Made by a program: the position numbers and the translations under genes
NCBI GenBank assembly: GCA_964583985.1
Contig: CAZOYD010000004.1
Location: forward strand, 1-64,000
DNA: 64,000 nt
Source of the DNA: an uncultured archaeon
Lineage (GTDB): Archaea; Asgardarchaeota; Lokiarchaeia; Sigyniarchaeales; SOKP01
Reading direction: 5' to 3'
Shown: positions 1-64,000 of the stretch, one piece after another
How the letters are laid out: each line of letters starts with the position of its first letter
Position numbering within the stretch: the first letter of the stretch is position 1
Notes under the pieces: model-generated
Seen by the model: only the letters and a program-made list of their open reading frames with translations
What the model was told of the DNA's origin: nothing
The model's database searches: none

Positions 1-118
1 TTTAAATCTAATAGTAGCATCGGTATCTTCCCAATTACGTTTTATATTTCACTCTTAATCTTACTTATCAATAGAATTGTATTTATAGTTTAAATAAGAA
101 AAAAAGAATTAAAAATAA

Positions 119-1834
119 TTATTCATAAATCGGCCATGCATAGAATCCATACATATCTGTTGGAGAATATGGTACATTTTTAAGATAGGATGCGTGGACT
201 GTGTAGTGATAAGAAGCCCAAAGCGGCATGTGAACAAATTCTTTTTGAAATAAAATGTATTGAATGCGCTGGTAAATATCAATCCGTTCAGATATATCGG
301 TTTCAATTGATGCATTATGGAGCAATTCATTCACGAGGGGTATGTCTACTTGACCAAAATTCCATGATGACTGAGGATTAAATAAGGGATCGAGTATATT
401 ATACGCATCAAAATAATCTCCTGGAGCCCATCCACAATGCCACACATGAATATAATCGGATTTATTTAGAAGATCTTCTAGCCAATCAGAATAACCCAAA
501 TCCAAATCGGTGGCATCTATTCCAATGAGTTGCCAATTTTTTAAAGCAAGCTCATTCAATTTCATATTAATAGATATTGAACCTCCTCCAATACGAATTA
601 AATTCAAAGGAGCACCAAAAATCTCAGTTGCGAACGACGCGTTGTTCCAATAGGACTCATCTAAACCAGGATAGTCCACATCCCACCCCACACCGTATCC
701 CATCTGTTGCATTAACATCCGAGCTCGTGTAATATTTATGTAAGGTAAATTGGATTGAACACTTGCATTATGCCCCGGCATTCCAGATGGAACTGCAGGG
801 CAACCACGTTCTGCATTGCCTAACATTATTACGTCAATCACATGCGAGTAGTTATAAGCAAACGAGAGTGCCTCCCTTAATGTCCGATTAATCAATTTGT
901 TATTAAATCCCATGTAGTAATAGGCTAATGTCGTGCCTGTTTCTTCAATTTTTATCTGAGGACATGCTTCAATTGGATATATATTTTGAGCAAAGTCAAT
1001 CTCTCCCACAAGCAATGCTTGAATTCGAGTTGCTTTGTCATTGATGATTGAGAAAATTAACTCTTCATAGAAAGTTCCGGTCCTCCAATATCGATCCCAT
1101 CTAGAGAATTTTACTTCTATGTCTTCGATGTAACTATCAAATTGAAATGGACCCGTTCCAATAAGATCTCCCTCAACAAGTTCAATGTATTCTGTTTGGG
1201 AATGAGAATAAGGAGATATGATGCTACAAAAAGGAGCGCTTAAGAAGGAAAGAAAAGGACCAAAGGGTTCATTAAGGGTTATATTGACGGAGTATTCATC
1301 AACAATTATGCAGTTCTTTATTATTGCAGTTCCATTGGAGCGATAGAATAATGAACTTGGAGAAGCTAAATGAGCATAAGCGGAAAGGAGTCCCGTCGCA
1401 TTGGTAAGATAAAGCCACCTATCAATGTTCCATTTTACAGCGGTAGAATTGAAAGGAAAGCCATCATGAAAGAAAATGTCCCGTTTCAAATCAAGTGATA
1501 AAACGGTATTATTGGAATTCCAAGAATAATTTTTCGCTAATAATGGTTCAAACGGTAGGGATGGATCTCGTACGTCATACCAAAACAACGTTTCTACTAC
1601 TTGATTAATAACATCATATGATGTGGTATCCCAAGCATCGATCGGGTCAAGTGTCACGGGGCTGCGAGATGTTCCTACGTAAAGAGTTAATGGTGACGGG
1701 CCTGGTGGACCAGGATCACTATTATTAAATAGACTTAATAAAATATTACCTATCATTGAAAAAATGAGCATTATCGATAAAATGGAGATTGCTGCTTTTA
1801 ATTTAGTAGAATTATTATTATGATTAAAACTCAT
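119..1834 (-). CDS. ABC transporter substrate-binding protein, family 5 (peptide/oligopeptide/nickel), with N-terminal membrane anchor
   Basis: TLDPIDAWD...VVETL, LKRDIFFHDGFPFNSTAVKWNIDR, IGTGPF and REALSFAYN motifs of SBP_bac_5; N-terminal hydrophobic helix followed by a PGPPGPSP linker. Confidence 0.9.
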   Translation of the reverse strand: MSFNHNNNSTKLKAAISILSIMLIFSMIGNILLSLFNNSDPGPPGPSPLTLYVGTSRSPVTLDPIDAWDTTSYDVINQVVETLFWYDVRDPSLPFEPLLAKNYSWNSNNTVLSLDLKRDIFFHDGFPFNSTAVKWNIDRWLYLTNATGLLSAYAHLASPSSLFYRSNGTAIIKNCIIVDEYSVNITLNEPFGPFLSFLSAPFCSIISPYSHSQTEYIELVEGDLIGTGPFQFDSYIEDIEVKFSRWDRYWRTGTFYEELIFSIINDKATRIQALLVGEIDFAQNIYPIEACPQIKIEETGTTLAYYYMGFNNKLINRTLREALSFAYNYSHVIDVIMLGNAERGCPAVPSGMPGHNASVQSNLPYINITRARMLMQQMGYGVGWDVDYPGLDESYWNNASFATEIFGAPLNLIRIGGGSISINMKLNELALKNWQLIGIDATDLDLGYSDWLEDLLNKSDYIHVWHCGWAPGDYFDAYNILDPLFNPQSSWNFGQVDIPLVNELLHNASIETDISERIDIYQRIQYILFQKEFVHMPLWASYHYTVHASYLKNVPYSPTDMYGFYAWPIYE

Positions 1835-1923
1835 TTTAAAATATTATTCTCCTTGAATATTCATGTATATGATGTTTTTTCAACTTAAATAATTATCTAG
1901 CAACTTTTTTGCATTTTATAAAT

Positions 1924-1958
1924 TAAATTCATCATCTCATGAGATTGAATTGAATTTA
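1924..1958. promoter_or_regulatory. Palindrome/hairpin upstream of the SBP gene (operator or terminator)
   Basis: Perfect 12-bp palindrome ATCTCATGAGAT (1934-1945) nested in TAAATTCA...TGAATTTA. Confidence 0.3.
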
Positions 1959-2068
1959 GGATTAAGTGTTTTATAGGTATCGAATAAATGATGAATTAGT
2001 AGACGTATAGAAATAATTTAAAAAGTTAGTTAAAAACTGAAAAAGTCAATAATTATTAAAAATCAGTT

Positions 2069-3652
2069 TTAAGAATGAGAACTTTTATTAATTTGGATTG
2101 GCTCTTCTAACATGTTTGAGATTTTGATCTTCCCATTCGCTTTACCATTTTGCCTGGAATATAATGGAACATCTTCCATTAAAGCTTTTTTATTTTTAAG
2201 TTCTTTAGGGACCCCATTCTCTGCCATGCCATTAGCTGATAACATGCTTCGACCGTTTAGAACCATTTGATGTATGAGTTTAAGAATTTTTTTAGTCATC
2301 CAATTAAACTTACCGAAAGGATTGAGATATTCCATTGCTTTTCCCATCAACCACCCCCATTGCAAGTAAAACGCGTTATAAGCCTCAGCTACCAGTTCAT
2401 AGATTTCTTGAGCTGATAATTCTTCAGTACTCATCATCGTGTGGAACAGATCATAGTGAGTGTAATTGGTGGAAGTGATCATTCCTTTTTCATCCATTTC
2501 CTCATAGAATGGTGTACCGGGAAATGCGGTAATTGGAGTAAACTGTACTATATCGAGTTTCATATCTCGTGCATATTGTATGTTTTGACGTACCATTCTT
2601 TTTGTTTCTCCCGGAAATCCAATAATGAGACCTCCAAAAACGGAGATTCCACGATCACGTAACGATTTGACAACGTGTTTTACCATTGCTGGTGTCGTAT
2701 TTTTTTTATTCATTGCATCTAGACTTTGTTGATGAACCGATTCTATCCCTAAGAATATTTGACGAAAACCAGCCTTATGAAATTTATCTATGAGTTCTGG
2801 GTTTCGAAAAAGCACGTCTACTCGACTCTGGCAAGTAAAATGCATTTTATGTTGGACCCCCGATTTTATGATGGCATCAAGAATTTTATTGGTTCGTTTC
2901 AAATTAATGCTGAAATTGTCATCAGTAAAAAAAATAAAATCAGTCTTCCAGCCTACAGCATATATCTCTTGCATGACACGTTTTATAGATTTGGTTCGAT
3001 AAGTCGGACCGCCATTAGAATTACGCCACATTTTAATTATACAACAGAAGGCGCAGTTATGGGGACAACCTCGAGAAGTTTCAACAGGCTGAGTTAAAGC
3101 TCCTAATGCTGCATATTTTCTATTTCCTAATAAATCTCTTCTTGGTATAGGAAACACATCTAAATTTTTTTCAAGCTCTCTTTCAGCATTATGAACTATA
3201 TTGCCATTACTATCTTTATATGAAAGACCATCAATTTTCTCTAAATCTTTTTCATTCTTTTCTGAACTTAAATAATCAATGAGTTCCTTGAAAGTGTGCT
3301 CTCCCTCACCTCTTATTACATAATCTACCTGTTTATGTGAAATAACTTGGATAGGATCCAACGTAGGATGATAGCCCCCTAAAATGGTGGTACAACCTTC
3401 TTCTTTTGCCATTTTAGCAACTACCAAGGCATGGCTAATTTGAGGGGTTAAACTCGTGATCGCCACGATATCAGAGCTTCGCAATAAAGTACGAAAGCTT
3501 TCTTCTTTATATTTATCCATTTTAAAATCAAATAATTCAGCATCATGTTCTGGGACCATTGCTGCAAGTGTGACTAGATTCAAAGGTGCTCCTTTAACAA
3601 TAGCATCTAATCCAGAACTTAGTTTCCCTGGATTTACATATAAAATTTTCAT
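2069..3652 (-). CDS. Cobalamin-dependent (class B) radical SAM protein
   Basis: N-terminal B12-binding domain (TILGGYHPT, VIRGEGE); SRGCPHNCAFC CxxxCxxC motif; FFTDDNF; GIES; PFPGT-like TAFPGT. Confidence 0.92.
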   Translation of the reverse strand: MKILYVNPGKLSSGLDAIVKGAPLNLVTLAAMVPEHDAELFDFKMDKYKEESFRTLLRSSDIVAITSLTPQISHALVVAKMAKEEGCTTILGGYHPTLDPIQVISHKQVDYVIRGEGEHTFKELIDYLSSEKNEKDLEKIDGLSYKDSNGNIVHNAERELEKNLDVFPIPRRDLLGNRKYAALGALTQPVETSRGCPHNCAFCCIIKMWRNSNGGPTYRTKSIKRVMQEIYAVGWKTDFIFFTDDNFSINLKRTNKILDAIIKSGVQHKMHFTCQSRVDVLFRNPELIDKFHKAGFRQIFLGIESVHQQSLDAMNKKNTTPAMVKHVVKSLRDRGISVFGGLIIGFPGETKRMVRQNIQYARDMKLDIVQFTPITAFPGTPFYEEMDEKGMITSTNYTHYDLFHTMMSTEELSAQEIYELVAEAYNAFYLQWGWLMGKAMEYLNPFGKFNWMTKKILKLIHQMVLNGRSMLSANGMAENGVPKELKNKKALMEDVPLYSRQNGKANGKIKISNMLEEPIQINKSSHS

Positions 3653-3798
3653 TCTTATTTACTTTCCTTTAATTTTTAGCTTCATTCCTTACTTGAATTA
3701 TGCCTTATTTAATTAGGAAATTAGCTTGAAACCAATTAAAAAGAGTCATAAAAGCATGTAAGCTATAATAAATATGGAAAATCTAATATATAAATCTT

Positions 3799-3852
3799 AT
3801 TGTTGGATCTACTATCCATTGTTGATCAACAATATAGTGTTGATTTAACAAT
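3799..3852. promoter_or_regulatory. Three tandem palindromic operator-like sites just upstream of a minus-strand TATA box
   Basis: ATTGTTGGATCTACTAT (3799), perfect ATTGTTGATCAACAAT (3818-3833), AGTGTTGATTTAACAAT (3836); TTTATATA on the minus strand at 3787-3794. Confidence 0.5.
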
Positions 3853-3868
3853 TTGAAATTTTAAGCTA

Positions 3869-4870
3869 CTAAATAGCATGATCTTTGACAAGTTCGATGA
3901 TTTGTGCTTTTCTGCATGAAGATGGAACCATAATATCGTTTTCAGAGCAAAATGTTTTTAATTCTTTAACTGTCCATTTATTATAATCTATTTCTTTTTC
4001 TTCCATGGTAGATTTTACGATTGATTGTTTCTCTTTTATTTTTTCTCGTGTATTATCAAGAGGTTCAAGGATCTCGATAGCTTCAATTCCATGTGACTCA
4101 TCGTAGTGAACTCGTAATTTATGACCATCTAACTCAAAAGATCCGCTGGGTAGATTCTTTACAGGCTCCCACGTTGTTTCTTCGATATTTTGTCCAAAGA
4201 TCTCTACTTTTTTAGTAATTAATCCGTAAAGAATATTTTGACCGGTTAAAATATTCCGTCTCTTGAAATTTTCAGGTAATTCCATGCCCAAAATTTTATC
4301 TAATTTCTCTTTATTTGATTCTGCTTTTTGATGTATTACTTTAGAAGTCTGATCTTGAGAAAGTGAGTTTTTTAAGAATGACTGTTTAGCTTTAGAAATA
4401 GGGGATGAGGTAGGAGGTTGTTTTGTTATCTTAAGAACATCAGGTATTACTTCACCAGTGAACCCCGTAGCCCTTGCTAATTCTTCAAGTTCAAATCCAA
4501 ACGATCTTAAAAATTCATTGGGTTCATCTCCTTGTTCAACCGTAACCACCTTACAGCGATGTAAGTGACCAATTTGTACCAATTCTGTTTGTAACTCTTG
4601 AGCTACCCTGCTTGCAATAAATTTTTTTCTAACATGAGCTGCAGATCCCTTGTATATATATATTCTTCTAAGATCCTCCTTCACAATTATGGCTACTTGT
4701 TTAAGATGAAGGATTCCTGAACCTTTATTTTTTTGGAATTCATTTTCAGTGATATTTAAACGCTGTCGTTCACCTGTATCCAGAACTTCGAATATCATGA
4801 AGCTGTCATAAATCATTATTTCATTCTCATTGGGTGTAATAAATTTTGATTTTTCGATTTTATATTCCAT
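3869..4870 (-). CDS. Gelsolin-domain protein with C-terminal SAP/HeH-like motif
   Basis: IYIYKGSAAHVRKKFIASRVAQEL...VVTVEQGDEPNEFLRSF resembles the gelsolin repeat; C-terminal YNKWTVKELKTFCSENDI...RKAQIIELV fits the SAP/Rho-N/HeH pattern. Confidence 0.75.
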   Translation of the reverse strand: MEYKIEKSKFITPNENEIMIYDSFMIFEVLDTGERQRLNITENEFQKNKGSGILHLKQVAIIVKEDLRRIYIYKGSAAHVRKKFIASRVAQELQTELVQIGHLHRCKVVTVEQGDEPNEFLRSFGFELEELARATGFTGEVIPDVLKITKQPPTSSPISKAKQSFLKNSLSQDQTSKVIHQKAESNKEKLDKILGMELPENFKRRNILTGQNILYGLITKKVEIFGQNIEETTWEPVKNLPSGSFELDGHKLRVHYDESHGIEAIEILEPLDNTREKIKEKQSIVKSTMEEKEIDYNKWTVKELKTFCSENDIMVPSSCRKAQIIELVKDHAI

Positions 4871-5058
4871 TTTTACTCAATGCTAAATAATTCAATAAAT
4901 TAAGGTTATTTATATTATATGAAAATGAAAGAGAGAGCGCTTGATTAGTGAAGATTTAGACCTTATCATCAAATCCTCGATTACTATCTATTTTAGCCAT
5001 CTTTTAAGTTCATAATCATTTTATTATAAAAAATAACGATTAAAATTATATGTGACAT

Positions 5059-5078
5059 TTCTGAGATAATTCTCAGAA
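5059..5078. promoter_or_regulatory. Inverted repeat (candidate operator) upstream of iorA
   Basis: TTCTGAGA-TAAT-TCTCAGAA, perfect 8-bp arms, ending 34 nt before the start codon. Confidence 0.45.
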
Positions 5079-5112
5079 TATTTCAACTTATTATAAAAAG
5101 ATGTGATAAATA

Positions 5113-7101
5113 TTGATTGATGATGTTATTTCGGAAGATAAAGATAAAGCATTTCTTTTTTGTAACGAAGCTATAGTGCGAGGAGCATTAGAGGCAGATG
5201 TAAAAGTAGTTGCATTTTACCCAGGTTCTCCCGTATCAGAGATTTTAGATACATTTTATCAAATCTCAGATAAGATGGATGTCAAGATGGAAATAGCCAC
5301 TAATGAGAAAGTTGCTTTGGAAATTGTTGCGGGGGCTTCTATGGGTGGACAAAGATCATTGACTGCATTAAAAAGCGTTGGGTTAAACGTGGCATCAGAT
5401 ACATTTTTCAGTTTGGGATATACGGGAGTCAATAAAGGATGCGTAATGGTATTTGCTGATGACCCTTACTGTCACTCGTCACAAAGTGAAGAAGATGGAC
5501 GATTTTTTGCAGAATATGGTTATTTTCCCTTGCTTGAGCCCACTGATCCGGTTGAAGCAAAACAAATGGTAAAAGATGCGTTCGAAATATCTGAGAGATT
5601 CCACACTTTAGTGCTCATTCGAACTACAACTCGTATTAATCATCAATCCACAATTGTACCATTAACACCATTAAATAGAACCAAATTTATACCAGGCAGT
5701 TTTCGCTCTTATAATAGAAGTTATGCTACAGTAGGGTCTCGAGCACGTGAATTGAAGGCCGAATTGCTAAGGAAAAGAGATAGATTAAGAGAAGAGTTTG
5801 AAAATTCAAAATACAATATCATCTCGGGGGATCCTTCTGAAATTGGGATTATCACATCTGGAGTCTCGTATAATTATGTTTTGGAAGTAGTTCGAAAATT
5901 GAATATTAATCCATTAATACTCAAATTAGGAACGACAAACCCCCTCCCAAATAACTTGGTAAAAAAATTTCTCAAGCCTTTAAAGAGTGTTGTTATCGTG
6001 GAGGAATTGTCTCCTTTCTTAGAAAATAAAATAAAAGCCCTATCAAAGGATGTGAATCCAGACATACAAATTTTTGGTAAACTTTCGGGACATTTTAGCG
6101 AATCAAATGAATACAACATTCCAATAGTTCTAAATGTTATCAGAGATGTATTTAACTTATCTTCGGACCATGATTATGAAAAGATCTTACATAATACTGA
6201 TGAATTGAAGTCAATCCTTCCTGTTAGAATTCCTGTTTTTTGTCCGGGATGTCCTCATAGAGCTACATTCTGGGCACTTCAGAGGGCAGTTGGGAATAAA
6301 AGTGATAAAATAGCGTTCATAAATGATATTGGATGTTATTCCATGCTGTTACTGAATGCTAAAATATATTCAAAACTCCACCCTGACGACTTACTCCTCG
6401 CAATGGGTGCGACGATTGGCGCTGCAAGTGGGCTATCCTTAGCGTCTGAAGAAAAAATATTCTCAATAATTGGAGACAGCACTTTTTTCCATGCTGGATT
6501 GCCCGGAATGATTAACGTGAGCAATAATAATGAGAACGTGATAGTAATCATATTAGATAATTCAGTTACTGCAATGACGGGACAACAACCCAATCCTGGG
6601 ACGGGATACGGACCTTCTGGGGTACCCAAACATAAGATTCCGATCGAAAACGTGTTGAAAGGAATGGGATTTGAAAATGTCATAATTAATGATTGTTATG
6701 ATGTGAAAAATAGCATAAAGTCATTTAAGAAAGCTTTAGAACAACCCGGTGCTACCGTGATAATTTCACGGGGACCTTGTGCGTTATGGAATGATAGAAA
6801 CAAACGAACACGTGGTGAAAAAATACAACCCTTTTTCGTAGATAATGAAATTTGTCGAAAATGCCATACTTGCATGCGTGATTTTTATTGTCCAGCGATA
6901 AGCATGGAATCCATGGAAACAGAATATATGGACGATAACGGAAAAATGTGGAAGGGATTTTCATCTCACATATCCACGGAATTATGCGATGGATGTGGCG
7001 TGTGTTCAATAATTTGCCCTTATACTGACCATGAGAATCGCTCAGCAAACGATGTGATAAAACCTTTTTCAAAAAAAAGGGAGGTGCCTCATGACTTATA
7101 A
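5113..7101 (+). CDS. iorA: Indolepyruvate:ferredoxin oxidoreductase alpha subunit
   Basis: NEAIVRGA, YPGSPVSEI, NEKVALE, FCPGCPH, TPP motif GDSTFFHAG...DNSVTAMTGQQ, C-terminal 2x[4Fe-4S] motifs. Confidence 0.95.
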   Translation: MIDDVISEDKDKAFLFCNEAIVRGALEADVKVVAFYPGSPVSEILDTFYQISDKMDVKMEIATNEKVALEIVAGASMGGQRSLTALKSVGLNVASDTFFSLGYTGVNKGCVMVFADDPYCHSSQSEEDGRFFAEYGYFPLLEPTDPVEAKQMVKDAFEISERFHTLVLIRTTTRINHQSTIVPLTPLNRTKFIPGSFRSYNRSYATVGSRARELKAELLRKRDRLREEFENSKYNIISGDPSEIGIITSGVSYNYVLEVVRKLNINPLILKLGTTNPLPNNLVKKFLKPLKSVVIVEELSPFLENKIKALSKDVNPDIQIFGKLSGHFSESNEYNIPIVLNVIRDVFNLSSDHDYEKILHNTDELKSILPVRIPVFCPGCPHRATFWALQRAVGNKSDKIAFINDIGCYSMLLLNAKIYSKLHPDDLLLAMGATIGAASGLSLASEEKIFSIIGDSTFFHAGLPGMINVSNNNENVIVIILDNSVTAMTGQQPNPGTGYGPSGVPKHKIPIENVLKGMGFENVIINDCYDVKNSIKSFKKALEQPGATVIISRGPCALWNDRNKRTRGEKIQPFFVDNEICRKCHTCMRDFYCPAISMESMETEYMDDNGKMWKGFSSHISTELCDGCGVCSIICPYTDHENRSANDVIKPFSKKREVPHDL

Positions 7102-7693
7102 TATCATGACCTGTGGAGTAGGTGGGCAAGGTTTAATGCTCGTTTCTAACATTATTGGATTAACTTGCGCCGAATACGGATTTAATATCAGAACTGCAGA
7201 AACTCATGGATTAGCACAACGGTCTGGTTCCATCTATACTCACATACGAATTGGAGATAATGTTTTTTCTCCCCTAATTCCATATGGAGAAGCTGATGTG
7301 TTATTAGGGATGGAAGCTATTGAATCTCTACGATATATAGAATTTTTAAAACCTAACGGTGTTATTATATTAAATGATTACGTATGGCAACCTGTTCAAA
7401 GCACCTTCGACCGTGTTAATGATTCCAAAGTAAAATATGTTACAGTTCAAAATATCATTGAAAAAATGAAAGAAATAACAACTAATATATTCATCATAAA
7501 TGCTTTGGAATTAGCTTTAAAAGCAGGTAATTCTCTAACTTCTAACGTCATACTTCTTGGTGCTCTTTCAAAAATAAAGGGATTTCCAATCCTTAAAGAA
7601 CAACTGATCTCTATGATACCCAATGTAGTTCCAAAAAAAGCTATTGATGTAAATTTAAAGGCTTTTGAGATTGGTTATGAGGAAATAAAATAA
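7091..7693 (+). CDS. iorB: Indolepyruvate:ferredoxin oxidoreductase beta subunit
   Basis: GVGGQG, AETHGLAQRSGS, NVILLGA; overlaps the iorA stop; GGAGGTG RBS. Confidence 0.95.
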   Translation: MTYNIMTCGVGGQGLMLVSNIIGLTCAEYGFNIRTAETHGLAQRSGSIYTHIRIGDNVFSPLIPYGEADVLLGMEAIESLRYIEFLKPNGVIILNDYVWQPVQSTFDRVNDSKVKYVTVQNIIEKMKEITTNIFIINALELALKAGNSLTSNVILLGALSKIKGFPILKEQLISMIPNVVPKKAIDVNLKAFEIGYEEIK

Positions 7694-7717
7694 AAAATCA
7701 ATTTATCTAGAGTTCTA

Positions 7718-8125
7718 TTATTCATTATAATTATTTTTTTTCACTAAATCGAGTAAGTGCTTGTATTGCCAAAGACGTTCTTTAGCAATAGCTTTAGCAG
7801 CATGAACAGCGTGACCTGCAACATGGGCAGTTGCAACAGCATGAGCTGCAGAACGAGCAACTGCGCGAGTTACTCCTTCATCAACATCACGGGCAGCAGC
7901 ATGAGCCGCGAATGCAGCAGAACGAGCCTCACCAACAGATATCTCATCACGAACCCAAGCTCGCCCTACTTCTATAGCATTTCTTGGTCGATCATCTTTT
8001 GGATACTTTTCCTCAAAAAATGATAGTACATGCTCCGCACAATCAATAGCCCAAACAGCTAAAGTTTTGTGGTCTATTTTACCTGCAATCTCTATTATCT
8101 TCTCTTTTATATCATTTTCTCCCAT
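7718..8125 (-). CDS. Imm-5-like (putative immunity) domain protein
   Basis: WAIDCAEHVL...DDRPRNAIE..RAW...AFAAHAAAR...ATAHV...ERLWQ pattern; Ala-rich. Confidence 0.7.
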   Translation of the reverse strand: MGENDIKEKIIEIAGKIDHKTLAVWAIDCAEHVLSFFEEKYPKDDRPRNAIEVGRAWVRDEISVGEARSAAFAAHAAARDVDEGVTRAVARSAAHAVATAHVAGHAVHAAKAIAKERLWQYKHLLDLVKKNNYNE

Positions 8126-8153
8126 AATATAAATAAAATTCGTAAAAAAATGA

Positions 8154-8627
8154 TTATTTCTGTTTTCTTCTTTTTACTAATTCCATGAATTCAATAACCG
8201 CTCCAAAAGTATCTACAAAATCCATGTACGCATATTTCAATTTCGGTGGAAACATGCCCGATTGTACTAATTCTATTCCTTCTTTTTGAAACATGTCCAC
8301 ATATTTATCTACATCATCTACAAAAACACCGAAATGATGAAGCCCTTCTTTTTGAGAATCTACAAACTCTTTATAGATACACTCTCCTTTTAACCATTGA
8401 AATATCTCAATAGTGGTATTAAAGCATCTACTCATTCCTATTTTTATAGAAAATTTAATATCTCTGCCCCGATACATCGCAGGATGATCTAAATCTTCAG
8501 AAAATTGAAATTTAGGCATTCCAAAAAGCGATTCCATCATCTTAGCATGTTTTTCAGGATCTTGAAATATATAACAGATATGGTGGATTTGAAGATTTTT
8601 AAAATCAAATTCAAGATTGTTTTCCAT
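8154..8627 (-). CDS. VOC/glyoxalase family protein (methylmalonyl-CoA epimerase-like)
   Basis: IHHICY, IEIFQ, EGLHHFGVFVDD and VIEFME metal-ligand motifs. Confidence 0.85.
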   Translation of the reverse strand: MENNLEFDFKNLQIHHICYIFQDPEKHAKMMESLFGMPKFQFSEDLDHPAMYRGRDIKFSIKIGMSRCFNTTIEIFQWLKGECIYKEFVDSQKEGLHHFGVFVDDVDKYVDMFQKEGIELVQSGMFPPKLKYAYMDFVDTFGAVIEFMELVKRRKQK

Positions 8628-8732
8628 TTTTAATCATTTTTAAAGTGTTATTTTATTGAACTATATCTTCAACTTATATAGTTAAAAATCTATATGTTAA
8701 AGGGAAAAAAAATTACTAGTAATATTGGTAAA

Positions 8733-9173
8733 TTATTTTGGTGTAATATCTGAGATAATACCTTTTTTTATCGCATCATCTTCATCTTGGAATATAGCCA
8801 TTGCAGTATTCATCATTTTAAATCCGAGTTTGTAATAAAATCCTTCTTTACCAGAATTTGCATAGAGAATTATCTTTTTATGACCCTGAGATTGTTCAAT
8901 GAGATCATGAACTATTTTTTTTCCAAGACCAATACCTTGATATTCAGGGTGAACTGCTATATCACAAATATATGAACAATCCTTTCCGTCGGCTAAAGCT
9001 CTACCAACACCAACAAGGATATCCCCATCAAAGATGAAACATTTAAACTTGCTATTAGAAAATGAACACTTTAAATCATCAAGTACTTTTAAACCAAGAG
9101 GAGCAATTTTATATAATTCACATAGTTCTTCCCAATTTATTGTAGATTGATCATGACTCATTGTTATCTTCAT
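8733..9173 (-). CDS. GNAT family N-acetyltransferase (start probably 9173 or 9161 rather than 9203)
   Basis: ICDIAVHPEYQGIGLGKKI acetyl-CoA motif A; GFYYKLGF. Confidence 0.9.
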   Translation of the reverse strand: MKITMSHDQSTINWEELCELYKIAPLGLKVLDDLKCSFSNSKFKCFIFDGDILVGVGRALADGKDCSYICDIAVHPEYQGIGLGKKIVHDLIEQSQGHKKIILYANSGKEGFYYKLGFKMMNTAMAIFQDEDDAIKKGIISDITPK

Positions 9174-9756
9174 TTTTTTTTTCCTTCTTAAAATATAGTT
9201 CAATGTCTGTCCAATTTCCGACTCTAATCACGTTTTGCGTCTCATTAATTTCTTGATTCCAGGGTTGATCGTATAGCAATAAAAATTTATCTTTTTGCTT
9301 ATTAATAGCTTCTGCTAGTTTAGGGTTGTCATCAATAAAAATTTCAAAATCTTGATCTATTTTTAGGTCATAAGGTTTATGAAAGAGAAGAACAAGTTCA
9401 TTGTAATGCGAACCCTGCATTATTCCATGAAATCGTAATTTCTCTAAAATAGCATCCCGATATTGAGGAGTTCGTGCTGATACTATAGATACGTCATATG
9501 TTGAATTCAAACTCTTTAATATTTCTGGGGCTTTATTATCTTGGAGAGGCGTACTCATTGAGTCAGCATAGATTTGAAAAAAAATGTCCCATATATCTTC
9601 CTCTGGAATGTTCCAATCAAGAAAAAACTCCCAACTGGTAACATCACTTTTTTGATAGGATGTTCCATGTTTTTTATTGAAGAGTTCACAAAAAGTAATT
9701 ACTGTATCGAGTAAAACACCATCAATATCGCAAGCTACTTTCATAGTATTGTTCAA
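9151..9756 (-). CDS. 5'(3')-deoxyribonucleotidase-like HAD hydrolase
   Basis: CDIDGVL, IVSAR, FIDDNP, YDQPWN. Confidence 0.88.
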   Translation of the reverse strand: MNNTMKVACDIDGVLLDTVITFCELFNKKHGTSYQKSDVTSWEFFLDWNIPEEDIWDIFFQIYADSMSTPLQDNKAPEILKSLNSTYDVSIVSARTPQYRDAILEKLRFHGIMQGSHYNELVLLFHKPYDLKIDQDFEIFIDDNPKLAEAINKQKDKFLLLYDQPWNQEINETQNVIRVGNWTDIELYFKKEKKNEDNNES

Positions 9757-9928
9757 ATCATCAATAATTATAAAATTTGTGTTATTTACATTCTTTTAAA
9801 AGCTTTAATGTGTATCAAATGTTTAAAACAATAAAATAAGAAATAGGATCACTTCAACATGCTACTTTTTTGAATTGGGATAGATTACAGTAATTGATTA
9901 TTATAATTTTAGAAGAAGAGGTGGTTAG

Positions 9929-10279
9929 ATGAGTGAAAAATTTGCTTTATTTGCATTTAATGGCGATCCAATGTGTTTTATTCACGTGATTCTCAATGCT
10001 CTAGACCTCAATAAAAAAGGATATGACGTCAAGGTTATTGTAGAGGGCTCTGCGACTAAACTGGCAGAAGAATTCGAAAATGAAAAGAATCCCTTCTTTA
10101 AACAATATCAAGATTTGAAAAACGCTGGTTTAATTGATTGTTTTTGTAAAGCATGTAGTAATAAAATGGAATCATTAAAAGAAGTAGAGAAATTAGGATT
10201 TAAGACTTGCGATGAATTGATGGGACATCCAAGCATGGAAAAATATATCGCGCTGGGGTACACCATAATTACATTCTAA
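9929..10279 (+). CDS. DsrE-family small protein
   Basis: FAFNGDPMCFIHVILNALD, VEGSA, CKACS, GYTIITF; GAGGTGG RBS. Confidence 0.8.
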   Translation: MSEKFALFAFNGDPMCFIHVILNALDLNKKGYDVKVIVEGSATKLAEEFENEKNPFFKQYQDLKNAGLIDCFCKACSNKMESLKEVEKLGFKTCDELMGHPSMEKYIALGYTIITF

Positions 10280-10293
10280 TTTGATATTTTATT

Positions 10294-10677
10294 TCATTCC
10301 TTTTTCTTGATAATTACTTGTTCTATACCAATCCATTTCTTCGCTTCTTCTAAACTTGAAACAATTTTCCTTTTGGAAGAAGCTGCTTTTTCGAGAATAT
10401 ATTCAATTTCCTTACTTAAAGGAGGATTTTGTGTTATCATAAACGCGGAACGGTAAAGTTTATTGTTATTTCTTTTGAGTAGTTCCAATATTATCTCTAA
10501 AGAGTCTAAACTCAAGAATATTGCATCTGTGATATCAATTATGACACTCAAATCATCTTTTAAATTTTTTATTATTTCATTAAATTCATTAACGAATCTT
10601 TTAGCAACTGGAGGTGGAAAAGTACCTATTGCTTTAATATAAAACTTATTTTCTTGTAGTTTTTCAATTTGATACAT
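10294..10677 (-). CDS. STAS/SEC14 (SpoIIAA-like) domain protein
   Basis: Beta-alpha pattern with VIIDITDA and C-terminal SLEEAKKWI. Confidence 0.6.
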   Translation of the reverse strand: MYQIEKLQENKFYIKAIGTFPPPVAKRFVNEFNEIIKNLKDDLSVIIDITDAIFLSLDSLEIILELLKRNNNKLYRSAFMITQNPPLSKEIEYILEKAASSKRKIVSSLEEAKKWIGIEQVIIKKKE

Positions 10678-10795
10678 GAGAACTAATCCTTACTAAGCTA
10701 TAACCAGATATTAAATATTAGTATTTGATTTTATAAATTTTTATTAGTAACTTTTTACTATAAAAAATAATTTTTAGCTAATGTGATGTATAAAT

Positions 10796-12730
10796 ATGAA
10801 TATACCCGATTATCAAATAAAACAAATCCCATTTTATTCAATAGTACTTACCGATAAATTTTGGAAAAATCGACTTGAAACTAATACCACAGTTACAATT
10901 CCTCACGTATTAAGACGATGTGAGAAATCTAAACGGATCGCAAATTTTGAGATAGCTGGATCCCTCACCACAGAAAAACGATCCTCAAAATTACCATTTG
11001 ATGATTCGGATGTATTTAAAATTTTAGAGGGCGTAGCTTATACGTTGAAATTGACACCTAATGCTGAATTAGAGAAGTATGCTGATGGAATCATTGATAA
11101 AATTGCTGCCGCACAAGAAGATGATGGTTATATTTACACTCACCGGACAATTAATCCTGAGAATCCCCCTTTAATGTCTGGAAAAGAAAGGTGGGAGAAT
11201 TTAACTATTTACAGTCATGAACTTTATAACGTAGGTCACCTATATGAAGCTGCGGTTGCATATTATGAAGCGACTGGAAAACAGATACTCTTAAATATAG
11301 CAATTAGTAATGCTGAATTGGTCCTAAAAACATTTGGTTTTGGGAAAAAGGAAAGCCCTCCAGGACATCAAGAAATAGAAATCGGTTTAGTACGGCTATT
11401 CAGGTCAACAAATGATCAAAAATATCTTGATTTAGCAAAGTTTTTTCTAGATATCCGTGGTTCCAAGAATAGAATTGGATATGAAGATTATGTATTCAAA
11501 AGTGTTGATGCTTTTCCATTTAAAGGACCTAATCGATTTAAATATAATCAAACACATGAACCAGTAATAAATCAAAAAAAAGCCGTAGGTCACGCCGTGA
11601 GAGCCGCATACATGTATTCAGCAATGGCAGATATTGCCATGCTGTTCAATAATGAAAATTATCTTATTGCATTGAATCATTTGTGGGAAGATGTAATCCA
11701 ACATAAACTATCCATAACTGGTGGAATAGGCGCTCAAGCTAGAGGAGAAGCTTTTGATGATGCATACGTATTACCAAATTATTACGATAGTTATAACGAA
11801 ACGGGAGTCTATAACGAAACGTGCGCTTCGATTGCGAACATCTTTTGGAATTACCGAATGCATCTAATGCACGGCAACTCCAAATACATTGATATCCTAG
11901 AAAGAACATTGTATAATGGATTGTTATCGGGGATTTCTTTGGAGGGAAATACCTTTTTCTATCCAAATCCCTTAGCTTCAAAAGGAGATATTTATAGGAG
12001 AAAGTGGTTTGATGTTGCTTGTTGTCCGTCTAATATCGTGCGTTTTATCCCCCAAATACAAGGTTATATTTATTCTTTTAAAGATTGCAAGATTTTTGTT
12101 AACTTATTTATTGGAAGTATTCTGAAGATTGCTTTAATGGGCGTAAATCTGGAAATCCAGCAAAAAACGAATTATCCATTGGATGGATTGGTAGAAATTG
12201 ACGTGAATCCTTCTAAAAGCATGGAATTTTCTATTGCTTTACGAATTCCTGGTTGGGCTCAAAACAAACCTGTCCCAAGCGACTTATATCATTATATAAC
12301 CCCAAATGAAGATAAAATACGAATAGAAGTGAACAATGAATTAGTGGATTTGGTCATTAATGATGGATATTGCATCATTAATCAAACATGGAAAGAAGGA
12401 GATCAAATTCTAATTGAAATTCCAATGCCAGTACGTCGTGTATTAGCACATGAAAAGGTAAAAGAGTGTAACGGAATGGTAGCTTTAGAACGAGGTCCAA
12501 TTGTATATTGCATTGAATCAATCGATAATTTTAATGTGGAGAAATTAAAATTACATGATAAAACTCCTTTAAATCACGTATTTCAAGAAGACCTTTTAAA
12601 TGGGATAGTGTCAATAACAGGGAACGTTCAAAATCTCGAAACAGATGAAGAACAAGACTTCTTAGCAATCCCATATTATGCGTGGGCTCATAGGGGAAGA
12701 AGTGAAATGAGGGTATGGTTGAATCATTAA
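10796..12730 (+). CDS. Glycoside hydrolase family 127 (beta-L-arabinofuranosidase-like)
   Basis: FDDSDVFKILEG, HELYNVGHLYEAAVA, GHQEIE, GHAVRAAY, ETCAS, ACCPSN, ERGPIVYC, IPYYAWAHRG. Confidence 0.93.
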   Translation: MNIPDYQIKQIPFYSIVLTDKFWKNRLETNTTVTIPHVLRRCEKSKRIANFEIAGSLTTEKRSSKLPFDDSDVFKILEGVAYTLKLTPNAELEKYADGIIDKIAAAQEDDGYIYTHRTINPENPPLMSGKERWENLTIYSHELYNVGHLYEAAVAYYEATGKQILLNIAISNAELVLKTFGFGKKESPPGHQEIEIGLVRLFRSTNDQKYLDLAKFFLDIRGSKNRIGYEDYVFKSVDAFPFKGPNRFKYNQTHEPVINQKKAVGHAVRAAYMYSAMADIAMLFNNENYLIALNHLWEDVIQHKLSITGGIGAQARGEAFDDAYVLPNYYDSYNETGVYNETCASIANIFWNYRMHLMHGNSKYIDILERTLYNGLLSGISLEGNTFFYPNPLASKGDIYRRKWFDVACCPSNIVRFIPQIQGYIYSFKDCKIFVNLFIGSILKIALMGVNLEIQQKTNYPLDGLVEIDVNPSKSMEFSIALRIPGWAQNKPVPSDLYHYITPNEDKIRIEVNNELVDLVINDGYCIINQTWKEGDQILIEIPMPVRRVLAHEKVKECNGMVALERGPIVYCIESIDNFNVEKLKLHDKTPLNHVFQEDLLNGIVSITGNVQNLETDEEQDFLAIPYYAWAHRGRSEMRVWLNH

Positions 12731-12847
12731 AGATTAAATTGAACATTTTTCAAATTATTAATATTATTCATAAACAATCTCCTAATCCTATAGGTCAAAT
12801 ATCATAAAAAATGATCTTTTTTTTATTTATATTGAAAAATACAAACA

Positions 12848-12891
12848 TTTATAAGTTAATTCTATTATTATTTAATGGGAGCTAATTCCCA
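12848..12891 (+). promoter_or_regulatory. TATA box plus 5' hairpin of an unannotated transcript
   Basis: TTTATAAG at 12848 with A-rich upstream sequence; TGGGA-GCTAAT-TCCCA hairpin at 12876-12891. Confidence 0.4.
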
Positions 12892-12929
12892 CAAAAATAA
12901 GGATTATCCAAATCGAAAAAAAAGGTGAT

Positions 12930-13019
12930 ATGAAAAAAAGAAGTAATCTGGCAGTAATGCTAAATTATGGACTCTTAGTTCTTCCTACTATCAATCTCTT
13001 TTTCTTTTTTCTCGTTTAA
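12930..13019 (+). CDS. Candidate 29-aa hydrophobic micropeptide MKKRSNLAVMLNYGLLVLPTINLFFFFLV
   Basis: Translated by hand; AAGGTGA immediately upstream; basic N-terminus and hydrophobic body; below the ORF-track cutoff. Confidence 0.3.
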   Translation: MKKRSNLAVMLNYGLLVLPTINLFFFFLV

Positions 13020-13053
13020 TTGTTCTAAATGTTCAATTTTTAGCCTTATAATT

Positions 13054-13974
13054 CTATAAGTCTTGTCTAATTTTTCTTTTGCTTTTCGATTTTCGACCAA
13101 TAGATACAAGAATTATTGTAATAACCACCAAACTAAATAAAACGAATACTATATTAAAAATAGAGATATCCACTAACCATTTAGATACATTTAGCATTAA
13201 ATCCCATTCAGAATCAGGGTCATTCAAAGTATCAAAACTGGATACTCCATCTCTATCATCTCCTTCTTCAAATTCTGGGTGAGGACTAGATAAAAACACG
13301 GTGCCGAGCCCTTTTTGAAATGCAATCATTCCCGGTCTATTATTTTGTGGGTAAAAAGCGATAGGAATTACCCAATCATTATAATCGTCAAAATATGAAG
13401 ATCCCCAGTACAATGTTGTGTACATTTCAGGTTCTTTGGATAGATTAGGACCTCGAGAATTTTGATTGATGGTCATATTAATCAATTCGGCTCCAGTACC
13501 CATTCCTGGAACGGGATAATACAAATTTCCGTCATAAAGGTTTAGGTAGCTACTAACACCAAAAATAGCACCACCACAAATTCCAAAGTATGTACCCCCA
13601 AAATTGACAAAACTTCTAATACTTGCCATTCCATTCTCTCCAAGCTCTAAAGCATAACTATCGGGGCTCCCTCCAGGCATCACTAGCATTTTATACCAGA
13701 ATAATCCTCCGTTTTGTATTTCAGTCGGTTCAATGTAGTCAACTGAAGCTCCCATCCATCTGAACATGTGAGCTAAAGCAACATAACTATTTGCTGCACT
13801 TAATACAGCGTTTCCATGATATATAGCTACTCTAATCCCAAACAAGGTAGGGTATTTTTCAGAATTGATCTTTTCGTTTATTAAGACTATACTTGTAGGA
13901 ATCGTGCTAATGGTTATTATCAATATAATGAGCCCCAATCTTTTTTGATCTTTTCGTGAATTCAAATTCTTCAC
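13054..13974 (-). CDS. BPL-N / class I glutamine-amidotransferase-like protein with N- and C-terminal TM helices
   Basis: LVMPGG, GGTYFGICGGA (Cys nucleophile), LSSPHPE; hydrophobic helices at both ends. Confidence 0.8.
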   Translation of the reverse strand: MKNLNSRKDQKRLGLIILIITISTIPTSIVLINEKINSEKYPTLFGIRVAIYHGNAVLSAANSYVALAHMFRWMGASVDYIEPTEIQNGGLFWYKMLVMPGGSPDSYALELGENGMASIRSFVNFGGTYFGICGGAIFGVSSYLNLYDGNLYYPVPGMGTGAELINMTINQNSRGPNLSKEPEMYTTLYWGSSYFDDYNDWVIPIAFYPQNNRPGMIAFQKGLGTVFLSSPHPEFEEGDDRDGVSSFDTLNDPDSEWDLMLNVSKWLVDISIFNIVFVLFSLVVITIILVSIGRKSKSKRKIRQDL

Positions 13975-14123
13975 TTTTTATCATCTAATTTTATTTAATT
14001 CGATTATTAATCCAACTTGATTTATTAAATTTTCATACAATGTCTTGGTAAACAAAATGGAATAAAATTTACAATGGTTAGTCTTAATACTTAAATAGCG
14101 TGGTCCATTTAAAATTATGAGAG

Positions 14124-14909
14124 ATGAACCCATTATTTAAGAATATCGAAGGAATTCTATGTGACATTGATGGTACGCTCTACTTTAAAGGTGAACCCAT
14201 AAGGGGTGCAATTGATACGGTATCTCATCTTAAAGAAATGGGAATAAAAATCCTTTTTTTTACAAATACAGATAGTAAATCACCGCATAAGATATATAAT
14301 ATCCTAAAGGAATTTGGATTCCGAATTCAAGAAGACGAGATCTTTAGTCCAATTATCGCTCTAAAAGAGTTTTTAAAAAAACATCCAGGCAAAAAAATAT
14401 TTTTAGTAACCACTCAAGAAGTAGCACGAGAATTTCAAGAATATGAGGTAATTGAAGATAATTCACTATCTGATTTTGTCATCATTGGTGACTTTAAAGA
14501 TGATTGGAACGTTAATCGCTTGAATCGCGCATTTCAGCAGGTATTACAAGGTGCAACCTTATTGGGAACTCAAGGTAATGTATTTTATTTGGATCGTGAA
14601 GGAAAACCTGTAATTGATACGGGGTCTTTCGTGGAAATGATCGCGCGTGCTACAAAAACCAAGGCTCAGATTTTTGGAAAACCCTCTAAAGAGTTTTTTG
14701 AACAAGCGATAGAATTAATGAAAGTTCCACGTGATAAGATTATTGTTATTGGCGACGATTACGAATCCGATATTATCGGTGCCTTTAACTTAGGATTGAA
14801 GACTATATTAGTGAAAACTGGAAAAGGAATGTATTTTAATATTAGTGAAACAAAAAAAATGCCTGATTTGATAATTCCTTCTTTTAGTTTTTTGAAAGAA
14901 TATCTGTAA
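14124..14909 (+). CDS. HAD-IIA hydrolase (LHPP/NagD-like)
   Basis: CDIDGTL, FTN, FGKPS, IGDDYESDIIGA, LVKTGK. Confidence 0.92.
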   Translation: MNPLFKNIEGILCDIDGTLYFKGEPIRGAIDTVSHLKEMGIKILFFTNTDSKSPHKIYNILKEFGFRIQEDEIFSPIIALKEFLKKHPGKKIFLVTTQEVAREFQEYEVIEDNSLSDFVIIGDFKDDWNVNRLNRAFQQVLQGATLLGTQGNVFYLDREGKPVIDTGSFVEMIARATKTKAQIFGKPSKEFFEQAIELMKVPRDKIIVIGDDYESDIIGAFNLGLKTILVKTGKGMYFNISETKKMPDLIIPSFSFLKEYL

Positions 14910-14945
14910 TTTTTAGTATTACTCTAAACAAAAAATAGAATTTTC

Positions 14946-15155
14946 TCAAGCGTGAGAATTTAACCCTTCTTGAGCATTATTATCATTATTTTTTATACTC
15001 TGATATTCGTCTTTTATTTCGTCAAGATTGACCGTTATGAGAGTATGTTGATGATGTTTTTTTTCGAAAGTATTAATCTTAGCTTGATTCAAGGGATTAT
15101 TGGGATGAATAACTATATATTCCTTACATCTAATACATGCTCGTGCTCGAATCAA
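14946..15155 (-). CDS. Small putative zinc-binding protein (CxxC...HxxH)
   Basis: CIRC...HHQH; TTG start preceded by AAGGTGA; fills the intergenic gap. Confidence 0.7.
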   Translation of the reverse strand: MIRARACIRCKEYIVIHPNNPLNQAKINTFEKKHHQHTLITVNLDEIKDEYQSIKNNDNNAQEGLNSHA

Positions 15156-15288
15156 TCTTCACCTTTTATCTATGTGGTACTATTATATTAAAGGATACAA
15201 CCTTTATGAAAATAACTATTTTATTGTATAAATGTTCGTATTAGGTTCACAAACATGAAGTAAATAAAATGTATTTCTTTAAAGTGAA

Positions 15289-17538
15289 TTATTTATCCAT
15301 TAAGTTTGGAATAGTAGAATCATAGAGCTGTTTCATCTTTTTCAAATTTAAAGTGAAATTAGTCGTTTTTAATCCTTTCAAATGAATTAGAGGTTCCATC
15401 TGTGTTGTTCCAATTCTTTTTACTGAGATTTTAAATTTGCGACTTAAATCCATGATAGTATCATAATCTAATTTAGATGTTTCTATGACGAATCTTCCAG
15501 TAGATTCACTGAAAAGGAGCTCATCATCCTTTAAACCTTCTTCTTTAAACGAGCTTAGATCTAAATTGGCTCCGATATTATTTTTAAAGCACATTTCAGC
15601 AATCGTGATAATAAATCCTCCCTTATTCACATCATGGTTAGATTTGACAAGATTCTTTTCATAAAGTTCGAAAAGGAAGTCCCAAATCAATTTAATCTTT
15701 TTTTCATTTACTTTTGGTGGAGTTCCTCCTTCCATATCATAAATTATGGAATGATATTCCGAACCTCCTAACTCCGCTTGAGTATCGCCAATTAATAAAA
15801 CATCGTTACCCACATCCTTGAAAGGAAGGGTTATAATATTTTCTTCCCCTTCTATTATGCCCACGATCATTATTACGGGTGTTGGTTTGATTACAGTTTT
15901 AGCGACTTCATCCTCGTTATAAAATGAGACATTTCCACCAACAATTGGGATTCTCATTTCACGACAGAAATCTGCCATCCCTTTTACTGATTCTGAAAAA
16001 TACCAAAATGATTCAGGAATTTCTGGATTTCCAAAATTACAACAATTGACCATTGCTTTTGGTTTTGCTCCATTTGCAATTACATTTCCACAAATCTCAA
16101 CTATTCCCCCTTTAGAACCATTATATGGGTCAAGGAAACAGTGTTTGGAGTTTGTACCGACACTTGAAGAAATAAATTTATTTGTTCCAATTACTCGGAG
16201 TACTCCCGAATCACCTTCTCCACATTTTAAGACTGAACGTACTCCTACCTCATGATCGTATTGTCTATAAATCCATTCTTTGCTGCAAATATTTTCAGAC
16301 GCAATCAATTCATATATAATATCATCCAATTTTCTTAAAGCTTTAGGTGTCTTTTGAGAAAGTAAATCATCAAGAAAATCGGGTCGTTTTTCTTTACGTG
16401 GAATCGTAGGAGGATCCGAGAGAGCATTAGCTGGTAGATTTACCACAAGATTATTCCCATCATAAACTTTAAGAATCTTAGTATCATCAGTTCTCCCTAT
16501 TACTGCATGTGCCATCTCAAATTTCCTAAACACATTCAATACTTCCTCTAACCCTTCTGGTTTCACGATGAATGCCATTCTTTCTTGTGATTCCGAGAGC
16601 ATTACTTCAAATGAATTCATCCCAGGTTCTCGAATAAAAATCTTTCCCATATCCACGCTTGCTCCAGTGCCTCCATCTCCAGTTAATTCACTAAGCGCGC
16701 AAGATAATCCTCCTCCACCTAAATCTTTTAAACCTCTTACATGACCCGTTTTGATCGCTTCCAAGGTTGCTTCTATAATCAATTTTTTAGTAAAAGGATC
16801 TCCAATCTGAACTGCTGGTCTATCTGCTTCTGACATTTCTGTTAATGTACGTGAAGCAAAGGTCACCCCATGAATTCCATCTCTACCCGTAGATCCTCCC
16901 ATTAAGATAATATAATCTCTTGGATTATAAGCTCTGCTTGGAGCATGATTAAAATCCTCAATAGTTCCAAGACCAATGCAAGCTACATTCACCAAGCAAT
17001 TGCTTTCAAAACTTTTATCAAATTCTACTTCACCACCAATTGTTGGAATTCCTGTACAATTTCCATAATCAGCAATTCCTTTCACGACATATTTGAAGAG
17101 CCATTGAGAATGGGGATTGTTTTTTAAAGGACCAAATCTTAGTGGATCTAATAAAGCAATAGGGCGTGCTCCCATGCATAAAATATCTCTAATTATTCCG
17201 CCGATTCCAGTAGCAGCGCCATGATATGGTTCAATTGCGGAAGGATGATTATGAGATTCAATTCTAAATGCTAAAGCATAATTATCCCCAATATCAATGA
17301 CACCCGCATCTTGACCTGGACCTGCTAATACATAATCATAGTTTTTTTCAGCATCTTCAAATAACTTTAACTTTGGACGAGACGATTTATAGGAACAATG
17401 TTCTGAAAGCATTACATCAAACATTCCCCATTCGGTAATAGAAGGATCTCGCTTTAATTCATCCTTAATTTGTTCAATTTCTTTATCAGTTAAACCAACA
17501 TTCAGTTCATTACCATTTGTTTGCACCTTTGGCATCAT
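15289..17538 (-). CDS. purL: Phosphoribosylformylglycinamidine synthase subunit PurL
   Basis: SEHCSYKSS, ESHNHPSAIEPYHGAATG, DLGGGGL, SESQERM, GGNVSFYN. Confidence 0.97.
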   Translation of the reverse strand: MMPKVQTNGNELNVGLTDKEIEQIKDELKRDPSITEWGMFDVMLSEHCSYKSSRPKLKLFEDAEKNYDYVLAGPGQDAGVIDIGDNYALAFRIESHNHPSAIEPYHGAATGIGGIIRDILCMGARPIALLDPLRFGPLKNNPHSQWLFKYVVKGIADYGNCTGIPTIGGEVEFDKSFESNCLVNVACIGLGTIEDFNHAPSRAYNPRDYIILMGGSTGRDGIHGVTFASRTLTEMSEADRPAVQIGDPFTKKLIIEATLEAIKTGHVRGLKDLGGGGLSCALSELTGDGGTGASVDMGKIFIREPGMNSFEVMLSESQERMAFIVKPEGLEEVLNVFRKFEMAHAVIGRTDDTKILKVYDGNNLVVNLPANALSDPPTIPRKEKRPDFLDDLLSQKTPKALRKLDDIIYELIASENICSKEWIYRQYDHEVGVRSVLKCGEGDSGVLRVIGTNKFISSSVGTNSKHCFLDPYNGSKGGIVEICGNVIANGAKPKAMVNCCNFGNPEIPESFWYFSESVKGMADFCREMRIPIVGGNVSFYNEDEVAKTVIKPTPVIMIVGIIEGEENIITLPFKDVGNDVLLIGDTQAELGGSEYHSIIYDMEGGTPPKVNEKKIKLIWDFLFELYEKNLVKSNHDVNKGGFIITIAEMCFKNNIGANLDLSSFKEEGLKDDELLFSESTGRFVIETSKLDYDTIMDLSRKFKISVKRIGTTQMEPLIHLKGLKTTNFTLNLKKMKQLYDSTIPNLMDK

Positions 17539-18245
17539 TTCCGCCTCCTTTTAATAAAATCTATCATTGACTCAAAAATAAGCTTTCCATGGGTGGTTCC
17601 TTTTGGACTTAAAATAGATTCAGATGCACGTTCTGGATGTGGCATTAACCCCAAGCAATTTCCTTCTAAATTGCAAACGCCCGCGATGTTATCCATCGAG
17701 CCATTAGGGTTGGCATCGCTTGCTGCAATTCCTTTTTCATCGATATAACGAAAAACTATCTGATCATTATCCACGAGTTCTTTTAGTTTATCTGTAAAGT
17801 AACGCCCTTCTCCATGAGCAATGGGGATATCAATAATATCACCTATTTTCATTCTATTGGTGAATGCGGTCTTGTTATTTTCGATCCTCAGATTTACCCA
17901 TTTACATATAAATTTCAGTGATTCGTTTCGTAATAACGCTCCAGGAAGAAATTGCGCTTCGGTTAAAATTTGAAAACCGTTACAAATCCCAATAATAGGT
18001 CTCCCGTCTTTTAACATGATCCGTGCTTCATCGATGGCTGGACTGTGAGCTGCAATTATTCCTGCTCTTAAATAATCTCCAAACGAAAAACCCCCGGGTA
18101 ATACTGCACCATCATAATCTTTTTCTTTAAACTGGTTATGCCAAACCAGAGATGCTTCTACATTTAATACGTTATTGAGGACATGAAGCGCGTCTAGATC
18201 ACAGTTTGAGGCAGGAAATTCAATCACTGCTATCTTAATACTCAT
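17535..18245 (-). CDS. purQ: FGAM synthase glutaminase subunit PurQ
   Basis: PGGFSFGDYLRAG, GICNGFQIL, IAHGEG, MPHPER; ATGA overlap with purL. Confidence 0.97.
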   Translation of the reverse strand: MSIKIAVIEFPASNCDLDALHVLNNVLNVEASLVWHNQFKEKDYDGAVLPGGFSFGDYLRAGIIAAHSPAIDEARIMLKDGRPIIGICNGFQILTEAQFLPGALLRNESLKFICKWVNLRIENNKTAFTNRMKIGDIIDIPIAHGEGRYFTDKLKELVDNDQIVFRYIDEKGIAASDANPNGSMDNIAGVCNLEGNCLGLMPHPERASESILSPKGTTHGKLIFESMIDFIKRRRK

Positions 18246-18502
18246 GAGCTCTTCACGTTTAAAATTGTTAAGGTCTGGGTTACCGGGTTAAAAATTCTTA
18301 ACTCATTACACATTTGCTCGACCATATTTTTAGCAATTTCTTCATTTTTCGCTTCAATATTAATTCGTAAATATTGCCCGCTTCTAACATTAGATATCTT
18401 GTCATACCCCTTTTTGGCAAGCAAATCTCGCTTTATAGTTTCTCCAACAGGGTCTCGAGCAGCCTTCTTATTCTCTAAAACGACTTCTACTTCCCATAAC
18501 AT
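18242..18502 (-). CDS. purS: FGAM synthase subunit PurS
   Basis: DPVGETI...VRSG...MCNEL..NPV; ATGA overlap with purQ. Confidence 0.93.
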   Translation of the reverse strand: MLWEVEVVLENKKAARDPVGETIKRDLLAKKGYDKISNVRSGQYLRINIEAKNEEIAKNMVEQMCNELRIFNPVTQTLTILNVKSS

Positions 18503-18672
18503 TTATATATTCACTATTGAGTAAATTTCTTGTTTTCTAATATATATTCGAATAATTTCATTCAAGAAAAGAAAGATATTTATTAATTTTAATAATTCTT
18601 ATTACCTAATAAATAAAAGCTATAGAATTTATATAGAGAAAAATGAACAACCAATTAAGTTTTATAGCGCAA

Positions 18673-18879
18673 TTAAAGATGCACATAGCTAAACCCGACA
18701 ACAACAAGTAGTAATAAAGCAAAAAACGTGAAAAAGAAAGCATAACCACTTAATTTAGGCAATTTTAGAATATTTTTCATATTTTCATTTCTTTTTGATG
18801 AAAATAAATCAATTAAAATGAATATGAAACTTAGCATGAAAATTGAAAATGATGCAAAAGTTAGAATTAAATTCATCAT
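18673..18879 (-). CDS. Small two-TM membrane protein, hypothetical
   Basis: Two hydrophobic helices separated by a basic loop; co-oriented between purC and purS. Confidence 0.5.
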   Translation of the reverse strand: MMNLILTFASFSIFMLSFIFILIDLFSSKRNENMKNILKLPKLSGYAFFFTFFALLLLVVVGFSYVHL

Positions 18880-18925
18880 AATAAAAAAATTACATCGAAA
18901 TCTTTTATAAATCTTATGCTATGTA

Positions 18926-19903
18926 CTAGAGATAATTAGCTTCTTTTAAGTTTTGAAAGATTCTTTTTTTAATATCAGAAACTTCTGCTTTAAATTCTAC
19001 ACCAGCGATTTTTTTGTAACTCATCATATATCGTTTTGCTAATTCGATTTTGATATCTGCGGATATAGGTGGGATTTCTTGATCGGGCTTTATATTTGGA
19101 AAAATTTCAGGATAGGTTGACATTAACCACCCTCGAAATATTTCTTTATCCAGAATCTCTGGTTCTTCTTCTTTATTAAATAATTCATCATAGCTATTGA
19201 AGATCCAAAATCGTGAAGAATCTTGAGTATGAATCTCATCAATTACCATTAATTCTCCATCTTTTAATCCAAATTCATACTTTGTATCAACTAAAATCAA
19301 ACCATTTTTCTCACAATATTTGGAACCAAATTCAAAAAGCTTCAAGGCAGCTTCTTCCATCTGTTTATAAATATCTTTATCAACTATCTTCTCATTTAGT
19401 ATCTTTTTTTTTGAAATGTAGATGTCATGTCCAGATATAGCTTTAGTGGATGGTGTTAATAAGGGGGCATCAAGTTTTTGGTTCTTTTTCAATCCATGAG
19501 GTAATTCAATACCAGAAGTATTTTCCCCTTTAAGATAATTGCGCCATGCTGTACCGGTAATATATTGCCTGACAATCATCTCTACAGGAATCAGTTGGCA
19601 TTGATGTACTACAGTCACATTAGGATCTGGTACATCAATAACATGATTTCTAACTAAATCTTTAGTCTTCTCGAACCAGAAAGCAGATAATTGGTTAAGC
19701 ATTTGGCCTTTAAATGGGATCGTGGTAATGACCCTATCAAAAGCAGATAATCTATCAGTGGCAATTATTATCCTTTTATCATCTTGAATATAATTGTCAC
19801 GTACTTTTCCTTGATATAACCTTCCAATGGAAGCAAAATTTGTGGTATCTAAGGTTTTATCCAATTGCCTTCTTATGATTTCTTCTAAATTATCAAATGC
19901 CAT
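18926..19903 (-). CDS. purC: SAICAR synthetase (start probably ATG at 19903)
   Basis: YQGKVRDNY, TDRLSAFD, IPFKG, TPSTKA, LILVDTKYEFG, DEIHTQDSSRFW. Confidence 0.96.
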   Translation of the reverse strand: MAFDNLEEIIRRQLDKTLDTTNFASIGRLYQGKVRDNYIQDDKRIIIATDRLSAFDRVITTIPFKGQMLNQLSAFWFEKTKDLVRNHVIDVPDPNVTVVHQCQLIPVEMIVRQYITGTAWRNYLKGENTSGIELPHGLKKNQKLDAPLLTPSTKAISGHDIYISKKKILNEKIVDKDIYKQMEEAALKLFEFGSKYCEKNGLILVDTKYEFGLKDGELMVIDEIHTQDSSRFWIFNSYDELFNKEEEPEILDKEIFRGWLMSTYPEIFPNIKPDQEIPPISADIKIELAKRYMMSYKKIAGVEFKAEVSDIKKRIFQNLKEANYL

Positions 19904-19994
19904 AATAAAATAAATCAAAAATCCAATAAAAAATTTTTATATATATTTCATATTGATATTATTAATCCAAAAATAAAGGAACTTTTATACCAAA

Positions 19995-20363
19995 TTATCT
20001 TTTATGATAATTCCCATTGCTGAATTCTTCAATGGGATACTTATTTCTATTTTTTTTCATTTTATTTGCGAAAGCATCTGTGAGATCGATATTCAATCTA
20101 TTTATAAGACTGATCAGATAAATAAATATATCTGCGATTTCATCTGAAATATTTTCCAACAATATTGGATTTTCCTCGATTAATTGGATATCCAAATCCT
20201 TAAATAAAAAGATCTCGGAAAGCTCTGAAACTTCAATACCTAAAGCTTGAATTAAATTTTTAGGAGTATGATATTTCGTCCAATTTCGTTCGCTTACAAA
20301 TTTATCTACTTCTTTTTTAAAATGTATTAAATTTGTATTGGAATCATCTTGTTTAGATTTCAT
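19995..20363 (-). CDS. MazG-like nucleotide pyrophosphohydrolase (DCTPP1-like)
   Basis: ERNWTKYHTPKNL...EVSELSE...DEIADIFIYL...KMKKNRNKYP. Confidence 0.9.
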   Translation of the reverse strand: MKSKQDDSNTNLIHFKKEVDKFVSERNWTKYHTPKNLIQALGIEVSELSEIFLFKDLDIQLIEENPILLENISDEIADIFIYLISLINRLNIDLTDAFANKMKKNRNKYPIEEFSNGNYHKR

Positions 20364-20407
20364 TTTTAGAAGCTCTAATCTAATAATAAGAAAAAATTAT
20401 GTTATAG

Positions 20408-21244
20408 TCACTTTAGCTTGCTAATAAAATCATATATTAACCTATTAATGATCTCGGATCTTTGTGCTGGAGCGAAATGGCCTGCCATATCGATAATAAT
20501 ACAAGTGGAATTTGACAATTTTTTATGTAATTCCTCCGACATTTGTTCTGGCGCAAAATTATCTAATCTGCCACCAATAATTAATACAGGACACAAGATA
20601 TTTGAGGGATCATATTCAGTTATTTCATTGATCATAGTAAATATCTGATCCTCTATTATCATTGTCAATTCTTCCTTGTTACCTCTCATCCCATTCAAAG
20701 TGTCTGAAAGAGAAGTCAAGATATAAGGGAGAATTTTATCTAATAATTCTTCTACAGAGTTAGATACAACTCTCAAGAAATCCATGCGTATAAAATATGG
20801 TAATAGATTATAAAAAATATTACGTATAACATTATCAATCATAATATATCCGGAATTGAGTAATATAAGAAATTTAATATCTTTTGGATGTTTCATGCAA
20901 AAGAGTTGACCGATCATTCCACCTACGAGAGAATGACCTATAATTCCATATTTCTCATTTACACATAAGTAACTCAATAAATCCTCCAAATCTCTTATGA
21001 TATCATATCGTAGATTTTTTGATAAATCAAGTTGTTTTGGATGGTCACTTCTTCCATGACCAAGAGCGTCAAACGCTATAATTCTATAATTTTCTTTCAG
21101 CATGCTAATCTGATGTTTAAAAAAAGAGGCTGAAGAAGCAAAACCGTGCAATAAAATAATTGTGCCATCTGTTTGATGCTTTCTTTCTCCATTGATGTCT
21201 TCATAATAAAGATTATATCCCTCTTTGTTCTTAAAAAAAGGCAT
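20408..21244 (-). CDS. Alpha/beta hydrolase
   Basis: LLHGF, FDALGHGRS, IGHSLVGG, GRLDNF, AGHF. Confidence 0.9.
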   Translation of the reverse strand: MPFFKNKEGYNLYYEDINGERKHQTDGTIILLHGFASSASFFKHQISMLKENYRIIAFDALGHGRSDHPKQLDLSKNLRYDIIRDLEDLLSYLCVNEKYGIIGHSLVGGMIGQLFCMKHPKDIKFLILLNSGYIMIDNVIRNIFYNLLPYFIRMDFLRVVSNSVEELLDKILPYILTSLSDTLNGMRGNKEELTMIIEDQIFTMINEITEYDPSNILCPVLIIGGRLDNFAPEQMSEELHKKLSNSTCIIIDMAGHFAPAQRSEIINRLIYDFISKLK

Positions 21245-21363
21245 GCGTATTTGTCTAGCGTTTTTGTAGTATAACTATGTAAATTTGGGATTCCAAAAAT
21301 ATTTTTCCAAATTTTTATTTAGCTAAGAATATCGAGGAAAACAATAGAAAAAAAGAAAAAAAA

Positions 21364-22827
21364 TTAAAAATTCTTTGTAACACGTTTTTTATCGTTCATT
21401 TCTAAAACAGCTGGCATAAAAATTCTAACGAGTTTCTTATAAGTTTTTACAGTCTCTTTATCCGGAATTTTTTCTGCTGAAAACTTTACCATATTAGCGA
21501 TAGCATCATTTATATTCTTAAATCTTCCAGTTCCACAAAATCCTAATATACCTGCACCAACAGCAGCCCCATCTTTAATTTCCGGAACCAAAATTTTCTT
21601 GTCAAATACATCAGCAAAAATTTGAGCCCAAAATCCACTATTCATGGCTCCGCCATCACATTTCAATTCTGTTGTTTTAATGCGTCCTATCCCTTCAAGC
21701 AAGTTCAAATACATTTGACCCGCTAAAGCAGCACTTTCCATGATTGCTCTGGAAAAATGAGTTCTATCATGATGCCACCCTAAACCATGGATTGTTCCTT
21801 TTCTAAAAATATAGAGGGGGATAAAAAGTAAACCATTACTTCCAGCGGGTGCTTGTTCTGCTTCTTTAGTCAATATATCATATACATCGATGCTAAGCTC
21901 TTCACTTTCTTTTAGTTGTAATTGAGAGAAATTTTTTGCATATGTTTGAAACATTGTACCAGTCCCCGGCATCACTCCTTCTAATACCCATTTACCTTTT
22001 AAAAGATGAGGATAAGTAAAAATAGGAAAATCTCCTGCAGCTCTAATTGGTTCATCAACAACATAATCCACAAATGTACCGGTACCCGTGGTAACTTTTG
22101 CTTGCCCCTTCTCAACAACACCAAGACCTAATGCCGCACATTGTTGATCACCCCCTCCTAAAATAATGGGTGTGTTTTGTTTCAATCCAAGCTCACTTGC
22201 TACATCGCTTGATAATTCTCCTATAATATCTCCTGGTGAATGTACTTCAGGCCATAATTCTACGGGCAATTCAAAAGCATCTGCAATTTGTTCGTCCCAT
22301 TTTAATGATCTAATATTTAGTATCCCATTTATACCATTTGTAGGATCTGTGACATATTCTCCACATAATTTCATGTAGGTATATGAATCAGGAGATATGA
22401 TTTTATGGGCTTTGGCAAATAAATCAGGTTTATTGTTTTTTAACCACAATAATTTTGGAATTGAATTTCTCCAAGCTAATTCCTCATTGAAACCTTTGGC
22501 ATCTGTTAATTCTCTCTCATCCATCCAAGTTAGCGCAGGATGTAGAATTTCACCACTCTTGTTGATAATTGTTACTGTCGCTCGAGAAAATGAAGCAGAG
22601 ATTCCAACAATGTCCTCTGGATTAAATTTTCCACTCTTCACTACTGTTTTACATGTATTTTTAGTAGCTGCCCACCACACTCTTGGGTCCTGCTCAGAAA
22701 TTCCTACTGGTTGCTTAGGAATTAAATATTCTTCATAAGCTTTTGATATTAACTTACCATTCATATCTAAAATGATTGTTCTAGTCCCAGTTGTCCCAAT
22801 ATCAAAAACACATATTAAATCGTTCAT
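21364..22827 (-). CDS. FGGY-family carbohydrate kinase (xylulokinase/glycerol kinase-like)
   Basis: FDIGTTGTR, EQDP, WMDER, GGGDQQCAALG, TTGTG, DGGAMNS. Confidence 0.93.
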   Translation of the reverse strand: MNDLICVFDIGTTGTRTIILDMNGKLISKAYEEYLIPKQPVGISEQDPRVWWAATKNTCKTVVKSGKFNPEDIVGISASFSRATVTIINKSGEILHPALTWMDERELTDAKGFNEELAWRNSIPKLLWLKNNKPDLFAKAHKIISPDSYTYMKLCGEYVTDPTNGINGILNIRSLKWDEQIADAFELPVELWPEVHSPGDIIGELSSDVASELGLKQNTPIILGGGDQQCAALGLGVVEKGQAKVTTGTGTFVDYVVDEPIRAAGDFPIFTYPHLLKGKWVLEGVMPGTGTMFQTYAKNFSQLQLKESEELSIDVYDILTKEAEQAPAGSNGLLFIPLYIFRKGTIHGLGWHHDRTHFSRAIMESAALAGQMYLNLLEGIGRIKTTELKCDGGAMNSGFWAQIFADVFDKKILVPEIKDGAAVGAGILGFCGTGRFKNINDAIANMVKFSAEKIPDKETVKTYKKLVRIFMPAVLEMNDKKRVTKNF

Positions 22828-22954
22828 ATATTCTCACTTAAATATTTGAAATAATAAATACTATTAATAATAATAAAATTAGACCTATTATTAATACAAA
22901 TACTATTTATGCAAATTTAGTCAACTATAGTTTAAAAACTGATTGTGAATTTAT

Positions 22955-23866
22955 ATGAAATCCATAAAAAATTTGAATATATATACGATTGTCGAAAATA
23001 TGGTTGGAGGAAAAGGTTGGGGCTCTTGGGGGCTTTCATTCTTTTTAGAAATCGAAGATGCAAATGGTAATAACAAAAATGTACTGTTTGATGCTGGAGG
23101 AGATAAAGAAGTGTTCTTGCATAATTCAAAAATTTATAATATTGATCTTTCAAATATTGATGCAATTTTCCTTAGTCATGGTCATTGGGATCATTCAAGT
23201 GCGATTTTAGAAGTAGTTAAAGCTTCAGAAGGCGTAAAATTATATACACATCCTGAAGTATTTTCCCACAGGTTCCATGTTAATACGGATGGGGGAAAAA
23301 GAGAAAATGGCATCCAAAAAGAGATTACTATAGCAGCAATTGAAGATCTTGGCGGTGAAATAATATTTAATTCAAAGTCAGTAGAAATTGTTCCCGGATT
23401 ATGGACTACAGGAGAAGTTGAAAGAATAAGTGGTTTTGAGACCCCCATGAGTCTTGGTGAAAATGACAAAATAGTGAAAATTATTGATGGAAAAGAAATC
23501 GAAGATGATATAATTGATGATCAATCATTATGGGTTGATATTGAAGATATTGGACCCATCATTCTAACGGGGTGTGCACATGCTGGAGTTATAAACATTA
23601 TTGAAAAAGTGAAGAAACTTAGTAATTTTCAGAAATTTTTCGGTTTAATAGGAGGGACCCATTTAGTTGGTCGTTCGGATGATTATATTAAAAAAACAAT
23701 CCGAGGATTAAAATCTCACAAATTTCAACTGCTCTCACCTTGTCATTGCACTGGATTCAAGGCAACTTGTATTTTATACAATAATTTTCAAGAAGAATTT
23801 CACCTAAATTATTGTGGAAGGAAATTCGATCTAAGAAATATAAAATTAGATGATCAAATTTTCTGA
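22955..23866 (+). CDS. Metallo-beta-lactamase fold protein (archaeal dihydropteroate-synthase-like family)
   Basis: VLFDAG, LSHGHWDH, DDQSL, TGCAHAG, GGTHL, PCHCTG. Confidence 0.88.
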   Translation: MKSIKNLNIYTIVENMVGGKGWGSWGLSFFLEIEDANGNNKNVLFDAGGDKEVFLHNSKIYNIDLSNIDAIFLSHGHWDHSSAILEVVKASEGVKLYTHPEVFSHRFHVNTDGGKRENGIQKEITIAAIEDLGGEIIFNSKSVEIVPGLWTTGEVERISGFETPMSLGENDKIVKIIDGKEIEDDIIDDQSLWVDIEDIGPIILTGCAHAGVINIIEKVKKLSNFQKFFGLIGGTHLVGRSDDYIKKTIRGLKSHKFQLLSPCHCTGFKATCILYNNFQEEFHLNYCGRKFDLRNIKLDDQIF

Positions 23867-23876
23867 TCCTTATTAT

Positions 23877-25151
23877 TTATAAGCTTTTAGCCAAGAGTTC
23901 AGAGATATCGAGTATTTTAGTTTTCTCTTTATCATCGCCTGTAATTCCATAGCCCAATCCTAGCTCACATAACGGACATGCAGAGACTATTACCCTTGAT
24001 CCTGTTTCCTTAAGCTCTTTTATCCTATTAATCGCTTCTTTTATTGCTAAATCCTTATCTGCCCAATGAGCTGTTCCTGACCATCCACAACAATGTACAT
24101 TTTCCTTGTTGTAAATTGGCTCAAAAACCTCCATATCGGGAATATTTTTTAAAATTGTTCTTAAGGACGTTGTATCGTTTAGATTCCGAGCAATCAAGCA
24201 CGGATCGTGAATCGTTACTTTCAATAATTCATCAGATAGCTTATTCATTGGTTTTAATCTCCCGTTTTTTATGAGTTGAGTGAAATATTCTACAATGTGA
24301 ATAATTTTGGCATTGATATCAATACTGGCAGTCTTATATTTCTTTGTTAGCGTTAGTACACAACCAGGACAATCCGATACTATCAATTTCGCTCCCGTTT
24401 TTTCAGCAAGATCCTTATTTTTTTGAGCGAAATCTTTTGCAGTTCCAAAATCTCTGATGTTAAATGCAGGTCCACCGCAACAAGCTCTGTGATCTAAATT
24501 GGTTGAGAATTTAATGTTCAATTTTTTCAGGATCTCGATATTAGCTTTCACAACTTCGGGAAATTTCATCATTTCACAACCAATATAGTAATAAACCTCA
24601 TCTTTTCCGTCAGTTTCTACATTTTCAATGCCTTTTTCTCTGTAAGTTAGGAATATGTTATGATCTTCAATGGTATTGGTTTTATGTAATTTATCTAGTT
24701 GTTGTTTACAATATTCTGGCATTAACCCCTTATCATTTAGATCATCTCTAACGGTTTCAAGTAAAGAAACCACAGAAAAATCAAATGGACACCATACTTT
24801 ACATGATTCTTCATTTGTACATTTGTACATCAAATCAATGAATGGTTTATTTTCTGTTTTCATAGGATCAATTTTACCCATAGATATATAGTATCCAATC
24901 CGAGCTTTATACGAAGGACTCATGGTTTCCTTTTGCTCTGCTTGCAATGTTCCGCAATCGAATCGACACATATTTGGGCATAACATGCACTTGATTAAAT
25001 CTTCCACATTTGCCTTGAATTCTCCTTCAGGAAAGTAATTCTTCTTTTTATTACGAAAATTTTTCATGATGATCGATCGAGTTTGCCTATCTGCCATTTG
25101 AAGGAGTGGCATGATCCATTCATATTTTTTTAACGTTTCTTCTAATCCCAT
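23877..25151 (-). CDS. Fe-S oxidoreductase with two CCG domains (GlpC/GlcF/HdrD-like)
   Basis: CMLCPNMCRFDC, CTNEESCKVWCP, YIGC, ACCGG, SDCPGC, HDPC, HCCG, SACPLC. Confidence 0.9.
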   Translation of the reverse strand: MGLEETLKKYEWIMPLLQMADRQTRSIIMKNFRNKKKNYFPEGEFKANVEDLIKCMLCPNMCRFDCGTLQAEQKETMSPSYKARIGYYISMGKIDPMKTENKPFIDLMYKCTNEESCKVWCPFDFSVVSLLETVRDDLNDKGLMPEYCKQQLDKLHKTNTIEDHNIFLTYREKGIENVETDGKDEVYYYIGCEMMKFPEVVKANIEILKKLNIKFSTNLDHRACCGGPAFNIRDFGTAKDFAQKNKDLAEKTGAKLIVSDCPGCVLTLTKKYKTASIDINAKIIHIVEYFTQLIKNGRLKPMNKLSDELLKVTIHDPCLIARNLNDTTSLRTILKNIPDMEVFEPIYNKENVHCCGWSGTAHWADKDLAIKEAINRIKELKETGSRVIVSACPLCELGLGYGITGDDKEKTKILDISELLAKSL

Positions 25152-26630
25152 TTAGATCTCACCTGTCTTCCAGGTTTCCTCATATATCTTACCTGGATTT
25201 AATATATTATTAGGATCAAGTACTTTTTTTATTTCTTTAAGTGTTTCCAACCCTTTTCCCCATTCATTTATCATCCAATGAGATCGTGTAATCCCTATTC
25301 CATGATGATGAGCAATCGAACCACCCGCATCGATAACTGCTTTAATTATCGTATTCCAACATTCTTGGTAAAATACGAAATCTGATTTATCCTTCGGTGG
25401 AACTCCTCCAAAAGAAAAGTAAATTCCTACTCCATTGGGATAAAAATGGGAGACATGTGCTGTTATCATGAGCATTCCAGGGAGTTCATTCGCTTTTTCT
25501 AATACACTATGATAGATATTAGCAGCATTCTCCCATAATGAGGCAACTTCTATTGTATCAAACACGATTTTATATGGTGGCATGGATGACGTTTCGGTCA
25601 CTCTAAATCTAGATTCCATCCAATGTTCTACAGGGTGAATACCACAATCTATCCCTTTATTATCCACACATATCTTTCTTGTAAAGGATTCTTCTAAATC
25701 AACAAGTTCAGAATTACCTTCACACACAAATACAACCATGACCTTATCTTTTGAGAGCTCAACATTTGGAAAGTGACGAGATGTTTCAAAATTATCGTAT
25801 ATTCGAATAACTGCAGGAAAAATGTGTTCTCTTAGTATTTTTCTGGTTGCTGTAAATGAATCTTCAATGGTCGGAAAAGCATAAGAGATAAATGTTCTTT
25901 TCGATGGAGAAGGCCAAATCTTTAGAGTTGCTTTAGTTACAATTCCAAGTGTTCCTTCTCCTCCAAAAAATAATTTATTAAGTTGAGGTCCAGTTGAAGC
26001 TCCTGGAATGGGCTTAAATTCAATTATCTCTCCTAAAGGTAACACTACTCGCATTCCGATTACTATTTCCTCTATTTTTCCATATTTCGTGCTAAATTGA
26101 CCAGCAGCTCGATGAGCAATCCATCCTCCTAATGATGATGTGTATAAAGATTGGGGGATATGACCCGCAGTATAACCCTTCTTATTTAAATATGTTTCTA
26201 AATTCATCCCATTTATCCCAGCTTGAGCAGTAACAGTTAAGTCAGTATCATTTATTTCAATTATATTACTTAACTTCTTCATATCGATTATAATTCCTCC
26301 TCTTATAGGAATTGCGCCCCCAACAACACCAGATCCCTCAGCAAAGGGAATTACTGGAACTTTTTCTTCATTTGCAATTTTGAGAATATCTGAGATCTGA
26401 AATTCATTTTCTGGCCAAGTTATGATGTGAGGAAGGGCCGCTATTTTATCTTCCATAGCCCAATTCATTCCGATCAGTGAAGCATCTCTTGTGTAAGCCA
26501 ATAAATCAATTTGCTCCGAAGATACGTTTTCTTTTCCAATAACTCCTTTTAATTTATTTTCAATCTCATCTTTATGCTTTATATCACAACGATCTTCCGT
26601 ATAGATGAGCTCAAAACCCTTAAAATTCAT
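25152..26630 (-). CDS. FAD-binding oxidoreductase, alkyl-dihydroxyacetonephosphate synthase-like (VAO/PCMH family)
   Basis: GSGVVGG, GHIPQSLYTSSLGGWIAHRAAGQFSTKYGKIE, GEGTLGIVT, AHVSHFY, SIAHHHGIG, LDPNNILNPGK. Confidence 0.88.
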   Translation of the reverse strand: MNFKGFELIYTEDRCDIKHKDEIENKLKGVIGKENVSSEQIDLLAYTRDASLIGMNWAMEDKIAALPHIITWPENEFQISDILKIANEEKVPVIPFAEGSGVVGGAIPIRGGIIIDMKKLSNIIEINDTDLTVTAQAGINGMNLETYLNKKGYTAGHIPQSLYTSSLGGWIAHRAAGQFSTKYGKIEEIVIGMRVVLPLGEIIEFKPIPGASTGPQLNKLFFGGEGTLGIVTKATLKIWPSPSKRTFISYAFPTIEDSFTATRKILREHIFPAVIRIYDNFETSRHFPNVELSKDKVMVVFVCEGNSELVDLEESFTRKICVDNKGIDCGIHPVEHWMESRFRVTETSSMPPYKIVFDTIEVASLWENAANIYHSVLEKANELPGMLMITAHVSHFYPNGVGIYFSFGGVPPKDKSDFVFYQECWNTIIKAVIDAGGSIAHHHGIGITRSHWMINEWGKGLETLKEIKKVLDPNNILNPGKIYEETWKTGEI

Positions 26631-26874
26631 GATGTCTTAACCAATTAGTCAATAGGTTTAAAAATTAACGGAACCAAATTAACATTTTTAATATTGAATT
26701 TAATAAAAATGAATCTACAATTAGAAAAAAGAGGGGTAATTTCTAAATCCATATCATGAGAATCCAATATCACTTAAAATTTCATTTTAACCTAATAAAA
26801 TGAATATTATGAATTTAGTAATTTTAATTTAAATTAATTAGGTTTATAAACGGAGTAAATTCGAGAAAAAAACT

Positions 26875-28353
26875 TTAATAATTTGTCTCTCCTGTCATTT
26901 TATTAATCTTAAGGTGCCTAAAACGCGCTTTAGTATTCACGATTTCTTGGCTATTTGTGACACGTTTAACTACTTCTTGCGGAAATAAATATTTTGCCAA
27001 ATGAATGATCATTTCCTTTGTTTCAATGCAATTAAATAATTTTAGGCTCTCAAATGAATAAAATAGCTCAGAAATAAGATCAAAATTCATATCTGCAGAG
27101 AAATCTAAGATTTCCAAGTTTCTATAAATTCTCGACATTATGCTAGTTAATAGATCAAGATCTTTAAGCTTGTCTAGCGTATTCATTACAAAATTATTAA
27201 ATATAACATAATATGTCGCTTCAGCAGAAATAAAACCATCTCGATATTGCTTTATTCCTTCGGGGGTGATTCTAGTTTCTATTTCATCCAAAATCGCTTC
27301 AGAGTTTTGTTCTACATTTTTTATGTTCAGTAAATGATACATTTTCAATATTACGACGAGTTGAGAAGTTTCCAGATTCTTTAAATATTGTGGTTCAAAA
27401 AATTTCTTCTCGGTTTCTAACAATCTGATTAATTGTTCTTGAGATAACCATATGTTCATCAAATTAGTTGATTTGACGTAATAATATAATCCATCTGTTG
27501 CTTCAACTAACGGTGATTCAAATTCATCAATTCCTTCTTCATAAAGATTTACAAGGAACTGCTTAACTTTTTCAATATCTAAAGAGCATCCGAGATATTT
27601 TGCTAAATACAATCCACAAAAATAAAGATCGGGATTTTGTAAAGTGACTAATGGGATTGTTACCAGCCACTCTTTCATGTTGTTTTCTAAATACTCTTTA
27701 ATATGGGAAAAATCAAATTGATTTTCTAGATAAAAAAAACTGATGCTACGATATATTAAATATATTAATTGTAATTTATCTTTTGGTTCAGTCAAATCTT
27801 CTAAACTTTCAATGATTTTCTTGTTTTTATTTAACTTATTAATGTATTTATCTCTAACGTGTACATATTTTTTTAAATTTTCTTTTTTGCTCGGAAATTC
27901 GTCAATGAGCATTTTAAAATTCCGAAGTTCCATGATAAAATTTAATTCAAAGAAACCTTTTGATTTAAGGTTAAGTAGCAATGGAATTGCTTTGATATCA
28001 ACAAAATATTCAATAATCTTTTCCAAGAAGATCTCATATATGATCGGAGCGATTTTAACTTCGTACAAATCGAGATATGTTTCAATCGTTTCGAGTTCTG
28101 AATTATTTAATTCGAGAAAAGGATCCATGAACTTAATCTCTAATTCCGATTTTTCAAATCCTAACTCTATTAATTCTTTTTTGAGAATATTTAATAGATC
28201 CTTTAATTTTTTTTGTAAATCTCCATCAAGCTTAAGATCATTTTTGAATAAATTTTTTATTGTTTCATTAAAATAATTATCAATAGCATTATAAAACATA
28301 TCAATTTCATTTAGATATAAACTTAGAATATTAAAGATTCCTTGAAATATCAT
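26875..28353 (-). CDS. Hypothetical all-alpha protein; C-terminal half weakly prenyltransferase-repeat-like
   Basis: 492-aa ORF; recurring segments DLYFCGLYL, EATDGLYYYV, GFISAEATYYVI. Confidence 0.55.
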   Translation of the reverse strand: MIFQGIFNILSLYLNEIDMFYNAIDNYFNETIKNLFKNDLKLDGDLQKKLKDLLNILKKELIELGFEKSELEIKFMDPFLELNNSELETIETYLDLYEVKIAPIIYEIFLEKIIEYFVDIKAIPLLLNLKSKGFFELNFIMELRNFKMLIDEFPSKKENLKKYVHVRDKYINKLNKNKKIIESLEDLTEPKDKLQLIYLIYRSISFFYLENQFDFSHIKEYLENNMKEWLVTIPLVTLQNPDLYFCGLYLAKYLGCSLDIEKVKQFLVNLYEEGIDEFESPLVEATDGLYYYVKSTNLMNIWLSQEQLIRLLETEKKFFEPQYLKNLETSQLVVILKMYHLLNIKNVEQNSEAILDEIETRITPEGIKQYRDGFISAEATYYVIFNNFVMNTLDKLKDLDLLTSIMSRIYRNLEILDFSADMNFDLISELFYSFESLKLFNCIETKEMIIHLAKYLFPQEVVKRVTNSQEIVNTKARFRHLKINKMTGETNY

Positions 28354-28622
28354 GTAAATCTACCAGTAAATAAAAGAGAAATTCAATTTGAATAGTCTCA
28401 TCTATTAAATTTTAATATTCAATAGTAATAATATAAATTAATACTTTATTGTTATATAATCTGAAAAGGATACGGTTAAGATATTCTATTTATTGGGATT
28501 GAATAAGATGATGGCATTCATTTTCACTAAACATCGTTGAAAAGGAACTTTTTATTAAGTTTAATACAAATGGATAATTCTAAAATCTAACAAAAGAAAT
28601 TAATAAATCACGTTGAAAATTA

Positions 28623-30047
28623 ATGACAAGTAATATTTTTGGAACATCGGGCATCAGGCGCATTTTTCAGAATTATTCCGAAACCGATCTCATGTTCACT
28701 CCTCAAATAGCATTAGAAGTGGGTTTGGCACTCGGAACGTATTTAAAAGGAGGAAATGTGGTTATTGGGAAAGATATTCGGACTTCTGCCTTACCTATTG
28801 AATACGCATTAATTTCAGGATTAGTAAGTACCGGATGCAAAGTAATTACTTTAGGAATAGTAACAACCCCTACATTAGCCATATCTTTGCGATATCTCAA
28901 GGGTGATGCTGGTGTAATGATTACCGCGAGTCATAATACCCCAGAATACATTGGTCTCAAATTGTGGAATCCTTCTGGTTTGGGATATTCCCCAGATCAA
29001 GAAGAAGAAATTGAACGAATATTTAACGAAAAGGATTTTGCTAAAACTGAATGGTATGATATCGGTAAGGTTACTCACGTAAATGATATTAATGATACCC
29101 ATATTTTAGATGTTACAAATCGGATATTATTCAATGGGAATAAATTAAACGTAATTGTTGATCCAGGAAACGGAGCTGGATGTGTTATTGTTCCTAAATT
29201 ATTAACAAAATATGATATAAATATTATCACTCTTAACGCTAATATGGATGGCCGTTTTCCTGGACGTCAATCGGAACCTAGTAAAAAAAACTTAGAACAA
29301 ATATCTAATTTTTTGAGAACGTCTAATCAAAATGATATTGGGATTGCATTAGATGGGGATGCTGACAGAGTAATTTTTTTAGATGAAGATGGTAAAATTG
29401 TAGATCCCATTAGATTGTTAGCGTTATTATCAAAGTATTATATTCAAGAGTTTCATGATTCACTAACGAAAGAAAAACTAAAAATAGCGACACCAATTAA
29501 CTCTTCAAGTCTAATTGAGGATGTATTGCACCCAATGGGATGTGAAATTATACGTACTGAAGTGGGCGATATTAAAGTTGCCATAGCATTAGAGGAGAAT
29601 GGAGGTTTTTTAGGTGGGGAAACATCAGGAACTTATATCTGGCCTGATTTTCATTATGGTCCAGATTCAATTATAACAATCGCTAAAGTATTACAAATGG
29701 TTGTTAATACTGGAAAGTCGTTAAATGATCTTTTGATTGATATTCCAGACTATCCATATTATCGTGATCAATTTAAATTAAAGAAGGATATTCCTTTTAA
29801 GGATGAAATCAATGAGAAAATTATCAACATAATGAATGAAACCTTTGATTCTCTAAATAAGACAGTAAAATCAATAAACCAACTTGATGGGTGTAGATTT
29901 GATTTCCAAGATGGTTGGATTTTAATTAGGAGATCGGGTACAAGCCCATATCTCAGAATTTCCGGTGAATCTCGTATAAATATGGAAGAATCAATTAGAA
30001 TTAATAATTTCGCAGAAGACAACATGCGTAAATTAGATTTAATATAA
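28623..30047 (+). CDS. glmM: Phosphohexomutase (phosphoglucosamine mutase GlmM / PMM-PGM)
   Basis: IFGTSGIR, catalytic ITASHN, metal loop DGDADR, GGETSG, IRRSGTSP; lies near glmS. Confidence 0.8.
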   Translation: MTSNIFGTSGIRRIFQNYSETDLMFTPQIALEVGLALGTYLKGGNVVIGKDIRTSALPIEYALISGLVSTGCKVITLGIVTTPTLAISLRYLKGDAGVMITASHNTPEYIGLKLWNPSGLGYSPDQEEEIERIFNEKDFAKTEWYDIGKVTHVNDINDTHILDVTNRILFNGNKLNVIVDPGNGAGCVIVPKLLTKYDINIITLNANMDGRFPGRQSEPSKKNLEQISNFLRTSNQNDIGIALDGDADRVIFLDEDGKIVDPIRLLALLSKYYIQEFHDSLTKEKLKIATPINSSSLIEDVLHPMGCEIIRTEVGDIKVAIALEENGGFLGGETSGTYIWPDFHYGPDSIITIAKVLQMVVNTGKSLNDLLIDIPDYPYYRDQFKLKKDIPFKDEINEKIINIMNETFDSLNKTVKSINQLDGCRFDFQDGWILIRRSGTSPYLRISGESRINMEESIRINNFAEDNMRKLDLI

Positions 30048-30066
30048 TAAGTAAATTTAGTATTCT

Positions 30067-31179
30067 CTATATCCCCGAGACTTTCGAGAGAAATTTAGGG
30101 GTATCACAATTGATACCATTTATCCTTGAAATTTCTAAAGTTAATAGCTGAACTGCTAAAATCATGATTAAAGGTTGTAGATCCATAATTGTATTTGGAA
30201 CTTGGATTCCAAAATCAATAGGAGCAGGTATTTCTTCATTTTGCATTATTTCATAAATTCCAAATACCGTAGCGTTTCGTTCTTTAATCCGGGAAAGTAA
30301 GTTAATTAAATTTATTTTTCTTTTATCTTCTTCATGAGGGATGATAGCTAATATGCAACTCTTTGAATCTGCAAGTGTTATAGGACCATGGGGAAATTCT
30401 GCTGTAGAATATGCTTGACCAAATATTCTAGCTCCTTCCTTTAATTTTAAAGCCGCTTCCATTGCTGTTGCATAATCTGGTCCACTACCCAAAATAAAGC
30501 AAAATTCAGCAAATTTGAAATAATGGGAATTAAATTTGATCTCTTTATGTAGTTTTGGCAAAACAGAATACAACTTATCTGGTATTCTGATTAATTCTAC
30601 CCAGATTTCGTTATATTCTGTGTTTTGAATAGTTCTATTTGCTTTAGCTATTTCCAATGAAAGCATTGATAAAATTGCTAATTCTGTCACATAAGTTTTT
30701 GTAGCTAAAACAGAATTCTCAATACCACATTCCAAAGAAATATTATAATCACATACACTTGCAAGAGTAGCATTTAAATTATTTGTGATACCAATGGTTA
30801 AACATCCAAGAGTTTTAGAAATATTAATAGATTCAATTGTATCTAATGTTTCTCCGCTTTGGGATAAAGCAATAACACAATCTTCCTCACTTAAGATAGG
30901 TTTTATCAGATATTGAAATTCCATGCTATATTCTGTAAACGTGGGGATTTTTGTTATCCGATTGAACATGTATGATATTGCAAAGCCAGCATGATAAGAA
31001 CTACCTGCTCCAATTAAATAAATATGGTGCGTATTTCTTTCGACTATAATCTCGCTTATTTCAGAAATTAATTTTTTTTGATGTATAACCCTTTTTAAAC
31101 ATTCAGGAATTTCAAAGATTTCCTTCTCTGTTTGATTTCCTAATCCATCTTTATTAGTTAGATTATGAATATTATTCAA
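30067..31179 (-). CDS. SIS-domain-only GlmS-isomerase-like protein (possible glucosamine-6-P deaminase)
   Basis: GAGSSY, LSQSGETLD, ATKTY, ALKLKE, HGP, LSKV; no N-terminal Cys glutaminase domain. Confidence 0.85.
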   Translation of the reverse strand: MNNIHNLTNKDGLGNQTEKEIFEIPECLKRVIHQKKLISEISEIIVERNTHHIYLIGAGSSYHAGFAISYMFNRITKIPTFTEYSMEFQYLIKPILSEEDCVIALSQSGETLDTIESINISKTLGCLTIGITNNLNATLASVCDYNISLECGIENSVLATKTYVTELAILSMLSLEIAKANRTIQNTEYNEIWVELIRIPDKLYSVLPKLHKEIKFNSHYFKFAEFCFILGSGPDYATAMEAALKLKEGARIFGQAYSTAEFPHGPITLADSKSCILAIIPHEEDKRKINLINLLSRIKERNATVFGIYEIMQNEEIPAPIDFGIQVPNTIMDLQPLIMILAVQLLTLEISRINGINCDTPKFLSKVSGI

Positions 31180-31360
31180 GATATTGTCTCTCTTTGAATT
31201 CTGGATTTATAATAAGTGGAATATTGAGCAATATTTTAGCAAATTATAATAAATTAATAGTATATATCCAAGATAATCTAAAAATATATAACATAATTTT
31301 TTAACTTATTCAAAGATTTATTCATATAATTACATTTTAATTGGAGAGTAGAGCATACAT

Positions 31361-33217
31361 ATGTGTGGGATTTTTGGAATAGTCACTAATCAAGATATTT
31401 CTATTGGAAAAGTTGTTCTCGATGGAATTAGGAGATTAGAATATCGAGGATATGATTCATGTGGTATTGTGGTCCAATATGATTCTCAATTAATAATTAA
31501 GAAAGATTCCGGGAAAATTGATGAGATTAATAAAAAATTGCATCTTGATGAGTTTCCTGAAGGTTCCAAACTAGCTCTTGCTCATACTAGATGGGCGACA
31601 CACGGACCTCCAACAAAAATTAACAGCCATCCACACTTGGATTGTAAGAATAAAGTTGCTGTTATTCATAATGGAATACTTGAGAATTTTATAGAATTAC
31701 GAGAAGAATTAAAATCTCTAAATCATGTATTCAAATCTGAGACTGATACAGAAATTATTCCACATTTAATTGAAGATCTAATGGATAAAGGATTAGATTT
31801 TAAAAATGCTGTTGTACAAGCAATAAAAAAGTGCAAGGGTGCTTTTGGAATTGCTACATGTCATGCCGATTATCCCGATACGATCATTGTAGTTAGGAGG
31901 GAATCCCCATTAGTCATTGGGATTGATGAAGGAAAAACCACTTATTGTGCATCTGATATCCCTGCATTTTTACCATATACTCGCCATTGTTATATATTAG
32001 ATGATGAAGAAATTGCTATTTTAAAACCAGGAACCGTAGAATTTTATAATTTAAACAATATTGATGACCCCATAATAAAAGAACTACAAAGAATAGAGTG
32101 GAGTATTGATGCTGCAGAAAAAGGAGGATTTGATCACTTCATGTTAAAAGAAATATACGAAGAACCAAAAGCCATGAGGAATACATTGAAAATTTCAGTA
32201 GAATTACTCAAGAAGTTTGCTCAAATATTATGGAGCGCTAAAAATATATTTATAACTGCAGCAGGGACTTCTTTTTATGCGGCTTTAGCTGGAAAACATA
32301 TCATAACACATTTTCTTGACAAATATATCCAAGGTATTGAATGCTCTGAATTTCAAATAGAATTAGGAAATTCTCTCCAAGAAGGAACAGTGATTATTGT
32401 CCTCTCACAATCAGGAGAAACTGTGGATACCATCGAAGCAATTCGTTGGGCTAAGAATAAATTAGGGAAAAAAGTAACTGTAATCGCTATTACGAATGTT
32501 GTAGGATCTTCTATTACACGTTATTCGGATCACGTGATAGTAACTCAAGCAGGACCCGAAATAGGTGTTGCAGCCACAAAAACATATTGTACCCAAGTAC
32601 TAACGCTTGCTCTTGTTGCATTAGAGATTGCTAAACTTCGAAAAATATACTCTTCTGAAGAAATCGAAAAATATTATTACGCTCTTAAAGCCACTCCAAA
32701 TATTATTGAGAACTTTCTTGATACAAATGTAGAACATATTAAAGATATTGTAAATAATCTTGAGCAAAGTCAAAGTTTTTTTTATTTGGCACGAGGAATT
32801 TCAATAGCGACCGCTAAAGAAGGTGGTTTAAAGTTAAAGGAAGTAGCTTGTCGTTTTATTGAAGGATATTCAGCAGCTCATGCAAAACACGGGCCTATCT
32901 CATTAGTCCGAGAAGGATTCCCAATTATTTTTATTGCGCCACCGGATGAAACTTATTCTAGATTAGTAGGAAATGTTATGGAATTTAAAGCACGAGGTGG
33001 CAAGATAATATCGGTAGTCGTAGAAGATGATAAGCAGATCACCAATCTGAGCGATATTACAATAAGAATACCTCAACCTGGGGATAAATACAACAACATT
33101 TTTAGTCCGATCACTTTTACACCTGCATTACAACTTCTCTCTTATTATGCAGCGTTATATCATGGACTTGATCCTGACAAACCATTAAATTTATCGAAGA
33201 CTGTAACGGTTCACTAA
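31361..33217 (+). CDS. glmS: Glutamine--fructose-6-phosphate aminotransferase
   Basis: N-terminal MCGI, LEYRGYDS, AHTRWATHG, HNGI, SQSGET, LKLKE, KHGP, LSKTVTV. Confidence 0.97.
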   Translation: MCGIFGIVTNQDISIGKVVLDGIRRLEYRGYDSCGIVVQYDSQLIIKKDSGKIDEINKKLHLDEFPEGSKLALAHTRWATHGPPTKINSHPHLDCKNKVAVIHNGILENFIELREELKSLNHVFKSETDTEIIPHLIEDLMDKGLDFKNAVVQAIKKCKGAFGIATCHADYPDTIIVVRRESPLVIGIDEGKTTYCASDIPAFLPYTRHCYILDDEEIAILKPGTVEFYNLNNIDDPIIKELQRIEWSIDAAEKGGFDHFMLKEIYEEPKAMRNTLKISVELLKKFAQILWSAKNIFITAAGTSFYAALAGKHIITHFLDKYIQGIECSEFQIELGNSLQEGTVIIVLSQSGETVDTIEAIRWAKNKLGKKVTVIAITNVVGSSITRYSDHVIVTQAGPEIGVAATKTYCTQVLTLALVALEIAKLRKIYSSEEIEKYYYALKATPNIIENFLDTNVEHIKDIVNNLEQSQSFFYLARGISIATAKEGGLKLKEVACRFIEGYSAAHAKHGPISLVREGFPIIFIAPPDETYSRLVGNVMEFKARGGKIISVVVEDDKQITNLSDITIRIPQPGDKYNNIFSPITFTPALQLLSYYAALYHGLDPDKPLNLSKTVTVH

Positions 33218-33221
33218 TAAT

Positions 33222-34718
33222 TTACTTCTGCACCATTTTTACTTGAAATATATGAGATTTCCACGGATTTAATTTAATGAATAGTCCAAATTCATCCAAA
33301 TCTTTACCTAAATATTTGAATTCTTGATCAGTAATGAGATCTTTAAAGCTCCAGTGTGAAAAACCATACTGTTTTCCTTTTATTTTAATATGTGCTTTAG
33401 CAGGAGTAGTGCTGTAATTGACAACTATCAAGAAGTCTTGTTGATCTGCTTCCCAAACATATGAAATGATGTTTTTAAATGAGGTATCCTCAAGATCAAC
33501 AGGATTAACATTACATAGTGACCAGTGAGATTTATGCTTCTCTATGTGTGTAATAATTTCTAATAGTTTATTGTAAAACTCTGATATTTTTAAGTTGGGC
33601 GTTTCTAATGGATATTTTCCTAATTGAACAGGTAATTTTATTTCATTTCCATCCATTTGACCCTCGTATATTAGGAAAGCTCCGGGCAAAGTCATGATTA
33701 TTAACGCGGCAGCGAGTGATGATTCTTCACCAAAAACATTAACTGCTCTTTCTTCGTCATGATTTTCAATATACCTTAATAATTTAGTTTGATATTCCCA
33801 TTCTGCTTGAAGATAGGAAATCACATCTTGAGCCTTATCACTTTTTAGGCGATCATACAATTTCTTATCATAGCAGAAATCAAATCCTTGCTGTTGCAAC
33901 TTCCATTCCATATCCCAATACACTTCAGCAATAAATAAGAAATTAGGAAATTTTTCCTTCACCTTGGGAATCACTTCTATCCAAAAATCAATTTCTGGAA
34001 TGGTTCTAACTTTTTCACTCCATGTTTTACTAAATACTTCATTTGTCATCAACATCGCCATATCACATCTAACACCATCACATTGTTCTGCAATTGATAA
34101 TAATGTATTAATAGCTTTCACACGGGCATCTTTTGAGAACGCATTAATCTGGATAGTATCTATCCATGGTGGAAAATTTGGATCTTTACCATAGGCAAAT
34201 ACTTTTTCTCCAATGGAGAAATATTCATAAGGTTTTGTCATTAGGTCTTGAAGCGTTCCACCAATAAATAAATCTGATTTTTCTAATGTCCATATGTTAT
34301 CAATTGCCATATGATTGGGGACATAATCAAGAATTAATCGAATTCCTCGTTGTTTTAAATCCTCTCGAAAGGATTCCATCGCTTTTTTACCTCCTAAATG
34401 GGAATCAACATGATAATAAAATATAGAATATGGAGAACCAACCACATCTTCCGTACTATAATATCTTAAAGCTTTTCTATACTCCTCCTGTAAACCTTCA
34501 TGATTTATTGCTATTTCCTTTCCTTTTGGACTTCTTTCCCACACTCCCATTGGCCATACCGTGTCAAACTTGCTTAATTTCTTATCAATAATATCGATGG
34601 GTATATTTTCTAAATTAATATCATGTCCGTATTTCTCAGAGAGTTTGTTAAGCCAAGGCCAAGTATTAATCTCGTATATTTTTGGATGTTTAGACCAATT
34701 TAAATTTCTATATGTCAT
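33222..34718 (-). CDS. GH13 alpha-amylase family protein
   Basis: DYVPNH, GVRCDMA, IAEVYW, ENHDE conserved regions I-IV. Confidence 0.92.
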   Translation of the reverse strand: MTYRNLNWSKHPKIYEINTWPWLNKLSEKYGHDINLENIPIDIIDKKLSKFDTVWPMGVWERSPKGKEIAINHEGLQEEYRKALRYYSTEDVVGSPYSIFYYHVDSHLGGKKAMESFREDLKQRGIRLILDYVPNHMAIDNIWTLEKSDLFIGGTLQDLMTKPYEYFSIGEKVFAYGKDPNFPPWIDTIQINAFSKDARVKAINTLLSIAEQCDGVRCDMAMLMTNEVFSKTWSEKVRTIPEIDFWIEVIPKVKEKFPNFLFIAEVYWDMEWKLQQQGFDFCYDKKLYDRLKSDKAQDVISYLQAEWEYQTKLLRYIENHDEERAVNVFGEESSLAAALIIMTLPGAFLIYEGQMDGNEIKLPVQLGKYPLETPNLKISEFYNKLLEIITHIEKHKSHWSLCNVNPVDLEDTSFKNIISYVWEADQQDFLIVVNYSTTPAKAHIKIKGKQYGFSHWSFKDLITDQEFKYLGKDLDEFGLFIKLNPWKSHIFQVKMVQK

Positions 34719-34913
34719 GAATTCGCACTTGTTTTTTTCTAATGATTATTATTTATCTAACTTTCTTAATAAACTGAAGTTACTAACTTCCTCTTTAATT
34801 TTAATTTATGATTTATTCTTATATTAAGATAAGCTCCTAAGTTAAAGAATAAAAAGAATACATATAAATTTCAAAATAATCATAACTATATTAAGAAATT
34901 ATTATGAACACAA

Positions 34914-35495
34914 GTGGTTAAAATGAGTTCTGAAGAAGAAAAGGATGCTTTACGCCAACTTATCATGCTTATATCTGATTTACGTGCTAAAGATGAGGAG
35001 CGATATGAAGCTCATGTTAATTTTATGAACGAAACAATCAAAATGATTAGCGCTATTGAATCTCAAATGAATAAACATTGGTCAACAGTATTGGATTCAT
35101 TAGGAGAATTAAATGAAAACATTAATGATAATTTAGATTCGTTATTGACTGGTATCAATCCAAAAGGACTTCGTGAAACTTCAAAATCACTCCAAGAGAT
35201 AATGGAAACGATGAATCGTAGTGTCCAATCAATGAATTTAGAGAAAGTTCTTAGTGAATTAAAATTCTTGAAAGCTAACACCATTCCTAATGAGATCCCC
35301 ATGACGAGTCAAGTAATCACTGCAACCCAAAAACCTGAAACCATAAGCGCTGGAATCAATTTAAATACTCCTACACCCGTACCTGCAACGCCCCCAGATC
35401 AAAAACCCGAAGTCTATGGTTATGTTCCTAAGAAGAAAAAGAAAGATGATGAAGATGAGCCCCATCTCATGAGACCTTCAGATTTGTTCAAATAA
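34914..35495 (+). CDS. Hypothetical helical protein with Pro/Thr-rich and charged tail (start may be ATG 34923)
   Basis: Amphipathic helices over about 120 aa, TPTPVPATPP linker, KKKKKDDEDE...RPSDLFK tail. Confidence 0.75.
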   Translation: MVKMSSEEEKDALRQLIMLISDLRAKDEERYEAHVNFMNETIKMISAIESQMNKHWSTVLDSLGELNENINDNLDSLLTGINPKGLRETSKSLQEIMETMNRSVQSMNLEKVLSELKFLKANTIPNEIPMTSQVITATQKPETISAGINLNTPTPVPATPPDQKPEVYGYVPKKKKKDDEDEPHLMRPSDLFK

Positions 35496-35532
35496 GTAAT
35501 TTTTAGTTTTTATCTCTTTATATTTTCTTTTC

Positions 35533-36882
35533 TTACTTAAAATTATTCATAAATTTAGTCAGTTCTCCTTTTACTTCATCTAAATCTTCCCCTATCTTTT
35601 TAAATTTTATTACAATTGCAGGGATTCCAATCTCATTGTTAAATTTTTCCATAATAGAATTATAGATGTTCGATATTGAAGGACAACCAGAAACTTGATT
35701 AAAAATTACCCCATCAATTTTTAAATCCTTTGCAGCTTTAATATAAGAGTGAGTTAATGCTTCTTTATCACATCCTAATCCCTTATTTGATGCATCTAAA
35801 AGAAATTTAGCATAAGCTCCTATTGGATCCAGTTTTGACGATACAGGAATTTCTTCTAATAAGCCGAAAATATCCCAGTCCGCATAAATTATGCGCCCTC
35901 CTAAATTATATATCATTTCATGAACCTTGGGATCCCATCCAGAGAATATTGGAGTAAAAAGCAATCGAGGTGTCCCAGATACATCAGTACCAATCTTTTT
36001 TCGAATTCTCTTCCTCATTTCTTTTACCAAATGCCCAATATTATCTAAATATCTTTGAGCATTTGAGTTATAATCTTGAAAGGAAATAGTTAGTAAAGCC
36101 AATATTTCTGCTAAGGTTGCAGGATTGGAAGGATAAAAATCAGAAGCACATATTTCATACAAAATTGTTTTGTAAAATCTTTTTACTTGGTTTCCTATTC
36201 GAAATTGCTTTTTTAAACTTTCTTCAGTAACGATGTTTCCAGTTATATTTTCCAATTGTAAAATTGCTTTTTTTATGTTTTTGACCATTAATTCTAAAGC
36301 TTCATCGGTAGATCCCATTTCTTTTGGGGGGATATCAACCCAAATTTGAGGGGACGAGGTGGAGTTCAGTGATTCTGAAAATGTATTCCATTCTCCACAT
36401 CTCATTGCAAAATTGAGATTCGCATCTATATTTTTTCCTTTTGAGATATGCATTCCATAAAGCGCATTAATACCATAACATAAATCAGATGGTACTCCAT
36501 TTTTAACCCCCAAATCATACATCGCATTATATTTTTGATTAATAGAAGTAATAAGTTCTTCAAGAATTTTATCTACAATTTTAAGAATATCAAACTGCCT
36601 GGCAAGATCCAAGGCTTTTGAGGTCAAATCCCAACCCAATACACTTGTTGCAGAGTTTAATGCTAATAAAAGAGTATTTAATTTGAACGTGTCCATTCTA
36701 ATTGGAAAAACAGGAAGCGCTCCTGCAGCAAAAACGAGATCAGGAAAACCTAAAGCCACGGATATTAATTTTTTTCTTTCACGAGTTTTTTTTCTTTTTA
36801 AATATTCTTTTCCAGTTAAAAAATTATAGGACATTTTTAACACGGATGCAAAACTGATTACATCATCAGCGTAAATGCTCAT
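35533..36882 (-). CDS. 2-hydroxyacyl-CoA dehydratase family subunit (paralog of 36991..38349)
   Basis: SDLCY, MRCGEW, LENITGNIVTEESL, IDGVIF...GC. Confidence 0.85.
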   Translation of the reverse strand: MSIYADDVISFASVLKMSYNFLTGKEYLKRKKTRERKKLISVALGFPDLVFAAGALPVFPIRMDTFKLNTLLLALNSATSVLGWDLTSKALDLARQFDILKIVDKILEELITSINQKYNAMYDLGVKNGVPSDLCYGINALYGMHISKGKNIDANLNFAMRCGEWNTFSESLNSTSSPQIWVDIPPKEMGSTDEALELMVKNIKKAILQLENITGNIVTEESLKKQFRIGNQVKRFYKTILYEICASDFYPSNPATLAEILALLTISFQDYNSNAQRYLDNIGHLVKEMRKRIRKKIGTDVSGTPRLLFTPIFSGWDPKVHEMIYNLGGRIIYADWDIFGLLEEIPVSSKLDPIGAYAKFLLDASNKGLGCDKEALTHSYIKAAKDLKIDGVIFNQVSGCPSISNIYNSIMEKFNNEIGIPAIVIKFKKIGEDLDEVKGELTKFMNNFK

Positions 36883-36990
36883 TATTTGCTAGACTCCAAG
36901 AATATTTTATAATTATCCTTCTTATGATTTATCATTTACTACAATTTGAGAAATGTTCTATATATATATAAAATATCACGATACTTATTT

Positions 36991-38349
36991 CTATTTGAAC
37001 ATTTCCATGAAAGCCCCAAGACGAGTGGTAACTTGCTCAATATTATCTCCTATTCGATTGAAAGTTAATGATATTGATGGAATTTCTAACTCTTTTCTTA
37101 TCTTATCTTTTAAAAGCCTATAACAATTAGACACCGAATGACATCCGAATAATTGATTAAACACTATTCCATCAACTCCTAATTTTTCAGCAACACGAAC
37201 ATAGGAATCGGTTAAAACATTATTATCGCATCCAATTCCATTTTCAGTTGCATTCGTTAGGAAATAAGCATATGCTTCAACAGGATCTGATTTACTTGAA
37301 ATCGGAATATCATCAAGGAAGTGAAGGACGTCCCAATCAACATATAGAGCCCTTCCTCCAAGTTTATATATGATCTCGTGAGTTTTAGGCTCCCAACCGC
37401 CGAACATAGGCGTAACCATAATTTTATGATATTTTGAGACATCCATACCAATTCCCTTTTTAATTCTCTCCCTCATTTCATCAACCATTTGATGTATATT
37501 TTCAGCATACCTCTTAGCATTTGAGTTATAATCTTGAAAACTAATACTAAGCAAGGCTAATATTTCACTAAAAGTGGCAGGATTGCATGGATAAAAATCT
37601 GAAGCTCCAATCTCATAAATTATGGTTTTATAATCCCTGCGAATTTGATTTGATACTTTAAAATGTTCTCTCAATTGATTATCACTGTATGAATTGCCAC
37701 TTATTTTCTCAAGATCGGTTAGAGCATGTCTAATATTATCTTCAAGCAACTCGATGGCATTTCCTATATTTCTTGGAGGAATATCAAGCCAAATTTGTGT
37801 AACATCACTTTTTATACTTTTTAAAGATTCTAAATATTTATTCCATGCGCTACATCTGATGGAATAATTGATGGTAGCACTCACGTTTTTCATTTTTGAA
37901 ACGTGCATTCCAACTAAAGTTTTTAAAGCAAAGCAGAAATCACTCGATATCCCTCTTTCGACTCCAATATCATACATCTCATTATATTTTTCATTTAATG
38001 TTTCTATTACACCTTCGATAATCTCATCAATTACCTTATTGACATCTTCAATCCCCGCGTTTTTTACATATCCTAAAATTTTTGAAACATTATCCCACCC
38101 TAAAATACTTGAAGCTGAACCTAAATAAGAAAGATATTTACTGACTTTGAAAACCTCCATTCGAATGGGAAATACGGGTATGAGATTTGGAAACCCAAAG
38201 AGCAAATCAGAAAAGGGTAATGCAACAGAAATAAGATGTTTTTTTTCTCTTAATTTTTTCCTTTTTAATTCATCTCTACCCGCTATTAGGTTATAGGACA
38301 TCTTTAAAACTGATGAAAATCTGATAATTTCATCTGCATACAAACTCAT
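36991..38349 (-). CDS. 2-hydroxyacyl-CoA dehydratase / benzoyl-CoA reductase family subunit
   Basis: SDFCF, IRCSAW, LEKISG, VDGIVF..LFGCH, QVTTRLGAFMEM. Confidence 0.9.
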   Translation of the reverse strand: MSLYADEIIRFSSVLKMSYNLIAGRDELKRKKLREKKHLISVALPFSDLLFGFPNLIPVFPIRMEVFKVSKYLSYLGSASSILGWDNVSKILGYVKNAGIEDVNKVIDEIIEGVIETLNEKYNEMYDIGVERGISSDFCFALKTLVGMHVSKMKNVSATINYSIRCSAWNKYLESLKSIKSDVTQIWLDIPPRNIGNAIELLEDNIRHALTDLEKISGNSYSDNQLREHFKVSNQIRRDYKTIIYEIGASDFYPCNPATFSEILALLSISFQDYNSNAKRYAENIHQMVDEMRERIKKGIGMDVSKYHKIMVTPMFGGWEPKTHEIIYKLGGRALYVDWDVLHFLDDIPISSKSDPVEAYAYFLTNATENGIGCDNNVLTDSYVRVAEKLGVDGIVFNQLFGCHSVSNCYRLLKDKIRKELEIPSISLTFNRIGDNIEQVTTRLGAFMEMFK

Positions 38350-39488
38350 TATTCTAACATCTCCAAATATGCTTCAATTCGAGTCGATAATTGGCCTCTA
38401 TTGGATCCAGAATAATCTCTTTCTAAATTTAACACTTTAATCCCATCTAATTGTAATTTTTCTTTAAAATATGATGAAAGCATTGAAAAATGATCGCAAA
38501 ATTTAATGATATGATTTATCACCCCTAAGTTTTTACCCGTTTTCTTTTTATAGGAATTATTTATTTTTACAAGTTGTGCAATTTTGTTATCCAAGAAATC
38601 AGGAACGGAATGATCGCTAAGGATGTTCTTTTTATATCTCTGAACGAATAAATCATATGGACTGAGACTTGAATTCAATTCCTCCTTACTAAAAACCTGT
38701 GAAAAGTAGTGATTTCCTATCCACGTATCAAAGAAAACCACATTTCCGCCAGCATCCTCAATCAAATCAACTAAGTAATCACTTATGAATATCGAGCAAC
38801 CAGTTAATATCACATTTTTTAACGTATCCACTTGATGAATTTGTTTATCTCGATTATTTTCTATGAAATCTGTAAGTTTTTTATGATAAGAAGGTCCAAA
38901 CAGCATCGCTTCTTGGATGATGCGTAATTTCTTTGAACCGATTAAATTTAAGGAATTTAATTCGAGTAATTTCTGTTTAAACTTATTAAATTTATTTATA
39001 CTTTCGTATAGTTTATCATCAGTTAGTTTAGATTTTATAATATCTTCAAGTTGTCGCTTGAAATCTTCTAATTCTAATCTGAAATATTTTTCACTATTCT
39101 CATTTTTTGTATAAGTCACATAAAAGTTTAATCGTGGAATATTGAAATATTTTGTAATTATTTCTGACCCACAAATATCAGAAACGCAGTGATTCGATAC
39201 GATAAAGTAGTCGACTAACTCTAAAAATCGATATTTAGAAGGTTTATTCGCAAAAAGACCAATACATGATTGAGTAAAAGCACATGTAGACGGAGGCAAA
39301 TAATCATGGCTAGCATTCATTAACTCCTCATTACCACCAAACATCATTCTTAAGGGAAAAATACCACAAGCATCCATCATCTCTTCAGGAATATTATCAT
39401 GAGCCAAAAATGCAGCAATTTTAACACCACTTTGTTTTTTTTCTCGTAAGAATTGTGAAAAATCAGATAAAAGATTCGGAATATCCAT
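38349..39488 (-). CDS. 2-hydroxyacyl-CoA dehydratase family subunit (beta/BcrC-like)
   Basis: IPEEMMDACGIFP, STCAF, KFCD, LERDY, GQLSTRIEAYLEM. Confidence 0.9.
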   Translation of the reverse strand: MDIPNLLSDFSQFLREKKQSGVKIAAFLAHDNIPEEMMDACGIFPLRMMFGGNEELMNASHDYLPPSTCAFTQSCIGLFANKPSKYRFLELVDYFIVSNHCVSDICGSEIITKYFNIPRLNFYVTYTKNENSEKYFRLELEDFKRQLEDIIKSKLTDDKLYESINKFNKFKQKLLELNSLNLIGSKKLRIIQEAMLFGPSYHKKLTDFIENNRDKQIHQVDTLKNVILTGCSIFISDYLVDLIEDAGGNVVFFDTWIGNHYFSQVFSKEELNSSLSPYDLFVQRYKKNILSDHSVPDFLDNKIAQLVKINNSYKKKTGKNLGVINHIIKFCDHFSMLSSYFKEKLQLDGIKVLNLERDYSGSNRGQLSTRIEAYLEMLE

Positions 39489-39597
39489 CGTTAACTAGCC
39501 ATCTAATTTAAATATTAATCAAGAAAAACTTAATTCTTTATAAAATTTTACCCATCATAAATATAAACAAATGTATTAAAAAAGGTTATAAAAAATC

Positions 39598-40380
39598 CTA
39601 TTTAGCGCCAATATTTTCTTGAGCAATTAAAGCTGCTCCAATTGCTCCAGTTAATTGGGGAAATTCCGGTATGACAATCTCATATCCAAGTTCTTCTTCT
39701 AAATATTTTTTAACTGCACTATTTAAAGCTACACCTCCACAAAATACGAGTTGAGGCTCAACTCCGATCCTCTTTGCCATTCCTGCTACTCTTTTTGCAA
39801 TTGACTTATGGATTCCACTCGCAATATCTTCTTTTGAAGCACCTCTAGCAAATAAGCTAATTACTTCACTTTCAGCAAATACAGTACAAGTTGAACTAAT
39901 AGATGCTGGATTATTTGATTTTAAAGCCAGTGAACCAAATTGCTCAATAGGAACCTCTAATGCATGAGCCATAACTTCAAGGAAACGTCCGGTTCCTGCA
40001 GCGCACTTATCATTCATTTGAAAGTCAATAACTTTACTTGTCTTTGAAGAAATTAATATAGCTTTGCTATCCTGACCTCCAATATCGATTACAGAACGAG
40101 CTTCAGGAAAAAAGTATTGTATCCCTTTAGCATGAGCCGTGATTTCAGTAACTCTATCATCAGCGATATCAATTGTATTTCTACCGTATCCAGTGCTCAT
40201 AACATATACATCAGATCTTTTAAGATTATGTTTGATTAGAATATCATCAAATAATTCATGCCCTATTTTTTTAAAATTATAGGTTGAACGTTCAGTACGA
40301 TGATCAGCCAACTTGCCTTCAATAATCAAGGCAATTTTTGTGGCAAGACTTCCTATATCGATTCCAATAAAAATGTCCAT
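39598..40380 (-). CDS. ATP-dependent acyl-CoA dehydratase activator (HgdC/BcrA-D-like ASKHA ATPase)
   Basis: GIDIGS, STGYGR, DIGGQDSK, MNDKCAAGTGRFLE, SSTCTVFAESE, GGVALN, GAIGAA. Confidence 0.96.
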   Translation of the reverse strand: MDIFIGIDIGSLATKIALIIEGKLADHRTERSTYNFKKIGHELFDDILIKHNLKRSDVYVMSTGYGRNTIDIADDRVTEITAHAKGIQYFFPEARSVIDIGGQDSKAILISSKTSKVIDFQMNDKCAAGTGRFLEVMAHALEVPIEQFGSLALKSNNPASISSTCTVFAESEVISLFARGASKEDIASGIHKSIAKRVAGMAKRIGVEPQLVFCGGVALNSAVKKYLEEELGYEIVIPEFPQLTGAIGAALIAQENIGAK

Positions 40381-40469
40381 TTTGTGTTCTCTTAAGTGGC
40401 TTGTATAGACAAAAATAGTCCAGAAAATATTAAATTTGCGATGTTATGACATGAAGGTTAAAATATAAA

Positions 40470-41234
40470 TTAAATACCTAATAAGATGGATACTAGAAGG
40501 GTTACAACACCAGCGGTAATTAAATGAATCGAATATTTAATTTTTCCCCCTCCAGAGATATTTCCAAGAAAAATTCCCAGATATATAAGGAGACCTGCTA
40601 ATATGGTATAAGAAAATAAGAAGTGAAACAAGGTTAATGTTGTGCCAAAAAAGAATGGAATCAAGGGGAGTGATGATCCCAACACGGGTGCGAATCCATC
40701 AACCAAGGAAGCAATCCATGTAGCAAAGTCCTCAGCTTGTTGGATAATCGATTTTTCTTTCTTTTTCTTCTTAATATTACTAGATAATATCTCTTTTTTG
40801 AGTGATAACTTTTTTTTTAATGGAACTACCATTGCTTTTTGTATGGCAACTAATTCCTCTTCGGTTAGTGAATCTTCTTCATTAGATAACTGATTAATTT
40901 CATCTTCTAATATGACCATGTCTTTTCTTAAATCTGCCATTTTTTTCTTCCTCTCTGCTTCTTCAGAGAGAAAAGCTCCCCATAATCCACTAATTCCAAT
41001 AGCTAACGCAGTTGCAAATCCATAAATAATCACCGTACTTGGAGTGTTTTTTACTCCTACAGGTGGATCAAGAAATACTATAAAAAGCCCACTGACAATT
41101 CCTGCACAAGTAAGAGCACCATCAAAACAATTATTGAAAAATTTTCGACGAGCTATTATGCCCAGATCGGACATGGTTGCGTATTTTTTCCATTTTTTTA
41201 TTAGATCTTTGAATGCCATTCTTTTATTAAACAC
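40470..41234 (-). CDS. VIT1/CCC1-family transporter (archaeal type)
   Basis: NNCFDGALT, AIGISGLWGAFLSEEAER, LPLIPFF; five TM helices. Confidence 0.85.
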   Translation of the reverse strand: MFNKRMAFKDLIKKWKKYATMSDLGIIARRKFFNNCFDGALTCAGIVSGLFIVFLDPPVGVKNTPSTVIIYGFATALAIGISGLWGAFLSEEAERKKKMADLRKDMVILEDEINQLSNEEDSLTEEELVAIQKAMVVPLKKKLSLKKEILSSNIKKKKKEKSIIQQAEDFATWIASLVDGFAPVLGSSLPLIPFFFGTTLTLFHFLFSYTILAGLLIYLGIFLGNISGGGKIKYSIHLITAGVVTLLVSILLGI

Positions 41235-41408
41235 CTAATCATGCGGAAAAATTGAGTGAAACGTTTCCTATTAAATTAACAAAATTATATCAATTTATAT
41301 TTTTTTTGAATAAATTTTTTATTTTGAAAACTGATGATTTTTATTTACTTAATCATATATTATTCATAGATATAATTCATTGATTAATATAAGTATAGGG
41401 ATTAATAA

Positions 41409-42044
41409 ATGGCAATAAACAGAAAAATAAAAGAAGAAATAATTTCTTTACTCATTGATCATTCGCGGATTATTTATAATGTAATTAGTGATATGGCGGT
41501 ATATTATAATTTTTGGAGTGAAGATCAAGGAAAGGCTCTGGAAAAGAAAAGGAATAAAATGAAGCTACTTGAAGAAGAAGCAGATGAGATAAAAATTCAA
41601 ATAATACAAGATTATTCTGAAGTTGGAGCGGGTTATGGTGATTATATTGATTTAATTCTCCGGATGGACAATGTAATTAATTATCCATTAGAATTTGTCG
41701 ATATGCTACCTAAAATACAACTAGATCAAAAAATCAAGAAAGAAGTCAGCAGTAGATATCATAAACTAATTAATATCATAATTCAGATGACTGATGTCTT
41801 AAAAACCACCATAAAGAATTTAAGAGATAATAAAGCAATAGTATTCAATAATACAACAGAGATACATGAATTAGAAAATGAAATTGATTCAATCTATAGA
41901 CAATTCTTAGAATATTTGTATTCAAATGAAGAAATTAATATTAGATCCTTGTTGAGATTGAGAGATAGTATCGTTTTATTGGAACAATTAGCAGATCGGA
42001 TACATGATATAGCTGATCTCATTCGAGTTTTATTGTACCATTGA
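41409..42044 (+). CDS. DUF47/PhoU-like phosphate transport regulator
   Basis: LEEEADEIK and HELENEIDSIYR repeats; LEQLADRIHDIAD. Confidence 0.88.
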   Translation: MAINRKIKEEIISLLIDHSRIIYNVISDMAVYYNFWSEDQGKALEKKRNKMKLLEEEADEIKIQIIQDYSEVGAGYGDYIDLILRMDNVINYPLEFVDMLPKIQLDQKIKKEVSSRYHKLINIIIQMTDVLKTTIKNLRDNKAIVFNNTTEIHELENEIDSIYRQFLEYLYSNEEINIRSLLRLRDSIVLLEQLADRIHDIADLIRVLLYH

Positions 42045-42169
42045 GTTAATATTATTAATCTCGTGAAAACAAATTAAATCTTTGACTATTTTTAGTTAAA
42101 TTTTTACGCAATTCAACTTATATTAAAAATAAAAATAAAAAAAAAATTTTCAACTTAAGTGATAATTTT

Positions 42170-42532
42170 ATGAATGGCAAGCAAAAATTTTTTGCACTAC
42201 TAGGATTATTGCAAATCGTTTTGATTTTTACAGTGTTTTTTTCAGTTGATGGTTTGGTTGGTTTTGTGTCTGCACAAACCACAAATTTTGATTATTATAA
42301 CTCATCGACAAGTTTTGGTTTAGCAATTGGTGCAGGCATCTCTGTGGGTATGGGCGTCATAGGAAGCGGTATGGCATTAAAAACTGTTGGAACTGCCGCT
42401 ATTGCTACATTATCGGAACGAGAGGAATCATTCTTTAAAGCATTTTTAGTTGTTGCGCTAGCTGAAGCATTAGCTATTTACGGTTTGATCGTTGCAATGC
42501 TATTGTGGAATAAAATACCCAACCCCGCATAA
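42170..42532 (+). CDS. atpK: A/V-type ATPase subunit K (c, proteolipid)
   Basis: One hairpin GLAIGAG...ALAEALAIYGLI with the ion-binding Glu, plus an N-terminal hydrophobic extension. Confidence 0.93.
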   Translation: MNGKQKFFALLGLLQIVLIFTVFFSVDGLVGFVSAQTTNFDYYNSSTSFGLAIGAGISVGMGVIGSGMALKTVGTAAIATLSEREESFFKAFLVVALAEALAIYGLIVAMLLWNKIPNPA

Positions 42533-42574
42533 ATTTAACTGACTATTATCATAAGGAATTTTGGTGATTTTTTC

Positions 42575-43627
42575 ACGAGTGTAATAATACCTTCTTACGC
42601 ATATACATATGTAAAAATTGGTTTTCTAAAGCAATTAATCATTGATGATGTTTCGCTTACTAAATTAAAAACATTTTCAAATATTCAAGAATTTATTGAA
42701 TTTATTCAACCATATTATCCAGAAATTAATATTAAAAAATATAGTATAATTGAGATTGAAAAGTCGTTATTTCATACTTTTATTAAACTCATTGGAAAAA
42801 TATTAATTATTTCGCCTGAGAGTATGAGGCGATTCTTATCTGATTATCTATTGAAATTTGAAATTGCTAACATTAAACAAGTGATTATGGGGGTAATAAC
42901 TGGAGTAAGCAGTAAAGAACTATCAAAAGATATCAATTTCCTCGTTGAAGAATTTCTTGAACATGAAGAATTTATGAATCGTTTAATTGAACTAACTTCA
43001 TTGGATGAGATTCAATTATATATGTCTAAAACTAGATATTATAAAGCAATTCGAGAAGGCATTCTTTATTTTAATAATAATAGTGAAATATTTGTAATGG
43101 AAGCATTCTTAGACCAAATTTATTATAATAACTTACTTGAGCGAGAAAAATCCTATGATAAAAAAGAAAAAATGATGATAAGTTCATACATACACCAATT
43201 GACTGAAATTTATAATTTACGAATGATTTCAAGAGGAATCATTAATAACATTGATAAAGATTTGCTAGTACAATTCTTGGTCAATGCATATTTTTTTTTA
43301 GACGGAGAAAAAATGAATATCTTATTAAATCTTAATAATATTGATGATTTTTTTCTGCAAATTGAAAAATTTCTTAAAAATACACCAAAATTAAAGGGAT
43401 TACAAATCCCGATAATAATCAATAAAAATCACTTTATATGGTCTCTTGGAGCAATTTATCAGAATTATTTTTTCAAAAAATATAAACTAAAAATTGATGA
43501 TATTGAAGATTCAACAATTTATCGAATTTTAGAAATCATAATTAAAAAAGATAAAGAAATTAAATTTAATATTATGCCAAATATAATTCGAATTATCCAC
43601 GATAAGTACGAGAGGTTAGAAGAATAG
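42575..43627 (+). CDS. atpC: A/V-type ATPase subunit C (d); probably starts at non-canonical ACG 42575 rather than ATG 42824
   Basis: Frame open from 42539; upstream part encodes PSYAYTYVKIGFLKQL, like the subunit C N-terminus; FEIANIK, EAFLDQIYY and EIYNLRMISRG motifs. Confidence 0.85.
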   Translation, partial: TSVIIPSYAYTYVKIGFLKQLIIDDVSLTKLKTFSNIQEFIEFIQPYYPEINIKKYSIIEIEKSLFHTFIKLIGKILIISPESMRRFLSDYLLKFEIANIKQVIMGVITGVSSKELSKDINFLVEEFLEHEEFMNRLIELTSLDEIQLYMSKTRYYKAIREGILYFNNNSEIFVMEAFLDQIYYNNLLEREKSYDKKEKMMISSYIHQLTEIYNLRMISRGIINNIDKDLLVQFLVNAYFFLDGEKMNILLNLNNIDDFFLQIEKFLKNTPKLKGLQIPIIINKNHFIWSLGAIYQNYFFKKYKLKIDDIEDSTIYRILEIIIKKDKEIKFNIMPNIIRIIHDKYERLEE

Positions 43628-43628
43628 C

Positions 43629-43946
43629 ATGGAAATATTTAAATGGGCTAAAGATATAGAAAAAATATATATAGAATTAATAGAAAAAAGTAAAAAAGAG
43701 AATTTGGAAGAAATTCAATCATTTAGAGCCGAACAAGAGCAAATTTTAGCGGATTCAATTCAAGAGAGACAAAATCTGGTGAAAAGTGTTTTACAAACTC
43801 TTTCTGAAGATATTGAGAAAGAAGTCTCTTCATTTAAAGAAAAAGTCTCTAAAGCTATAGGCAATATTGTGAAAAAATATGAAATAACTAAACCACAAAT
43901 TCTTGAAAAAGCAATTCAACAGTTAGGACTTGATCTAAATGCCTGA
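43629..43946 (+). CDS. Probable A/V-type ATPase subunit H/G (peripheral stalk)
   Basis: 105-aa charged helical protein inside the operon; the only slot left for H/G. Confidence 0.65.
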   Translation: MEIFKWAKDIEKIYIELIEKSKKENLEEIQSFRAEQEQILADSIQERQNLVKSVLQTLSEDIEKEVSSFKEKVSKAIGNIVKKYEITKPQILEKAIQQLGLDLNA

Positions 43947-44262
43947 GCAAAAAATTATTGTCATAGGAGACGATGAAATTATAATCCTTCTAAGATTATT
44001 TGGTATAGAGGGAATTTCTATGAAAGATGATGGAGAATTCATTAAAAAATTTGAATCCCTTACTCTTAATGATGAAATTGGCATGATTATTATTGCCCTC
44101 GACTTGTCAGAAGAAAATTCGCGTTATTTGATAGATTTTAAAACCAATAAACATTCTCCATTTATTTTATATTTACCAGATATGTTTAAAGAAGATCTCG
44201 ATAGGGATGTATTATTTAAAGAATTATTTAAAACCATAAATAAAATTACAAGTCAAGGGTGA
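43939..44262 (+). CDS. atpF: A/V-type ATPase subunit F
   Basis: KIIVIGDDE...LRLFGIEG, IGMIII, PFILYLP. Confidence 0.88.
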   Translation: MPEQKIIVIGDDEIIILLRLFGIEGISMKDDGEFIKKFESLTLNDEIGMIIIALDLSEENSRYLIDFKTNKHSPFILYLPDMFKEDLDRDVLFKELFKTINKITSQG

Positions 44263-44994
44263 ATGAGCATTTCTGAGCACAATGAGTTAAAGGAACAATT
44301 TGGTCGGTTAGGAGTTAATTTAATTAATACCGCTAAAAAACAAATTAAAGAATTGAATCAAAACACACTTTTTCAGAAATCTCAAATTAAAAAAAATCTC
44401 CTAAAAAGGAACAATGAAAACTCTCTTAAGACAAAAACTCATTTTATTGAAACTTATGTTCAATTATTAAATAATGCATTAGCATCCACTTTATTGAAGA
44501 CCAAACAAGACGTTCTCGAAATTAAAAATACACTCTTGAATGAATTATCATTAGATTTGATAAAGCGAATCGAATCAAATATCGATAGTAATTATGAGAA
44601 TTATGTCATATATTTAATAAATGAATTAAAAAAATTTGCTCAAACGATTAAATCTTCCCATAACGTAGCCATACTTTTAAATGAGAGAGATTACAAGTTT
44701 TTTTCTAAGAATTCTCACAAAATAAAAGACTTGTTCAAAACTCAAATTACCCTGCAGATCACAGACGAACCTTTTATAGGGGGATTTAAAGCATATATCG
44801 TTAATGAAAATATCTCCTATGATGTTAAGATTGAAAGTTATATTTTAAAACAATCCCTATTAATTGAGAGCGCGTTTTCTGAGCAATTCTCTGAAAAAGA
44901 CATTACTGAATTGATCCAAAATTTTGAAAATTTCATATCTAATAAAAAAGATAGTATTGAGGCGAATTTGAAAGAATATGACAGAATTGGATGA
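44263..44994 (+). CDS. atpE: A/V-type ATPase subunit E
   Basis: Long N-terminal helix, LLNERD, FIGGFK; located before subunit A. Confidence 0.85.
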   Translation: MSISEHNELKEQFGRLGVNLINTAKKQIKELNQNTLFQKSQIKKNLLKRNNENSLKTKTHFIETYVQLLNNALASTLLKTKQDVLEIKNTLLNELSLDLIKRIESNIDSNYENYVIYLINELKKFAQTIKSSHNVAILLNERDYKFFSKNSHKIKDLFKTQITLQITDEPFIGGFKAYIVNENISYDVKIESYILKQSLLIESAFSEQFSEKDITELIQNFENFISNKKDSIEANLKEYDRIG

Positions 44995-46819
44995 GACTAT
45001 ACAGACGGGATTTATTTCTGCTATTAATGGGACTCTAATAGAGATAAAAGGATTAGAAAGGTTTGTTAAACTACATGAGTTAATCAAGATATCTAATCAT
45101 AATATCCTTGGTGAAGTAATTCAAATATATTCTAACCATGTAGTGGCGCAGTGTTATGAAAACACGAATAATTTGCGCCTAAATGAGAGCGTCATAAGTT
45201 TACAAGAACCATTATCAATGGAATTGGCTCCAGGATTATTATCAAATATTTTTGATGGTATTCAGAGACCATTAAAAGAAATTTATGAAGGATTTGGACA
45301 ATCTGGCTTTTTAAAACGTGGTATTGAAGTGCCTTCATTATCTAGAACAAGGAAATGGCATTTTAAGCCACAAAAAAAAATAGGTGATGAACTTTTTCCT
45401 GGAGATGTGATAGGTGAAGTTCAAGAAACTACTTTAATCTCTCATAAGATAATGATACCTCATAAAATTTCAGGAAAAATTGTAAGTATTGTTAAAGAAG
45501 GAGATTATACTATTTCTGATGAGATATATGTCATTAAAACCAAAGATAAAGAAGAAAGCATGAAAATGCTTCAAAAATGGCCAGTGACTGATAGTCGACC
45601 TTTTAAAGCAAGATTAAAACCCAAAAGACCATTATTGACAGGTTTAAGAGTTATAGATCTTCTCTTTCCAATCGCAAAAGGAGGAACTGTTGCTGTACCT
45701 GGTGGATTTGGCACTGGAAAGACGGTCATTCAGCAATCCATAGCTAAGTGGTGTAATGCTGATATTATCGTATTTATTGGATGTGGTGAGAGAGGTAATG
45801 AAATAGCCGATGTATTAAAAGAATTTGGGACCTTGATTGATCCTCAAAGCGGAAAACCCTTATTAGAACGAATAGTTTTAATAGCGAATACCTCTAATAT
45901 GCCTGTATCTGCTAGAGAAGCAAGTATTTTTTCGGGTGTAACAATCGCAGAATATTATAGAGATATGGGATATGATGTGGCAGTGTTAGCAGACAGTACT
46001 TCACGATGGGCTGAATCCTTGAGAGAAATTTCAGGATTATTAGAAGAAATGCCCGCAGAAGAGGGATATCCTGCTTATCTTCCAACAAAATTATCAAAAT
46101 TTTACGAACGCGCAGGAGCAGTAAAACTCATTGGCTTAACAGGGGTAGGAGAAGAGAAGATTGGGTCAATTTCAATAATAGGCTCTGTAAGTCCTCCTTC
46201 AGGTGATTTTTCAGAGCCTGTAACCTCTACAAGTAAACGTTTTGTTCAGGCATTTTGGGCATTAGATGCAAATTTAGCATATTCGAAGCATTATCCCGCT
46301 ATAAATTGGTTTGATTCTTATTCAAATTATCCTGAATATCTTGCTGATTGGTGGTCCAAAAAAGATATTAATTGGCCAGAGATTGATTATAATTGGTATC
46401 AATGTAGAAGTGAAGTAAATGAAATTCTATCCAAAGAAAATGAATTACTTAATATTATTCAACTAATTGGAGAAGAAAATCTTCCTGAAATAAAAAAACT
46501 GGATATTTTTATAGGTAAAATGATTAGAGAGAGCTTTTTAATTCAAAATGCATTTGATAAAATTGATGCTTTTACTAATGCTGAAAAACTACTCTCTCAA
46601 ATTAAGTTAATATTATTACTGCATAATGAAAGTAAGGATTTAATACAACAAGGATTTATTATCGATGATATAAAATCATTAGCTGTTATTGATGAAATTA
46701 TGAGACTTAGTTTATCCATCCCGAATCAAGAATTCTTAAAAATTCTTAATATCAAGAATCAATTAATAAGAGAAATTGAATCTTTAAAATTAATCTCTAG
46801 AGTTCGAAGAAAAACATGA
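44978..46819 (+). CDS. atpA: A/V-type ATPase catalytic subunit A
   Basis: [44 protein letters not shown]. Confidence 0.97.
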
Positions 46820-48204
46820 GTGTTATATATAAAAAAATTCAACAAATTATCGGTCCCCTATTGTTCCTGAAAAATGAACACAATCTACAATACGGAGAAA
46901 TTGTAAAAATAAGAACAAAAGAATCCGATGAAAAAATTGGACAAGTTGTCAGAATGAATGAAGAGAGTATTATTATAGAAGTGTTTGAAACTACTCAAGG
47001 GATTTCTTCTGAAAATGCTCAAATAGTATTTACTGAGGATACTTTTAAAATAAAAATTTCTGATACTGATATGTTTGGCCATACGTTCAATTCTTTAGGT
47101 TTCCCAATTGAAATTGAAACAAAAAGCACTTTGGATGTGGATTTGGTATCTGATGTTGAAAAATATATTTATGGCTTTCCGATTAATCCCTTTGCGAGAG
47201 AATACCCTTCAAGTGTCATTCAAACTGGAGTTTCTGTCATTGATGGGTTATTCACACTAATTCGTGGTCAAAAACTCCCTATATTTAGCGGACAAGGGCT
47301 CCCTCATAATAAATTGGCTACACAAATCGTTTCTCAAGCTCGAGTATTAACAGGTGAACCTTTTTTGATAATTTTCTGTGGAATCGGAATTATTGAGGAT
47401 GAAGCTATAAGTTTTATAAATAGTTTCCAAAAAAGTGGGAATATTCAAAACATCATTTCTTTCATAAATTTCGCTTCTGATCCAATAATGGAAAGATTAA
47501 TAATACCCCGAGTAGCATTAACAACGGCAGAATACTTCGCTTTTGAAAAAGATATGCATGTATTGGTAATTTTGATTGATATGACCAATTATGCTGAAGC
47601 ATTAAGAGAATTAAGCTCTGTTAAAGAAGAAATTCCTAGTAGAAAAGGATATCCTGGATATCTTTACTCAGATTTCGCTTCTCTATATGAACGTACTGGA
47701 AAATTAAAAGGAAAAAAAGGATCTATCACTCAAATACCGATTTTAACGATGCCAAATGATGATATCTCACATCCAATTCCAGATACAACTGGTTATATTA
47801 CTGAAGGGCAGCTCGTTTTAAGTAGGAAATTACATAAAATTGGAATTTATCCTCCATTTGAAGTACTATCTTCTATTTCACGTCTAATGAAAGATGCGAT
47901 AGGGAAAGATACCACTAGAGAAGACCATGCTGACGTAAGTTCTCAATTATTATCCTCTTATTCAAGTGCCCTTGAAACAAGAGATTTGCTTTCAATTGTA
48001 GGAGAAGATGGTTTGAATTTCGATCAAAAAAATCTTTTAGAGTATGGTGATGCTTTTGAACAACAATTTTTAAACCAAAAAGTAGATGAAAATAGAGATT
48101 TCTTGAAAACTCTCACTATTGCTTGGGAAACTCTTAGCATCTTGCCCCGAAATCAACTTTACCGGATTCATCAAAAATATATAGATAAATATTATATTGG
48201 ATAG
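46816..48204 (+). CDS. atpB: A/V-type ATPase subunit B
   Basis: [48 protein letters not shown]. Confidence 0.97.
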
Positions 48205-48213
48205 GTGATTTGT

Positions 48214-48870
48214 ATGAGTTTTAGATCGATTAAACCCACAAAAACGAATTTAATGAATTTGCAAAAAAAATTAAAATTTGCAATCAGAGGAGAAAAATTT
48301 TTAGAATTGAAAAGAGAACAGTTAATAAATCAGATTAAATATCATTGGGATGAATATAAGAAAATTAGAGATTCATTTTACCAATTATACCGCGAATCAT
48401 TGATTAAATTACACCAAGCTTACAAGGAAATGGGAAAAAGAGATTTGGTATTAATTAGCAAAATGAGCAGTATTCAATATAAACCTGTTGTAAATATTCG
48501 ACAGGTAAAAAAGCTTGGCATGATAATATCAGAAATAAATTTTAATTTAGATATGAATAATAAGCTTCCTGCTTATAGTTTTGAGAATTCGAGCCATTTC
48601 CTTGATATGTTAATTCTTAAAGGGCGGGAATTTTTTGATGCTTTAATAAAATTTGCTGAACAAGAAGATATTTTAATAAGTTATGCATCAAACTTCAAAA
48701 GAATTGATCGAAGGATAAATGGATTAAAAAATAATATCATTCCTTCCTTTACATTAGATATTAAAATAATTCGGGAGATGATAGAAGAAATCGACCGAGA
48801 AAGTTTTGTAAGATTAAAAAAAACTAAAGATTTGATACAAAAAAAGAAAATTAAAATGGTTGGGGGATAA
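48214..48870 (+). CDS. atpD: A/V-type ATPase subunit D (start probably ATG 48214)
   Basis: KPTKTNLMNL...RG..FLELKRE, RRINGLKNNIIP, EEIDRESFVRLK; GGTGA RBS at 48204. Confidence 0.93.
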   Translation: MSFRSIKPTKTNLMNLQKKLKFAIRGEKFLELKREQLINQIKYHWDEYKKIRDSFYQLYRESLIKLHQAYKEMGKRDLVLISKMSSIQYKPVVNIRQVKKLGMIISEINFNLDMNNKLPAYSFENSSHFLDMLILKGREFFDALIKFAEQEDILISYASNFKRIDRRINGLKNNIIPSFTLDIKIIREMIEEIDRESFVRLKKTKDLIQKKKIKMVGG

Positions 48871-48871
48871 T

Positions 48872-51214
48872 ATGACTCGTAAAACTGAAATGTCTCTTTT
48901 CAATGTAGTCGTTAATTCTAATTATAAAGATCGACTATTAAATCAACTTTCCATCGTGCATAATGTACACATTAAGAAAAAAGAGGAAACACAAATAAAA
49001 AAAAGAACTGAAGAAACAGATTCTTTGATGAAAATTATTAGGACATTAAGACAAAACGTGGATCTTTTATTCAAAAAGCTAAGCATAAACGAAAGTGATT
49101 TTCAGGAATTAAAAATTAAACCAAAAGATAGATTAAAATTCGTTGCGCGTGATTTAAGCGATTTAATTAATCAAATATATGATGAAATCAATTTTTACCT
49201 TAATAGACTCACTGAATTGGAGAGATATTCATCAAAGGCTCAGATTGAATTAGAAAACCTAAAGATTATCAAATCTAGCTATGTTTTTCTTGAACAATAT
49301 CAATTAAATCGTGATAGCTTATCGAATTTAGAGCAACTAAACTTCAGAGTTTTTACAACATTTTCAAAAAACCTAGAGATCCTTGAATCTCTTCTCCAAC
49401 CTTCTTCATTTTCAAATGTACACCAAACAGATCAAAATTTTCCAAATATATATCAATTGGAAGATAGAATTGTATTTTTTATTGTTTATCCAATAGATCA
49501 AGAAGAAGGTCTAAAAGAACGGATAAACATTATTCATGCTGAAGAAGTACCAATATTGAAGAAATATTTGACTCCAGAGGGTATAGATTTTACTCGCATT
49601 AATAATGAACTCAATATTGTCAACAATACTATAATTAAGTACTCAAAAGAGAAAAATAAAATTCGAGAACAAAATTTAACGAAATTTTCCGCTATTAATG
49701 AAGTAGTAAAAAACATAGAAGAATATAATTGGGCAGAGCACCAATTTGATGAAGAATCTGCTGATCGATCGCGAATCAATTTCTTCATCCCTACAATGAA
49801 TGAGGATAAAGTTAAGCAGGCTCTTTTAGATAATTTAAAAGAAAAGATCCACATTGAAATTACTGATGTCCCTAAATATCATCCCATTTATAAAAAAGAA
49901 GAAAAACAAGATGGATTTGAGCAGCTCAAACAAAAAGAAAAAGAATCTAAAGATGGAGATGAGAATAAAAAATCCCCTTCAGAAGAACCTAAAAAGCGCG
50001 ATTTTAGAGAAACTGCCCCAACAGTCATGAAAAACCCATTCTTTATAAGACCATTTGAAACATTAACAAAGATGTACGGTGTACCTTCATATTCTGAAAT
50101 TGATCCAACACCATTTCTTGCAATAACATTTCCTCTTTTATTTGGACTAATGTTTGGTGATATTGGACATGGAATGAGCTTGATGATTGCGGGTGTATTG
50201 GGAGGGATATTGTTCCGTAAAAAGAAAGGAATACGTGATGTTAGTTGGATAATATTCTATTGTGGTATTGGATCTGTATTATGTGGCTTTTTATATGGAG
50301 AATTCTTTGGCTCTGATAACTTTTTTGGTTATAAATTGCAAGAGATAAGATTTTTTATCCCTTTATTAGGAAACATAACACTAAGTAATCCATTGAGTAA
50401 CATCTTGTCGATTTTCAAATTTACATTGATCATAGGTGTAATTCACGTTAATTTAGGATGGATTATTCAATTTATAAATTATTGGAAGCAATCGAAAAAA
50501 TACATGTCAATGACCGATTCATTCATGAAAATCTGCTTATTAACAGGCGGGACTTTTTTAATATTCATTTATGGAATCAATTTTAATACATGGCTTTCTT
50601 ATCCCTATCCCATTTTGTTGGTAATTGTCCCGGGGATTTTACTCATACTATTAAAACCAATCGGAGGATTATTGGGGATCTCATATTTAAAAAAAGAATC
50701 ATTTGGTTCTTTATTAGGAGAAGGAACCGTCGAAACTTTTGAAACAGCTCTATCTATTTTGAGTAATATTGCTTCATATATCCGATTGCTTGCTTTAGCA
50801 TTAGCCCACATTGCTTTAATGATTACAATTCAAGCATTAATAGGATTACTTCCAACTCCAGGTACGATTACCATTGGTATGGATCCTTTAGCCATTACTG
50901 GTATTATTCTGATTGAAGGTTTAAGAATAATTGGCATAGTTATAGGTAATGTTTTCGTGATATTATTAGAAGGGGTGCTTGTGTTTATCAATACATTGAG
51001 GTTACATTTCTATGAATTTTTCTTCAAGTTCTATCAAGGTACTGGAACTGAATTCTTTTCATTTTATTTGGATGATAATTATTCAATAATACAATTTAAA
51101 GTAGAGCATGAAAAAGATTTAATTTCAGAAGAAATTGAAAGGGAGATCGATAATAGAAAAACTAGAGAAGACCTTGAAGAAGCTTTACAAGTCATTAAAG
51201 ATAAATTCTTTTAA
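48872..51214 (+). CDS. atpI: A/V-type ATPase subunit I (a) (start probably ATG 48872)
   Basis: YGVPSYSEIDPT, FGLMFGDIGHG, SNIASYIRLLALALAH (essential Arg), LRLHFYEFF.KFY. Confidence 0.96.
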   Translation: MTRKTEMSLFNVVVNSNYKDRLLNQLSIVHNVHIKKKEETQIKKRTEETDSLMKIIRTLRQNVDLLFKKLSINESDFQELKIKPKDRLKFVARDLSDLINQIYDEINFYLNRLTELERYSSKAQIELENLKIIKSSYVFLEQYQLNRDSLSNLEQLNFRVFTTFSKNLEILESLLQPSSFSNVHQTDQNFPNIYQLEDRIVFFIVYPIDQEEGLKERINIIHAEEVPILKKYLTPEGIDFTRINNELNIVNNTIIKYSKEKNKIREQNLTKFSAINEVVKNIEEYNWAEHQFDEESADRSRINFFIPTMNEDKVKQALLDNLKEKIHIEITDVPKYHPIYKKEEKQDGFEQLKQKEKESKDGDENKKSPSEEPKKRDFRETAPTVMKNPFFIRPFETLTKMYGVPSYSEIDPTPFLAITFPLLFGLMFGDIGHGMSLMIAGVLGGILFRKKKGIRDVSWIIFYCGIGSVLCGFLYGEFFGSDNFFGYKLQEIRFFIPLLGNITLSNPLSNILSIFKFTLIIGVIHVNLGWIIQFINYWKQSKKYMSMTDSFMKICLLTGGTFLIFIYGINFNTWLSYPYPILLVIVPGILLILLKPIGGLLGISYLKKESFGSLLGEGTVETFETALSILSNIASYIRLLALALAHIALMITIQALIGLLPTPGTITIGMDPLAITGIILIEGLRIIGIVIGNVFVILLEGVLVFINTLRLHFYEFFFKFYQGTGTEFFSFYLDDNYSIIQFKVEHEKDLISEEIEREIDNRKTREDLEEALQVIKDKFF

Positions 51215-51243
51215 ATAAATTAATTATATTAATTAGTAACCAT

Positions 51244-51672
51244 ATGATTGAATCAAACGAAATTGATGAGAAATCTTTTAAAAAAAGACTCATCATGATT
51301 AGAACATTTCTTTTCATTTTAGTCATCTCAGTCTTAGGAATAATCTATTATATTTTAATTGACTTTGGATCCATACACCTAATCTCATTTTTAATCGTGT
51401 TATTTATATTTCTCATTGTCTTAGGTCCCATAATAAATTATGGAAAAAACCGAAGTCTATTTGATCGGTTTAAACGGAAAAAAAAAGTGGGAGGAAATGA
51501 GAGGAATGAAGATACCTTCAAAATCAAAACTACTCCTGCGCGACATCCTATTGATGAAAGAATAAATTTAGAATTCACATATAGAAAAGCCCTCATTCAT
51601 AAGTGTCCTAAATGTGGATTTATGTTAACAAGCTCTATGAAAAAATGCCCAAATTGTGGACAAACGATATAA
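51244..51672 (+). CDS. Two-TM membrane protein with C-terminal zinc ribbon
   Basis: Two hydrophobic helices; CPKCG...CPNCG. Confidence 0.8.
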   Translation: MIESNEIDEKSFKKRLIMIRTFLFILVISVLGIIYYILIDFGSIHLISFLIVLFIFLIVLGPIINYGKNRSLFDRFKRKKKVGGNERNEDTFKIKTTPARHPIDERINLEFTYRKALIHKCPKCGFMLTSSMKKCPNCGQTI

Positions 51673-51704
51673 ATTAAATTATTTGATACGTTTATATTTG
51701 TTGA

Positions 51705-52307
51705 TTATGGTTTAAACCATTCAAAGAAGTAATAACTGATTGTCAAAGGATTAGCTATCACATATTTTTTTCGGACGGATGTTGCTAGTCGACCAGCTCT
51801 TACCATATCAACTGCTGTAATTTTAGAGTCGTGAGGAAGAACATGAACAATAAATGGAGAATGCTCTAATCCTGGCCCTTTCTTATATACAACAAAATCT
51901 GCTCCAAATTTTAGTCCTGGACGAGGAATATAACCTTTTTCCCTAAGATCCTCATAAATTATGAGCTTTTCTTCGAACTTATGGTGAATCTGTTTTCCAA
52001 TCTCGAAAAATTCTTCCAAATTTAAGTATTTACCTTTTTTAGTGTCATATATTGAAATTTTATCCTTTTTTAGCAAGTAATATGCTTCTATGAGAGATAA
52101 TTCACTGGGTTTAGAAAAATATTCCAAACGTGGTTTACTTATTCCTAAAGGAGCTCCATAGAAATTACATTTAACATATAGATAGGATGCGAATAGGGGA
52201 TTGAACACGATTACTCTTGAATTAATGAATTTGGTGGGTATTTTATCGGGTATATCTCCTTCCTTAATATCATCCAAGGAAATTGGGGTGATCTTTTCTT
52301 CACTCAT
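51705..52307 (-). CDS. endA: tRNA-intron endonuclease, catalytic subunit (start 52307 or 52328)
   Basis: LSLIEAYYL, IYEDLREKGY, GLKFGADFVVY, HS, RLATSVRK (Tyr/His/Lys triad). Confidence 0.94.
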   Translation of the reverse strand: MSEEKITPISLDDIKEGDIPDKIPTKFINSRVIVFNPLFASYLYVKCNFYGAPLGISKPRLEYFSKPSELSLIEAYYLLKKDKISIYDTKKGKYLNLEEFFEIGKQIHHKFEEKLIIYEDLREKGYIPRPGLKFGADFVVYKKGPGLEHSPFIVHVLPHDSKITAVDMVRAGRLATSVRKKYVIANPLTISYYFFEWFKP

Positions 52308-52576
52308 CAAGATAGAACTATTAATCATGACTTAATAATTCTTTTAATTGAAATTTATTTGATAAGAATGATAATAATGCTGTTTTGTAAAAAAAAAGAT
52401 TATAAATTTTCGTAAATCAAAATAAAAAATAATGCAAATATTGAAAGTGAGAGTATCTAACCTCAAAAGATTAATGAAAGATATATATTTGGAAATTATT
52501 GTGAAAGATGAGTTAACTTAAAATTATAGTAATGACAAGTTTATTATTAAAAACCTAATGTTTTAATGGGAAAATC

Positions 52577-53449
52577 ATGAATATTAGACGCATGGCATTA
52601 GCTGGTAGTTGGTACCCCTATACTGAGGAAGCATGTTTAAGAAAAATGAAAAGTTTTTTGAAAGATAACAAATTTGGGCCTTATGAAGAATATATCTCCT
52701 CAAAAATGGCTGAGAGATCTATAATTGGCGGTGTTTCACCTCATGCGGGTATGGACTATTCTGGACCTTGTGCCATTCATACCTATTTAAACATTTTCAA
52801 GGAAAGAATTCCTGATAGTATTATCGTAATAGGGTTCGATCATCGTGTACTTGTAAAAGATTCAATATTAGAAGAGGGAGAATGGGAAACACCTTTAGGA
52901 AATTTAATTATAGATAATGAATTATCTGAAAAAATTCTGAAAACCAGTAGTAAAATAATAGCAGATAGCTCTGCTTTCATTGGGAGAGATGAAAACAGCC
53001 TAGAGTTACAAATGCCTTTTATAAAATTCTTTGCTGGGAAAAATAATGTAAGAATTGTTCCTATTAAAATTTCTACTCACGATTTTAAAACGATTGATAC
53101 GATTTCTGAAAATATAGCTCAAGTAATTAAAACTTCAAATAAGGATATTGTTGTTGTAGCATCATCCGATTTATATCATGAGCAAGTTAATAACAAGGAT
53201 GATTTAGTAAAATTCAAGGCAAAAGATGAAAAAGTCATAAACGATTTTGTGAATTTAAAGCCTGAAAACATAATAAATCTTGGACGAAAAGCATCTGTAT
53301 GCGGACAACATACAATTTCGACTTTACTTCAAATAAGTATTAAATTAGGAGCTAAGAAGGGGAAATTATTAAAGCACTACACGAGTGCTGAGATCACACA
53401 GAATTTCGGGTATTGTGTGGGATATTTTTCAGGAATTACATATAAATAA
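52577..53449 (+). CDS. MEMO1 family protein (AmmeMemoRadiSam protein B)
   Basis: AGSWYP, SPHAGMDYSG, WETPLG, ENSLELQMPF, ASSDLYH, SVCG, VGY. Confidence 0.92.
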   Translation: MNIRRMALAGSWYPYTEEACLRKMKSFLKDNKFGPYEEYISSKMAERSIIGGVSPHAGMDYSGPCAIHTYLNIFKERIPDSIIVIGFDHRVLVKDSILEEGEWETPLGNLIIDNELSEKILKTSSKIIADSSAFIGRDENSLELQMPFIKFFAGKNNVRIVPIKISTHDFKTIDTISENIAQVIKTSNKDIVVVASSDLYHEQVNNKDDLVKFKAKDEKVINDFVNLKPENIINLGRKASVCGQHTISTLLQISIKLGAKKGKLLKHYTSAEITQNFGYCVGYFSGITYK

Positions 53450-53480
53450 ATTTTATTAAAATTAAATTTGTATCTGATAA

Positions 53481-54566
53481 ATGATGCCGGAAGATAATGA
53501 TAGAATTGAAGATTTTATGACTTTATGGAAAAAAAAAAATGAACAACAAAATAACACTCCTTCGGTGATTGGCGATACTTTAAACCAGATGGAAATTTTA
53601 AAGAAGGAAAATCAAGAATTAAGAAAAAAGATCTCTGAAAATATTGCTTTATTAAGTAATACAGAAGATATCATTAAAAAATTATCTTCAGAAAAAGAGA
53701 TATTGAAAGTTGAGAAAGAAGAAGCTTTAATGGATTTAACAATGAGTATAAGAGATTTACAGAACGAAAATTTAGAACTCAATAATAAAGTCAAAAGCAT
53801 GGTCTCAATATTACTTGAAAAAGATGAAGAGATAAAAAGATTAGAATCTATTGGAGTAACAGTATATTCCCCTCCTGATGATAATACAAAATTAACTGAT
53901 GAATTGCAATCTCGAATTAACCAGAGGAATTTGCATATACTTTCATTAGAAAAAAACATTACTGAGTTAACATCCAAAAACGAAGAATTAAATGCTCAAC
54001 TTGTAGAGAAAATTAAAAGCATGCCAATTGAACACGCCGCAACAGCAAATAATTCAGTAGAACAAATAATCAAACCGCTACCCTCCAAAGGATCCTCAAT
54101 CCCATTAGAATCCTTATGCCAAGATCTACAAGCAGATTTGAACAAATATAAAAAAATAATTGAGCAGCTCACTAAAGATAAGACACAATTAATAGGGTTA
54201 ATAGAAAATCAAGGTGTTGAATTAGATATTGCTGAGATTAAATCACTAAAGACTGAAAATGAAAATTTAAAACGTGATGTACTTGAATTACAAAATTCAT
54301 TAAAATTCCAATCAAAAGAGTCTATTCAAGAATTAGCAAACGCCGAAGCAGAGATGAAGATAAAAGAACTTCAATCCAAAATTCAAGAAAAAGAAACTTT
54401 AATTGCTAATATGAAATTATCACAAGGATTACAATCGAATGAATCAACTAGTCCAATGTCTGGCTTAGTAGAAGAATTGCAAAAGAGTATTAACAAATTA
54501 AAGATTACGATAAGGGAAAAAGATCAAGAAATTCAGAATTTAAACAGAATGTTAACCTCAACATAA
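53481..54566 (+). CDS. Long coiled-coil protein with internal repeat
   Basis: Heptad-rich (E/K/L/N/Q) segments separated by Pro-containing linkers. Confidence 0.8.
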   Translation: MMPEDNDRIEDFMTLWKKKNEQQNNTPSVIGDTLNQMEILKKENQELRKKISENIALLSNTEDIIKKLSSEKEILKVEKEEALMDLTMSIRDLQNENLELNNKVKSMVSILLEKDEEIKRLESIGVTVYSPPDDNTKLTDELQSRINQRNLHILSLEKNITELTSKNEELNAQLVEKIKSMPIEHAATANNSVEQIIKPLPSKGSSIPLESLCQDLQADLNKYKKIIEQLTKDKTQLIGLIENQGVELDIAEIKSLKTENENLKRDVLELQNSLKFQSKESIQELANAEAEMKIKELQSKIQEKETLIANMKLSQGLQSNESTSPMSGLVEELQKSINKLKITIREKDQEIQNLNRMLTST

Positions 54567-54779
54567 AGATTTTTTTTGCTGTATGCATTCTACTTTTAAA
54601 GAAGGTCAAATTTTTGAGGAATAAGACATTATCTTAAGAAAGAATATTATTTTATATTATCAACTCAATGGAATATAGAATGATGTCAAAAGAGTGCTTT
54701 CTGGATATATTTGATGTTCTATAGAAGAATTTGGACCAAATAATAAAACTAACATTAAAATAAGAACGATACTAGAAGA

Positions 54780-55772
54780 ATGATGAAAGAGAAAGCTCGG
54801 ATGGGCCCATTCGTTCTATTTATAGGACATTTCGCAATTGACACTATCATTAGGTTTAAGGAAAAAAGAAAGCCAAGTTTGGGAGGAAGTGTTTCATTTG
54901 GATCCATAGCGTTAAGTAAGTACACGAAAAATGCTCATATTGGAATTATTTCTAATATTGGAAGAAAAAATTTTAATCCTCATTTACTAACTGTTCTCAA
55001 AAAAAAAAAAATAATCTTAACAATCAAATACTTTGACATGTTAAATACTAACTTCATATTAAATTACGAAGATCATTCAAGATCTCTCATTCTTAAATCA
55101 AGAAGTCCCAATCTTGAAATAAATGATATCCCTCTTGAAATCGCACTAAATCCTCCCGAAATCATTGTATTAGTACCATTGTGCAATGAAATTACAATTG
55201 AGTATATAAAAAATATTCTAAGGATGTTTCCCAAAGCTTATATAGGAATAGATTTACAGGGATTTATCCGTAAGATCGATCCTGACAGTGGGGTCGTCTC
55301 TTACTTATTTGATGAGGAGTTATTATCTAATGTTAAAAAGATTATTACATTAATAGGGGATAAATTAATACTCAAGGGTTCAGAAAATGAAATGAAATTA
55401 CTTTCTGGAAAAGAGGAAGTATTCGAGGTTATGGAATTTTTTAAGGGATTTGATAATAAAGGGATTTATATCATGACATTAGGAGAATCAGGATCTATTA
55501 TTACAAGACAAGGAGAACGAATATTACAAATTCCTGCTTTTACACCTAATACAGTCGTAGATGAAACTGGTGCGGGAGATGTATATCTAGCAATCTTTCT
55601 TTATGAATTCTACAATTCTGATTATTCTTGGAAAGCAGTTAAAAACGCAGCTTTATGTGCTTCTTCGGCAGCATCTTTCTTAGTAGAGAAGAAAGGTACA
55701 AATGGATCTGAATCAATGAAAAAAGTATTGAAAAGAAAAAACCAGAAAAAATATATTGTAAAATGTGGGTGA
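54780..55772 (+). CDS. PfkB/ribokinase family sugar kinase
   Basis: GHFAID, LGGS, IDLQG, MTLGESG, VDETGAGDVY. Confidence 0.92.
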   Translation: MMKEKARMGPFVLFIGHFAIDTIIRFKEKRKPSLGGSVSFGSIALSKYTKNAHIGIISNIGRKNFNPHLLTVLKKKKIILTIKYFDMLNTNFILNYEDHSRSLILKSRSPNLEINDIPLEIALNPPEIIVLVPLCNEITIEYIKNILRMFPKAYIGIDLQGFIRKIDPDSGVVSYLFDEELLSNVKKIITLIGDKLILKGSENEMKLLSGKEEVFEVMEFFKGFDNKGIYIMTLGESGSIITRQGERILQIPAFTPNTVVDETGAGDVYLAIFLYEFYNSDYSWKAVKNAALCASSAASFLVEKKGTNGSESMKKVLKRKNQKKYIVKCG

Positions 55773-55778
55773 TCTCTT

Positions 55779-56366
55779 ATTCATATCAATAGTCATTTTG
55801 CTGTAGGAATATCTATAGCATCAATATTGAATTATTTCTTTTCATTTTCATTTTTTGATTTTACTCTAATTGTAATTTTTTCATTTATTTGTGATTTCGA
55901 TGTTTTTTTTTCAAAGTTTGCGAAAGATCATAATCATAGAATGTTGATTACTCATTCCATAATCCCAAGTATCATTATAATTTTATTGGGATTAATTTTT
56001 AATTGGATTGCTTTAATTTTTAGCGGGATTTTATATTTTGTTCACATTCTAATAGATACATTTGATTGGGGAACTAATTTATTATTTTTTCATAAAAAAT
56101 TATATGGAATCAAAATGTTAATTTCGAAGGAAGAGTTCGAAAATTTGCCAATATATCTTTCTAATTACAAGAATAAAGAATCTTTTTTTGATGAAAAATA
56201 TTACACAAATAAAGCTTGTTTAGCAACTGAAATAATCATTTTCGTGATTATGATGATCTCCATTATTAGTTTTGCATTTCAATATATCTATCTAATTATA
56301 TTTTATTTTTTAGGTTTATATTTTCATTTAGCACGCCATTTTCATTTAAAAAAACTTGAAGCATAA
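55779..56366 (+). CDS. Membrane-bound metal-dependent hydrolase (YdjM-like); probable ATT start at 55779
   Basis: CDFD, HNHRMLITHS, HILIDTFDWG; N-terminal HINSHF lies upstream of the track's TTG. Confidence 0.75.
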   Translation: MHINSHFAVGISIASILNYFFSFSFFDFTLIVIFSFICDFDVFFSKFAKDHNHRMLITHSIIPSIIIILLGLIFNWIALIFSGILYFVHILIDTFDWGTNLLFFHKKLYGIKMLISKEEFENLPIYLSNYKNKESFFDEKYYTNKACLATEIIIFVIMMISIISFAFQYIYLIIFYFLGLYFHLARHFHLKKLEA

Positions 56367-56468
56367 TAAAATAAGATGGATTAATAATTTAGATTAGATA
56401 CTTTTAAGAACAAAATCCATATTGTAATTACTAATAGATATTTAATTTCATATTCAAAGGTGTGAAAA

Positions 56469-56906
56469 ATTTCTGAAGAGATAATAACTAATGTTGGGCT
56501 TTCCTTATATGAACAAATGATTTTTAAATGCGATCTTGGAAATTTAAAGGTTAAGGATTGTTTTATTGATGAAACTCATATTTCGGAGGTTGATATGATT
56601 GGTCCAAATCCCTCGAGACTGTTAGGTTTAGCTCTTTTGGGTTGCTTAAGTGCGAGTTTCATTTTTTGTCTGAAAAAAAAAGAACTTACATTGAAAGATT
56701 TAAAAGCTAATGCAGAAATACACATTGGTAAGAATAAAAAAGGATTTTTAAGAGTTCTTAAAATTGACATAAATATAAAGACAACAATAGATAATCCAGA
56801 AACAATGAAGAGAGCAGAACAATGTAAGAAAATGTTTGAACAATACTGCACTGTAACTCAAGCTGTGAGAGAAGGAATTGAGGTGAATGTCAATGTTGAG
56901 TTATAA
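56469..56906 (+). CDS. OsmC/Ohr family protein; probable ATT start at 56469
   Basis: IDE, GPNPSRLLGLALLGCL, FEQYCTVTQAVREGI (two Cys). Confidence 0.85.
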   Translation: MSEEIITNVGLSLYEQMIFKCDLGNLKVKDCFIDETHISEVDMIGPNPSRLLGLALLGCLSASFIFCLKKKELTLKDLKANAEIHIGKNKKGFLRVLKIDINIKTTIDNPETMKRAEQCKKMFEQYCTVTQAVREGIEVNVNVEL

Positions 56907-56941
56907 GTGTTCAGTTTTTTTATTTTTAATTAGCAAAGGAT

Positions 56942-57934
56942 CTAATCAGAAATTCCATCCTCAGAAATCGAGAAGATTGCATCTTCTTCCGGTAAATTTG
57001 GAGCATCAATAATTTTAGCAACACGTTGTTCTCCTTTACCTTTTCGTAAATAAATCCGAATTGTTGCACCATGAGCAACAATATTTCCACCTGTTGCAGT
57101 TATAGGATTTCCATAGAAAACATCTGGTTTGGCAGAAACTTGATTTGTGAAAAATACCGCCATTTCATCATACATCTCACTGATACGTAAAAGATCATGG
57201 ATATGTGTATTTAATGTTTGTTGACGATTAGCTAAAGTCCCCCTCCCGATATATTCACTTCTAAAATGTCCGATTAAAGAATCTACAATAACTAATTTTA
57301 TGTTTTTTTCTTCGATTATTTTTGAAGCTTCCTTGATAAGAAGTATTTGATGATCACTGTTATATGCTCTACCAACAACAATATTTTGGAGTACTGTTTT
57401 ATAATCCATATCTTTAGCACTAGCCATTTGAATAATACGCTCCGGTCTAAAAGTACCTTCTGTATCAATATATAAAGCACCTCCCTCAAGTCCACCATCT
57501 TCATAGGAACGTTGCACATTAACACATAGCTGGTGAGCTAGTTGAGTTTTCCCAGTTCTAAATTCTCCAAATACTTCAGTTACTGCGCCTGTTTCTAGTC
57601 CACCCCCTAACAAATCATCTAGATTATGTCCTCCTGTCGAAATTCTTCTCATCTTTTTTCTCTTTTCCCAAATCACATCTGCTGGCTTGAAACCCATCTT
57701 TTCAATATCTTGAGCGGCTTTTATGAGTTTTTCAGCTGTTTTTTCACCGATACCTGCATCTTCCATTAATCTAGAAATTGGATACATTGCTAACAAACGT
57801 ATAGATATTATACCAGAAGCCTTCAACTTTTTAAGAGTAACTTCCCCCACTCCTGGTAAATCATCCAATTCAAATGTTGGGTTAGAATTTGTACTATCAT
57901 CTTCTCCATTGGATGGAGCATTCTTCTTAGCCAT
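56942..57934 (-). CDS. radA: DNA repair and recombination protein RadA
   Basis: N-terminal HhH (LPGVG), [34 protein letters not shown]. Confidence 0.97.
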
Positions 57935-58035
57935 GATATATCTACTATTTTTAAAAATCCTTTCCTTGATATTATATCTTCATAATTATATAAAAATAAT
58001 GTCTAAATATTAATAAAAGAATAAAAAAATTGTTT

Positions 58036-58713
58036 TTATTTTTTTTGCTGAAGCTCCTCCTTACCACTTCGAGTAATGAGTAATAGTATGATAAATAATA
58101 TTACACTCATGAGGAGTGTAAGCACTCCCGTTGCCTCGCGTATCCATATATAACTTAAATACATGAATGGTAAGATGAACAACGCGATAATAATAATAAA
58201 CATTGGTAAAGGAACTTCTTCATCCTTGATATCTAATATCATAGGGATAATAACTAAAATGATCATTATAGTTGCTGTAATTCTAAACGCCAATAATAAC
58301 TCTGGGAACACTAAAAATTGAGCAGCATAAATATCTGGCAAATTGAATACAAACCATGGAGAAGTATTTGTGAGTAATGAAGGAATAGAAACTGGAAGAA
58401 TGGCAGTTATAATTAATTGAATGAGAATAGCCAAAGCAAGATATAAAACAATATCGTTTATTTCTTTCTTACCCTTTTTTACACCCCAAAGGTCTCTAAT
58501 TAAAGTAACGCACCAAAGAATGAATAATAAAAGATATACTCCAAGAATATTGAAATTAATTATCCACATAAAATTAATGGGTAATAAAGCCACAATGTAA
58601 GCCATATATGCGTATTTTTCATTTCGATGAAACAAATCAAACACTAAAAAAACAGCAAAAATAATGACAAATGTTATTAAAACGATGATGGAGTTAATAT
58701 CGAATAATGCCAC
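58036..58713 (-). CDS. Polytopic membrane protein, hypothetical
   Basis: About seven hydrophobic helices; GTG start. Confidence 0.8.
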   Translation of the reverse strand: MALFDINSIIVLITFVIIFAVFLVFDLFHRNEKYAYMAYIVALLPINFMWIINFNILGVYLLLFILWCVTLIRDLWGVKKGKKEINDIVLYLALAILIQLIITAILPVSIPSLLTNTSPWFVFNLPDIYAAQFLVFPELLLAFRITATIMIILVIIPMILDIKDEEVPLPMFIIIIALFILPFMYLSYIWIREATGVLTLLMSVILFIILLLITRSGKEELQQKK

Positions 58714-58825
58714 GATTATACCATCTTTATTTTTAATATATGAATTTATTATTATTATTATAATAACACTAAATATTAAATCTTTAACTGAATCAGTTGA
58801 GATTATAAAAAAATACAGTGATTCT

Positions 58826-60211
58826 TTAGTTTAAATTGGATACTAAAATCGATAATTCTTCTATCATTTGCTTGGATTTCTTAGGATCACTTGATTCAGA
58901 TGATATAAGAATTGAATCCCGATTTAACGCGACTTTAATGGTTGAACTAACTTCATTATCAATGATTTTTAATTCATTGATAATATCATGATATTTAAAA
59001 CCATGATGTTCAGCAAATTTAATTAATTTATTATGAATTGATTGAATTATGCTAGAAGAGACTGGAATTGTTTTATTTACCTTAATACCTTTAGGAAAAC
59101 CTCTTGTTAATGAACTTAAGGTATCATTTTCTTTTGTCATTATTTCTAAAATTTTTAATAATATAAAATTTCCATCTGAAAATGGTGCGTATTGGGGAAA
59201 GTAAAATTTCATGGTATCTGCTGCAGCAAAACAAGCTCTTTCTTCTCTGATCTGCCTCGATATTTCTCCAGGATCATTTTCAACTTGCTTAATAGGATAT
59301 CCGTTATCTTCTACATATTTTTTAATAACGGGTGAGAGAGATTGGGTTGTAATGATGGTATTGGACTTAGATTTTTTTATTCGATCATCATAAGTGATAA
59401 AAAGCATGAGTAGATCTTCAAAAGTAACTTCTAAACCGTTATCATCCAATACTAAAATTCTAGAACCATCAACATCAAAACATATCCCCAAATGACTATG
59501 AGATGCTTTGACAATTTCTGCGGTATTTCTTATGGTGTAAATACTCGGTACTGGAATTTCTGATCGTTCCCTATAATGTGTGTTAAGAGCAATGACTTCT
59601 ACTCCAACGTCGTTAACAAGTAATGGTGTTATCCTTCCTGTAGGACCGTAGGAACAATCAACCACAATTTTTAAATCAGCATTTTTAATTCTTATTTTAT
59701 CAACAAATTGTTGTAAAGACTTAATATAGACATCTTGTGTTTGCGGAATTGCTGTAATTTGACCAATTTTACTGGGTTCCACTCTTCTTACACTATCAGG
59801 ATAAGTGTTATATGCTTCGATAATCCTTTGAATCTCTGATTTAGAAAACTCGATGCCTCCAGCGTCAACAAACCTAATACCAACATCTTCACTATATAAG
59901 TGTCCTCCCGAGAAATAAACGCCTCCACTAGCTCCAAACCTTCTAATTGTAAATTGAAGCAATGGATACGTGCAATCACGTAAATTCAAGACATTAACAC
60001 CAGTACTCATAACTCCAGATGTGTATCCTCGCTTTAACATTCTACTATCATTATGATAATCGCGTCCAATGACTATAGTTTCATTCACGTTAAATAAACT
60101 ACCATGTATAGATCCGATTGAGCTTGAAATTTCTGGCGTGAAGATATAGTTTGCCCTTCCAATTATTCTACCGTTTTTATTAAGTTCATTAAGGTTTTCA
60201 ACCATTTTCAT
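58826..60211 (-). CDS. Phosphohexomutase-fold protein lacking the catalytic serine
   Basis: IGRDY...SRMLKR, KIVVDCSYG; GGVYFSGGH replaces ITASHN; DVDGSR replaces DGDxDR. Confidence 0.85.
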   Translation of the reverse strand: MKMVENLNELNKNGRIIGRANYIFTPEISSSIGSIHGSLFNVNETIVIGRDYHNDSRMLKRGYTSGVMSTGVNVLNLRDCTYPLLQFTIRRFGASGGVYFSGGHLYSEDVGIRFVDAGGIEFSKSEIQRIIEAYNTYPDSVRRVEPSKIGQITAIPQTQDVYIKSLQQFVDKIRIKNADLKIVVDCSYGPTGRITPLLVNDVGVEVIALNTHYRERSEIPVPSIYTIRNTAEIVKASHSHLGICFDVDGSRILVLDDNGLEVTFEDLLMLFITYDDRIKKSKSNTIITTQSLSPVIKKYVEDNGYPIKQVENDPGEISRQIREERACFAAADTMKFYFPQYAPFSDGNFILLKILEIMTKENDTLSSLTRGFPKGIKVNKTIPVSSSIIQSIHNKLIKFAEHHGFKYHDIINELKIIDNEVSSTIKVALNRDSILISSESSDPKKSKQMIEELSILVSNLN

Positions 60212-60417
60212 CCGATTTTTTTACATGTTTAATTGGATATTATAAATAATAAAACCTAATTTAATAATGGCTAAGAATTTCTCAATCTTCAATAATTTTA
60301 CTAATTTTTATACCAATAATAAATAGTAAATAGCTAATTAAGTATTATTACATATATTGGTCATATAGAAACGTATTTGAAAATAGAACTGAATTTAATA
60401 TAAGTGTTTAATAAGAA

Positions 60418-63400
60418 ATGAAATTATCAATAAAAGCAAGGAAACAATACCAACTTGACGACTTTTCCTTTTCTCCGAGTGGTAACGTCCTTTTTGCTGG
60501 GGATATTTATTCCGTTCGAAAGTTTATCCAAAAAATCAATCAAACAAAAGATCTTATTAGATTTCCTGAATTAGGTTTTAAAACGGGAAACTTTAATGGA
60601 ATGGCTTTAATTTATAATATTCAAGAACATATCCTTGAATTATATAAAAAAGAAACAGAAACTCCTGAATTAATGAAAGATCTCTACGTCTATCTCAGTA
60701 GGAAATTTAATGAAAAGGAAATAGAAGATAGTTTAAGAACTTTCATTGATGAATTTCCTCCGGAGAGTGTATACAATAAAAAGTTAAGTTCAACTGAATA
60801 TCTTAAGAGAACAATGGGAGAAACGAATAATAGTGCTTTAATTTTAGAAGAATTTATTCCAGTTTGGTTGGGAAATAATAATCCATCATTTTCTCCATAT
60901 TTAGAACTTTTTAACGATGAAAAATTAGAAAAAGAAACAAAATACGTAGAAATTATTAATGAAATATATAATTTCTTTGAGGAAAAACCAAAATTTGGTC
61001 CTAAAAATCAAAATTTAATAAAAATGTTAGAAGATCCAATAAAAAACCACCCATATTCCATTCGTGAGCAATTGGAATATTTACTTGAAACATGGGGTGA
61101 AATTTTAGGCGATTATTCTCACACTATTTTATTAGCGTTAGATCTTATAAGAGAAGAAGAAGCATTCAGAGGTTTAGGTCCAGGAAGATCTGAAGCTTAT
61201 GCTTATGATATGCTTGATGTAGAAAACTTTACACCAGACAAAGACTGGATGCCTAAAGTCGTTATGATTGCTAAAAATACCTACGTATGGTTAGATCAAC
61301 TATCAAAAAAATATCACAGATCGATTACTAAATTAAATGAAATTCCCGATGAGGAGCTGGATCAATTGAAGAGATGGGGTTTCAATGCATTATGGCTGAT
61401 TGGTTTATGGGAAAGAAGTCAAGCTTCAAAAATAATAAAAAATTGGTGCGGTAATCCTGAAGCAGAAGCAAGTGCATATTCACTTTATGATTATATTATT
61501 GCGTACGATTTAGGAGGTCAAGAAGCTTTTGAAAATTTAAAACAACGCGCTTTATATAGAGGAATTCAGCTTGCAAGTGATATGGTACCTAATCATACGG
61601 GTATTGTGTCTAAATGGATGAAAGAGCATCCTAATTGGTATATCTCGCTTCCTTATCCCCCTTTTCCTTCTTATTCATATTCTGGGAATAGTTTATCAAA
61701 TGATTCCCAATATGGCGTGTTTTTAGAAGATAAATATTTTAATAGAACCGATGCCGCAGTAACCTTTAAATATGTCAATTATAATACAGGAGAAACAAAA
61801 TACATATATCATGGCAACGATGGAACAAGTTTTCCATGGAATGATACGGCACAATTGAATTTTTTGATGAAAGAAGTAAGAGAATCAGTAATACAGACAA
61901 TTCTTCATGTTTCTAGAATGTTTCCAATAATAAGATTTGATGCAGCGATGACTTTGACCAAAAAGCATTATCAGAGATTATGGTTCCCCGAACCTGGAAC
62001 TGGAGGAGCAATACCGTCTAGAGCAGAACATGGAATCACAAGGGATGTTTTTCATGATGCAATGCCTGAAGAATTTTGGCGAGAGGTAGTTAATAGAATA
62101 AACAAAGAAAATCCCGACACTTTGCTCTTAGCTGAAGCATTTTGGTTACTTGAGGGATATTTTGTTCGTTCATTAGGAATGCATCGTGTATATAACTCCG
62201 CATTTATGAACATGTTGAGAGACGAAGATAACGCAATGTATCGACTAGTTATTAAGAACACACTTGAATTTGATCCCAAAATTCTCAAACGATTTGTTAA
62301 TTTTATGAATAACCCGGATGAAGAGACGGCAATTAAACAATTCGGAGATGGTGATAAATATTTTGGAATCTGTACAATGATGATTACCATGCCCGGATTA
62401 CCAATGTTTGGTCATGGACAAGTCGAAGGTTTTTATGAGAAATATGGAATGGAATATCGGCGAACTTATTGGAATGAAGAAATCAATTTAGGGTTGTTGC
62501 AACATCACGAAAACATTATTTTCCCGTTAATGAAAAAAAGATATTTATTTGCTGAAGTAAAAGACTTCTTATTATATGATTTTTTCATTGGAAATTCGGT
62601 TAATGAGGATGTTTTTGCTTATTCAAATAGGGTGGGAAACGAAAGAGCTCTCGTGATATATCATAATAAATATGCTGAAACGAAGGGATTTATTAAGAAT
62701 TCTGTAGCATTTGTAGTAAAAGATAGTGATGACAAAAAATTGCTGCAAAAAACCGTTGGGGAAGGATTGAAATTGCCAAAAGAAGGATACTGTATTTTTA
62801 AAGATGCTATCATGAATCTTGAATATATTAGACGAAATAATGATATTCATCATCAAGGTTTATATGTGGAACTACATGCTTATCAAACTCTTGTATTTGT
62901 GGATTTTAGAATAGTTCAAGATAATGAGTTTTTCCATTATGCTCAGCTTTATGATTTTTTAAATGGAAAAGGAGTATATGATATAGATGAAACACTCACA
63001 TCCATTATCTATAGACCATTACATTCCCCAATTGAAGAACTAGTAAATGAAGATATCCTACACAAAATAATTAACAATACATTGAAAGATTCCGAAAGAA
63101 AAAAATATCGTAATATTCTCAAGACCTTCTTATTTGAAGTTAAAAAATATTCAAGCAGTAACAAAAATGTAACACCCGTATATAATCAAATTTTAAACGA
63201 CATTTTATCCGCCTCAAATTTAGAGAGTGTGTTTAAAGATTATCTGAAAGATGATAAAATTAAATTTTTAATTGAAAAACTAATTCCATTGAATACAATT
63301 GATTGGGGGATACTTTATTCTTGGATCGTAATCCGTCCGCTTGGAAGAATTATTTCTGATGAGGATTATGAGTTAAGGAGTCGTAGTTTAGTAGATGAGT

Positions 63401-63810
63401 GGCATATCACAAAATATATTTACTTATTGCTTAAGCAATTACAGAAAGATGATGTTGAAAACATTTCAGAATCGATTTTAGTTGTCAAATTACTCCTAAT
63501 TTACCAAAATTGGTTTACTAAAATCCAAATGAATGTATATGATGAATCATCAATCTTCAATATATTGTTTAAAGATCCTGAAATACAACAATTTTTACGA
63601 TTTAACAGGTATCAAGATATTTTATGGTTCAATGCAGAATTTTTCGAAACTTTAACCAGATGGCTTTCAATAATAGCCATCATTAATCTTTTAAGTAATG
63701 GTGGTGAGTTACCTAAAAACCTACAGATATTAACAGATTTGCATCAAAAATGGAGGGAAACAGCAAAAACTTCAAAATATCAAGTTAATTTGTTTTTAGA
63801 AAATCAATAA
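60418..63810 (+). CDS. Large GH13 alpha-amylase family protein with N- and C-terminal extensions
   Basis: DMVPNH, IRFDAAM, LAEAFW, NNPDE; about 270-aa N-terminal and about 270-aa C-terminal helical extensions. Confidence 0.9.
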   Translation: MKLSIKARKQYQLDDFSFSPSGNVLFAGDIYSVRKFIQKINQTKDLIRFPELGFKTGNFNGMALIYNIQEHILELYKKETETPELMKDLYVYLSRKFNEKEIEDSLRTFIDEFPPESVYNKKLSSTEYLKRTMGETNNSALILEEFIPVWLGNNNPSFSPYLELFNDEKLEKETKYVEIINEIYNFFEEKPKFGPKNQNLIKMLEDPIKNHPYSIREQLEYLLETWGEILGDYSHTILLALDLIREEEAFRGLGPGRSEAYAYDMLDVENFTPDKDWMPKVVMIAKNTYVWLDQLSKKYHRSITKLNEIPDEELDQLKRWGFNALWLIGLWERSQASKIIKNWCGNPEAEASAYSLYDYIIAYDLGGQEAFENLKQRALYRGIQLASDMVPNHTGIVSKWMKEHPNWYISLPYPPFPSYSYSGNSLSNDSQYGVFLEDKYFNRTDAAVTFKYVNYNTGETKYIYHGNDGTSFPWNDTAQLNFLMKEVRESVIQTILHVSRMFPIIRFDAAMTLTKKHYQRLWFPEPGTGGAIPSRAEHGITRDVFHDAMPEEFWREVVNRINKENPDTLLLAEAFWLLEGYFVRSLGMHRVYNSAFMNMLRDEDNAMYRLVIKNTLEFDPKILKRFVNFMNNPDEETAIKQFGDGDKYFGICTMMITMPGLPMFGHGQVEGFYEKYGMEYRRTYWNEEINLGLLQHHENIIFPLMKKRYLFAEVKDFLLYDFFIGNSVNEDVFAYSNRVGNERALVIYHNKYAETKGFIKNSVAFVVKDSDDKKLLQKTVGEGLKLPKEGYCIFKDAIMNLEYIRRNNDIHHQGLYVELHAYQTLVFVDFRIVQDNEFFHYAQLYDFLNGKGVYDIDETLTSIIYRPLHSPIEELVNEDILHKIINNTLKDSERKKYRNILKTFLFEVKKYSSSNKNVTPVYNQILNDILSASNLESVFKDYLKDDKIKFLIEKLIPLNTIDWGILYSWIVIRPLGRIISDEDYELRSRSLVDEWHITKYIYLLLKQLQKDDVENISESILVVKLLLIYQNWFTKIQMNVYDESSIFNILFKDPEIQQFLRFNRYQDILWFNAEFFETLTRWLSIIAIINLLSNGGELPKNLQILTDLHQKWRETAKTSKYQVNLFLENQ

Positions 63811-63836
63811 TTATATTTTTTTGGCTGTAGCATTGT

Positions 63837-64000
63837 CTAGAAAGGAGTAAATAGATAGAATCCTCCTGTTAATATAATTCCCATAAAAAAATAAATCCCT
63901 ATAATTATAAAATAACTTAATATCTTTTCAGTTATTAACACTATAATAGCTACTACGACAGAACTCAAGTACTCCTTCGCATAAAAAAGATGTATCACAA
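63837..64000 (-). CDS. 3' end of a membrane protein running off the window
   Basis: Open frame ...VIHLFYAKEYLSSVVVAIIVLITEKILSYFIIIGIYFFMGIILTGGFYLFTPF*. Confidence 0.6.
   Translation of the reverse strand, partial: VIHLFYAKEYLSSVVVAIIVLITEKILSYFIIIGIYFFMGIILTGGFYLFTPF

Follow-up and report, generated by a model that had tools for sequence, protein, structure and literature searches.

A Lokiarchaeia gelsolin protein with an HeH tail: a candidate adaptor between actin and nucleic acid

Introduction

It is, to our knowledge, an open question how the DNA of Asgard archaea is positioned and segregated in actin-filled cells that change their shape. A gelsolin domain joined to a DNA-binding-type module in the same chain is a small, soluble candidate for an actin–DNA link in these cells, and the locus considered here, which lies within a window of 64,000 nucleotides (the whole stretch of DNA that we analysed) from a Lokiarchaeia genome, encodes such a combination. 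A preliminary description, made by reading the sequence, had proposed that the gene fuses a gelsolin domain, through a linker and a beta-rich domain of unknown type, to a SAP/HeH-like motif, and that the product might tether actin filaments to the chromosome or to RNA. This raises the question of what kind of actin regulator the protein is, where its tail comes from and what that tail may hold. To answer it we describe the architecture, folds and conservation of the protein, its distribution, the motifs that its clade has lost and the module that it shares with other proteins.

Results

A gelsolin domain, domain X and an HeH module in one chain

The open reading frame at 3869-4870 on the minus strand encodes 333 amino acids and contains every motif quoted in the preliminary description. 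Its parts are as follows (window positions, all on the minus strand):

3869-4870, minus strand: gene for the gelsolin - linker - X - HeH protein (1DGelX-type with an HeH tail), 333 aa
4493-4810, minus strand: gelsolin domain, ProGel-like, aa 21-126, with K82 and Q94 at the presumed calcium-ligand positions and Y73
4574-4633, minus strand: long helix (RKKFIASRVA), the actin-cleft helix of gelsolin domains, aa 80-99, nearly invariant in the family
4313-4492, minus strand: linker, variable and mostly disordered, aa 127-186, lacking DMxYVRN
4064-4312, minus strand: domain X, a helix and five strands with a long hairpin, aa 187-269, pan-Asgard
4193-4201, minus strand: hairpin tip I224-F225-G226 of domain X, a candidate partner- or membrane-inserting finger
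3875-3991, minus strand: HeH/SAP-like module, aa 294-332, net charge 0, C319

The identical protein sequence is present on 5 separate contigs, and we therefore dismiss an assembly artefact. Our search returned 251 homologues, and every one that carries a taxon name is labelled as an Asgard archaeon, mostly Promethearchaeota. The AlphaFold model predicts three separate folded units, and conservation follows the same division: mean column identity over 120 homologues is 78% in the gelsolin domain, 65% in X and 75% in the HeH, and 33-40% in the linkers. Since the protein deviates from the family at 3 of 84 conserved columns, where the family mean is 2.2, it is not an outlier. Read from the sequence, it contains no long hydrophobic stretch that could serve as a transmembrane segment, and the modelled helices all sit in soluble domains or charged linkers.

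The gelsolin domain resembles ProGel and lacks calcium ligands

Taken alone, this sequence gives a weak Pfam Gelsolin match (E 0.16), while 74 of 90 family members match at E<=0.1 and the family profile finds the Thor ProGel (7c2f) as its best PDB match, with an E value of 2.8e-6. The AF2 model of the domain aligns with 7c2f over 88 residues (Z 13.7, rmsd 1.9 A), the best 19 structure matches are all gelsolin-family chains, and Foldseek gives E 1.7e-5. The gelsolin assignment, originally made from a few short signatures, thus holds through the Pfam matches of the family, the ProGel profile match and the match of the predicted fold. ProGel is the closest relative of this domain in both sequence and structure, and both are without calcium sites; they differ in that ProGel consists of the domain alone (about 94 aa) and the 333-aa protein adds two short insertions, X and the HeH.

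Conservation within the domain is high (45 of 106 columns are conserved at 90% or more) and extends to the WxG signature: 97% of homologues have W73 and 98% have G75; this copy has Y73. The long helix is conserved from the HeH clade to Thorarchaeia, including the Thor G-X protein, and in the ProGel and G1 structures it is this helix that contacts actin (PMC7444086). By analogy with those structures, the long helix of the 333-aa protein may serve as its actin contact as well. When the domain is aligned to Loki 2DGel, the calcium-ligand residues are absent: K82 occupies the type II Glu position and Q94 the type I Asp position, which we take to be the corresponding ligand sites of gelsolin G1, and both residues are conserved at 97% or more. 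Calcium control of this protein is, by its sequence, unlikely.

Potential partners for the domain are encoded in the same genome in the form of two Lokiactin-type genes (L075:1501-2637, minus strand, and L070:713-1822, plus strand), which are 84% identical; one of them may be a paralog or lie on a mis-binned contig, and the contamination estimate for this genome is 5.25%. Three further divergent full-length actin-family genes are found there too.

Domain X and the 1DGelX scaffold

The beta-rich segment that had been noticed between the linker and the tail proves to be a real domain, in that aa 187-269 model as a folded unit. Folded alone, it is predicted to form one helix and five strands with a long hairpin and a core pLDDT of about 90; pLDDT stays below 50 in the preceding linker (aa 139-181). 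Among 120 diverse family members the tip of the hairpin carries F or L in 114 and G in 110, and this F/L-G tip is conserved across the phylum. Searching with domain X alone gives no clear PDB match (best Z 4.0; none in Foldseek at E<=0.001), a lack that does not establish a new fold, and the Atlas matches at TM>0.5 are to Asgard clusters only. Two weak phmmer matches, to an RNA 2'-phosphotransferase (E 0.11) and to streptopain, were not reproduced by profile or structure and we reject them. Duplicated X domains occur in G-X-X proteins (L050:1153-2496, minus strand; P0121, P0122 and P0125). Other arrangements are a 444-aa protein (P0241) that begins with X and continues into a zinc-ribbon-like segment, with no gelsolin domain, and a 407-aa paralog (G000 contig C37:6280-7500, minus strand) that has the same gelsolin type and a DMxYIRN motif, followed by a different domain in place of X.

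Of 300 Asgard genomes, 247 contain a match to the profile of domain X (for high-quality genomes, 81 of 89). We read 13 distant Asgard loci, and in each of them the domain follows a single gelsolin domain and a long linker. From this we conclude that the 333-aa protein is most likely built on the scaffold of the 1DGelX-type actin regulators, with which it shares the single gelsolin domain, the long linker, the domain X behind it and the absent calcium-ligand residues. It is not an Asgard 2DGel, since that protein has a pair of gelsolin domains bearing type I/II calcium sites, and the 2DGel of this genome is a separate gene (C6:78246-79271). Nucleation and severing that do not depend on calcium are properties of the Asgard 1DGelX type. 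Thor 1DGelX binds actin with a Kd of 7.7 uM and needs no calcium for severing (PMC7444086, Akil et al. 2020), with which the calcium-ligand substitutions K82 and Q94 agree, and the L. ossiferum protein B35_GelX co-precipitates with Lokiactin (10.1101/2025.11.30.690169). Our comparison with Thor 1DGelX is made through the G-X protein of genome G034, standing in for the characterised Thor sequence: this genome is Thor-like, with a 2DGel very close to Thor 7c2g and a single G-X gene. The gelsolin domain of the stand-in is 34% identical to ProGel (30 of 88 positions), where 35% is published for 1DGelX (PMC7444086), and relative to the 333-aa protein the stand-in is 32% identical in the gelsolin domain and 30% in X.

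Two differences from the known 1DGelX proteins stand out. Domain X is a folded beta-rich unit in our model, whereas it has been described as coiled-coil or disordered (PMC7444086; 10.1101/2025.11.30.690169), so that the domain X of 1DGelX gains a folded model together with a pan-Asgard distribution. The other is the tail, which consists of one or two HeH modules here, of an amphipathic helix in Thor and others, and of LPKIP in the Loki paralogs. Our literature search, whose coverage left subscription journals largely aside, found no paper describing a gelsolin-X-HeH fusion. The earlier remark that the architecture was not known as a characterised one therefore stands for the HeH fusion, and gives way for the scaffold underneath it, which is most likely the known pan-Asgard 1DGelX.

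The C-terminal segment is an HeH/SAP-like module

The reading of the C-terminus as an HeH/SAP-type module is borne out by Pfam HeH matches across the family and by a two-helix model. This copy matches Pfam HeH with E 4.1e-5 and 23.6 bits, under the cut-off of 28.9, and more weakly SAP (16.8, cut-off 23.9) and Ish1. HeH matches are found in 89 of 90 family members, with a best E of 2.3e-11, and because relatives reach such values the sub-cut-off score limits only the name of the subfamily. The model places two helices at 301-310 and 321-332, joined by an extended loop as in SAP, HeH and Rho-N folds and bearing the conserved L/K pattern; it aligns with the SAP domain 1zrj over 42 residues (Z 5.4, rmsd 2.3), a match that is weak if taken alone. 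W299, V301, L304, K305 and K321 are invariant, and 16 of 37 columns are conserved at 90% or more. The module is doubled in 62 of 120 homologues, and the tandem form is retained through a whole subclade. Its net charge has a family median of +4 (181 copies); this copy is at 0 and has C319 where the family usually has Y.

In size and pattern the module resembles the SAP, HeH, Rho-N and Ish1 families (PF02037, PF12949, PF07498 and PF10281), all being two-helix modules of 35-40 aa with T-V-x-x-L-K ... K-x-x-I/L, which are accessories fused to larger proteins and sometimes stand in tandem. What sets it apart is that it forms a subtype particular to its family, that this copy scores below the Pfam cut-offs, and that the module sits on an archaeal actin-regulator scaffold.

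A mobile module of one Lokiarchaeia family

A survey of the HeH across Asgard genomes, akin to the check that the preliminary description had proposed for the architecture, finds the module nearly restricted to one Lokiarchaeia family. In the window's family, 63 of 67 genomes match the HeH-type profile, against 2 of 232 outside it (0 of 7 in the sister family, 2 of 225 other Asgard); the sister-family genomes have G-X proteins, yet none of the 7 carries this type of HeH. The matches outside the family at L235 and L237, in genome G223, resemble the HeH-ScpA of the main family and lie on short contigs that are possibly mis-binned.

Five host families are identified, namely the G-X proteins and the following:

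L013:3640-7044, minus strand: HeH on Topo VI-B
L232:419-1750, minus strand: HeH on RadA
L019:3070-4362, minus strand: HeH on a GIFT/IFT52-like protein
L018:2927-3931 (G000 contig C40), plus strand: ScpA-like gene with an N-terminal HeH, adjoining scpB

The HeH is thus a mobile add-on module of one Lokiarchaeia family. Three of the five host families (RadA, Topo VI-B and ScpA) act on DNA, which is why we favour DNA as the ligand; the GIFT-domain host has no known DNA role. The ScpA-like protein of the window's genome has no Pfam ScpA match, and we identify it by the adjacent scpB and by its resemblance to L234 (59% identical), which itself passes the Pfam cut-off. Its reading frame starts at Ile, with no ATG, GTG or TTG ahead of the HeH, so that a non-standard start would be needed. 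An smc-scpA-scpB operon was considered and set aside, the 1193-aa open reading frame upstream giving no SMC match.

The HeH clade has lost two putative actin motifs

Two short motifs tell the clade of the 333-aa protein from its sister paralogs. Of 30 LPKIP-class sequences, 26 contain DMxYVRN, which in the sister paralogs sits directly after the gelsolin domain; none of the 34 clade members does, nor do any of the 120 closest homologues. 2DGels carry a WH2-like LVDV/LKDV motif (PMC9433394), to which DMxYVRN may be equivalent in position. The other motif is a tail. In most distant G-X proteins the C-terminus is a short helix that looks amphipathic, and one Loki branch terminates in R-R-x-L-P-K-I-P, which by its sequence resembles the WH2 'LKKT' motif. 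The HeH clade has neither DMxYVRN nor the WH2-like LPKIP tail, both putative actin motifs.

This clade has a FastTree support of 0.995 and an interim IQ-TREE UFBoot of 88. On the tree, the HeH first appears among LPKIP paralogs, some of which carry HeH and LPKIP together; the backbone among them is poorly supported, and for this reason a single gain followed by losses and several gains fit the tree alike. The window's genome retains a conventional G-X-LPKIP paralog, and the HeH-tailed gene is therefore a duplicate free to specialise.

In two members nested within the clade (L053:1279-2328, minus strand, and P0158) the HeH is replaced by an HHH_5 helix-hairpin-helix, which scores 30.6 bits in one and 27.0 in the other (cut-off 27). 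Since the window's genome has many HhH modules (14 matches), the swap is suggestive and not decisive, and may be a cheap event. By eye, an HhH is also appended to an L13e-like protein (C28:5690-6325, minus strand) and an eIF2-gamma-like protein (C36:4008-5618, plus strand) on G000 contigs.

Genomic neighbourhood

The gelsolin-X-HeH gene lies 216 bp from a radical SAM gene, and it is oriented divergently to an iorA-like gene. Across 55 loci there is no conserved neighbourhood, the commonest neighbour family occurring in 13 of 55, and promoter and terminator scans at the gene give chance-level results. The radical SAM gene is of the B12-binding kind (window 2069-3652, minus strand), and the iorA-like gene belongs to an iorA/iorB-like 2-oxoacid oxidoreductase pair (window 5113-7693, plus strand). 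Further along the window are a RadA gene (56942-57934, minus strand) and a 1130-aa open reading frame listed on the minus strand at 60418-63810; a plus-strand frame of the same span matches alpha-amylase, so that the minus-strand assignment is provisional.

Discussion

The best explanation that we can offer, held tentatively and at somewhat under an even chance, is that a duplicated 1DGelX paralog has become a calcium-independent adaptor between Lokiactin and nucleic acid, DNA in particular. In this mechanism the long helix of the gelsolin domain would dock in the cleft between subdomains 1 and 3 of Lokiactin with no need for calcium, and the HeH, single or double, would grip nucleic acid weakly and with no sequence preference, DNA being a likelier ligand than RNA. 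The flexible linkers would let the two ends act independently, and a clade member would then keep actin, as monomers or as ends of filaments, close to the chromosome more than it would sever filaments. The closeness of the gelsolin fold to ProGel, the near-invariant helix, the Lokiactin-type actins of the genome and an HeH that equals the gelsolin domain in conservation and is often doubled all back the adaptor, as do the actin binding and severing of Thor 1DGelX and the conventional G-X-LPKIP paralog that the genome retains. We infer a calcium-independent actin contact from the conservation of the helix, the K82/Q94 substitutions, the Lokiactin genes and the co-precipitation of the L. ossiferum GelX. 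With both accessory motifs of the sister paralogs lost, the clade probably has weaker severing activity and is more of an actin holder. For the HeH, the hosts RadA, Topo VI-B and ScpA, the basic charge of the family and the swap to HhH lend indirect support to binding of nucleic acid. Several observations speak against the adaptor, namely the neutral HeH and the changes Y319C and W73Y in this copy, the GIFT host, the commonness of HhH, the existence of protein-binding SAP domains, the unconvincing case for DNA binding by the SAP domain of MRTF-A (PMC8079280) and the variable gene neighbourhood.

A more ambitious version, close to what was first proposed for this gene, is a dedicated tether between Lokiactin filaments and the chromosome, by which cells that change shape would position or move their nucleoid; the hydrophobic hairpin of domain X may in addition touch the membrane. 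Such a membrane contact would fit the concentration of Thor GFP-1DGelX at ER and nuclear-membrane regions of human cells (PMC7444086). Nothing in our data is specific to nucleoid positioning or segregation, because no neighbours are conserved and SAP-type domains can bind proteins (PMC6358605), and we regard the tether as doubtful.

The last point leads to a different view of the HeH, in which its ligand is a protein: either a partner common to RadA, Topo VI-B, ScpA, the GIFT protein and the gelsolin, or an actin-fold ATPase on which the HeH docks as a second contact to actin, in place of the WH2-like tail that was lost. We consider this rather unlikely. In the Hsp70 BiP, a cleft lies between subdomains Ia and IIa that corresponds to the 1/3 cleft of actin. 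The SAP domain of MANF, an example of a protein-binding domain of this type, binds BiP in that very cleft (PMC6358605), the C-terminal domain of CDNF bound to BiP (9i5y) is among the weak fold matches of our model (Z 4.9), and the HeH sits where the LPKIP tail is in the paralogs; the GIFT host points the same way. However, the HeH is not a simple replacement of the LPKIP tail, since some paralogs carry both, and the exchange for the unrelated HhH fold is better explained by a nucleic-acid ligand than by a protein partner. In another picture, likewise unlikely, the HeH would anchor weakly and generally to polyanions, be they RNA, ribosomes, acidic lipids or DNA; it would only bias where an ordinary 1DGelX-like regulator works, bear no load between actin and chromosome, and maybe be decaying in this lineage. 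Its mobility across unrelated hosts within one family is consistent with this, as are the HhH tails on apparent ribosomal and translation proteins, the neutral HeH of this copy and the sister family's lack of the module despite its G-X proteins. Against it stand the conservation of the HeH columns (16 of 37) and the retention of the tandem through a whole subclade, and against decay, the ordinary number of deviations in this copy (3 of 84). Finally, the gelsolin domain of the clade could have ceased to bind actin and been repurposed, as in Sec23/24, in a nucleic-acid-associated factor outside the cytoskeleton. The loss of both putative accessory actin motifs would fit such a change, but the long helix kept from the clade to Thorarchaeia and the highly conserved gelsolin columns (45 of 106) argue the other way, and we think this quite improbable.

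For the adaptor that we prefer, nature supplies its own controls: the paralog of this genome that lacks an HeH, the versions in which the HeH is doubled and the one with an HhH. Eukaryotes offer partial parallels. LEM/HeH proteins of the inner nuclear membrane (Heh1/Src1, MAN1, Ish1) rely on an HeH to fasten chromatin to a structure of the cell; these tethers are transmembrane, whereas the 333-aa protein is soluble by its sequence and has a gelsolin domain. MRTF-A likewise combines an actin-binding and a SAP-type module in one chain, an analogy only, as it has RPEL motifs in place of gelsolin and acts via SRF and nuclear import; its SAP domain is not convincingly shown to bind DNA (PMC8079280). 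If the tether were true, it would be an archaeal actin–chromosome linker that evolved independently of the eukaryotic ones. Because it is found only in one Lokiarchaeia family, the gelsolin-HeH fusion would be a parallel invention with little direct bearing on the ancestor of eukaryotes.
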